In this document: positions 1-39,193 of the stretch, in pieces
Position numbering within the stretch: position 1 is the first letter of the stretch
How the letters are laid out: every line of letters starts with the position of its first letter
Source: a virus
Lineage: Duplodnaviria; Caudoviricetes
Length of the DNA stretch: 39,193 bases
IMG/VR virus record: IMGVR_UViG_3300016675_000014
Location: 1 to 39,193 of that record
Reading direction: 5' to 3' (one strand)
The notes under the pieces: model-generated
The model's input: the letters and a program-made list of their open reading frames with translations, nothing else
Told to the model about the DNA's origin: nothing
The model's database searches: none
Program-made: the position numbers and the translations under genes

Positions 1-265
1 GCGAGACGCAAGCCCTACAGGCGGTGCTCTTGGTCAAGTGGCTGTTCAAGAACTGAATGCACTTCAATCTACTGTGGGTTCTTTGGAGATTGGTCAAGAT
101 CGTAAAGAACTTGAAAAGAATCTTTCTAAAATTGAGCATCACTATACTAACTGGATTCGGACGACTCAGGGTGAGAAACCTATTTCGTTTGATGAATTTA
201 TGAAGGCAAAGAAACCTGCTCAAGCTGCTCCCGCTGCCGGTGGTTGGTCTATTCGTCCTCGATAA
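1..265 (+). CDS. 3' part of internal virion/ejection protein that begins at 38262 (wraps the window ends)
   Basis: The final 'at' of the window plus the first 'g' make ATG, reading ...GFDRLQQ-M-RDASPTGGALGQVAVQEL in frame with ORF 38..265. Confidence 0.85.
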   Translation, partial: RDASPTGGALGQVAVQELNALQSTVGSLEIGQDRKELEKNLSKIEHHYTNWIRTTQGEKPISFDEFMKAKKPAQAAPAAGGWSIRPR

Positions 266-274
266 GGAAAATAT

Positions 275-1762
275 ATGGCTACTTATGTTGTAACTGCTCC
301 TGATGGCAAAGAATATGAAGTTAATGCGCCTGAAGGAGCAACGCAAGAACAGGTTTTAGCGTATGTTCAACAGAACTACAAACAACCTGAACAACGCTCT
401 GTAGCTCAGGATCTAGGTCGTCAAGCTGGTTTAACTGCCCGCGCTGCTGTTACAGGTTTGACGGCTATTCCTGCAATGATGGCTGATCCTTTAGCTGCTT
501 TAGTCAATCAAGCTGCAGGCCGCCAAGTGATGACTTCTCCGAGTCAAGGCATTCAAAACCTGATGACAGCCGCTGGCCTTCCTCAGCCTGAGACAGGTTT
601 AGAACGTGCTGTTCAAACAGGCGCTGCTGCTATGGCTGGTTTACCTCCTCAAGTGGCTGCTGCCCGTGCTACTCCTGCTTTAGCGCCTCTCGGTCAAAAC
701 CTGCTTCAACAGACTGTTGCGTCAGGAGCGGGCGGTGCGGCTGCTCAGGCTGCCTCAGATGTGGTTCAAGAAGCTACTGAAAATCCTTTAGCTTCTGTAA
801 TTGCTGGGTTAGCCGCAGGTACTGTTGCCGGTAGTTTAGGTGCTAAAGGCGCAACTGCTGCAACAGCTAAACGAGAGCCATTAGTTACATTGGATGAAAT
901 TAAGCGACGTGCTCAGCAGTCTTATAGCCGAATGGAAGAACAGAATGTTTTCCTGAAGCCTAAAAGTGTCTTAGACCAATTAAATCGTGTAGAGCAAGAG
1001 CTTGTTAAGCAGAACTTTAACCCTAAATTAGATGACCATAAGCCTGTTGCACAAGTTTTAGAACAGGTTCGTGAAATGGTAGGTACTCAGCGAGTATCTT
1101 TCCCGAAGCTCGAACAGATTCGCTCTGCTTTGACTGACCTCAAAGGATCTAATAATGCAACTACTCGCAAATATGCCGGTCAAGCCGTTGCTGAATTAGA
1201 CAGTTACATTGCTAACGTAGGTGCTTCGGATGTTTTAGCCGGTAAAGGTAATGTAGGCACTGCTGTGAAGGCTGTTCAAGATGCTCGTAAAGATTGGCGC
1301 AATCTGTCTCGTGCTACTATTTTGGAAGACGCTCTTAATGTTGCTGAGGCTCGTGCGCTTGATCCTAAAGCATCTGAAGGTGAACTGATTCGCCGTCAGT
1401 TGATTAACTTAGCAAGTAACAAGAACAAAATGCGTGTGTTCTCTGAACGTGAACAGAATGCAATCAAGAGTGTAGCAAGCGGGCCTGTTGCAGATCCTCT
1501 TCTTTCTTTGTTGGCTAGGTTTAACCCTGAGCGTAGTCAATTAGTTACTGCCGGTACAGCTTTTGCAGCAGGTACGAATCCTATGTTAGCTGCTGCTGTT
1601 AGTGGTACTGGCTATGCTGCGGATAAGCTTCAAGGCCTGCTGCGGGGACGTGCTGCTGAGCGACTGGTGTCTGATATTGCTTCCGGTACTCTGCAGCCTC
1701 TTCCTGCTAATATGGCATGGCGTGGTATGCTTTCCAGTACATTGGCACAACCAGAAGAGTAA
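275..1762 (+). CDS. Internal virion / DNA ejection protein (putative)
   Basis: 495 aa, Ala/Gly/Gln-rich, last of three such genes before the lysis cassette; SD aagga upstream. Confidence 0.6.
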   Translation: MATYVVTAPDGKEYEVNAPEGATQEQVLAYVQQNYKQPEQRSVAQDLGRQAGLTARAAVTGLTAIPAMMADPLAALVNQAAGRQVMTSPSQGIQNLMTAAGLPQPETGLERAVQTGAAAMAGLPPQVAAARATPALAPLGQNLLQQTVASGAGGAAAQAASDVVQEATENPLASVIAGLAAGTVAGSLGAKGATAATAKREPLVTLDEIKRRAQQSYSRMEEQNVFLKPKSVLDQLNRVEQELVKQNFNPKLDDHKPVAQVLEQVREMVGTQRVSFPKLEQIRSALTDLKGSNNATTRKYAGQAVAELDSYIANVGASDVLAGKGNVGTAVKAVQDARKDWRNLSRATILEDALNVAEARALDPKASEGELIRRQLINLASNKNKMRVFSEREQNAIKSVASGPVADPLLSLLARFNPERSQLVTAGTAFAAGTNPMLAAAVSGTGYAADKLQGLLRGRAAERLVSDIASGTLQPLPANMAWRGMLSSTLAQPEE

Positions 1763-1767
1763 CTACT

Positions 1768-2148
1768 ATGTATTCCTTTAGTCAACGAAGTAAAGATCGT
1801 CTTAAAGGGGTACACCCTGATTTAGTCAAGGTCATGGAGGAGTCGATCAAAGAGTCTCCTCTTGACTTTGGCATTACTGAGGGACTACGTACTCTGGAAA
1901 GACAGAAGGAACTGTTTGAAGCAGGTAAGTCTCAGACCATGAACAGTAGGCATCTGAAAGGCTTTGCTGTTGACATTGCTGTGTCCGAAAACGGTAAATT
2001 GACTTGGGAGTTTCCTAAGTATCAGATCGTAGCAGACCACATCAAGAAGGTAGCTAAGGATTTAGGTATTCCTATTGTCTGGGGTGGAGATTGGATTAGC
2101 TTCAAAGATGGCGTACACTTTGAGCTTAATAGGAGCAAGTATGCTTAA
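1768..2148 (+). CDS. Endolysin, M15 family L-Ala-D-Glu peptidase
   Basis: LKGVHPDL, GLRTLERQ, SRHLKGFAVD, WGGDW..DGVHFEL motifs; ATG at 1768 follows the previous stop. Confidence 0.9.
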   Translation: MYSFSQRSKDRLKGVHPDLVKVMEESIKESPLDFGITEGLRTLERQKELFEAGKSQTMNSRHLKGFAVDIAVSENGKLTWEFPKYQIVADHIKKVAKDLGIPIVWGGDWISFKDGVHFELNRSKYA

Positions 2149-2545
2149 TATCTTATTACCGTTTGCTGGGAAGATCCTAGACAAACTCATTCCTGATCCT
2201 GCTCAAAAGGCAGAAGCTCAGATCAAGTTGGCTGAGATGGCTCAGAACGGTGAGCTGGAGAAGCTGGCTAAAGAGAATGAAGCATACAAGACGGAGCAGG
2301 ATAACATTACAGGCCGTTGGAGTGCCGATATGGCCTCCGATAGCTGGCTATCCAAGAATATCCGTCCTATGGCTCTTGTGGCTATCCTGACAGGCTATTT
2401 TGGCTTTGCACTCATGTCTGCATGGGACATTAACGTGAATAACGCTTATGTTGAATTGCTTGGACAGTGGGGCATGTTGGTTATGTCTGCCTACTTTGGA
2501 GGCCGGACTTTAGAGAAGATCATCGAACTAAAGAATAAGAAGTAA
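2141..2545 (+). CDS. Holin (3TM, GTA-type family)
   Basis: ILDKLIPDP, RWSADMASDSWLSKNIRP, YFGGRTLEK motifs with hydrophobic segments; follows the endolysin; SD aggag. Confidence 0.75.
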   Translation: MLNILLPFAGKILDKLIPDPAQKAEAQIKLAEMAQNGELEKLAKENEAYKTEQDNITGRWSADMASDSWLSKNIRPMALVAILTGYFGFALMSAWDINVNNAYVELLGQWGMLVMSAYFGGRTLEKIIELKNKK

Positions 2546-2546
2546 T

Positions 2547-2777
2547 ATGGAATCCAAAGAAGTATCACATAATGAAATCTATGAAAGACTGGTTAAAGTA
2601 GAAGAAAAGGTAGACAAGGTAGCTAAGGATACTGAAGGTATGGTAAGTGCCTTTACAGCAGCCTCTGGTGCTTTTACAGTCCTTGAATGGATAGCTAAGT
2701 TAGCTAAACCTATTCTGTGGACTGTAGGCTCTATAGCAGCTATCGTAGCTGTCTTACAGGATTACCGTAGTCACTAA
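2547..2777 (+). CDS. Small coiled-coil plus C-terminal membrane protein, lysis-associated (putative)
   Basis: 76 aa, ERLVKVEEKVD coil and hydrophobic C-terminus; last gene of the plus arm. Confidence 0.55.
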   Translation: MESKEVSHNEIYERLVKVEEKVDKVAKDTEGMVSAFTAASGAFTVLEWIAKLAKPILWTVGSIAAIVAVLQDYRSH

Positions 2778-2781
2778 CGAC

Positions 2782-2821
2782 AAAGGCCTCTAGAGCGTAA
2801 GAACTCTAGAGGCCTTTTTTG
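2782..2821. terminator. Bidirectional rho-independent terminator between the two genome arms
   Basis: Perfect 14 bp inverted repeat aaaggcctctagag/ctctagaggccttt with a T run on the plus side, located between convergent stops. Confidence 0.9.
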
Positions 2822-3442
2822 TTACTCCTTCACTTTACGTGGAGCTTTCTTCTTTGATTCCTTCAGCAGATAAAGCTGACGCTTGAGCATCCTTTCACGC
2901 GATTCGTCTGCATTGAACCAGAATTCTCTTCCGTTTTTCAATTCTTCCATTTCTTTCGGCGTAAGGAAACCAGAGTAACAAATATCTAACAACCTGTTAA
3001 TCTGTTTAGTTGCAAAATCGGTCTGACCTTTAACATTAGGAACCGTTCCAATACTGCCATAATGAGCCGTATGAATCATTATTTCCGCTGAGTCCGCAAT
3101 ATAGCATTCCGGAACCATGCACGCAAGCATACTAGCGGCAGAATAAGCACTACCAATAACTGTAGCAGCAACGTCCCCACGACACCCTTTAACGGCTTCA
3201 ATGATTTGCCAAATACTATCAGTTCGTCCTCCGTTGGAGTTAATCAAGAAGTTAACTGTATCGTTCTCATTACAAGTGGCAAGACAATGAATGACATCAC
3301 GATACATAGCAGGATCTCCAATGTCATCGTCAATGAAGATCAAATGAGCATTGAACTGCTGTTGGATAGAACGGATCAGGCCATTCTGTTGCTGTTGCTG
3401 ACCCATCATCAGCATGATTTCTTCGTCATTTGCCTTACCCAT
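2822..3442 (-). CDS. ClpP-like serine protease
   Basis: FLINSNGG, GSAYSAAS (catalytic Ser), IMIH (His), FWFNADE; ATG at 3442 with SD ggag. Confidence 0.8.
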   Translation of the reverse strand: MGKANDEEIMLMMGQQQQQNGLIRSIQQQFNAHLIFIDDDIGDPAMYRDVIHCLATCNENDTVNFLINSNGGRTDSIWQIIEAVKGCRGDVAATVIGSAYSAASMLACMVPECYIADSAEIMIHTAHYGSIGTVPNVKGQTDFATKQINRLLDICYSGFLTPKEMEELKNGREFWFNADESRERMLKRQLYLLKESKKKAPRKVKE

Positions 3443-3486
3443 TTTTACTCCCAGTAAAAACCTTCGGTAGAGTGGTTTCTCTGCGT

Positions 3487-4221
3487 TCAACCATGATGTC
3501 CATCCTCGTAGTGTGTCTTAGCAATAATGTATTGTTTCACGAGAGAGCTTCGTACAATATCTTCAATACCAAACTCAAAGCGTGAGAACTCTTTCATACT
3601 GCCTGCAATGTCAAGGAACTTCAAGATACCTGACTTATCATCCTTTTTACGTAGATCAGTCTGTCGATAGTCTCCACAGAAGACAATCTTGGACTTATCG
3701 CCTACTCGCGTGATAATGGTGTCAAGCTCTTCAAATGTCATGTTTTGCATTTCATCTACGATCAAGATTGAATGCATAAACGTGGTACCTCTAATAAAGC
3801 TAGTAGACACAAACTCAATGTGTCCTTGTTCCACCAACCGATCCCAAGCATCTTTTCGCTTAAACAGGTCAGAGCAAATCTGTCTGTAAGGCTGGATATA
3901 TACGTCCATCTTTTCATCTACATCTCCCGGTAGAAAGCCCATATCACGACTCTGAACGCTGCTACGGATGATAGTCACCTTATTAAAGGGATTGTTACGA
4001 TCCATGACCTCTTCCAGAGCCTTATACAAGGCAATGTAAGTCTTACCTGTGCCCGCTACTCCATGCAATGCCATGAAGTAGTCACCACGTTGATAAGCCT
4101 CAAAGAACTCCATCTGTTTGTCTGTCTTAGGCTTGATAACTGCCATGTCATCCAGCTTCAACTTCAAACTGTTACTCTGCTTCTCTTTAGCAGTCTCTTT
4201 CTTGGCAGGAACCGTAGTCAT
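3487..4221 (-). CDS. phoH: PhoH-like ATPase
   Basis: GVAGTGKT Walker A, MGFLPG, FIRGTTF, IVDEMQN, CGDYRQTDL, DIVRS motifs. Confidence 0.93.
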   Translation of the reverse strand: MTTVPAKKETAKEKQSNSLKLKLDDMAVIKPKTDKQMEFFEAYQRGDYFMALHGVAGTGKTYIALYKALEEVMDRNNPFNKVTIIRSSVQSRDMGFLPGDVDEKMDVYIQPYRQICSDLFKRKDAWDRLVEQGHIEFVSTSFIRGTTFMHSILIVDEMQNMTFEELDTIITRVGDKSKIVFCGDYRQTDLRKKDDKSGILKFLDIAGSMKEFSRFEFGIEDIVRSSLVKQYIIAKTHYEDGHHG

Positions 4222-4406
4222 CATTCTCCTTTGTCGTTATCCACTACATACGGGACAGTCCGTACTGTAGGAAACTTACTCATAAACTCTTCTCGTGTAA
4301 TGTCTCGTCCAATCTTGACTTCCTGAAAAGCCTCCCCAGCCTTAGCCAGGGAAGCCTTCAGAGTCACACAAGCAGGACAAGCATCCTTAGTGTAGACTGT
4401 TTTCAT
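4221..4406 (-). CDS. Glutaredoxin-like protein
   Basis: VYTKDACPAC (CxxC) and RTVP; immediately downstream of the RNR gene. Confidence 0.85.
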   Translation of the reverse strand: MKTVYTKDACPACVTLKASLAKAGEAFQEVKIGRDITREEFMSKFPTVRTVPYVVDNDKGE

Positions 4407-4407
4407 A

Positions 4408-6330
4408 TCAACGAATCGGACAAGCGCCAGAAGCACATTCACTATCGTCCAGACCAATGTCGAGACTATCAATAGAAGTAATCAGACGGGTCTTAGCAAC
4501 CAGTTCATCATATTGTTCTTTTGTGATCTCTTCCAAAGGAGCCTGTTTGAATCCATGCTCATTATGCAACAAGAAAGAAAGGCTCTTATGATTGTTCTTA
4601 TAGTTCTTCTTGAGATACTTACGAATCTCAGGAAGCTCTTCTTTTCGATAGTATACAGTACAGCTCACGCTATTGTCACTCCAATTTTCCTGTAGCCACT
4701 TAACAGTTTCAAGCTGTTGAATAGCTGTCATGTCTTTAGCCAGCACAGCATGGTCAGGATGTCGGAACGGGAATGAAACGACAACAGTGCTGTGATCTTC
4801 TGAGCCATCAAAGTTTTGCTGAAACTCCACAGGATAGCCATGATCTCGACAAGTCTGCACCAAAGGATGGTTAGCAGAAATACGAATACGACGAATCATA
4901 TAACGAGCATAGGCAGGATGACAACCCGGCGTAACACCCGGAAGCAGCGACAACGTACCAGATGGCTTAACGGTTGTCAGCTTAATAGACGTTGGGAATC
5001 CGTGTTCTTTTGAATATTGCTTATCAAACTCACGCAGATCCTTATAAACATCTTTCAGCCAACTTTTCTGTTCTTCCGTAGCTTGGAGGAAGCCCGTGAC
5101 ACCAATACCCATACGCATATTTTTATGTACGATCTCTTCAGTGATCTTAAGATGGAACGGAAGAGCAAGCGAATGTTTGTTGACACGATAGAGAAGTTTG
5201 GCAACATCTAGCATTTCCTCTTTAGAAGTAATGTTCGGCAGATAAATTTCTGCAAGACAACAAGTTTCTCCATCAGCCAAGCTCTGTTCCGCGCAAGGGT
5301 TGTAACCTTGGACATCGGGATCAGGGTATTCGGTTTCACCAAGCCGCCCAATTTTACGGGACAGTTTAAGGTTAATGAGGCCATAAGGCTCTCCTTTGCC
5401 TTCGTATCCATCCCAGAAGAACTCATGAAGGTCTCCAATGTCGTGACAAACAACGCTGTTGTTGGACATGGCTCGCCAGCTTGGGATATTACCCAAGTCC
5501 CATCGTTTAGCAAGTAGATATTCAACGTCATCTGGATCTCCAATAGCAATCTGCGCACTGCGTCGAACATTACCAGCAACTACAATAGCACCAATAATGT
5601 TCATAATGTCAAGACAGTCAATAGGACGTAGCTTTCGACCGGCGCGTTTTTCAAGAACTTCACTGATTTTATTGATGCCCCATACAAGATCTTCAGGGCC
5701 AGAGGCTGTACCGCCAAAGCCTTTAATAGGAGCGCCTTTAGATCGAATCAATTTTGTAGAATACGTAAAGGTCTGCTTGCCACTAGAATGGGCTAGAAAC
5801 GCTGCTTTAAGCGTTTTACCAAGAAGGGCAACCCATCCTTCACGAGAATCAGGGACAATAAAATCAGCATCGGCAGTGTCAGTACGAGTAGGACACTTAA
5901 AATCCACATTGACTGGAGGAAGTTTTTCAACATTAACCTTTTGAATATTGTAGCCGACACCAGAACCTAGCATCAGCATGTCCATCGCCCACGTAAACGG
6001 CTCCACAGGAGATTTTACAACTTTAAAAGCACAGTTTTGTAGGCTTGCTCCACCAAGACGACCAACAGTATCAGTACCAAGCTGCCACAAGAAACGACCG
6101 GCCACAGTTCCTTTAAGCTCCATCAAATACTTCTTCAGACGTTCCTGCTCATCAGAAGTAAATCCTACGTTAAGCTGGCTATTAGAAGCAGTGACGACAC
6201 GATTAACAGTGTCTTCAAACTCTTCAGTAGGGCTATTAGGATCAGCTTCATTAAGACGACGAGCATAGGTACGTTTGTACGTAATGTACCCAACAGAGCT
6301 AAAGGGTGTTTCATATTTGTTTTCAGTCAT
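4408..6330 (-). CDS. nrdJ: Class II (adenosylcobalamin-dependent) ribonucleotide reductase
   Basis: YKRTYAR, SLQNC, VVAGNVRRSA, YNPCAEQ, TTVKPSGT and C-terminal CASGACPIR; no nrdB partner gene. Confidence 0.9.
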   Translation of the reverse strand: MTENKYETPFSSVGYITYKRTYARRLNEADPNSPTEEFEDTVNRVVTASNSQLNVGFTSDEQERLKKYLMELKGTVAGRFLWQLGTDTVGRLGGASLQNCAFKVVKSPVEPFTWAMDMLMLGSGVGYNIQKVNVEKLPPVNVDFKCPTRTDTADADFIVPDSREGWVALLGKTLKAAFLAHSSGKQTFTYSTKLIRSKGAPIKGFGGTASGPEDLVWGINKISEVLEKRAGRKLRPIDCLDIMNIIGAIVVAGNVRRSAQIAIGDPDDVEYLLAKRWDLGNIPSWRAMSNNSVVCHDIGDLHEFFWDGYEGKGEPYGLINLKLSRKIGRLGETEYPDPDVQGYNPCAEQSLADGETCCLAEIYLPNITSKEEMLDVAKLLYRVNKHSLALPFHLKITEEIVHKNMRMGIGVTGFLQATEEQKSWLKDVYKDLREFDKQYSKEHGFPTSIKLTTVKPSGTLSLLPGVTPGCHPAYARYMIRRIRISANHPLVQTCRDHGYPVEFQQNFDGSEDHSTVVVSFPFRHPDHAVLAKDMTAIQQLETVKWLQENWSDNSVSCTVYYRKEELPEIRKYLKKNYKNNHKSLSFLLHNEHGFKQAPLEEITKEQYDELVAKTRLITSIDSLDIGLDDSECASGACPIR

Positions 6331-6740
6331 TATTTCTCCGTTAAATATTTCTTTGCTTTTACCAACCAACCAAGATCATCTTTAATCAATCCAAGAGCGG
6401 TGTTGCACGACGGACACAGAAGACCTCGAACATTACCAACAGAATGACAGTGATCTACAAAAATCTTAGCTTCATCAAAGCTACGAGAACACAGAGCACA
6501 CTTGTTGTCCTGTTCTGAGAGCATAGCTTCAAATTGCTCATGTGTCAAGCCATAAAGATACTGTCTTTGCCATTTCTGGCGTTTCTCTTTGGTCTTGTCG
6601 TTATACTTCTTAGAATACTCAGCCGGTTTGTCAGGATTCTTGTCAATCCATTCTTTTTTGTAAGCGTCCAGTTTTTCTTTACGTTTCCGGTAGTAGTCTC
6701 TGAAGTATTGTTTCTTTGCCTCTGGATCAGCATGAGGCAT
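6330..6740 (-). CDS. Endonuclease VII-type HNH endonuclease (putative homing endonuclease)
   Basis: YGLT..QDNKCALC, VDHCH..GNVRGLLCPSCNTALG. Confidence 0.88.
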   Translation of the reverse strand: MPHADPEAKKQYFRDYYRKRKEKLDAYKKEWIDKNPDKPAEYSKKYNDKTKEKRQKWQRQYLYGLTHEQFEAMLSEQDNKCALCSRSFDEAKIFVDHCHSVGNVRGLLCPSCNTALGLIKDDLGWLVKAKKYLTEK

Positions 6741-6748
6741 AACTATCC

Positions 6749-6913
6749 TCAAAAGCCATTCATCATCCTCTTTAGTTTATCTATATTTTCTTCAATTCTG
6801 TCCTCAAAGGCTTCGACGAGTTCATCACTGTGGATATCTAACACCTCCATCAATGTGACCTCATCTAAGCTTGCAAGACGTTCTTTTAGTTCGTCAAGAG
6901 TAATCTCATTCAT
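6749..6913 (-). CDS. Small acidic hypothetical protein (54 aa; not in the ORF track)
   Basis: Hand translation MNEITLDELKERLASLDEVTLMEVLDIHSDELVEAFEDRIEE...; fills the gap and overlaps the upstream stop. Confidence 0.7.
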   Translation of the reverse strand: MNEITLDELKERLASLDEVTLMEVLDIHSDELVEAFEDRIEENIDKLKRMMNGF

Positions 6914-7388
6914 AGGCCTCAATCAGCTTATCTAAATACCACCGTGCCTTCTCTAGATCCTCTTTACCATTCTTATCCATGAAGCGCATCAGGTATTGCA
7001 TCATTTGCACATAGTCAGATAAAGCCATAGGCATACTCTTTGGCGTGTATTCACTTTCATACACTTTTTGAGACAGCTTCTCAAGCACGTTTCGTACTTC
7101 AATGCCTTCAGAATAAAACCCTTTATCGAAGAGCATATAGTGTTTAGGATTACTCACCGCATCATGTGCTTTTTGCACATAATCCTCCGAGCCGCCATAG
7201 TAGCCGTCAAAAGTATCCTCTTCCAGCGAAGCGTCGTCCCATTCTTTAATTGTAATCGTATCCGGTTGATGGATATAAATGTTACGGTTCACGTACTTGT
7301 TATACCCTTCACAGACATTACAAGGATTACGGCTACGCTCATTCTGCATATAGAAGCAGCTATTACACTTGTGTTCACTTATCATCAT
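6906..7388 (-). CDS. DUF3310 / T7 gp1.7-like nucleotide kinase family protein
   Basis: DAVSNPKHY and KNGKEDLEKARWYL motifs; N-terminal CxxC...CxxC. Confidence 0.75.
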   Translation of the reverse strand: MMISEHKCNSCFYMQNERSRNPCNVCEGYNKYVNRNIYIHQPDTITIKEWDDASLEEDTFDGYYGGSEDYVQKAHDAVSNPKHYMLFDKGFYSEGIEVRNVLEKLSQKVYESEYTPKSMPMALSDYVQMMQYLMRFMDKNGKEDLEKARWYLDKLIEAYE

Positions 7389-7773
7389 TCAGCTTATCCA
7401 AAAGAGAAGTTTTAGTCTTCCTTGCCTTACGTTCCTTACGCTCAGCTTCGGCTTTTTTCATGGCCTCAATAGCGGCTTCTTTGTTTTCAAGAAGCAAGTT
7501 ACCAAATTTCTCAAACTCAGTCAAGATTAGAGAAACTTTGTCGATAACTTTATCAATGTCCTTTACATCATAACAACTGAAATCAAGTGTTGATGCTTTA
7601 TAGCAGTCAGAGATGACAACATTGGCATCCCACCCGCCATGATACATCCACTCTGGATTAAACTCAAAAGTAAACTCAATAGCGGCCATTCCTTTATCTT
7701 TATTGAGAAACTTTCGTGAATAGTACGTTTTAGGTTTGGGTGTTACTTTTTTGGTTTGTTTCTTAGTTTCCAT
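7375..7773 (-). CDS. Hypothetical protein
   Basis: 132 aa ORF overlapping both neighbours. Confidence 0.65.
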   Translation of the reverse strand: METKKQTKKVTPKPKTYYSRKFLNKDKGMAAIEFTFEFNPEWMYHGGWDANVVISDCYKASTLDFSCYDVKDIDKVIDKVSLILTEFEKFGNLLLENKEAAIEAMKKAEAERKERKARKTKTSLLDKLNDDK

Positions 7774-8527
7774 ATTTCTTTCCTAGGTATTCGATTGACA
7801 AAAACATCTCATCAAAGTGTCCATCGTTGACTTCATTCATCACCAACAAGCCGCGCCAGTGACGGTTAGACAGCTGATCCATATAAGATTCATCATGCAG
7901 ATAGTAACTGCCAGCAATGATTGCACAAATAGGCTTGCCATCAGCACGTTTACCATAAGCGATCTGCTTGCCTTGTTGATGTCCAGCAACACAAGATTGA
8001 TGTAGCTTGTTAATGATAGCACTAGCACTGCCTGCAGGTCGTCCCATTGCGCCCACAGGCCAATAGTGATTAAAACCCACGCCATTGATGAACACAGGAT
8101 GAAGAAACTGATGTACTTCCCAATCTTTTTCATACTCAAGATCCTTAGTAGAAATCAGTCCTTCAAGCGTAGGATTGTTGTTCACAGCCCTGTCGATACG
8201 GTTCTCATGATTCCCCAGAGTCAGTACCATACGGGGCTTATAAACCTTCTCCTTGTTCTTCTTCTGACGGCTTTGAAGGTCTCGCAGAGGCTTCAAGAGC
8301 ATCTTCATGGCATCCTTAGCCACCTGAATGTCTGTCTTGTAGCGCAAGCCTTCAAAGTACTTAGAGCCTTTAACATCATGGCTAGACAGGCTGGGCATAT
8401 CTGCAAAGTCACCCAAGTTTACCACAACGTCAGGACGATACTCACAGATAGCCTCTCCTGCCCATGTAAGGTGCTCCATAGGAACACCCTCCTTTACTTG
8501 GCAGTCAGGAATTACTAAGATTCTCAT
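7763..8527 (-). CDS. Calcineurin-like metallophosphoesterase
   Basis: IPDCQ, LGDFAD, LGNHE, AGHQQ motifs. Confidence 0.85.
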   Translation of the reverse strand: MRILVIPDCQVKEGVPMEHLTWAGEAICEYRPDVVVNLGDFADMPSLSSHDVKGSKYFEGLRYKTDIQVAKDAMKMLLKPLRDLQSRQKKNKEKVYKPRMVLTLGNHENRIDRAVNNNPTLEGLISTKDLEYEKDWEVHQFLHPVFINGVGFNHYWPVGAMGRPAGSASAIINKLHQSCVAGHQQGKQIAYGKRADGKPICAIIAGSYYLHDESYMDQLSNRHWRGLLVMNEVNDGHFDEMFLSIEYLGKKYGN

Positions 8528-8847
8528 GTGTTACCCCTTGATGTGGTTTTACCACGGGCGCGGATGGCCCCCGCACATTCGGCTGGCTGCATTCCAACGT
8601 CACGCGCTTGAAAGCGGTCGCAAATCTCAGCACACGCCTCACGTTCTTCTGCGACACCATCGGCAAAGCCTTGCCGGTAGTTGTTCCAATCAGGTTTGAA
8701 CTCTGTCTCTCGGATGTGTGCAGCGACCCGCGAAGCAATAAGGGCGGCGAAGCGTTCAAGTTCGTCTTGCGTGACAAGCCAGCGGCCAGAACTTCCTATG
8801 CCTGCTCCAGCCTCCCGCGCCATTCGGATGATATCTTCAGCGTTCAT
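8524..8847 (-). CDS. Hypothetical protein (MAREAG...ELERFAAL...EREACA type)
   Basis: GC-rich ORF; shares an exact 36 bp segment with 17139..17510. Confidence 0.65.
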   Translation of the reverse strand: MNAEDIIRMAREAGAGIGSSGRWLVTQDELERFAALIASRVAAHIRETEFKPDWNNYRQGFADGVAEEREACAEICDRFQARDVGMQPAECAGAIRARGKTTSRGNT

Positions 8848-9145
8848 CACCTTCCCCGGAAATAACATTACGACCAGCACGATCATTTAGCTTCTGAAGG
8901 TTTTTAGAAGCAATATCAGTCAAGCTCCAACCCATCACAGTAGCCAAGCCTGCAAGCTGCCAGAAGGTGTCGCCCATTTCCTTTTGCATACCTTCTTCGT
9001 CCATCACACCATCGCGAATCCATTTGGCAAACTTCCCTGCAATTTCACCAGCTTCAGAGGTCAGATTAGCCACCATGTAAGCAGGATTCTTAGCAGTTTC
9101 CAAGGCTGTCTTCCAAGCCTGTTGTTGATATTCTTCAATCAGCAT
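8837..9145 (-). CDS. MazG-like nucleotide pyrophosphohydrolase
   Basis: EAGEIAGKFAK, KEMGD, NLQKLNDR, GEGDER motifs. Confidence 0.85.
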   Translation of the reverse strand: MLIEEYQQQAWKTALETAKNPAYMVANLTSEAGEIAGKFAKWIRDGVMDEEGMQKEMGDTFWQLAGLATVMGWSLTDIASKNLQKLNDRAGRNVISGEGDER

Positions 9146-9431
9146 TTGACCACTCCGCTACAACAAATTTCAAATAGAGATACTTATTTGGATCTCCGGG
9201 ATACATCCGCCGTTCAGCTTCAAAGCCCCCGCAAGCAGCAAACCAATGATCTGAAGGAGCAGCATTGTAGACATCTTTCAACAGACGCCTTGCCATTTTA
9301 CGAAGTTCTGCAATAGTGATATAAGAATCAGGACTATCGTGGTACTTCCATTCTAGAGCATCTATTGTCTTCTTGACCTGTTCAAAGTAAAAGTTGTCTA
9401 GGATGTCTTCAATCTCTTCATACATGTTCAT
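9135..9431 (-). CDS. Hypothetical protein
   Basis: 98 aa, SD aggag, in operon orientation. Confidence 0.65.
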   Translation of the reverse strand: MNMYEEIEDILDNFYFEQVKKTIDALEWKYHDSPDSYITIAELRKMARRLLKDVYNAAPSDHWFAACGGFEAERRMYPGDPNKYLYLKFVVAEWSNAD

Positions 9432-9441
9432 TATACATCTC

Positions 9442-10083
9442 CTACGCGCTAAACGCGCTCATCAAGGACGGACACAGTGTAGCCAATACCGTTTTACAAG
9501 CTTCTGCAACATCACGATGCTCCTTCTGCGTACTAGGATCAGTTCGTACTTCAATGTAGTGCAGCCAGCTACGCAGAGTGCCGTTCATATACATACGACT
9601 CACTGCCATGCCTTCAGGAAGCAATGCTCTAGCCTGCTCTTTAGCAACACCACGATTCAAAGCAGCACGATACATGAACTCAGCTTCTTGTTGTACGCGC
9701 AACTGAGCAGAGTTCCACCAGTTCTGTAGCTCTCGGTCTTCAGTAGTCAAGCTGTTCTGCCTATTCTTCTCATCCTGTGTTCGACATTCTCGAATAGAGA
9801 AGTCATTGACTACAGCGTAACGTTGAGAGAACTCCTGAAAGCTAAAGCTACGATGACGGAGGATCTGTCGTGCAATATCACGAGTAGTTTCGATCTCCAT
9901 ACACACATTAGCCATTTCAAAGGGACTCCAGTGCTTATGCTTCATCAAGTACTTCAGAAGCTTCGGAGCAGTCTCGTGGTTATGCTGATTCTCAGGATTA
10001 CTCACCCGAGCACAATAAGCTACTTTCTCTTCAATGTCAGGAGTAGCCCATACCAGTTCAACTTTCAATGTCTTTTCCTTCAC
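9442..10083 (-). CDS. thyX: Flavin-dependent thymidylate synthase
   Basis: HWSPFE, RHRSFSFQEFSQRY, EQARALLP, TQKEHR motifs. Confidence 0.95.
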   Translation of the reverse strand: MKEKTLKVELVWATPDIEEKVAYCARVSNPENQHNHETAPKLLKYLMKHKHWSPFEMANVCMEIETTRDIARQILRHRSFSFQEFSQRYAVVNDFSIRECRTQDEKNRQNSLTTEDRELQNWWNSAQLRVQQEAEFMYRAALNRGVAKEQARALLPEGMAVSRMYMNGTLRSWLHYIEVRTDPSTQKEHRDVAEACKTVLATLCPSLMSAFSA

Positions 10084-10228
10084 AGGTTAGTTTCTCGCCT
10101 TCTCTGATTCCATTCTTCAGAGCTTCGAGTATACCATAACAAAGCAGCTGTTCACGTTCCTGCTCTGTCAGGTCAAAACTGTAGCAAGCACTACCATCAG
10201 AATTCTCGTGTAACAACGTAACCTGCAT
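10058..10228 (-). CDS. Hypothetical protein
   Basis: MQVTLLHENSDGSA...; SD gaggt upstream of ATG 10228. Confidence 0.6.
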   Translation of the reverse strand: MQVTLLHENSDGSACYSFDLTEQEREQLLCYGILEALKNGIREGEKLTCEGKDIES

Positions 10229-10436
10229 GACGTACCTCGTCAAGAAAATGTTTAAAGTCTTCATAAAACATGAAGTAACGCAAGACTGTCAAGATAGCTG
10301 AAGAAGTTTCTACGTCATCCCAGTCAAGACACAAGAGATAATCTTCCTTCAGACGCTCTACCACAAGAGCTTCCATGACATTGTTCCAAGCATCACGCAC
10401 TGCGTCTTGCTCTAACATCTTAAAAATACTGTTCAT
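10197..10436 (-). CDS. Hypothetical protein
   Basis: MNSIFKMLEQ...; SD gagg upstream of ATG 10436. Confidence 0.6.
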   Translation of the reverse strand: MNSIFKMLEQDAVRDAWNNVMEALVVERLKEDYLLCLDWDDVETSSAILTVLRYFMFYEDFKHFLDEVRHAGYVVTREF

Positions 10437-10449
10437 TGATTCCTCGCTT

Positions 10450-10665
10450 TCAAGTGCCGCGGGCACATAGCATGGCGTCTGCCATTGCGTATGCGTACTC
10501 AGCCGCCTGTTCAACGGGACTACCAAGGGCGGTGCCCTGAGACTGCGCCAGCAATCCCTCCATCGCCTTGGCCGCAAAGTAGTCGCGCAGGGTCATGCCT
10601 TCGCAAACATTGCTGCCGTCAATGTCTGGCACCGGAAACGCTGGCCCGCCTGTGTTGTCACTCAT
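10450..10665 (-). CDS. Conserved small phage protein (GGPAFP...GMTLRDYFAAKAM type)
   Basis: Recognisable motif pair common in proteobacterial phages; GC-rich. Confidence 0.75.
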   Translation of the reverse strand: MSDNTGGPAFPVPDIDGSNVCEGMTLRDYFAAKAMEGLLAQSQGTALGSPVEQAAEYAYAMADAMLCARGT

Positions 10666-11077
10666 CTATCCACTCCTGAGGTATAACCTTATCTGCATAC
10701 TTAAAGCCGTTTTTGATACACCACTGTGCATAGGTTGTACGACTTGTCTTGCTGATCCGTGCATTAGAGTTGCTAAAGACAAACCTAATGTCCAGTGTTG
10801 GATTGTGCTTCTTAACAAGGATATGCTTCTGACGATCTGCCATCAAGAATCGGCCTTTAGTCTCTACAATGATCCCGTTAGAAAGCTGGAAATCTGGCGT
10901 ATACACATGCTCAGAAGCTGGTTTGATGTATTTCAGCTTTACCTGCTCATAAGTATACTCAACACCTGCCTTGTCCAACTGCTCCGCAATGCGCTCTTCC
11001 AAGCCACTGCGGAAGCCCGCTTTTAATCCAACTTGTTTCTTAGTTAATTTCTTCTTCAATTCGTTCACTTCCTTCAT
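10658..11077 (-). CDS. T7 gp3-like endonuclease I (Holliday junction resolvase)
   Basis: GFRSGLE, YTPDF, IVETKG, DIRFVF, TTYAQWC motifs; start uncertain (ATG 11077 or TTG 11059). Confidence 0.9.
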   Translation of the reverse strand: MKEVNELKKKLTKKQVGLKAGFRSGLEERIAEQLDKAGVEYTYEQVKLKYIKPASEHVYTPDFQLSNGIIVETKGRFLMADRQKHILVKKHNPTLDIRFVFSNSNARISKTSRTTYAQWCIKNGFKYADKVIPQEWIDE

Positions 11078-11624
11078 GATTAGTTGCTTTATGGTGTCTC
11101 CACATATTGACAGGCCTACAAATAAACCCACATGTAGCGCACCGGCTCCGAATCTTAGAAGCTATTTTTCCGCCTACTTTTCCTGCTTTACTTTGATTAT
11201 CCGGGCTATTCATCAAAAGTTTTTTCAAAGCTGCTGGACCGCCTTTATAGCCTCCTTGTTTTCCTGCTCTGCTTGCTAAATCTCGATCTTGTTGAAAAGA
11301 AGTCTTAACAACACCTTCTTGTATCATCTTCTTACGAATACTCGCACCTTTTTTACTTGCCTCTTTAAGCAACAAAGCAGTGTCCCACTTCCATCCCATC
11401 AAAGCAGAATAAGCAAGGAAATCTCCAATATCTCCTGTTTCAAGCCATCTCAAAAAATGTTTATTTGCATGTTCATGAGGAAGTAAATATTCTTCGTTCC
11501 AAGGGTGGTTCTTTCCTCCTGCATGAGTAGGAATAATATGATGTCGATGGTATCCTTCTAGTATAGGAAGACAGTATTTCTTTGCTACCTGTGCGGCACT
11601 TAGCTTACGTTTGACGGTTGCCAT
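11040..11624 (-). CDS. HNH homing endonuclease with KGG-repeat C-terminus
   Basis: HRHHIIPTHAGGKNHPWN...EHANKH; AGKQGG/AGKVGG repeats; terminal CxxC...H zinc finger. Confidence 0.82.
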   Translation of the reverse strand: MATVKRKLSAAQVAKKYCLPILEGYHRHHIIPTHAGGKNHPWNEEYLLPHEHANKHFLRWLETGDIGDFLAYSALMGWKWDTALLLKEASKKGASIRKKMIQEGVVKTSFQQDRDLASRAGKQGGYKGGPAALKKLLMNSPDNQSKAGKVGGKIASKIRSRCATCGFICRPVNMWRHHKATNHEGSERIEEEIN

Positions 11625-12313
11625 AGTTCTCCCTCATATCGCCTAAGCCAGAGGAGTTGCCCCTGCTCTGTAAAATAATCCAACGAATACCCAAGTTCTT
11701 GATACTTTTCATAGGCCGCTTTGAGAAGTTCTTCTTTTGTCGTAGCGTCCTGCAAAGCTTTAGCGGCCTTCTTTGGACCAATCCCTTCCAGACCCGGTAT
11801 GTTATCAACTCTGTCCCCGGTGAGCAACTGTAAACAAAAGCTTTTATACGCCTGAAAGTCATCAATATACTCCGTCTGTGCCTTATGAGGATTATGGTGC
11901 CATCCCGGTATCTGTCTTAGGTCTTTATCTACACCTACAAGAAGGTATTGATCCGGCTCCTTAGTCATCCTGATAGCTACTTCATCATCAGCTTCTTGAC
12001 CGTCAACAATGACAGCACCTAAGCGGGTAATCATGCATTCACGCAAAGCATCATAATGTTTGGGCTTTTTAGCGTCCTTGCGATTACCTTTATAGGGTAC
12101 TGTCTTTGCAATCTCATAACGGTAATTGTTCTTACCAGTTAAGAAGGCTTCATAAGAGTCTGCCTTCAGGTGTATGTAGACCAAATCTTCTAGTGTCTCT
12201 ACTAACCTGCTCTTTGCAAACTTCTCAGAATCCTCCTCACTAGCAAAACCAACAGCGTATATCAAATAATCAGAATCTATGAGTAAATCCTTAGGAGGAT
12301 TAGAGAATGTCAT
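11600..12313 (-). CDS. 5'-3' exonuclease (T7 gp6 / RNase H-like)
   Basis: LIDSD, YKGNR, EADD, DKDL, TGDRVDNIPGLEGIGPKKA motifs. Confidence 0.92.
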   Translation of the reverse strand: MTFSNPPKDLLIDSDYLIYAVGFASEEDSEKFAKSRLVETLEDLVYIHLKADSYEAFLTGKNNYRYEIAKTVPYKGNRKDAKKPKHYDALRECMITRLGAVIVDGQEADDEVAIRMTKEPDQYLLVGVDKDLRQIPGWHHNPHKAQTEYIDDFQAYKSFCLQLLTGDRVDNIPGLEGIGPKKAAKALQDATTKEELLKAAYEKYQELGYSLDYFTEQGQLLWLRRYEGELWQPSNVS

Positions 12314-12719
12314 CAGCCTCTTCTTCCTCACGTGGTTCAGGCTCATATACCTTCAACTCAGTCACGATCAGTTTCTTAATACTAGGAGCCGCTCCGTACT
12401 TAGCCGACATCTTGTGACGATAGCTGGACACCAGAGCAGTGACTTTAGTTCCGTTACCAATCTTGGAAATGTCAACAGGCTTACCGTCTTCATCGACAGG
12501 TTCAAAGACATATAGGCTCTTGCCTACAATGTACTTGCCCATAGTGTCTTTCTCTTTGATTTGGATGCCAAGCTCCTTCAGGGCTTCAGCGGCTTTGTCT
12601 GAAAGATTGCCGATAGTGCATTCATACTTCTTGTTATCTTCGTTGAACTTAGTATTGTACTGGTTCATCCAATTGCTCCAGAAGAGTTCACCACCGATCT
12701 TTACAGGTTTCATATCCAT
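12300..12719 (-). CDS. Single-stranded DNA-binding protein (T7 gp2.5-like)
   Basis: IGNGTKV motif, acidic C-terminal tail (EEEEADDIL), position next to exonuclease and endonuclease genes. Confidence 0.75.
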   Translation of the reverse strand: MDMKPVKIGGELFWSNWMNQYNTKFNEDNKKYECTIGNLSDKAAEALKELGIQIKEKDTMGKYIVGKSLYVFEPVDEDGKPVDISKIGNGTKVTALVSSYRHKMSAKYGAAPSIKKLIVTELKVYEPEPREEEEADDIL

Positions 12720-12749
12720 TTCATTTTCCTTTGATTAAAATTAAGAAAT

Positions 12750-12899
12750 GCTGGTTACGTTATCCAGCGACTGACTTTGGTGCAGCCCGTGTAAGAACAC
12801 CCAAGAACTTCGTCTCTTGCACGCCTGCTTACCATACTACAGGGTCACTGCCGCCCGAATAGTCGGATCTTCTCTCCCAGAAAGGCCAGAAGAGGTGAC
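12750..12899 (-). ncRNA. Candidate structured leader/ncRNA between tRNA and ssb
   Basis: Several nested complementary segments found by eye (see findings); not assigned to a known family. Confidence 0.45.
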
Positions 12900-12912
12900 G
12901 GATCAAGCTAAT

Positions 12913-12996
12913 TGGTGAGACTGGAGGGACTCGAACCCTCACGCACTAGGCGGCAGATTTTAAGTCTGCTGCGGCTACCGATTACGCCACAGTCTC
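12913..12996 (-). tRNA. tRNA-Leu, anticodon UAA
   Basis: Acceptor stem gagactg/cagtctc, anticodon arm gcaga-ct-TAA-aa-tctgc, long variable arm, GGTTCGAGTCC T arm, encoded CCA. Confidence 0.95.
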
Positions 12997-13009
12997 ATTG
13001 TTGATGCTA

Positions 13010-13204
13010 TTAGTGTAGCATGATCTTGTCTACTTTGTCAAGGTCTTCGGCGATATTTTCCAAATATTCTTGGATGCCTATCGCTACAGCCCACACAGTA
13101 AACAGATCAACTGTCTCTGTAGTCTTGACTTCAAAACTATCCTCATACAAATTGATTACAATCTGTCCTGTGATCTTATCAGGATCAGTGTATTTCTTTT
13201 TCAT
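13010..13204 (-). CDS. Hypothetical protein
   Basis: 64 aa ORF overlapping the methyltransferase stop. Confidence 0.6.
   Translation of the reverse strand: MKKKYTDPDKITGQIVINLYEDSFEVKTTETVDLFTVWAVAIGIQEYLENIAEDLDKVDKIMLH
13012..13041 (-). promoter_or_regulatory. Sigma70-type promoter for tRNA-ssb-exonuclease unit
   Basis: TTGACA-18 nt-TACACT with extended TG, about 15 nt upstream of the tRNA. Confidence 0.7.
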
Positions 13205-13916
13205 GTTGTTCCAATCTATTTTTTAACATTGTCCAAGCGGTTGCAGCACACAAGGGTACTTGGCCGTTTCCAATGGCTTTAAGTCTGTCCATCCTAGCGG
13301 CCACCCCATCATCCATTCGGTGAATTCCGGATGAATCTTTCCACCAACGTGAGTCGCAAGTGTTGGAGTCTTCCTGGTGTACTCCGCAGGATACGCCCCC
13401 TCCTTTGCGTTGTGACAAGTTGGTGTTGGAAGCAACGATCCACATACGTGCCCTCTTGTGATTAGCGCCAATGGAGCTTGCTGGTAACACTCCCCATTCA
13501 GCATTGTACCCCAATGAGGCAAGGTCTTGGAGGACAACACCGAGTCCTCTAGTGCGGAGCATAGCGGAGTTTTCAATGAAAGCGTAAGCTGGTTGGACTT
13601 CTCCGATGATTCTAGCCATGTGCTTCCACATACTGCTTCGACTTCCCCCAATACCTGCTCCTTGTCCTGCTGAGCTGATGTCTTGGCATGGAAATCCTCC
13701 AGATACGACATCAACAATTCCTCGCCACGGCTTTCCGTCAAAGGTTTGTACGTCATCCCAAATCGGGAAAGGCGGGAGAAGTCCGTCATTTTGTCGGGCG
13801 GCAAGTACGCTTGCTGGGTATGGTTCCCATTCAACGGCACAGACTGTTCGCCATCCAAGGATTTTTCCTCCAAGTATGCCTCCACCAGCGCCTGCGAAAA
13901 GAGCCAACTCATTCAT
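13185..13916 (-). CDS. C5 cytosine DNA methyltransferase, alpha-like chain
   Basis: LFAGAGG (motif I), GGFPCQD (IV), IENS (VI), HKRARMWIV (VIII), RLKAIGNGQVP (X); motif IX absent. Confidence 0.9.
   Translation of the reverse strand: MNELALFAGAGGGILGGKILGWRTVCAVEWEPYPASVLAARQNDGLLPPFPIWDDVQTFDGKPWRGIVDVVSGGFPCQDISSAGQGAGIGGSRSSMWKHMARIIGEVQPAYAFIENSAMLRTRGLGVVLQDLASLGYNAEWGVLPASSIGANHKRARMWIVASNTNLSQRKGGGVSCGVHQEDSNTCDSRWWKDSSGIHRMDDGVAARMDRLKAIGNGQVPLCAATAWTMLKNRLEQHEKEIH
13223..13912 (-). CDS. Overlapping-frame methyltransferase beta-like chain carrying motif IX
   Basis: 229 codons open inside the MTase gene; LLPTPT and IHPEFTEWMMGWPLGWT resemble a TRD/motif IX region. Confidence 0.65.
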   Translation of the reverse strand: MSWLFSQALVEAYLEEKSLDGEQSVPLNGNHTQQAYLPPDKMTDFSRLSRFGMTYKPLTESRGEELLMSYLEDFHAKTSAQQDKEQVLGEVEAVCGSTWLESSEKSNQLTLSLKTPLCSALEDSVLSSKTLPHWGTMLNGECYQQAPLALITRGHVCGSLLPTPTCHNAKEGAYPAEYTRKTPTLATHVGGKIHPEFTEWMMGWPLGWTDLKPLETAKYPCVLQPLGQC

Positions 13917-14338
13917 TGTTCCTCCTTGATGCCGTGGGCGGCTTCGATGGCGCGGGCAAACTCGATCATTTCTGCGTCACTACGCGGCTCGTTGTACATT
14001 TCCATGATCTGATCATCCGTCAGAGGCTTGCGCTGTGTTGGTAAGGCTGTGTAGAGGGGTTCAACCCATCCTTTATGTTTGGGGTGTGTCTTGTTCCATT
14101 CATCGGCGTAGTTCTCGTTCATGTCGTAGTTACGGTAGTCGTAATCTCCCTCACCATCAAACGTGCGCCAAGCCACAGGCTCCTGCTCAGGTTTAGACAA
14201 ACGAGCATACAAGTATAAACGAGCATCTTTTGCTTTAGCATAAGCCTTACTTCCATACGGTAGATCGTATTTTCTAAACTCTTGCATCATGTCTTCTAAG
14301 GCTTCAAAAGCTTTCTGAAATAGTTCTCTATCAATCAT
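13913..14338 (-). CDS. Hypothetical mosaic phage protein
   Basis: EQEPVAW, PLYT, RKPLTDDQI, FARAIEAAHGI modules; ATG overlaps the polymerase stop. Confidence 0.65.
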   Translation of the reverse strand: MIDRELFQKAFEALEDMMQEFRKYDLPYGSKAYAKAKDARLYLYARLSKPEQEPVAWRTFDGEGDYDYRNYDMNENYADEWNKTHPKHKGWVEPLYTALPTQRKPLTDDQIMEMYNEPRSDAEMIEFARAIEAAHGIKEEQ

Positions 14339-15246
14339 CAGTGTGTTTCTTTCCAAGTTCGTCCAATTTTGTATTCTCCGTCTAGAGGACAGCGGAGCTT
14401 GAAATACTCCCCTGCTTCAATGATTGACATTCTAGCAGCTTTGCCTGCCTCTTCCGCTACCGAAGGAGGACACTCAAACTGAAATTCATCATGCACATTA
14501 GCGACTAGCTTCACAGGCCACTTATTAGCCTTGATCTTGTCGTAGAAAAGACACAAAGCCTTCTTCATCACGATAGCTCCAGCGCCTTGTAGGAGACTAT
14601 TCAGGGCTGCATGTTCTGAGCGTACCCATATGCGTCTGCCGTCCAAGCCGGGAACCCATCCTTTAGCTGCTTGTCGTTTAACTCGATCCAAGAGCCGGGC
14701 GAGGGCCGGTGTTTGTTTAAGGAACTTTGCTTTAAGTCTTTCTCCATCTTTTGCTGATCCTCCAACGATGCTACCAATCTTTGCATCTCCTGCACCGTAG
14801 AGGAATGCATAGATAAAAGTTTTTGCATTATCCCGAGTAGCGAGTCCTGCTGCTCTTTGGTTAACTGTGTGAACATCTGTACCATCTTTAGATGATCCCT
14901 CACAGACAGTTCTGACATAATCGCCATCCTTCATATAGTGAGCAAGCATCCGAAGCTCCAAGCCTGAAGCATCACAGCCTACCAAGACATTTCCTTCTTC
15001 AACAGTCCAGCACTCACGACACTCATGCCCATAGACAGAACCTGCATTAGGAATCTGTGCCATGTTAGGGCTACTGTGCGTCATACGGCCTGTCACTGCT
15101 CCGTTGGTGATTACTCGTCCATGAACTCGCCCATCCTCTCCAATAGCTTCAAGCCATGATTCTACTTGACTAACTCGTTTCTGAAGAAGAAGATACTCTT
15201 TAACAAGCTCAGCAAGTTCAAGCAGTTTATCATCGTTTGTGTTCAT
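14338..15246 (-). CDS. Family A DNA polymerase, C-terminal polymerase part
   Basis: TGRMTHSSPN, DASGLELR (motif A), RDNAKTFIYAFLYG (B), NVHDE (C). Confidence 0.93.
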   Translation of the reverse strand: MNTNDDKLLELAELVKEYLLLQKRVSQVESWLEAIGEDGRVHGRVITNGAVTGRMTHSSPNMAQIPNAGSVYGHECRECWTVEEGNVLVGCDASGLELRMLAHYMKDGDYVRTVCEGSSKDGTDVHTVNQRAAGLATRDNAKTFIYAFLYGAGDAKIGSIVGGSAKDGERLKAKFLKQTPALARLLDRVKRQAAKGWVPGLDGRRIWVRSEHAALNSLLQGAGAIVMKKALCLFYDKIKANKWPVKLVANVHDEFQFECPPSVAEEAGKAARMSIIEAGEYFKLRCPLDGEYKIGRTWKETH

Positions 15247-15616
15247 CAATGTACCGTAAAGCTGCTTCTAGTTTGTCTTCTCTCTTTTCAAGATAACCTA
15301 TCAAAGTATTGCAGGCACTACAGATAAGTTTTCTTACTTTTCCAGTAGTATGACAATGATCTATGCAAAGTTTCTTGTGATGAGAGTCAGGATACTTTTC
15401 TGCTAAAGCTTCTTCAGTGATTCCACAGCAATAGCACTTGTACCCTTGTGCTTCGCGCATTCTATCATACTCTTCTAACGAAATTCCATACTTATACTTT
15501 AGGTCAGCATCTGTACGTTCTTTCTTAGTGTTTTGATAGTACGCTTTCTTTTGTTCTTTGATACGTTCCTTATTCTTTTCGTTCCACTGTCTGTGATACT
15601 CTTTTCTGTTTGACAT
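15230..15616 (-). CDS. Endonuclease VII-type HNH endonuclease inserted in the DNA polymerase gene
   Basis: YKYGIS..QGYKCYCC, IDHCHTTGKVRKLICSACNTLIG; overlaps both polymerase fragments. Confidence 0.88.
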   Translation of the reverse strand: MSNRKEYHRQWNEKNKERIKEQKKAYYQNTKKERTDADLKYKYGISLEEYDRMREAQGYKCYCCGITEEALAEKYPDSHHKKLCIDHCHTTGKVRKLICSACNTLIGYLEKREDKLEAALRYIDEHKR

Positions 15617-16448
15617 TTTTAATGATTTCCTCTAGGACAGATTCGTCAATGATTACAGAACCTTTCTCTGTGAATCTTGTTGGCTTCCATCCAAGTTCTT
15701 GTAGCTTTTCTGCTACTTGTTGTCTTGATCCCATGTTGAACACAGTCGTGGAATCTTTGAGTCGTTTTCCTGTTTTTTCGCTGTATCGTTCTGTTGTGAT
15801 TGGAGGGTAGAGTTGTTGCGCTCTTCCAAGTATTTCTGAAATGCGGTTTTTCCAGTCAACAAGTAACAAAGTACATTGTTCCACCGATAATTTGAATCCA
15901 TTGCGTTCCTGTTCTGCGATTATAGCCGCGACTTTGTGTTCCAGTTCAACTGACTCTTGCGAAAACTGTTTCTCAGAAATCTCATTGCATAGTTTAAGAT
16001 ACAGTTTAGCACAAACTTCAACGTCCCTAATGCAATAAGACTCCAGAAGACTATCAACAGGTTTATCGAAACATTCTCCATCGTATTCCTCTCGTCGTCC
16101 TTGGAGCCATTGCCATACGGACTTATAGTTAATCTTCCTGAAGCCTAGAGACTGTCCCCATGCCTCCAGAGAGTGTCCTTGTTCCCTGCTCGGATCTAGA
16201 AGCCTGCTTACGATAAGAGTGTCGAATACGTGCTTCAATCTGATCTTCGTCTTCCATGATCTGTTCAACACTGGAAAATCGAATCCTATTCCATTGTGAG
16301 CAATCAGGAGTGTAGCCTTGTTTAGATAGTCGTTTAGGCCAGTTGCTTCTTTCCATGTTCTTACTTCGCCTGTATCAATGTCTTTAGTGACTACCAGATG
16401 GATCTTCTTGTGTGATAGATCCGTTTCGATGTCTAGAACGATCCTCAT
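15570..16448 (-). CDS. Family A DNA polymerase, N-terminal 3'-5' exonuclease/thumb part
   Basis: VLDIETD (Exo I), HNGIGFD (II), YCIRDV (III), QERNGF, FNMGSRQQ, TEKG..IDESVL. Confidence 0.92.
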   Translation of the reverse strand: MRIVLDIETDLSHKKIHLVVTKDIDTGEVRTWKEATGLNDYLNKATLLIAHNGIGFDFPVLNRSWKTKIRLKHVFDTLIVSRLLDPSREQGHSLEAWGQSLGFRKINYKSVWQWLQGRREEYDGECFDKPVDSLLESYCIRDVEVCAKLYLKLCNEISEKQFSQESVELEHKVAAIIAEQERNGFKLSVEQCTLLLVDWKNRISEILGRAQQLYPPITTERYSEKTGKRLKDSTTVFNMGSRQQVAEKLQELGWKPTRFTEKGSVIIDESVLEEIIKNVKQKRVSQTVERKE

Positions 16449-16611
16449 ACTCTTTACTTTCTTCTATTGGCAAAAATTCAGGACATCCATCCATCTTTTT
16501 AGGGCTACTCAAAAAATAACTCTGCCAATAACTGTCAGGAAGAGCTACATAACGGTAACATCGTTCATTGTTAGGACATCTTGTGTCCCTACACATTGTA
16601 ATGTCTGGCAT
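16384..16611 (-). CDS. Small Cys-rich hypothetical protein
   Basis: MPDITMC...CP..ERCYRY...WQSYF pattern; SD ggag. Confidence 0.65.
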   Translation of the reverse strand: MPDITMCRDTRCPNNERCYRYVALPDSYWQSYFLSSPKKMDGCPEFLPIEESKEYEDRSRHRNGSITQEDPSGSH

Positions 16612-16613
16612 TT

Positions 16614-16814
16614 TTACTCCACTGTAGGTTTGTTAAGTTCAAATATCTCATAAGTATAACAAATATACTCACTTCCATATGCTTTGTCTAGCATGGTTAC
16701 ATATTCTTTTGCTGCTTTATCTGTGTCGAAGATAGCAATCAATGTATCATACCCTTCATACGGAACAAGAGAGGTTTCATAACAAGCATATAGTTTCATT
16801 TCAAATTGAGCCAT
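16614..16814 (-). CDS. Hypothetical protein
   Basis: 66 aa ORF; the true start may be the second Met (16799), coupled to the upstream stop. Confidence 0.55.
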   Translation of the reverse strand: MAQFEMKLYACYETSLVPYEGYDTLIAIFDTDKAAKEYVTMLDKAYGSEYICYTYEIFELNKPTVE

Positions 16815-16945
16815 AAACCTACCTGAGCAAACGCATATCCTGTCCAGATCATGCCATTAGCTGTCTCGCCCTTGAGCCATTGTAGCACACCTACAATGAG
16901 ATACCCAACTCCTGTTGCTCCAACAATCAAATGTTCGACTGTCAC
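16796..16945 (-). CDS. Small two-helix membrane protein (49 aa; not in the ORF track)
   Basis: GTG start with SD aagga; MTVEHLIVGATGVGYLIVGVLQWLKG...GYAFAQVGLWLNLK. Confidence 0.65.
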   Translation of the reverse strand: MTVEHLIVGATGVGYLIVGVLQWLKGETANGMIWTGYAFAQVGLWLNLK

Positions 16946-17142
16946 GATGGCTTCCTTTCACCTCTTTAAAACTTTTCTCGCTCATCTGCAGAATTGTGAA
17001 TGGCTAAAAAATCTTTAGCATCAATCTAAGGACAACACCAACAAGTGGGAAGTAATTCATGCTCATACAGATCATCTGTAGGTACTATATGCTGAACAAG
17101 ATTCCCCATCTCTGAAACAAAACCAGTCAATATCCAACTCAT
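16942..17142 (-). pseudogene. Small His/Cys-rich gene interrupted by two in-frame stops
   Basis: MSWIL...HIVPTDDLYEHELLPTCWCCP*IDAKDFLAIHNSADEREKF*RGERKPS; TAG at 17026-17028 and TAA at 16966-16968. Confidence 0.65.
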
Positions 17143-17510
17143 GTGTTACTACTTACGTCTGCTTGGATTAAATTTGCAGCAACTTGCCAGTAATTATGTG
17201 CTCCCTTTGCTGCTTCGTGTTGAATCATTAACAAGGCAACACAATCTTTTATGGCTTGTTTATAGCCCTCATTAAAACCTCGCCACCTGTGTTGTGAGCT
17301 TTTAACACCGTCAGGCGTCATCGGAATAGCATAAGCCTCTGCCTCACGTTCCACTGCGGCAGCAGAGACCCGCGAAGCAATAAGGGCGGCGAAGCGTTCA
17401 AGCTCATCGCCCGGCTCTCCTGCGTCCATCCACCAACGATTGTGCGTCCAATAAATTAACCCAGCCTCACGCGCCATGTGAATTATATCCTCTCTAGTCA
17501 TTACAGTCAT
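17139..17510 (-). CDS. Hypothetical protein (MAREAG...ELERFAAL type)
   Basis: N-terminus paralogous to 8524..8847. Confidence 0.65.
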   Translation of the reverse strand: MTVMTREDIIHMAREAGLIYWTHNRWWMDAGEPGDELERFAALIASRVSAAAVEREAEAYAIPMTPDGVKSSQHRWRGFNEGYKQAIKDCVALLMIQHEAAKGAHNYWQVAANLIQADVSSNT

Positions 17511-17640
17511 CCTCTTGATGTTGCTTTACAAGTTCCTCTTTAGGTTTAGGGCGGAAGATCCTCTCCCATCCTTCCTCGTAAGCCTTCTGATCCTGTTGCT
17601 TACGTGGTGTGTCGCCTTTACCAGCTTCATGTGCTGTCAT
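17494..17640 (-). CDS. Small hypothetical protein (48 aa; not in the ORF track)
   Basis: MTAHEAGKGDTPRK...WERIF; ATGA overlap with the HNH stop; SD aagga. Confidence 0.6.
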   Translation of the reverse strand: MTAHEAGKGDTPRKQQDQKAYEEGWERIFRPKPKEELVKQHQEDDCND

Positions 17641-18125
17641 GTATTTTTTTCCTTCAAATATGTAATTGCTGCTTCCAAGACGGAAACATCATCTTTAGAC
17701 TTACCGATCATTGTATTACAGTTTGTACAAAGAAGGCCACGAACTTTATCAGTTGTGTGACAATGGTCTACACAGAGTGCAGTACTACTAGTAACTGCTT
17801 TTCCTTGTTCAACATCTTGCTCATGTCTTCCGCAAATAGCACAGCAATAGTTTTGAATCTTTCTCAACTGATTATATTGCTGTAATGTAATACCATATCG
17901 GCGTAGTCGTTGTTCCTTTGCCTTATCAGGATTGTTTTTATACCAGTTGCTTGAGCCTCTTTTATGAATTTCCTTCTTTTCAGGATTCTCCAAGTGTTTT
18001 TTTCTACGACAAACCATACATGTTGAATCTTTATATGCTTTTCGAGTACCGTCAGAAAGCGTATGATACGTATTACCAAACTTTTCATCAGGTAGCTCTT
18101 GGGCGCAAACTTTACATTGTTTCAT
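17637..18125 (-). CDS. Endonuclease VII-type HNH endonuclease
   Basis: N-terminal CKVC...CMVC finger; YGIT..QNYCCAIC; VDHCHTTDKVRGLLCTNCNTMIG. Confidence 0.88.
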   Translation of the reverse strand: MKQCKVCAQELPDEKFGNTYHTLSDGTRKAYKDSTCMVCRRKKHLENPEKKEIHKRGSSNWYKNNPDKAKEQRLRRYGITLQQYNQLRKIQNYCCAICGRHEQDVEQGKAVTSSTALCVDHCHTTDKVRGLLCTNCNTMIGKSKDDVSVLEAAITYLKEKNT

Positions 18126-18155
18126 GCTAACTCCTTTATTTACTTAGACCATATA

Positions 18156-18183
18156 ATTATAACACATGATCGAAGAAATACAA
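18156..18183 (-). promoter_or_regulatory. Sigma70-type promoter upstream of the HNH gene
   Basis: TTGTAT-16 nt-TATAAT with extended TG, followed by SD aaggag. Confidence 0.55.
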
Positions 18184-18200
18184 TACGTAAAAATACGTAC

Positions 18201-19790
18201 TTAAAGAGTTTCTTCTTGAATTTCTACAAGTTTATTGACTTTCTTATCAAAATATAGGCTGCCAGCAGGTCCCGTCTCGCCTGTAAAGCGTGATTTCAAC
18301 AATCGAAGTTCAGTAGTGTTCCTCTTGGATTCATCATCATTCTGTTGATCTCGTTGAAGGCCAATAACAGCATCAGACAACTGGCTAATACCTTGAGTTC
18401 CCCGCAAGGAAGACAAACTGATCTCTGCTCCATTCTCCAATCCCTTACCATCCTGTCGTCGAGTGTGGGAGATTCCAAATAAACCTACCCCTGTCTCTTC
18501 AACAAATGTACGCAATTTAGTAAGCAACATATCCAGGCCTTTGCGCTCGTCTGTATCCATACCTGACAAGATCATTTGATAATGGTCAAGAACGACCCAT
18601 TGACAGTTTTGAGCCTTCACCATATAGCGAAGCCTGTTAAGAACATTGTCAATATCTAACGATCCAAAATGGTTAAACAAAACGCAGCGGCCTGTTCCCA
18701 TTGTCTTCAAGTAAGCTTGCTCAAGTTCATCTTCGGTATACTCCGTCTGTGGCAAGTGCAAAGGCTTTCCTGCTTCAATAGACATAATGCCCAGTGCTGT
18801 ACGCTCTGGAGATTCTTCTAAAAAAGCCATTCCAATGTTGTCGTTAGTCGTCATCAACAAATGATGAATCAACTGACGCAAGAAAGTAGACTTACCTTGT
18901 CCTGTCCCTGCTGCTATGGTGATAAGTTCACGCTTACGCAAACCTGCCATCATCTCATTAAGCTTTGAGTAAGGCCACGAAGCATCAGGCAACTGTTTAG
19001 GCTTACGGAGTTGTTCCCACAAGTCTTTACCGTTGACGATGCCATCAGGAATGTACGTCTCGGCCTTCCACCATTCATTGACAAACTCTTTCGTAGCCCC
19101 TGCCTGCAAGTACTCACAAGCATCTTTATAGCCACTCTTGTGCTTGACAATCTTAGCTTTCTGTCCAAACAGCTCTGCAACCTCTTTAGCTGCCTTCTGG
19201 CCGGGTTCATCGGCATCAAAGCAGATAACGATGTTCTCGAAGCTATTAAGCCATTCGTACTGTGCTTTGCAGTCCTTCAGGGCTGCTTGTGCTCCATTCC
19301 TTACAGAAACTGAAGGCCATTGGGAGCCGGTGAGCTGATAACCAGCGAGCGCATCCAATTCTCCCTCATAGAGTGTAACATACTTTCCGTTCCCGTGGAA
19401 CAAATGTTGACCGAAAAGCCCCGCCTCCGCAAACCGTCCACTAATTGAAAAAGTTTTGTCTGCGACTCTTCGCTGTTTACAAGCGACCAGCTGTCCTGCT
19501 CCGTTAGTGTAAGGATAATACTGTGTTGATTCATCTTGGGTTACTCCAAATTTCTCACAAGTTTGTTGAGTGATTCCACGATCAGGGATTGACTTTACAG
19601 TCCCTTTGATTTCTACAGGCTTCTTCGATGGCGCTACAGCGTCCCTCATAACTGATCTTTCTTCTATCTGGTTCTCAAACTCGGTTTTACCACAGACAAA
19701 GCAATGAGTGTGTCCGTCATCATACAGAGAATTCCCGTCAGTGCTGCCACAGTTCTCACAGGCGATATGACGAAGAAACTTAGAGGTCAT
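18201..19790 (-). CDS. T7 gp4-like DNA primase-helicase
   Basis: CENC...CFVC zinc finger, EGELDA and FDADEPG (TOPRIM), AGTGQGKS, LEES, LDH, LRGTQGISQLSD, KSRFTGETG. Confidence 0.95.
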   Translation of the reverse strand: MTSKFLRHIACENCGSTDGNSLYDDGHTHCFVCGKTEFENQIEERSVMRDAVAPSKKPVEIKGTVKSIPDRGITQQTCEKFGVTQDESTQYYPYTNGAGQLVACKQRRVADKTFSISGRFAEAGLFGQHLFHGNGKYVTLYEGELDALAGYQLTGSQWPSVSVRNGAQAALKDCKAQYEWLNSFENIVICFDADEPGQKAAKEVAELFGQKAKIVKHKSGYKDACEYLQAGATKEFVNEWWKAETYIPDGIVNGKDLWEQLRKPKQLPDASWPYSKLNEMMAGLRKRELITIAAGTGQGKSTFLRQLIHHLLMTTNDNIGMAFLEESPERTALGIMSIEAGKPLHLPQTEYTEDELEQAYLKTMGTGRCVLFNHFGSLDIDNVLNRLRYMVKAQNCQWVVLDHYQMILSGMDTDERKGLDMLLTKLRTFVEETGVGLFGISHTRRQDGKGLENGAEISLSSLRGTQGISQLSDAVIGLQRDQQNDDESKRNTTELRLLKSRFTGETGPAGSLYFDKKVNKLVEIQEETL

Positions 19791-20506
19791 GCGTTCTTCT
19801 CCCGCAGCTCATTCTTTTCCTTTAGCTTGGCTTCGATGGCGTCGAACAAGTCATCGTCAACCAACATGTTGTTAGCTTCAGCAATGCTTGCACGTTGCTC
19901 TTGAGTTAGCCCCACCCACGGCTTTATGTCGCCTTGCGACGGGCTTGCTGGTGGAGATGTGTAAACAGGAAACCAACCACCTTCACACTCCATCCAGTAT
20001 TCATAGCTTCCTCGTACGTTTCCATACTCATCCATGTAGCAATGAGGTACCACGCTTGCTAAAGCAGGCTCCACGCGCTCTACGCTAACGCTGGCGCTTT
20101 GCTGCTTATATGGCGGAGCCACGTGTGCTGGCTTTTTCATGCGATCCATGTTGTAGTCGTGCAGCCATCCCGGTACATGCTGGCTTTCGCAGAACGGGCA
20201 TATTATTGATTGCGGGATTTCTGCTGGTTTAATGTAGTCCAGCCCAAGCTCTCGCTCGTTCTCTGCCATGCGCTCCAGTGCGGTGTCGGCCAGCGGAGCG
20301 TTCAGTGCTTCGCTTTGGCTGGCTAAAGCTTCGCGGATGGTGGTGAGAACAGTTTCCACATGCGGAAGAAGTTCATTGCCCTTCTTCGTAACGTCTTGAG
20401 GATAGCTGTCGTAAAACCACGCCAGCGCGTTGCGCGTTTCTTCCAACGCCTCCAGCGCCAGCTTCAATGCTTCTACGGTACTACGTACCTCATCTTTAGT
20501 AGTCAT
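19787..20506 (-). CDS. Hypothetical mosaic phage protein
   Basis: EALKLALEAL, ALERMAENERELGLDY, CPFC, PVYT, WVGLT, AIEAKLKEKN modules. Confidence 0.65.
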   Translation of the reverse strand: MTTKDEVRSTVEALKLALEALEETRNALAWFYDSYPQDVTKKGNELLPHVETVLTTIREALASQSEALNAPLADTALERMAENERELGLDYIKPAEIPQSIICPFCESQHVPGWLHDYNMDRMKKPAHVAPPYKQQSASVSVERVEPALASVVPHCYMDEYGNVRGSYEYWMECEGGWFPVYTSPPASPSQGDIKPWVGLTQEQRASIAEANNMLVDDDLFDAIEAKLKEKNELREKNA

Positions 20507-20741
20507 TGTCTTTCACCTGTCTTTTAAGTTCATCTTCATTGCGATAGATTTCCATCTCAATGTGCTTCCATTGTTCGTCGCTCAAGACATCATTGATGGT
20601 TACCCAGTACTTTGCAAGGCTTGGATCTGGTGTAGGAAGCAACGCTATGACTTCCATGCCTTCCCAGTCAGGCTCTTCGCCGTACCAGTCAAACAAGACA
20701 GTCACGGCTGTGTTTTCAATGTTCATGTTCAAAGACAACAT
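20496..20741 (-). CDS. Acidic hypothetical protein
   Basis: 81 aa; SD gaggtga; first gene after a promoter. Confidence 0.65.
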   Translation of the reverse strand: MLSLNMNIENTAVTVLFDWYGEEPDWEGMEVIALLPTPDPSLAKYWVTINDVLSDEQWKHIEMEIYRNEDELKRQVKDNDY

Positions 20742-20782
20742 AGCATCACCTCAAGGAAACTTTGATAAGTGTCAAGACACCA

Positions 20783-20812
20783 ATTATAACAGACAAAATC
20801 ACAGCATGTCAT
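20783..20812 (-). promoter_or_regulatory. Sigma70-type promoter for replication genes
   Basis: ATGACA-18 nt-TATAAT with extended TG. Confidence 0.6.
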
Positions 20813-20969
20813 CCTCAAAGTTACTTTTAAGTTCGACTTCAAGGTCGTCTGTGCGCAATGCGTTGTCGATGTCCGTCATCACTTTGCTGTAGCCGTATCT
20901 GCGGATAAGACTACAGACATCAGACAAAACCCAATGATAGTGTGCTTCCTCAAGATCGTATTCAGCCAT
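20799..20969 (-). CDS. Small acidic hypothetical protein (56 aa; not in the ORF track)
   Basis: MAEYDLEEAHYHWVLSDVCSLIRRYGY...; SD ggag. Confidence 0.6.
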   Translation of the reverse strand: MAEYDLEEAHYHWVLSDVCSLIRRYGYSKVMTDIDNALRTDDLEVELKSNFEDDML

Positions 20970-21003
20970 TGTTGCTCTCCAAATGTAGTACTTTCTCTGT
21001 ACT

Positions 21004-21202
21004 TGACAAACAGACAGAAATGTGGTACCCTATCTTTAAAGTATACTTTAAAGTTTCCTAAGACATTAACTTAAACAACCTATAAGTACCATATTTATAT
21101 ATTAACTTATAATATTATTTACTTTTATGTCTTAGGTGTCTTCTTAGTCTTCATCGTCTTCTTTAGAGTATCTATTGTACTCCTGTTCCGTCAGTTCGTC
21201 AA
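21004..21202. promoter_or_regulatory. AT-rich non-coding segment between convergent promoters; candidate replication origin
   Basis: Plus-strand TTGACA...TGG-TACCCT from 21004; minus-strand TTGACG-17 nt-TACAAT at 21202-21174; 20 bp palindrome 21034-21053. Confidence 0.5.
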
Positions 21203-21380
21203 CTTCTTCGTGAATGTCCATGTCAGCAATAAGGTCTTTCCTGGCCTTCACTGGCAACGGTACATCGTGAGCAATGTCACTCAGACAATCCAGACAAGTG
21301 TCCAAGTACTCACCCGTGACAGCATGTTTGAGGGTTGTCTCATAGTCAGACAGTCGTTTATTACAGCACGTACAGCGCAT
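21144..21380 (-). CDS. Small zinc-finger early protein
   Basis: MRCTCC...LSDYE...YLDTCLDC; acidic tail. Confidence 0.7.
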   Translation of the reverse strand: MRCTCCNKRLSDYETTLKHAVTGEYLDTCLDCLSDIAHDVPLPVKARKDLIADMDIHEEVDELTEQEYNRYSKEDDED

Positions 21381-21532
21381 TTTTAGTCCTCACCCTAGTC
21401 AGGGTATCAAAAGTTCAAGAAAGCGGCTCAAAAGCCCGTTAAATCGCTTCTGGAGCCATTCACGCATCAATGTATCCTCCGATGATGTACAGAATCACCA
21501 CAAAAGCCAGCAAACCAGTCAATTTAAGTTGT

Positions 21533-21757
21533 TCACGCATGAAGTACCTCCGAACACCATTGCTGGAAGATCCTATTCTGACAATGCTTAATGAATGATT
21601 CACTAAGGCACCACATCTCCAATGGTTTATCACCATGTGAAATATCTAATATAACTATAAACGGTGGATCATGGTCTTCATAGTCTACCAATTCACCCTC
21701 TACAATCAATGGAATACCTAAGTATTCATCCTCTATGGTGTAGATATAGGCTTTCAT
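21533..21757 (-). CDS. Early hypothetical protein
   Basis: MKAYIYT...; SD aggag; coupled to the upstream stop. Confidence 0.6.
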   Translation of the reverse strand: MKAYIYTIEDEYLGIPLIVEGELVDYEDHDPPFIVILDISHGDKPLEMWCLSESFIKHCQNRIFQQWCSEVLHA

Positions 21758-22002
21758 AGTGGAGACTCCTCGCAAGTGTTAGGATCAAATTTGGGTTCAG
21801 GATGGGCGGCTTTATTGGCCTCCAATGCTTTGCTATCTGGAGTTTGTTCACCGTTGACGTACTTGAACGGCCAACCTCGCAGAGCTTTGCTCGAGAACTC
21901 TCTCGCTGACAACGCATCAGCGCATAGCAAAGCCTCTTGCAGGGTCTTACCAGCTTGGATGTTAAGATTTAGAGTGTCAATCCATAGTTGGTGATCTTTC
22001 AT
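21754..22002 (-). CDS. Early hypothetical protein
   Basis: MKDHQLW...WPFKYVNG; ATGA overlap. Confidence 0.6.
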   Translation of the reverse strand: MKDHQLWIDTLNLNIQAGKTLQEALLCADALSAREFSSKALRGWPFKYVNGEQTPDSKALEANKAAHPEPKFDPNTCEESPL

Positions 22003-22205
22003 TGTTGTTTCACTTTCTTTAGCGTGAACAGATTCAGACAATCGCCCTTGATCCACAAGCCAGTAAGTTCCCCTGTATCAGGGTCAACCTCTGGAACATC
22101 AGGTTCGTAGTTGTTGCACTCGATGAAGTATGTGCAAAGGCCTCTATCGTGGCTTGAGAAGGCTACAATACCACTTGAGATGAATTGAACTTGGTACATG
22201 GTCAA
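21999..22205 (-). CDS. Early hypothetical protein
   Basis: 68 aa; SD gaggag. Confidence 0.6.
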   Translation of the reverse strand: MTMYQVQFISSGIVAFSSHDRGLCTYFIECNNYEPDVPEVDPDTGELTGLWIKGDCLNLFTLKKVKQQ

Positions 22206-22211
22206 GACTCC

Positions 22212-22484
22212 TCAAAAGATGCTGATCCATTTATCACAGACAGTTTTTAGTCCGCCATTTGGTGTAGGAACAACCTCATATGCGGCACATTTAATGAAAA
22301 TCTTGCCTTGCTCGTCCTCCCAATCATAGAGGTTGATATCTATTTTGTTTTCAAGCTCAGGGATAGATGAATCAACAAGGAACCAATCATCGCCATCGTA
22401 ATCAGAACCGTCTAAAATGTCCATCAGTTTTTCATTGGCCCAGATCGTCAGGGCTTTGATTTGGTCAGGTGTGAGGTCAAGCAT
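22212..22484 (-). CDS. Early acidic hypothetical protein
   Basis: MLDLTPDQ...; SD aggag upstream of 22484. Confidence 0.6.
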   Translation of the reverse strand: MLDLTPDQIKALTIWANEKLMDILDGSDYDGDDWFLVDSSIPELENKIDINLYDWEDEQGKIFIKCAAYEVVPTPNGGLKTVCDKWISIF

Positions 22485-22497
22485 GGAAATTCTCCTA

Positions 22498-22833
22498 TTA
22501 GAAGGCTTGATAGACAAACACGTTGCTAGAATGTTCACCGACAATGCTTGTGTTTTCTTCCAAGTATTCGCGGACAGTATCAACAATCTCATCCTCGTCC
22601 ATGCCTTCAATGTCAATGCTGTAGTTGTTAGCGATAGATTCGGCGGTATCCTCATAGAAGTCACAGCACAAGGCTACTACATCCAGCTCGAAGGGTTCTC
22701 CAATGGCTTCGCTGTACTGTTCGAGATAGTCAAACAGACATTCGAGGCCTTCATATGAGAATTGATCGTTACGACCACAAGCTCGGAAAGCGCCACGGAA
22801 TTGGTAGACATTGAGTGTTTGAACGATTGCCAT
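22498..22833 (-). CDS. Early highly acidic protein (possible DNA mimic)
   Basis: MAIVQTLN..F...GRNDQFSYEGL..LFDYLE..ELDVVALCCDF; many D/E and no Lys in 111 aa. Confidence 0.65.
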   Translation of the reverse strand: MAIVQTLNVYQFRGAFRACGRNDQFSYEGLECLFDYLEQYSEAIGEPFELDVVALCCDFYEDTAESIANNYSIDIEGMDEDEIVDTVREYLEENTSIVGEHSSNVFVYQAF

Positions 22834-22895
22834 GATGGATTGATCCTTTAAAGGAATACTGGAAAGGCCAGCACCTAGTGAGTGTTCTAGTCTGT

Positions 22896-22940
22896 CACTG
22901 CACTGCACAGTATCCTGTCACGATACTGCACAGTATAGTG
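22896..22940 (-). other. Long intergenic hairpin in early transcript (RNase III-like site, putative)
   Basis: cactatactgtgcagtatc / gatactgtgcagtgcagtg pair over 19 positions with G-U pairs and one mismatch. Confidence 0.5.
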
Positions 22941-22949
22941 TCACTTATG

Positions 22950-23210
22950 TTACAGGGATTTAACGTAACTATACTGCTCCGCTTGATCCTCATAAGGCGA
23001 CAGGAAGGCGCACACGGCACAATGCTTTGCATCATATCGAACAGTAGTGCCATCGTCCCATTCCTTGCGGAAATTCAAGCCTGTTTCAGCACTAACCTTA
23101 CGTATCGCTCCAAGCTCGCTAGAGGCGCTGACTTTAAATCGCTTTACCCATGAATAGTTAGCGTCTTCTCCATACGTATCAGTGACTTCGACGTAGAACA
23201 GTGTTTTCAT
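22950..23210 (-). CDS. Early hypothetical protein
   Basis: VEVTDTYGEDANYSWVKR motif; SD aagga. Confidence 0.7.
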   Translation of the reverse strand: MKTLFYVEVTDTYGEDANYSWVKRFKVSASSELGAIRKVSAETGLNFRKEWDDGTTVRYDAKHCAVCAFLSPYEDQAEQYSYVKSL

Positions 23211-23391
23211 GATCGTTTCCTTTCAGTGATTGACGATTGATTGTATCTTAAATTCCAAGGGCAAGCAAGACACCCCAAAGGGCAAAGACTGCAAAACAGA
23301 TAAGCATGTGGATTCGATCGGACATTTTAGACTCCTGGTGTGTTGATGATGTGCTCATTGTACCCGCCGAAGCGGGCCTGTGAATAGGTGT

Positions 23392-23529
23392 TTACCCTTG
23401 TTTTGTGAATTCTTTAAATGCTTGAATTGCTTCGCGCTTAGTGTAACCCATGTACTGTTTAGACACTAAGTAACCGTTGACAATTGCGCTGATCTTGTAT
23501 GCGCCTTGAAATGTACGCTCGATTGTCAT
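23392..23529 (-). CDS. Early small basic protein (45 aa; not in the ORF track)
   Basis: MTIERTFQGAYKISAIVNGYLVSKQYMGYTKREAIQAF...; SD ggag. Confidence 0.6.
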   Translation of the reverse strand: MTIERTFQGAYKISAIVNGYLVSKQYMGYTKREAIQAFKEFTKQG

Positions 23530-23547
23530 GTTTTGCTCCAGTGTGTG

Positions 23548-23781
23548 TTAGATGGCTTGATAGTTGCCGTGATCGTAGGCGGCCAGGACAGCCTCTCCAA
23601 TGCTCTCACGTGCAAAGATAGGAGCTCTGACAATACGACCTGAGATGTGACGTGATGCATCTTTAAAGGTCGCTGTGACCTCACCAATGCCCCATTCATC
23701 AGTGCCATGCTCCTCGACAGTGATCTCCAGAACCTGCTCTGTATCGTAGGTGCGACCTGTGGTGTATGTGATATGTGTCAT
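23548..23781 (-). CDS. First early gene, hypothetical protein
   Basis: 77 aa, YTTGRTYDTEQVL...FKDASRHI; first ORF of the minus arm. Confidence 0.65.
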   Translation of the reverse strand: MTHITYTTGRTYDTEQVLEITVEEHGTDEWGIGEVTATFKDASRHISGRIVRAPIFARESIGEAVLAAYDHGNYQAI

Positions 23782-23879
23782 TTCTGTGTGTCCTGTGTGT
23801 GTGTTGATGAATTTGCCGAAGCAGACTTAAATGTAGCATCTGTCAACCCCCTATGCAAGCTACTTTACATTTCTTTACA

Positions 23880-24600
23880 TGACATACAGTATGACACTGT
23901 ATAACACTGTATAGATATTCAGTATAGGTTGGCTTGGTAGGTGTACTGTATAGGATCCCACATCATCCCCCACACAAGCCCATGCAAGAATCGTGCCAGG
24001 TCTTGTAAGTCCCATGTAAGGTTAACTTGTCAGTTGTCAGACAACCTAAGTAACTGACCAGTCAGTCATTAGAGTGACTTGTAAGGATCTTGTAAGACTA
24101 CAAAGACATGAGGGGGAGGGGCTATTGAGTGTGTTTACTTTTGCAGGAGCCCCTTAAGCACACAAAAAAGGTAAATTAGGGAGGTTAAGACACCATAAAT
24201 AAGCTATTGATCTGTATAGGAAAACTATATAGGACTCCACTGGGAATCCGTACACCCTGAAAGGGGAACTATGAAGTATTACTTTAAAGATAAAAAACGC
24301 ACTGGCTAAGAAATATTTGAAGAAAGTTGTAGAAAAGACTTGACATGAAGTAAAATACGTGCTACACTATTCTTATGTGTTGATTAAATGTAAAGACACG
24401 TCAGGAACTCAAGATAAAGACTTCTGAGTTGCTAAGTAGCCTGACCCCACTACAAAGCATCTTAGACAGGATTACGTACACCTGTAAGGGAACTAAGACA
24501 AGTATTAACTTAAAGTATATATTTATCTTAGATTCCTGTACGTTAAAGAAATTTTATAGACTACACAGTCTACACAGTCTCCCACAATGAAAGGATAAAG
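23880..24600. repeat. Non-coding divergent control region with short repeats; probable location of the physical genome ends
   Basis: No ORFs; repeated acactgtata, cttgtaag, ctgtatagga and ctacacagt; ~41 bp imperfect direct repeat at 24249-24289 and 24475-24515. Confidence 0.55.
24340..24368 (+). promoter_or_regulatory. Sigma70-type promoter for the packaging/structural arm
   Basis: TTGACA-17 nt-TACACT with extended TG; same -10 as the tRNA promoter. Confidence 0.75.
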
Positions 24601-24603
24601 ACT

Positions 24604-24900
24604 ATGTTGTATCAATTAACAGACACTGCTATTCGTTTTGATTTAGGACAGCTTACACAGTCTTCTCAGAAACGTGAAGAAAAGCGTAAGGAAGTCTATC
24701 AACGTAAAAAAGCTATAAAAGAAGCCTTGAATAAAGGACATAAGCTTTGTACTGCTTGTAACGAAGAGAAGTCTTTGTCTGACTTTAACGTAGATAAGAA
24801 AACATTCACCGGCTACTCTACTTGGTGTAAGTCCTGTAAAAAGGAATACAACAAGAAGTACCTGAAAGGCTATAGTAATGACCAAGCCGACAGGGAATAA
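24604..24900 (+). CDS. Basic zinc-finger protein resembling the N-terminal domain of HNH endonucleases, with no nuclease domain
   Basis: CTACNEEKSLSDF...GYSTWCKSCKKEY, similar to the N-terminus of 36147..36575; SD aagga. Confidence 0.65.
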   Translation: MLYQLTDTAIRFDLGQLTQSSQKREEKRKEVYQRKKAIKEALNKGHKLCTACNEEKSLSDFNVDKKTFTGYSTWCKSCKKEYNKKYLKGYSNDQADRE

Positions 24901-25267
24901 GAAGGGGAGACCACCTAAGTCTGACATAGCTGAGATCAAGGAAAGCAGGTCTGTAGGTCGTCCCAAGGGTGAAGCAGCCATTATCAATGAGTACAAGCTT
25001 AGGATGCTCAATAGTCCTAAGTCAGCCAAGGTCTTGGAAGCTATCTTTGATGCTGCCTTAAACGACGAACACAAGAACCAAGCAGCGGCGTGGAAACTCA
25101 TCGTAGATCGTATTGCTCCTGTTTCTGCCTTTGAAGCTGCTAAGTCAGGCGGAGGAGCGCCACAGATCTCCATCAACATTACTGGATTGTCTAGCCCGTC
25201 TGTGGACACTGTGGAACAGGTCTATGACGTATCTGATGTACAGATTAAGGACATAGACAATGAGTGA
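24878..25267 (+). CDS. Terminase small subunit (putative)
   Basis: GRPPK/GRPKG repeats, QAAAWKLIVDR, ISINITG tail; directly upstream of the large subunit. Confidence 0.7.
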   Translation: MTKPTGNKKGRPPKSDIAEIKESRSVGRPKGEAAIINEYKLRMLNSPKSAKVLEAIFDAALNDEHKNQAAAWKLIVDRIAPVSAFEAAKSGGGAPQISINITGLSSPSVDTVEQVYDVSDVQIKDIDNE

Positions 25268-26516
25268 ACTTAACTTTCAGTTACTTAAGTGGCAACAAGA
25301 AGTTTTCAAAGACACTACCCGCTTTAAAGTTGTAGCTGCAGGGCGTCGCTGCGGTAAGTCCAGATTGTCTGCTGTTACCTTGCTCATTGAGGCTTTAAAC
25401 TGTCCTGAAGGCTCTAGCGTCATGTACGTAGCGCCTACCTTGGGACAGGCTCGTAGTATTATCTGGGACTTGTTACATGACCTCGGTAGGCCTGTTATCA
25501 AGTCTTCCCATGTGAACAACTTAGAGATTACTCTTATCAATGGGAGGAAGATCCTTGTACGTGGTGCTGATAACCCTGATAGTCTTCGCGGTGTCTCTCT
25601 TACTTATCTTGTTCTGGACGAATGTGCGTTCATTAAGCAGGATGTATGGGAGAAAATCTTACGTGCTGCTCTGTCAGATAAGAAAGGCCGTGCGCTCTTT
25701 ATTTCTACCCCTAGCGGTCGTAACTGGTTTTATGATACTTTTAAGCTTGGACAAAGTGGTGAAGATCACGAATGGAAGAGTTGGCACAAAACCACGGCAG
25801 ACAATGAGACGATTGATCCGAAGGAAATTGAGGCTGCTAAGCGCACTCTAAGTTCCTTTGCTTTTAAGCAGGAATATTTGTCTAGTTTTGATACAGCAGG
25901 TGCTGACATCTTCAAAGCTGAGTGGATCAAGGAAGGCCCTGTGCCTGATGATGGTACTTATGTCATTGCTATCGACTTGGCAGGCTTTGAGAACATCTCT
26001 GATGGATCTCAGAACAAGAAGAGACTAGACGAAACAGCTATGGCTGTGGTCAAGATTGGTAATGACAATAAATGGTACGTAGAGAAGATTGAGCATGGAA
26101 GGTGGGACATTAAAGACACCTGCATGAGGATCTTGAAGAACATTAAGGAATATCAACCTACTCAGATCGGTATTGAGCGTGGTACAGCTATGAACGCTGT
26201 TATGGGTGTCTTACAGGACATGATGCGTCAGTACAATACCTTTGCGCATATCCAGACACTGACTCACGGTAACAAGAAGAAAACAGATCGTGTTGTCTGG
26301 GCACTACAGGGTAGATTTGAGCATGGTCATATCATCCTGAACGAAGATGAAGACTTTGAAGAGTTTAAGGATCAGCTCGTGATGTTCCCTACCAAAGGCG
26401 TCCACGATGACTTGGTAGATGCTTTGGCTTACGTAGAACAATTAGCTATCTCTGCGTTCCTTCCTGACTATGAGGAAGAGGACTATGAGGTTTTTGACAC
26501 TATTTCAGGATATTAA
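25260..26516 (+). CDS. terL: Terminase large subunit
   Basis: AGRRCGKS (Walker A), YVAPT, LVLDE (Walker B), ISTPSG, AIDLAG, HDDLVDAL. Confidence 0.95.
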   Translation: MSELNFQLLKWQQEVFKDTTRFKVVAAGRRCGKSRLSAVTLLIEALNCPEGSSVMYVAPTLGQARSIIWDLLHDLGRPVIKSSHVNNLEITLINGRKILVRGADNPDSLRGVSLTYLVLDECAFIKQDVWEKILRAALSDKKGRALFISTPSGRNWFYDTFKLGQSGEDHEWKSWHKTTADNETIDPKEIEAAKRTLSSFAFKQEYLSSFDTAGADIFKAEWIKEGPVPDDGTYVIAIDLAGFENISDGSQNKKRLDETAMAVVKIGNDNKWYVEKIEHGRWDIKDTCMRILKNIKEYQPTQIGIERGTAMNAVMGVLQDMMRQYNTFAHIQTLTHGNKKKTDRVVWALQGRFEHGHIILNEDEDFEEFKDQLVMFPTKGVHDDLVDALAYVEQLAISAFLPDYEEEDYEVFDTISGY

Positions 26517-26518
26517 GA

Positions 26519-28510
26519 ATGTCTGAAGAAAATGAAATCTCAGGTCAGTTTGAGGAACCTACAGAGAATGACTTAAAGTTAGCTCAGTGGGTTGTTTCTC
26601 ATACTGATCGCTGGCGCGACTACCGTGACCAGAACTATTTAGATAAATGGCTCGAATATGAGCGTATCTTCCGTGGTCAGTGGGCTGCTGAAGACCGTAC
26701 TCGTGACTCTGAGCGTAGTCGTATTATCTCCCCTGCTACTCAGCAGGCCATTGAGACTCGCCATGCTGAGATCATGGAAGCTATCTTCGGCCAAGGTGAG
26801 TGGTTTGACATTGAAGATGACATCCGTGATGTAAACGGTAATCCTCTGGATATTGAGCAACTTAAAGCTCAGTTGATGGAAGACTTTAGCCGTGACAAGA
26901 TCAAGAAAGCTGTTGACCAGATTGAGTTGATGGCTGAGATCTACGGTACCGGTATCGGCGAGATCGTTGTTAAGATGGAGAAAGAATACGCTCCAGCTAC
27001 GCAGGCTATTCCCGGTGAAACGGGCATTGCAGCCATTGGCGTCGAAGAGAAAGATCGTGTTTCTGTAAAACTGATTCCTGTCAATCCTAAGAACTTCCTG
27101 ATTGATCCTAATGCTACGTCTTTAGACGATTCTATGGGCTGTGCAGTTGAGAAATTCGTGTCTGTCCATAAAGTAGTGGAAGGCATGGAAAAAGGTATCT
27201 ATCGAAAGATTGACTTAGGTTTAGATGCTCCTGACGATGATCTTGAGCCTACAGAAGAGGTTATTTCCTTCCAAGATGGCCGTGTACGTCTGATGACTTA
27301 CTACGGGCTGGTTCCTAAAGAATACTTGGAAGAGTTCTCTGAAGAAGAGGAAGTTGATCTCTTCCCTGAAGATTCTCTGGCTGATGAGTACGATGAGCTT
27401 GTTGAAGCTATCGTGGTTGTCGTTAACGGTAACAAGACCCTTAAAGCTGAGGCTAATCCTTACATGATGAAGGATCGACCTGTGATGGCTTATCAGGATG
27501 ATACCGTTCCAGGGCGCTTCTGGGGTCGGGGTACGGCTGAAAAGGCCTACAACATGCAGAAGGCTATTGATGGTCAGCTCCGTGCTCACATGGACTCTGT
27601 TGCTCTGACAACGGCCCCTATGATCGCTATGGACGCTACCCGACTTCCTCGTGGTGCTAAGTTTGAGATCAAGCCCGGTAAAGCATTCCTGACCAACGGT
27701 GATCCTAACCAGATTATGATGCCGTTCAAGTTTGGTGCTACGGATCAGACAAACATTCAGACTGCTCAGAACTTTGAGCGCTTACTGCTGCAGGCAACAG
27801 GTACTGTCGATTCGGCTGGCATGCCTTCCAATGTTCCCCGCGATGCTGGCGCAGGCGGTATGTCGATGGCTATGGCAGGCATCATCAAGAAGTACAAGCG
27901 TACCTTGACGAACTTCCAAGAAGACTTCCTGATCCCGTTTATCAATAAAGCTGCATGGCGTTATATGCAGTTCGATCCTGAGCGTTACCCTTCTGTGGAT
28001 GTTAAGTTCATTCCAACAGCTACTCTGGGTATCTTGGCTCGTGAGTTCGAACAGCAACAGTTTATCGCTTTACTGCAAACCTTAGGTCCGGACACTCCTG
28101 TGCTTCCGTTGATCCTTAAAGGTATCCTGCAGAACAGCTCTCTGACCAACCGACAAGAGTTGATTGCTACTCTGGAACAAATGAGTCAGCCCTCTCCTGA
28201 AGCTCAACAAGCTGCTCAGCAACAACAGGCTATGCAAATGGCTGCTGCTGAAGCTCAGATTCAAGAGACACAAGCTAAAGCTCAGAAAGCTCAAGCAGAA
28301 GCTCAAAAGGCTATGGTTGAAGCTCAAATTGCCCCTGAAGAAGCCCGTGCTCGTGTGATTGCTGCTCTGTCTAATAACTTGAATGAGAATAATGAGTCTG
28401 CTGACTTTGAACGTCGAGTTCGTTTAGCAGAAATCATGCTCAAAGAGAAAGACATTGATAGCAACGAGCGTATCGCTATGGCTCAGATGGCTAATCGAAC
28501 ACAACAATAA
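26519..28510 (+). CDS. Portal protein with long C-terminal helical barrel
   Basis: 663 aa after terL; YGTGI, FLIDPNA, PGRFWGRG motifs; Q/A-rich coiled C-terminus. Confidence 0.85.
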   Translation: MSEENEISGQFEEPTENDLKLAQWVVSHTDRWRDYRDQNYLDKWLEYERIFRGQWAAEDRTRDSERSRIISPATQQAIETRHAEIMEAIFGQGEWFDIEDDIRDVNGNPLDIEQLKAQLMEDFSRDKIKKAVDQIELMAEIYGTGIGEIVVKMEKEYAPATQAIPGETGIAAIGVEEKDRVSVKLIPVNPKNFLIDPNATSLDDSMGCAVEKFVSVHKVVEGMEKGIYRKIDLGLDAPDDDLEPTEEVISFQDGRVRLMTYYGLVPKEYLEEFSEEEEVDLFPEDSLADEYDELVEAIVVVVNGNKTLKAEANPYMMKDRPVMAYQDDTVPGRFWGRGTAEKAYNMQKAIDGQLRAHMDSVALTTAPMIAMDATRLPRGAKFEIKPGKAFLTNGDPNQIMMPFKFGATDQTNIQTAQNFERLLLQATGTVDSAGMPSNVPRDAGAGGMSMAMAGIIKKYKRTLTNFQEDFLIPFINKAAWRYMQFDPERYPSVDVKFIPTATLGILAREFEQQQFIALLQTLGPDTPVLPLILKGILQNSSLTNRQELIATLEQMSQPSPEAQQAAQQQQAMQMAAAEAQIQETQAKAQKAQAEAQKAMVEAQIAPEEARARVIAALSNNLNENNESADFERRVRLAEIMLKEKDIDSNERIAMAQMANRTQQ

Positions 28511-28533
28511 ACCTAGAGAGGAGTTTCCCCTAG

Positions 28534-28773
28534 ATGGATAAGGAACTTCAGACGTATTACGAAGAAACATTCTCCATGATGGCTACCCAAGGATGGGGAT
28601 TCCTCATGGAGGATCTAGAGAAATTAAAGCAACAAGTACAAAATATTCGTACTGTCGAAGACGCTCAAACATTACATTATCGTCGCGGACAGCTAGATAT
28701 TTTAGATTTGATGCTTAATCGCAAGAAGACTTGTGAAGAAGTCTATGAACAACTACAAGGAGAAGCTCAATGA
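28534..28773 (+). CDS. Conserved small protein downstream of portal
   Basis: GW....EDL, LHYRRGQLDIL pattern. Confidence 0.7.
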   Translation: MDKELQTYYEETFSMMATQGWGFLMEDLEKLKQQVQNIRTVEDAQTLHYRRGQLDILDLMLNRKKTCEEVYEQLQGEAQ

Positions 28774-29012
28774 GACGAATCTTCGAGTTTTTGTGCTCAG
28801 ACAATCACTTATCTGAGGCGTTTATTGATGACTCTGAACGCAAAATTCAATGTAAAGAATGCGGTAAAGAGGCCATCAGAATTGTTTCTAAGCCTAATAT
28901 GAAGTTAGAAGGCATCACAGGTGCTTATCCAACAGCTTATGACGCTTGGGAACGTAAAAGAAGTGAGAAACTCAAGGAAGAGCGTAAGAAAAGCTACGCT
29001 GTGCCTGAGTAA
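28770..29012 (+). CDS. FmdB-like zinc-ribbon protein
   Basis: MRRIFEFLCSDNH...CKECG...RIVSKP. Confidence 0.7.
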   Translation: MRRIFEFLCSDNHLSEAFIDDSERKIQCKECGKEAIRIVSKPNMKLEGITGAYPTAYDAWERKRSEKLKEERKKSYAVPE

Positions 29013-29095
29013 CTTACTAGTTTAGTAGGGTAACTACACCGTAGTTATGTATTTTATAGTCCTATAATCTCACAGAGAGACAGGAGAACAACATT

Positions 29096-29899
29096 ATGGC
29101 GCTTATTGAGCAAGAATCGTTTGAAGCAGATCAGATTGATGCTGAAGACACCCAAGAAACTGTGATTGAAGAGACTCCTAAGGAACAAACTCCTCAAGAA
29201 GCAGTACAAGAACAAGTCGAACAAGTCGTTCCTGATAAATATAAAGGAAAGTCTGTTGAAGATATCATCCGTATGCACCAAGAGGCAGAAAAGATGATTG
29301 GTCGGCAGGCACAGGAAGTACATGAAGTTCGATCTTTAGCAGATCAGTTGCTTAAACGACAACTCGATGCAGATAAGCAACCAGAAGTCGTTGAGAATAC
29401 GCCCGAAGTTGATTTCTTTGAGAATCCTCAAACAGCAGTTCAACGTGCTATTGAGAACAATCCTGCCGTTTTAGAGGCTAAAGCAGCAGCTCTTGAGCTA
29501 AAGAAGATGAAGACTGCACAGCAGCTGGCATCTAAACACCCTGATTTTGGAACTATCGCTAATGACGCTGGTTTTCAAGAGTGGGTGAAGTCCAGTAAAG
29601 TGCGTTTGAGTCTTTATGCTAAAGCAGATGCTGAATTTGATTTTGAAGCTGCAGATGAACTTCTTTCTACGTACAAAGAATTGAAACAAGTACGATCTAG
29701 TGCAGCTAAGACTGCTGGAAATACACAGAAAGCACAAGCTATGAAGGCCGCTGCTGTGGATACTGGTGGCTCTGGTGAAACTACAAAGAAAATTTATCGT
29801 CGTGCGGATTTAATCCGTCTTAAAATGACTGACCCTGATCGTTATGAGCAGCTCCAACCTGAAATCATGGCTGCTTATAGTGAAGGTCGTGTGAAATAA
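29096..29899 (+). CDS. Capsid scaffolding protein
   Basis: Acidic N-terminus, PDKYKGKS, C-terminal AAYSEGRVK; directly before the capsid gene. Confidence 0.8.
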   Translation: MALIEQESFEADQIDAEDTQETVIEETPKEQTPQEAVQEQVEQVVPDKYKGKSVEDIIRMHQEAEKMIGRQAQEVHEVRSLADQLLKRQLDADKQPEVVENTPEVDFFENPQTAVQRAIENNPAVLEAKAAALELKKMKTAQQLASKHPDFGTIANDAGFQEWVKSSKVRLSLYAKADAEFDFEAADELLSTYKELKQVRSSAAKTAGNTQKAQAMKAAAVDTGGSGETTKKIYRRADLIRLKMTDPDRYEQLQPEIMAAYSEGRVK

Positions 29900-29968
29900 T
29901 CCCGCAACGTAGTGAGGACATTCTCGCTTCGCTGCGAACCTTTCAATTTGAAATTATAGGAGTATATT

Positions 29969-30892
29969 ATGCCTTTAGGTACCAATAACGTGACCGTGAC
30001 CACCGCTGCAACCTTCATCCCTGAAGTTTGGAGTGATGAGATCGTTGCTGCTTACAAAAAATCCCTCGTGATGGCCAATCTGGTCAAGAAGATGAACTTC
30101 AAGGGCAAGAAGGGTGACACCGTTCACATTCCTTCCCCGAACCGTGGTGAAGCTTCTGCCAAAACCGCTGGCAACCAAGTGACCCTGATTGCCGCCACCG
30201 AAGGCGACATCCCTGTGTCGATCAACAACCACTTCGAATACAGCCGTCTGATCGAAGACATCGTGGAAGCTCAAGCTCTGTCGAGCCTGCGTCAGTTCTA
30301 CACGGACGATGCCGGTCACGCTCTGGCTAAGAAGGTTGACACCAGCCTGATCCAACTGGCTCGTGGCGCTCGTGGTGGTTCTACCGCTAACGCTCAATAC
30401 GCTGGTGGTATCATCGGTTCGACTGGCGCTGCTTACACCTCCGGCACCTCTAACGCTGCCAACATCGCTGACGCCGGTATCCGTACCGCTATTCAGCTGC
30501 TGGACGACCAAGACGTTCCGATGGATGGCCGTTCGCTGGTTGTTCCTCCGGTTGCTCGTAACTCGATGCTGGGCATCAACCGCTTCACCGAGCAAGCCTT
30601 CAAAGGCAACGGCTCGACCCTGATGAACGGCGAGTTTGGTGACATCTACGGTGTGAAAGTATTTGTGTCTACCAACTGCGACACCGCTGCTGGCAACACC
30701 AACACCGACCGTGTGGCTCTGATGTTCCATCGTGACTGGGCTGTTCTGGTTGAGCAACTTGGCGTGCGTAGCCAGACCCAGTACAAGCAGGAATACCTCG
30801 GTACCCTGTTCACCGCTGACACCCTGTATGGCGTTGCTGAACTGCGTGACTACGGCGCTGTGCCGATCGTGGTTGACGCCTCTGCCGCCTAA
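29969..30892 (+). CDS. Major capsid protein
   Basis: FIPEVWS, GDTVHIP, ALAKKVD, GDIYGVKVFVS, DTLYGVAELR; strong SD and strongly biased codons. Confidence 0.92.
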   Translation: MPLGTNNVTVTTAATFIPEVWSDEIVAAYKKSLVMANLVKKMNFKGKKGDTVHIPSPNRGEASAKTAGNQVTLIAATEGDIPVSINNHFEYSRLIEDIVEAQALSSLRQFYTDDAGHALAKKVDTSLIQLARGARGGSTANAQYAGGIIGSTGAAYTSGTSNAANIADAGIRTAIQLLDDQDVPMDGRSLVVPPVARNSMLGINRFTEQAFKGNGSTLMNGEFGDIYGVKVFVSTNCDTAAGNTNTDRVALMFHRDWAVLVEQLGVRSQTQYKQEYLGTLFTADTLYGVAELRDYGAVPIVVDASAA

Positions 30893-30905
30893 CAGGTAGT
30901 AGATT

Positions 30906-30939
30906 AAGGTCCCCTCTGTAATAGGAGGGTTCCTTTTTT
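30906..30939 (+). terminator. Rho-independent terminator after the capsid gene
   Basis: aaggtcccctct-loop-ggagggttcctt followed by a T run. Confidence 0.7.
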
Positions 30940-30975
30940 AAGTGCTCTACGGAGCCTTTAACAAAGGAGAGCATA

Positions 30976-31176
30976 ATGCAACGTCAATATGTACGCTTTC
31001 AAATGAAACACAGTACTCGTCCTCAGACGATTGCTGAAGTATATCGTGAAGTGGATATAAACAGCTTTAGATCTAACCCCGAGTGGTACGAGATCATAGA
31101 ACAACCTAATACTGAAGAACAATCTAGTAAGCCTATCGTTGTTAAGAAGGCAGGACGCCCTAAGAAGGAAGAATAA
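30976..31176 (+). CDS. Small hypothetical protein
   Basis: SD aaggag; C-terminal KKAGRPKK. Confidence 0.65.
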   Translation: MQRQYVRFQMKHSTRPQTIAEVYREVDINSFRSNPEWYEIIEQPNTEEQSSKPIVVKKAGRPKKEE

Positions 31177-31179
31177 ATT

Positions 31180-33093
31180 ATGACGATCTACCGAGGCCCC
31201 GGTGGTACAGGTTCTGCTACTTCTGATGCAGATACCAATCTTTATCAGCAGTTTTTAGAGCAATCTTTAGCTGCCCGCGACGCAGCTCTGCAGGCTGAAG
31301 TCAATGCTGAGTTGGCAGAAACAAATGCGGAGACTGCTGAAACTAACGCAGAGACCGCCGCAACAAATGCAGCTAATAGCGCCTCTAGCGCTTCTTCGTC
31401 TGCAAGCGCCGCAGCCACCAGCGCATCTAATGCTTCTTCGTCTGCTTCTGCTGCTGCTTCTAGTGCTTCTAGTGCGTCTACTTCTGCCACTAATGCAGCT
31501 AATTCAGCTACTGCTGCAGCCGCTAGTGCTACGAGTGCTGCCAATAGTGCTTCTACAGCTACAACTCAGGCTTCTAACGCCTCCTCTAGCGCGACTGCTG
31601 CGGCTTCTTCGGCCTCTAGTGCAGCTACTAGCGCTACCAACGCAGCTTCTAGTGCTTCTAGTGCTTCAACTTCTGCAACTAATGCAGCAAACTCTGCTAC
31701 AAGTGCGTCCAATTCAGCTTCAAGCGCAGCTACGTCTGCAACAAATGCCGCTAACAGTGCCACGAGTGCGTCTAACTCGGCATCTGCAGCCGCTGCAAGT
31801 GCTTCTGAAGCTGCTGGCTATGCTGCCTCTATTAACCCTGCTGATTTAGTACATATTAGCGGTACTGAGACTATCACAGGGGCTAAAACTTTTAGCACTA
31901 ATCCTACTTTGTCTGCTGGTACAGCCAACGGCGTAGCCTACCTCAACGGCTCCAAAGTCCTGACCACGGGAAGTGCTCTGACGTTTGATGGGACAAATCT
32001 AGGGATTGGGACGAGTTCGCCTTCTCAAAAGCTTGACGTGAACGGAGCAATTAAAACTTCGATGGTCATCACGAATAGCTCTTTAGGCTTCCGCAACCGC
32101 ATCATCAACGGTGACATGCGGATTGACCAGAGGAATGCTGGGGCGGCTATTACACCGACTGACGGTCAGTTTACTGTTGATCGCTGGAAAGCATCGTTGA
32201 ATGTCGCAAGCAAGTTTTCGCTGCAACGCTCGACAATTGCCCCTGCGGGCTTTACCAACTCCCTGTTGGTCACATCGCTGTCCTCCTACACTGTTGGCGC
32301 GGGTGAGGTCACAGGGGTCATGCACATGATTGAGGGATTCAACACCGCAGACTTTGGGTGGGGTGCGGCGGGGGCACAAACAGTAACGCTTTCGTTTTGG
32401 GTGCGTTCGTCACTGACAGGTACGTTTGGCGGCTCTCTTCGTAATAGCGCGTCCAACCGTTCTTACCCGTTTAGCTACACCATCATTGCAGCAAACACGT
32501 TTGAGTACAAAACAATCACTATTGCGGGTGATACCTCTGGCACTTGGCTGACTGACAACGGCACAGGTTTAATGCTGTACATCGCACTTGGTGTGGGCGC
32601 TACATTCAGCGCATCCGCAGGTTCTTGGCAGACCGGCAATTTTGTATCCGTTCCAAGCGCAACCTCAGTCGTCGGCACCAACGGAGCCACCTTCTACATC
32701 ACCGGAGTCCAGCTGGAAGCAGGCTCAGTGGCCACGCCGTTTGAGCGCAGGCCGTATGGCACTGAGTTGAGTCTGTGTGAGAGGTATTGTGAAACTTCGT
32801 ATCCCGCGGGTGTTGCTCCGGGAACTGTTAATTCAATTGGTATTATTGCCGTTCGATCTGTAGGAAACGACGGCTTTATTCCGATTAGATACAGAACAAA
32901 AAAACGTGCATCTCCAACAATCACTGTATACAGCCCCGCCACCGGCTCGGCGGGTGTCTTTAGAAACATTGATATCGGCGCGGATGTCGCTGCTTCTTTG
33001 GCGTATCAAGGAGATTCTGGGGCACTTGTAATAGGTACTGTTGGAGTTTCTGCTCACGTTCAAGCGCACCATTTGTCCGTATCGGAGCTTTAA
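31180..33093 (+). CDS. Tail fibre protein
   Basis: IYRGPGG start, long Ala/Ser heptad repeats, ETITGAKTF, LGIGTSSP, NRIINGDMRIDQR, QLEAGSVATPFE. Confidence 0.85.
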   Translation: MTIYRGPGGTGSATSDADTNLYQQFLEQSLAARDAALQAEVNAELAETNAETAETNAETAATNAANSASSASSSASAAATSASNASSSASAAASSASSASTSATNAANSATAAAASATSAANSASTATTQASNASSSATAAASSASSAATSATNAASSASSASTSATNAANSATSASNSASSAATSATNAANSATSASNSASAAAASASEAAGYAASINPADLVHISGTETITGAKTFSTNPTLSAGTANGVAYLNGSKVLTTGSALTFDGTNLGIGTSSPSQKLDVNGAIKTSMVITNSSLGFRNRIINGDMRIDQRNAGAAITPTDGQFTVDRWKASLNVASKFSLQRSTIAPAGFTNSLLVTSLSSYTVGAGEVTGVMHMIEGFNTADFGWGAAGAQTVTLSFWVRSSLTGTFGGSLRNSASNRSYPFSYTIIAANTFEYKTITIAGDTSGTWLTDNGTGLMLYIALGVGATFSASAGSWQTGNFVSVPSATSVVGTNGATFYITGVQLEAGSVATPFERRPYGTELSLCERYCETSYPAGVAPGTVNSIGIIAVRSVGNDGFIPIRYRTKKRASPTITVYSPATGSAGVFRNIDIGADVAASLAYQGDSGALVIGTVGVSAHVQAHHLSVSEL

Positions 33094-33095
33094 TC

Positions 33096-33245
33096 ATGTA
33101 CATCTTCAACCAAATGTTTCCCGGCGTAACCAGTCAGAAAACCCCGCAGCCTATCTGCGTCAAGTGTGATGGTCGTGGTGTGATTCCTCAAGACGGCAAG
33201 GTTGTCACCTGCCCTGCCTGTAACGGCACTGGCAAGGAGAAATAA
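33096..33245 (+). CDS. DnaJ-type zinc-finger miniprotein (49 aa; not in the ORF track)
   Basis: CVKCDGRG...CPACNGTG, two CxxCxGxG repeats; SD ggag in the tail fibre 3' end. Confidence 0.65.
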   Translation: MYIFNQMFPGVTSQKTPQPICVKCDGRGVIPQDGKVVTCPACNGTGKEK

Positions 33246-33247
33246 TC

Positions 33248-33421
33248 ATGTACCAACTTCTTCCCGAAACCCCAATGGGAGCGGCAACCTGCATCAAACG
33301 CCTCGCAGACAACGCCTTCATCCCCTTCGACCCCGCCAACACCGACTATCAGAAGTACCTGGAGTGGCTGGCAGAGGGGAACACACCATTACCTCCCGAG
33401 GAGAACTTAAATGGCAACTAA
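33248..33421 (+). CDS. Tail fibre-associated small protein (assembly chaperone-like, 57 aa)
   Basis: IKRLADNAFIPFDPANTDYQKYLEWLAEGNTP; SD aaggag. Confidence 0.75.
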   Translation: MYQLLPETPMGAATCIKRLADNAFIPFDPANTDYQKYLEWLAEGNTPLPPEENLNGN

Positions 33422-33602
33422 AAAGAAAACCAGCAAACCTACGTCTAAAGAAGAAAAAGTTATGAAAGAGTTCAAAGAAGGGACTCTTCATAGCGGTAAA
33501 GGCGGTCCTGTTGTTACTGATCGTAAGCAAGCCATCGCTATTGCTCTCTCTGAAGCCAACGCTAGTGCTGGTAAAAGTAAAAAGAAACCTAAGAAGAAGT
33601 AA
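33411..33602 (+). CDS. Small basic DUF6496-like protein
   Basis: KVMKEFKEGTLHSGKGGPVVTDRKQAIAIALSEA. Confidence 0.7.
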   Translation: MATKKKTSKPTSKEEKVMKEFKEGTLHSGKGGPVVTDRKQAIAIALSEANASAGKSKKKPKKK

Positions 33603-33605
33603 GCC

Positions 33606-33944
33606 ATGGCTACCAGACCAGTATCAGTAGGTTTAAACCTTTCGTCTGGTATTGCAGTTACAGTGTTTACAGTTCCGGTAGGCTACTATGCTAAGTGGAA
33701 TCTGATGTATTTATTTAATAACTCAGGCTCTACTAAAAGCATTTCAGTCTACTGGAGAGATTCTAGTGCATCTACCAACATCTACGTTCATAATGGAACT
33801 ATTGCAGCAGGTTCTTATGCACGACAAGATGGAGGTGCTTATGTGGTGCTAGAAGAAGGAGACACTGTAGTCATGCAAGACGAAGCAGGTAGTTCATTTA
33901 GTACAATCTGTACTTTTGAGTTAGTTAAGAAAGAAGGAATTTAA
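33606..33944 (+). CDS. Hypothetical virion protein
   Basis: Beta-rich 112 aa, FTVP...VLEEGD; in the tail module. Confidence 0.6.
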   Translation: MATRPVSVGLNLSSGIAVTVFTVPVGYYAKWNLMYLFNNSGSTKSISVYWRDSSASTNIYVHNGTIAAGSYARQDGGAYVVLEEGDTVVMQDEAGSSFSTICTFELVKKEGI

Positions 33945-33945
33945 G

Positions 33946-34602
33946 ATGGCCCTGCCAACATACCTTGAATTGGTTAATGATATTCTTGTTCGCTTACGTG
34001 AACCTGAAGTTACTACTGTCCAAGAGAACGTCTTATCCAAGCTTATTGGTAAGTTGGTTAACGACTCAAAGAGACAAGTAGAGGATGCTTACAGTTGGAA
34101 CTCTTTAACAGACACCTTAGTTATTGAAACCTTAGCTAATACTTATGGCTATGTACTAAACGGCTCTGGTTTGATGTTTAAAGTTATTGATGCTCAAGAC
34201 ATCACCAACAAGAACACTTTACGTAATATCCCTACCCCATTAATGTCTCAGTATCTGTTAGATCAGCCTCAGACGGCTCCTCCGCAGTACTACAACTTCA
34301 ACGGCGTAGATATTACCTCAGGTGACACTAAAGTAGACTTCTATCCCATTCCTCCTGCAGGTTTGACTTTATACTTTAACTTGTATATTCCTCAGCCTGA
34401 TTTGTCTGCTGATTCCGACAAACTCTTAACTCCTAAGAATCCTGTGGTGTTAGGTGCTTTAGCTCGTGCACTGGTGGAGCGTGGTGAAGACGGTGGTTTA
34501 AATAGCTCTGAAGCCTATGGCCTGTATCGCGCTGCTCTGGCTGATGCGATTGCAGTTGAGAGTTCTCGCTTTATCGAGGAAGAGACTTGGGAGGCTGTGT
34601 AA
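33946..34602 (+). CDS. Head-tail adaptor / tail tubular protein A-like
   Basis: TYLELVNDILVRLRE, VEDAYSW, FYPIP, ERGEDGG; size and position fit. Confidence 0.7.
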   Translation: MALPTYLELVNDILVRLREPEVTTVQENVLSKLIGKLVNDSKRQVEDAYSWNSLTDTLVIETLANTYGYVLNGSGLMFKVIDAQDITNKNTLRNIPTPLMSQYLLDQPQTAPPQYYNFNGVDITSGDTKVDFYPIPPAGLTLYFNLYIPQPDLSADSDKLLTPKNPVVLGALARALVERGEDGGLNSSEAYGLYRAALADAIAVESSRFIEEETWEAV

Positions 34603-34605
34603 ACG

Positions 34606-36150
34606 ATGGCCCAACAGATTCAAACGTATTCCATCACAGCTCCGGGCTTCTTCGGATTGAATACTCAGGATAGCTCACTGGACTTAGCCTCTGGCTTTGC
34701 TCTAGTGGCTAATAATTGTGTTATTGACAAATATGGTCGTATTGGTGCTCGTAAAGGATGGCAAGCAAAGCACTCTACGTTAGGTGCTCTGGGTACTGCT
34801 GATGTTAAGATGATTGCTCAGTTGTTGACTGAAGCAGGTATTCAGTACACGGTAGCTGCAGGTAATAACAAACTGTTTAAGCTCTCCGGTGGTGTTCTGT
34901 CTGAACTGACCTACGGAGGCGGTGGCGTAGCTCCTACGATTACAGACAGTAACTGGCAAGCAGCTTCTTTAAATGGTATCTTGTATCTGTTCCAGAGCGG
35001 GCACGATCCTTTGGTATTTGATCCTGCTTTAAGCACTACAGAGTATCGCAGAGCTTCTGAGCACGCAGGCTACACGGGAACTGTATTAGCTGGTGACTGT
35101 GCTATCTCTGCTTTTGGACGTATCTGGACAGCTAACTCTACTACAAACAAAGACACCGTTTACTTCTCTGATCTATTGTCTGGTATGAAATGGTCAGGAG
35201 GTACTTCAGGTTACTTAGATGTCACCCAATACTGGCCTAATGGAGCAGACAACATTACGGCTTTGGCAGCCCATAATAACTATCTGTTTATCTTTGGTCG
35301 TAATAACATTCTTGTCTATGCCAACGCTAATGATCCCTCTAATCTCGTATTATCTGATACAATTACTGGTATTGGATGCATTGCAAGGGACTCTGTGGCT
35401 AACACCGGCTCAGATGTCATCTTCCTCTCCGACACCGGGGTCAGAAGCGTACTGAGGACTATCCAAGAGAAGTCTGCTCCTTTCCGTGACCTGAGTAAGA
35501 ATGTACGTGATGATCTGATGTCTGCTGTGGCTGGTGAAGTAGCTACTACGATCAAATCAGTCTATAGTCCCTTTGACTCATTCTACTTGATTACTCTTCC
35601 TGTGCTTAAGACTGTGTACTGCTTTGACTTAAAAGCTACACTGCAGGATGGTTCGGCTAGGGTAACTACTTGGGACAGCATTCAGCCTAAGAGCTTCTGC
35701 TACGATAATATTAATAAAGAATTATTACTTGGTAAAGCAGGATATATCGCTGAATACACGGGTTATGTAGACAACACAGATTCATATCGCTTTCAGTACT
35801 TTACCAACCACACAGACTTGGGCGCTCCTTCAGTTACTTCGGTGCTTAAGAAGCTATCTGTAGTTGTCATTGGTGGTACAAACCAATATGTTTCTATGAA
35901 GTGGGGTTACGACTTTACTTCAAATTATTACTCTCAAACTGCAAAAATTCCTGAACAAGGGGTTGACTATTACGGCGTAGGAGAGTATAATATAGCTCAG
36001 TATTCTGGCGGTACTGCTCTGCAGACTCTTGTAGCTTATCCTACAGGTGCAGGTAAAGTTATCCAGACAGGTTATGAGGCAGACATCACCGGTGCTCCTT
36101 TGAGTGTCCAGAAGTTGGAACTTCAGGCAAAGCAAGGTAAAATTGTATGA
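34606..36150 (+). CDS. Tail nozzle / DNA stabilisation protein (tubular B or P22 gp10-like)
   Basis: APGFFGLN, TVYFSD, GIGCIARDS, FLSDTGVRS beta-propeller-like motifs. Confidence 0.75.
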   Translation: MAQQIQTYSITAPGFFGLNTQDSSLDLASGFALVANNCVIDKYGRIGARKGWQAKHSTLGALGTADVKMIAQLLTEAGIQYTVAAGNNKLFKLSGGVLSELTYGGGGVAPTITDSNWQAASLNGILYLFQSGHDPLVFDPALSTTEYRRASEHAGYTGTVLAGDCAISAFGRIWTANSTTNKDTVYFSDLLSGMKWSGGTSGYLDVTQYWPNGADNITALAAHNNYLFIFGRNNILVYANANDPSNLVLSDTITGIGCIARDSVANTGSDVIFLSDTGVRSVLRTIQEKSAPFRDLSKNVRDDLMSAVAGEVATTIKSVYSPFDSFYLITLPVLKTVYCFDLKATLQDGSARVTTWDSIQPKSFCYDNINKELLLGKAGYIAEYTGYVDNTDSYRFQYFTNHTDLGAPSVTSVLKKLSVVVIGGTNQYVSMKWGYDFTSNYYSQTAKIPEQGVDYYGVGEYNIAQYSGGTALQTLVAYPTGAGKVIQTGYEADITGAPLSVQKLELQAKQGKIV

Positions 36151-36575
36151 CTTGTGTATGTAAGCGTTGCGGTATTGAGAAACCGCTTAGTGAGTACTAT
36201 AAAACTTCTGATAGAAAATCTGGGCATAAAACAATCTGTAAAGACTGCATCAAAGCAGATCCTCTAACAGAAGAACGAAAAGCAAAGATGAGAGCTTATG
36301 GTAAAGACTATCATCTGAAGACTCAATATAACATGACAAGGGAAGATCATAACAAACTTCTCGTTGCTCAAAACCATAAATGTGCTATTTGTGGAATAGA
36401 CGAAAAAGAAGCCGTGAAGCAAAAACTTTACGTAGATCATTGTCACACTACGGGTAAAGTTAGAGAACTTCTTTGTCATTCTTGCAATGCTGGTTTAGGT
36501 CTTTTAAAAGAATCTATACCTATTCTTGCTAAAGCAATAGCTTACTTAGACAAACATACTAAACAAGGAGAATAA
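36147..36575 (+). CDS. Endonuclease VII-type HNH endonuclease
   Basis: CKRC...CKDC finger; QNHKCAIC; VDHCHTTGKVRELLCHSCNAGLG. Confidence 0.88.
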   Translation: MTCVCKRCGIEKPLSEYYKTSDRKSGHKTICKDCIKADPLTEERKAKMRAYGKDYHLKTQYNMTREDHNKLLVAQNHKCAICGIDEKEAVKQKLYVDHCHTTGKVRELLCHSCNAGLGLLKESIPILAKAIAYLDKHTKQGE

Positions 36576-36577
36576 TC

Positions 36578-37231
36578 TTGTCGGACTACGTAAAAAGCAC
36601 TAACTTTGCCAGTAAAGATTCTTTAGCCATTGGTAATCCTTTAAAGATTGTCAAAGGTACTGAGATTGATACTGAATTCAACAACATTGCTACGGCGGTG
36701 GCTACTAAGGCTGACTTGAATAGTCCTACCTTTATTGGGACGCCTACTACGCCTACTCCTGCTGCTGGAGATAATACAACAAAGATTGCTACTACTGCTT
36801 TTGTGCAGGCTGCTTTGCAAGCAGTCTATCCTGTTGGTTCTGTCTATATCAATGCTACTTCAGCTACTAATCCTGCTACTTTACTTGGTTTTGGTACTTG
36901 GGTAGAGTTTGGTGCTGGTCGTGTTTTAGTTGGTCAGGATGCCTCTGATGCATTGTTTGACACATTGGAAGAGACTGGCGGTAGTAAAGACGCTATTGTT
37001 GTAAGCCACACGCACAGTATCACTGATCCGGGTCACTCCCATACTACTGATGTTTTTGCCACTAACACGGCAGGATCGGGGTTAAACTTAGAAGGCCCTG
37101 CTGTCAACACAGCTACTTCAGGTACGGGAACCTCTACAACAGGAATTAGTATTAACTCCACAGGCTCCTCTGGAACTAACGCTAACGTCCAGCCGTACAT
37201 TGTTGTTAAGATGTGGAAGCGTACTGCGTAA
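36578..37231 (+). CDS. Short tail fibre / tail protein
   Basis: EIDTEFNNI, IATTAFV, YPVGSVYI, GFGTW..FGAGRVLVG, SHTHSITDPGHSH, QPYIVVKMWKRTA; TTG start with SD aaggag. Confidence 0.75.
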   Translation: MSDYVKSTNFASKDSLAIGNPLKIVKGTEIDTEFNNIATAVATKADLNSPTFIGTPTTPTPAAGDNTTKIATTAFVQAALQAVYPVGSVYINATSATNPATLLGFGTWVEFGAGRVLVGQDASDALFDTLEETGGSKDAIVVSHTHSITDPGHSHTTDVFATNTAGSGLNLEGPAVNTATSGTGTSTTGISINSTGSSGTNANVQPYIVVKMWKRTA

Positions 37232-37263
37232 TTGACAGATCAAAGAAAGATTAAGGAATAATT

Positions 37264-38262
37264 ATGGCTCTTTTTGAATCTCTCGTTGGAGGGGCTTTAG
37301 GTCTGTTAGGTGCCAGTAGTCAAGCAGACGCTGCTCAAGCCGCTGCTCAGACTTCTGCTGATGCTCAGTTACAAGCTGCTCGTATTGCTGCTGAAGAGGC
37401 GCGTTTCCGTCCTGTAGGTATCACTACTCGTTTTGGTACTTCTCAGTTTGGTTTTGATGACCAAGGACGTTTATCTAGCGCAGGCTATACTTTAACCCCT
37501 GAGTTAGCTGCTATCCAAGACCGTTTACTGTCTCAAGCAGGTGGTCAAGGTATAGGCGCTACAGAACAGGCTTTGGCTGCTCAGCAGGGCTTATTTAATC
37601 TTGGTCAACAATACCTTGCTCAGTCTCCTGAAGCTGCTTCTCAGCAGTGGCTTGCTTCTCAACAAGCTGCTTTAGCGCCTGCTCGTGAACGTGCTTTGAA
37701 TCAGGTTCGTCAGGGTTTGTTTACTCGTGGTCGTAGCGGCTTAGCTGTCGGTCAAGGTGAAGGGATGCAAGCTGCTAACCCTGAACTGGCTGCTTTCTAC
37801 AACGCACTTGCTCAGCAGGATCTTAACTTGGCTACACAAGCTCAAGAACAAGGACGTGCTCAGACTGAATTTGGTGCTGGCTTGTTTGGTACTGGTGCTA
37901 AGGTTGCTCAGGCAGGCTACAGCCCGTTACAGACACAACTTGGCTTAGGTGAGACAATCGAGAAACTTGGTCAGTCTCCTCTGGACATCGGTGCTCAACT
38001 GGGTGGACGTACTGCTACAGCAGGTGCTACCGCCGGACAAGCACTTCTCCGAGGTGGTTTAGGTGCTGCAGAGACTATGGCTCAAGCCAATGCACTGAGT
38101 CCTTTAGGTTCTAGTTTGATGGGTCTGTCTCGTAATCAGCAGTTTACCTCTGGTTTAGGGAATTGGTTGTCTGGTTTAGGAAGTTCTAGCAGGCCTTTCA
38201 CTGATGTGGGGGGCTTAGGTCAAGCTTCTAATGATGTCCTTGCACAGTGGGGTTTACAATAA
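37264..38262 (+). CDS. Internal virion / DNA pilot-like ejection protein
   Basis: Gly/Ala/Gln-rich 332 aa with hydrophobic GGALGLLGA N-terminus. Confidence 0.6.
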   Translation: MALFESLVGGALGLLGASSQADAAQAAAQTSADAQLQAARIAAEEARFRPVGITTRFGTSQFGFDDQGRLSSAGYTLTPELAAIQDRLLSQAGGQGIGATEQALAAQQGLFNLGQQYLAQSPEAASQQWLASQQAALAPARERALNQVRQGLFTRGRSGLAVGQGEGMQAANPELAAFYNALAQQDLNLATQAQEQGRAQTEFGAGLFGTGAKVAQAGYSPLQTQLGLGETIEKLGQSPLDIGAQLGGRTATAGATAGQALLRGGLGAAETMAQANALSPLGSSLMGLSRNQQFTSGLGNWLSGLGSSSRPFTDVGGLGQASNDVLAQWGLQ

Positions 38263-39193
38263 TGGCAACAGTAGCTGAAAGTTTATTTGGTGTGTCTCCT
38301 GAGTCTCTGATGGCTACACGCGAACAGCGTCTTCAGGAGCAAGCGATGCAGTATGGTCGCATGTCTCCTATTGAGGCTGCTCGTGCTGGTTTTTATGAAG
38401 CAGGCTCTCGCTTAGGAGGTGCTCTTGGTGGCTTGTTAGGTGCTGAAGATCCTGAACTGATGCGTGTTCGTCAGCGTCAACAGCTTCTGCAGGGCATCAA
38501 TCCCGCTGATCCTGCTTCGCTGCGGGCTGCTGCTCAGAAAGCTATGCAAATGGGCGATGTTCAAGCAGCACAGATGCTTACTTCCCGTGCTTTAGAAACT
38601 GAAGGTTCTATGGCTACTGCCGGACTTAAACGAGCACAAGAGGCTAAGGCTCTGATGGGACTCCAGCGAGAAGAAGAACTCCGAGGTGCTTTAGCTGCTC
38701 TTCCTGCTGAAGCTACCGACAAAGATATTGAAGCTGTTGTTCGTCAGTACGGAGATCCAGACAAGATTTTCTCTGTTCTTGAGCGGCGTCAAAAGGCTGA
38801 AGCAGATCGTGCTGCTAAAGCTGAACTGGAGCGTGAGAAACTTGCCCAACGTGAACAAGAATTAGCTTTCCGTCGTGAATTGGCTGCTGGTAATGCTGCT
38901 TTACGCTCTGCTGTTACTGATACTCAACGACAAATCGCTCAGGCTCGTTTAGACGAAATTAAAGCTAAACAAGAAGAAAAAGCAGATAAAAAAGCAGCCG
39001 CTCAAGAGATGGCTGTGAACCACGCAAGTAAAGTTGTCACAGACGTTCAAGAAGCTTCTAATTTAGTTGGTGGAATGACTACCGGCTTAATCGGTAAAGG
39101 ACAATCATTTGTTCCCGGAACTGATGCCTATAACCTTAACCAACGTCTGTTAACTATCAAAGCTAACTTAGGTTTTGATCGTCTTCAGCAGAT
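38262..39193 (+). CDS. 5' part of internal virion/ejection protein (continues at 1..265; 398 aa total)
   Basis: ATG at 38262 overlaps the previous TAA; MATVAESLFGVSPE...LLGAEDPEL; 932 nt plus 265 nt gives 399 codons. Confidence 0.8.
   Translation, partial: MATVAESLFGVSPESLMATREQRLQEQAMQYGRMSPIEAARAGFYEAGSRLGGALGGLLGAEDPELMRVRQRQQLLQGINPADPASLRAAAQKAMQMGDVQAAQMLTSRALETEGSMATAGLKRAQEAKALMGLQREEELRGALAALPAEATDKDIEAVVRQYGDPDKIFSVLERRQKAEADRAAKAELEREKLAQREQELAFRRELAAGNAALRSAVTDTQRQIAQARLDEIKAKQEEKADKKAAAQEMAVNHASKVVTDVQEASNLVGGMTTGLIGKGQSFVPGTDAYNLNQRLLTIKANLGFDRLQQ

What the first reader, a model, noticed from the sequence alone, without database searches (positions are those of the whole stretch)
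14338..16448. Only DNA polymerase is split in two by an intron-less endonuclease gene, with a duplicated QKRVSQ peptide on both sides of the break
Seen: the exonuclease/thumb half (16448-15570) and the polymerase half (15246-14338) are separated by an Endo VII-type HNH ORF that overlaps both. That leaves no non-coding room for a group I intron core, and there is no intein. All catalytic motifs of both halves are intact. The N-half ends ...DESVLEEIIKNVK-QKRVSQ-TVERKE* and the C-half begins MNTNDDKLLELAELVKEYLLL-QKRVSQ-VESW. The same hexapeptide is encoded with different codons (cagaaaagagtatcacag vs cagaaacgagttagtcaa), and the first copy also encodes the HNH N-terminus in another frame. Established: phage Aeh1 nrdA is split by the HNH gene mobE and works as two polypeptides. 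Inference: this is a two-chain family A polymerase broken in the thumb and expressed by translational coupling through the HNH gene. The repeated peptide is either an insertion scar or a retained interface helix.
Basis: partly seen in the sequence, partly recalled or inferred. Interest (0 to 1): 0.85.

Follow-up and report, generated by a model that had tools for sequence, protein, structure and literature searches.

The report
Swappable cassette splits phage DNA polymerase

Summary
The split is real. polA is cut between thumb helices H2 and I (T7 gp5 ~370-384): 16448-15570 and 15246-14338. An Endo VII-motif nuclease gene overlaps both halves. No intron or intein signal; independent contigs span the junctions.

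It is a family trait. 30 distinct inserts sit at this site: 8 nucleases of two families, 22 other cargoes (DNA methylases, small unknown genes). Split alleles are scattered among intact ones (AU p=0.00014), some with 97-100% identical flanks and sharp breakpoints. Both halves show purifying selection.

The conserved new ends (DEIIK; LKExAEL) match the helix extensions of six intact long-loop polymerases, the likely donor lineage. One re-fused protein also exists.

QKRVSQ is not conserved: exact in 1 of 30 inserts, QKRVPQ in the nearest relative. It is mostly the -1 frame of the nuclease's RKEY motif.

Best reading: a two-chain polymerase on a homing-derived cassette, analogous to T4 MobA/topoisomerase and Aeh1 nrdA. 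Binding, activity and homing are untested; the complex-prediction queue was full. The scan earlier noted thumb-split polymerases in other phage groups. Verdict: new variant of a known kind.

The parts
15570..16448 (-). polA N-half: 3'-5' exonuclease plus thumb up to helix H2, 292 aa
   Evidence: AF2 mean pLDDT 88.6
15633..15887 (-). Thumb tract (about codons 188-272) that travels with nuclease-bearing alleles and is shared with intact long-loop polymerases
   Evidence: identity to intact L003 falls from mostly 90-100% to 43-73% here, while staying 93-100% to L031 over about 60 codons; tree
15570..15632 (-). N-chain tail EEIIKNVKQKRVSQTVERKE*; EEIIK is the family-conserved part and holds the likely SD (GAGGA) of the nuclease gene
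15591..15608 (-). QKRVSQ copy 1, the -1 frame of nuclease codons N-R-K-E-Y-H-R; not conserved
15230..15616 (-). Endo VII-motif (DHHRN-type) endonuclease gene, 128 aa, residues D86 H87 H89 R95 N103 and C61/C64/C99/C102 present; likely homing endonuclease
   Evidence: motif as defined in PMC6083498
15208..15246 (-). C-chain head MNTNDDKLLELAE, predicted to extend helix I; L(-14), A(-10), L(-8) invariant in 30 of 30 inserts
15166..15183 (-). QKRVSQ copy 2, the normal conserved helix I motif (T7 QKRIGQ)
14338..15246 (-). polA C-half: thumb helix I, palm and fingers, motifs A, B (Tyr at the T7 Y526 position) and C, 302 aa
   Evidence: AF2 mean pLDDT 82.5

Best explanation
The phage's T7-type DNA polymerase gene is in two pieces around an endonuclease gene, and the pieces are likely translated separately and likely assemble into one two-chain enzyme through the thumb helices. 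Shown: the layout, intact catalytic motifs, the same break in many relatives with varied cargo, conserved ends, and exchange with intact alleles. Inferred steps: (1) a nuclease gene entered the short turn of a long-loop polA allele, whose extended helices H2 and I became the two chain ends; (2) overlapping stop/start codons couple translation of N-half, cargo and C-half; (3) nuclease-driven homing with co-conversion moved the thumb tract, insert and C-head into short-loop alleles; (4) the nuclease was often replaced by neighbouring genes, and the minimal cassette keeps recombining in and out between the conserved DExVL and EYLMLQKR blocks; (5) rarely the halves re-fuse. QKRVSQ in the tail is most likely incidental.
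For: 7 of 78 junction-visible loci in a scan by C-half similarity are split here. 30 distinct inserts from 60 split loci, 285-1427 nt from DE to Q, in all three frames (19/8/3). Cargo: Endo VII x4, HNH_3 x4, methylases and unknown genes. A start codon in the C frame precedes the head in all 30. 62 of the top 120 protein clusters are stand-alone C-halves with this head. L(-14) is invariant with all six Leu codons. Median dN/dS 0.24 (N) and 0.105 (C) in split pairs, 0.20 and 0.094 in intact pairs. One clade of split C-cores rejected, p-AU 0.00014, 23 against 32 rows. Sharp breakpoints in L169/L028 and L131/L076. Six intact long-loop polymerases, e.g. P0124 EEIIK-GNPSEK-LKEFAELVKDY, cluster with all 8 nuclease alleles by thumb tract (100/91 support). 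P0027 is a re-fusion keeping both ends.
Against: No protein-level data. Nuclease activity and target are untested. dN/dS partly reflects history as intact alleles, because flanks recombine. The C-half start has only a weak SD in the window. General recombination is heavy in this family and could scatter split alleles without homing. The direction long-loop to split is not proven: 90 columns, no root, and nuclease plus long-loop rows alone are rejected as a clade (p 0.029) because L083 and two short-loop rows fall inside. N-tail positions 1-5 were required by the search pattern, so their conservation is circular except in the 7 loci and those.
Confidence: 0.75

Rival explanations
1. Two chains, but the split spreads by ordinary homologous recombination as a near-neutral allele; the nucleases are passengers that invaded an existing intergenic gap.
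For: 22 of 30 inserts have no nuclease. The window carries three more Endo VII-motif genes elsewhere. PMC2988022 notes the same ambiguity for phage 25 gene 43.
Against: All 8 nuclease alleles share the long-loop-type thumb tract, against 1 of 12 other-cargo alleles in the tree. The tract is 93-100% identical between the window and L031 although the rest of the gene is about 76%.
Confidence: 0.25
2. One chain made by ribosomal bypass, for example from CAG-AAA in the tail to CAG-AAA in the C-half, or by frameshifting.
For: Matching codons CAG AAA exist in both copies; 19 of 30 inserts have some identical codon pair giving near-native length.
Against: Gaps are 240-1382 nt of translated genes against 50 nt in T4 gene 60. 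No pair is conserved in position and 11 of 30 inserts have none. A QK-to-QK hop would delete the invariant A-x-L-x-x-x-Y of helix I. No junction RNA structure (z 0.39, 1.12, 0.82, -1.35).
Confidence: 0.04
3. The insert is removed by RNA or protein splicing of an unrecognised kind.
For: Phage polA genes are common hosts of group I introns (PMC11878797).
Against: Zero non-coding bases here against 350 +/- 108 in those introns. No Rfam intron hit. Inserts unrelated in sequence and frame. Two contigs of RNA library X17 keep both junctions unspliced (may be DNA). Ends too short for inteins, no Hint domain.
Confidence: 0.03
4. QKRVSQ in the tail is selected, as a duplication remnant or a helix I mimic that caps or regulates the free N-chain.
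For: Exact hexamer has probability 0.4% given the nuclease peptide and codon usage, 2.4% given an open frame. Only 2 of 64 nuclease relatives have [RK]KEY.
Against: S to P in L002/L179, silent for the nuclease. Absent from 28 of 30 inserts. KR[IV][SP] arises in 37% of random codon choices and appears behind a stop in L139 and in L186, a nuclease outside polA. pLDDT 54.
Confidence: 0.12
5. The locus is a dead gene or an assembly artefact.
For: Metagenome assembly only; run X1 may be the source of this DNA.
Against: Independent contigs across the junctions; L002 and L179; purifying selection; no other polymerase in a record rated 100% complete.
Confidence: 0.02

Closest known systems
MobA element in the topoisomerase large-subunit gene of T4-like phages (bioRxiv 10.1101/2022.08.31.505936; passages and sections 6-7 read)
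   Same: Nuclease gene overlapping both halves out of frame; fixed site; conserved new termini; replaces a short piece of the intact gene; near-identical split/intact pairs; nuclease swapped or lost; secondary fusion.
   Different: Different host gene. No bypass sequence. Ends are about 5-15 residues, not about 44, and look inherited from a long-loop allele. The nuclease is replaced mostly by methylases and unknown genes.
Aeh1 nrdA-a/mobE/nrdA-b (Crona et al., PMC3045599; abstract and passages read)
   Same: Intron-less, intein-less endonuclease splits an essential gene into two polypeptides with tails.
   Different: There the tails are novel, charged and proven essential; here nothing is tested and the ends resemble native helix extensions.
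Split exo|pol PolA of S-SBP1-like / clade B T7-like cyanophages (PMC10201439, PMC12695635; passages read)
   Same: T7-like family A polymerase on two genes, predicted to reassemble.
   Different: Cut at the exo/pol domain boundary by a frameshift, no insert; here the cut is inside the thumb with cargo.
MEP401/MEP402 OM43 phages (PMC10580990; passages read)
   Same: polA on two ORFs with a small unknown ORF between.
   Different: Another phage group; mechanism left open there (intron suggested); I did not map its break against this one.
Split gene 43 of Aeromonas phages 25 and 44RR (as summarised in PMC2988022; passages read)
   Same: Phage DNA polymerase in two chains, with a homing endonuclease or other spacer between.
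   Different: Family B enzyme.
F-CphI / DHHRN homing endonucleases (PMC6083498; abstract and passages read)
   Same: D, H, H, R, N catalytic residues present; the phage has its own T7 endonuclease I resolvase.
   Different: Those in polA genes are intron-encoded; this one has no intron.

Membership tests
Genes-in-pieces by free-standing homing endonuclease (mobE/nrdA, mobA/topo) | Endonuclease gene inside an essential gene that is intact in relatives | tested here: met
   71 intact and 7 split among 78 junction-visible loci
Genes-in-pieces by free-standing homing endonuclease (mobE/nrdA, mobA/topo) | No intron or intein | tested here: met
Genes-in-pieces by free-standing homing endonuclease (mobE/nrdA, mobA/topo) | Conserved added termini on both halves | tested here: met
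   probably inherited from a long-loop allele
Genes-in-pieces by free-standing homing endonuclease (mobE/nrdA, mobA/topo) | Two polypeptides made and assembled into an active enzyme | not testable with these tools
   no proteomics or assay; complex prediction not run, queue full
Genes-in-pieces by free-standing homing endonuclease (mobE/nrdA, mobA/topo) | Mobility with co-conversion of flanks | tested here: inconclusive
   polyphyly and tract sharing fit but ordinary recombination is not excluded
DHHRN (Endo VII-motif) endonucleases | D, H, H, R, N residues and zinc-binding cysteines | tested here: met
   D86 H87 H89 R95 N103, C61/64/99/102 in the sequence; definition
DHHRN (Endo VII-motif) endonucleases | Sequence-specific cleavage of the insert-free allele | not testable with these tools
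   no assay
Group I / II intron | Non-coding catalytic RNA core | tested here: not met
   no non-coding base, no Rfam match
Split intein fractured gene | Hint N- and C-intein halves on the fragments | tested here: not met
   no intein domain in Pfam scan; tails of 20 and about 8 residues
Gene 60-type translational bypass | Conserved matched take-off/landing codons, short gap, stem-loop | tested here: not met
T7-like PolA (cluster 5 of PMC10201439) | Closest solved relative is T7 gp5; exo and pol motifs intact | tested here: met
   intact relative L003 against T7 gp5 E 6e-85
S-SBP1-like split PolA | Break at the exo/pol boundary by a +1 frameshift, no insert | tested here: not met
   break is in the thumb, with an inserted gene

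The most novel reading that the evidence does not exclude
The thumb-tip split is a self-repairing, gene-capturing mobile cassette. Its two short helix ends let any gene sit inside the essential polymerase gene. Because it deletes the native junction, it may also make its carrier immune to the homing nucleases that target polA, so methylases and other cargo hitchhike through the phage population on that immunity without a nuclease of their own.
Probability: 0.25. Interest if true: 0.72.

Novelty: new variant of a known kind. Interest (0 to 1): 0.52.

Why it matters
It gives a natural, selection-tested split site in a T7-type polymerase, useful for split-enzyme design. It shows the whole life cycle of a genes-in-pieces element in one family: likely intact donor, nuclease-bearing form, cargo swap and re-fusion. 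That bears on how tolerated split sites and their tails arise. Practically, polA is a marker gene in viromics, and about 9% (7 of 78) of the closest alleles would be miscalled as fragments or pseudogenes.

Tried and rejected
Complex prediction of the two chains: the queue was full, so it was never run and there is no result either way.

Rfam scan: no intron. Junction folding: nothing beyond shuffles. Promoter/terminator scan: no excess and no terminator on the coding strand. Repeat search of 15100-15750: only short matches, including the 11-nt core of the two QKRVSQ copies.

Cultured phage collection: best matches to the C-half 60% or less; I did not open these records, so a cultured split example is not excluded.

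Search with the nuclease: only L002 is close. The other 79 of 80 loci are 31-47% identical and none lies inside polA by tblastn.

The motifs FN[MI]G and KGS[IV]I looked specific to nuclease alleles within close relatives (7 loci unparsed). They are common in intact short-loop polymerases of more distant phages (94 of 101 and 56 of 62 distinct segments), so they are not markers by themselves.

My first reading of L030 as a re-fusion was weakened by five further long-loop proteins. 35 of the pattern hits were not polA. RNA-library contigs cannot show transcription. PMC4246154 (whole text) and PMC7468147 (passages) were not relevant.

Full report
Context. The window is a whole 39,193-base virus record rated 100% complete. 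It is a podovirus-like phage with T7-type primase-helicase, exonuclease and endonuclease I, class II RNR, Thy1, PhoH, terminase, portal and capsid. Holding runs are mostly freshwater, estuary and aquatic metagenomes. The only polymerase matches are the two PolA halves; there is no PolB.

Observation. Against T7 gp5, via the intact relative L003, the break falls between DDEVL (365-369) and LIKEY (385-389). This is the loop between thumb helices H2 and I; the helix names are recalled. Rfam gave no intron, Pfam no intein, and the junctions fold no better than shuffles. One contig of run X4, from another study, spans both junctions (15113-15799); X2 and X3 cover parts; no joint skipping the insert was listed in the 8 runs laid.

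A family trait. Of 80 loci found by similarity to the C-half, 71 are intact, 7 split at this site and 2 lack the junction. Pattern scans raised this to 60 split loci of 179 examined. Many are the same contig fetched twice; they reduce to 30 distinct inserts including the window. Cargo: Endo VII-motif nucleases 4, HNH_3 nucleases 4, C5 methylase modules 3, N6/N4 methylases 2, unknown genes 16, and one mixed array (representatives scanned). DE-to-Q distances are 285-1427 nt in all three frames. Cargo starts usually overlap the N-half stop (ATGA) behind an AAGGAG inside the tail codons, and a C-frame start codon lies at or inside the cargo's end. In the protein database, 62 of the best 120 clusters of 166-529 residues are stand-alone C-halves starting 19-28 residues before the Q; 49 are fragments of intact proteins and 9 other.

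What is conserved. The N-chain ends [DE][EQ]II[KQ], with C two residues later in 24 of 30; the first five positions were forced by the pattern. The C-chain head has L(-14), A(-10) and L(-8) in 30 of 30, L(-14) with all six Leu codons. AF2 models the head as one helix, residues 3-21, pLDDT about 70, and the N-half well up to residue 280 (82), falling to 54 over 281-290. Median dN/dS: split pairs 0.24 (N, 147 of 435 pairs in range) and 0.105 (C, 89 of 435); intact pairs 0.20 (408 of 1326) and 0.094 (222 of 1326).

The hexapeptide. It is exact in 1 of 30 inserts. L002/L179, with an identical nuclease protein, read QKRVPQ through a TAT/TAC change silent in the nuclease frame. L139's related nuclease (TRKEYQQKW) gives KRIS in the same frame, but behind the stop; so does L186, a nuclease outside polA. 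Random codon choice for the nuclease peptide yields KR[IV][SP] in 37% and the exact hexamer in 0.4%, or 2.4% of open frames. Against this, only 2 of 64 nuclease relatives have [RK]KEY, so the match is a mild coincidence, not a triviality. I give 12% to a selected role.

Mobility. Split alleles are scattered through the tree of 82 distinct genes (16 short or unparsed loci dropped). For 55 C-cores with the 30 junction-proximal columns removed, one split clade is rejected (p-AU 0.00014; 12 changes). L169 (methylase cargo) is 97-100% identical to intact L028 over nearly all windows up to about 210 codons past the junction, and L131 mostly 97-100% to L076; identity breaks right after DExVL and resumes at EY, so the cassette replaces about 36-45 nt. 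The window is mostly 90-100% identical to intact L003 up to about codon 188, then 43-73%. Over about 60 codons of that tract it is 93-100% identical to L031, whose nuclease is only 44% identical. Heavy general recombination is also visible.

Origin. The H2-I loop is 9 residues in 114 of 121 intact proteins examined. Six proteins have 16-17 residues, e.g. P0124 EEIIK-GNPSEK-LKEFAELVKDY, which is the N-tail, a turn and the C-head in one chain. By the 90-column thumb tract, all 6 group with all 8 nuclease alleles, one other-cargo allele and two short-loop proteins (100/91); L030 is sister to the window's group (99/95). The simplest reading is a nuclease gene entering that turn. An old re-fusion that then diverged is not excluded. 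P0027, with a 29-residue loop holding both IIKECE and LRETATL on a short-loop-type thumb, is a clear re-fusion.

Mechanism. Shown: layout, motifs, family spread, conserved ends, allele exchange. Inferred: separate coupled translation, assembly through the thumb helices, homing, cargo swap. Two-chain function 85-90%; the full model with nuclease-driven spread from a long-loop donor about 75% for the cassette and 60-65% for the donor direction. Bypass and splicing together under 10%. The complex prediction could not be run.

Comparison. It works like the MobA element (bioRxiv 2022.08.31.505936) and Aeh1 nrdA (PMC3045599). Split PolA is in print for S-SBP1-like cyanophages (PMC10201439; PMC12695635) and MEP401/402 (PMC10580990), at other or unmapped positions and without this cassette behaviour. 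Eight full-text searches of the open library listed no paper on this thumb-tip cassette; subscription journals and supplements were not seen, and the bioRxiv supplement is closed.

Verdict. Real, likely functional, a new variant of genes-in-pieces. Its value is the complete evolutionary series and the cargo swapping, not the repeated peptide. Interest 0.52.

Noticed in passing
window 13185-13916 and 13223-13912 (-): C5 methylase ORF (243 aa) fully overlapped by a 229-aa ORF in another frame, starts 4 nt apart; the same layout is cargo in L086, L092, L099 and L161. The scan has noted this two-frame methylase elsewhere.
   Followed up: no
window 6330-6752, 15230-15616, 17637-18125, 36147-36575: Four Endo VII-motif nuclease genes in one 39-kb genome: beside RNR, inside polA, between primase-helicase and polA, and among virion genes.
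   Followed up: partly
L161 3042-4411: Array of several cargo modules in the gap with a 47-codon partial copy of the C-half start, joined to another cargo gene at an 8-nt microhomology; suggests cassettes accrete by illegitimate recombination. One contig only.
   Followed up: partly
L093, L099, L100, L117, L161, L176 C-halves: These C-halves are only 55-59% identical to the window's beyond about 40 codons while their N-halves can be 97% identical to close intact relatives, suggesting whole palm/fingers halves are swapped.
   Followed up: no
L101 534-1115 and L083 1505-2062: Cargo of PHROG 12600 (unknown function) with an HPPC motif that recalls C5 methylases (recalled, no Pfam hit).
   Followed up: no
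L262, L264, L267 and relatives: A distant intact polA group has a 14-residue loop KTIKEPELKLTAE that also resembles the tail plus head of the split form.
   Followed up: no
window 13913-14356 (-): The gene just downstream of polA resembles by eye the cargo of L079 (PVAWR, KPLTxDxI, ARAIEAAHGIK), so cargo may be drawn from local neighbours.
   Followed up: no
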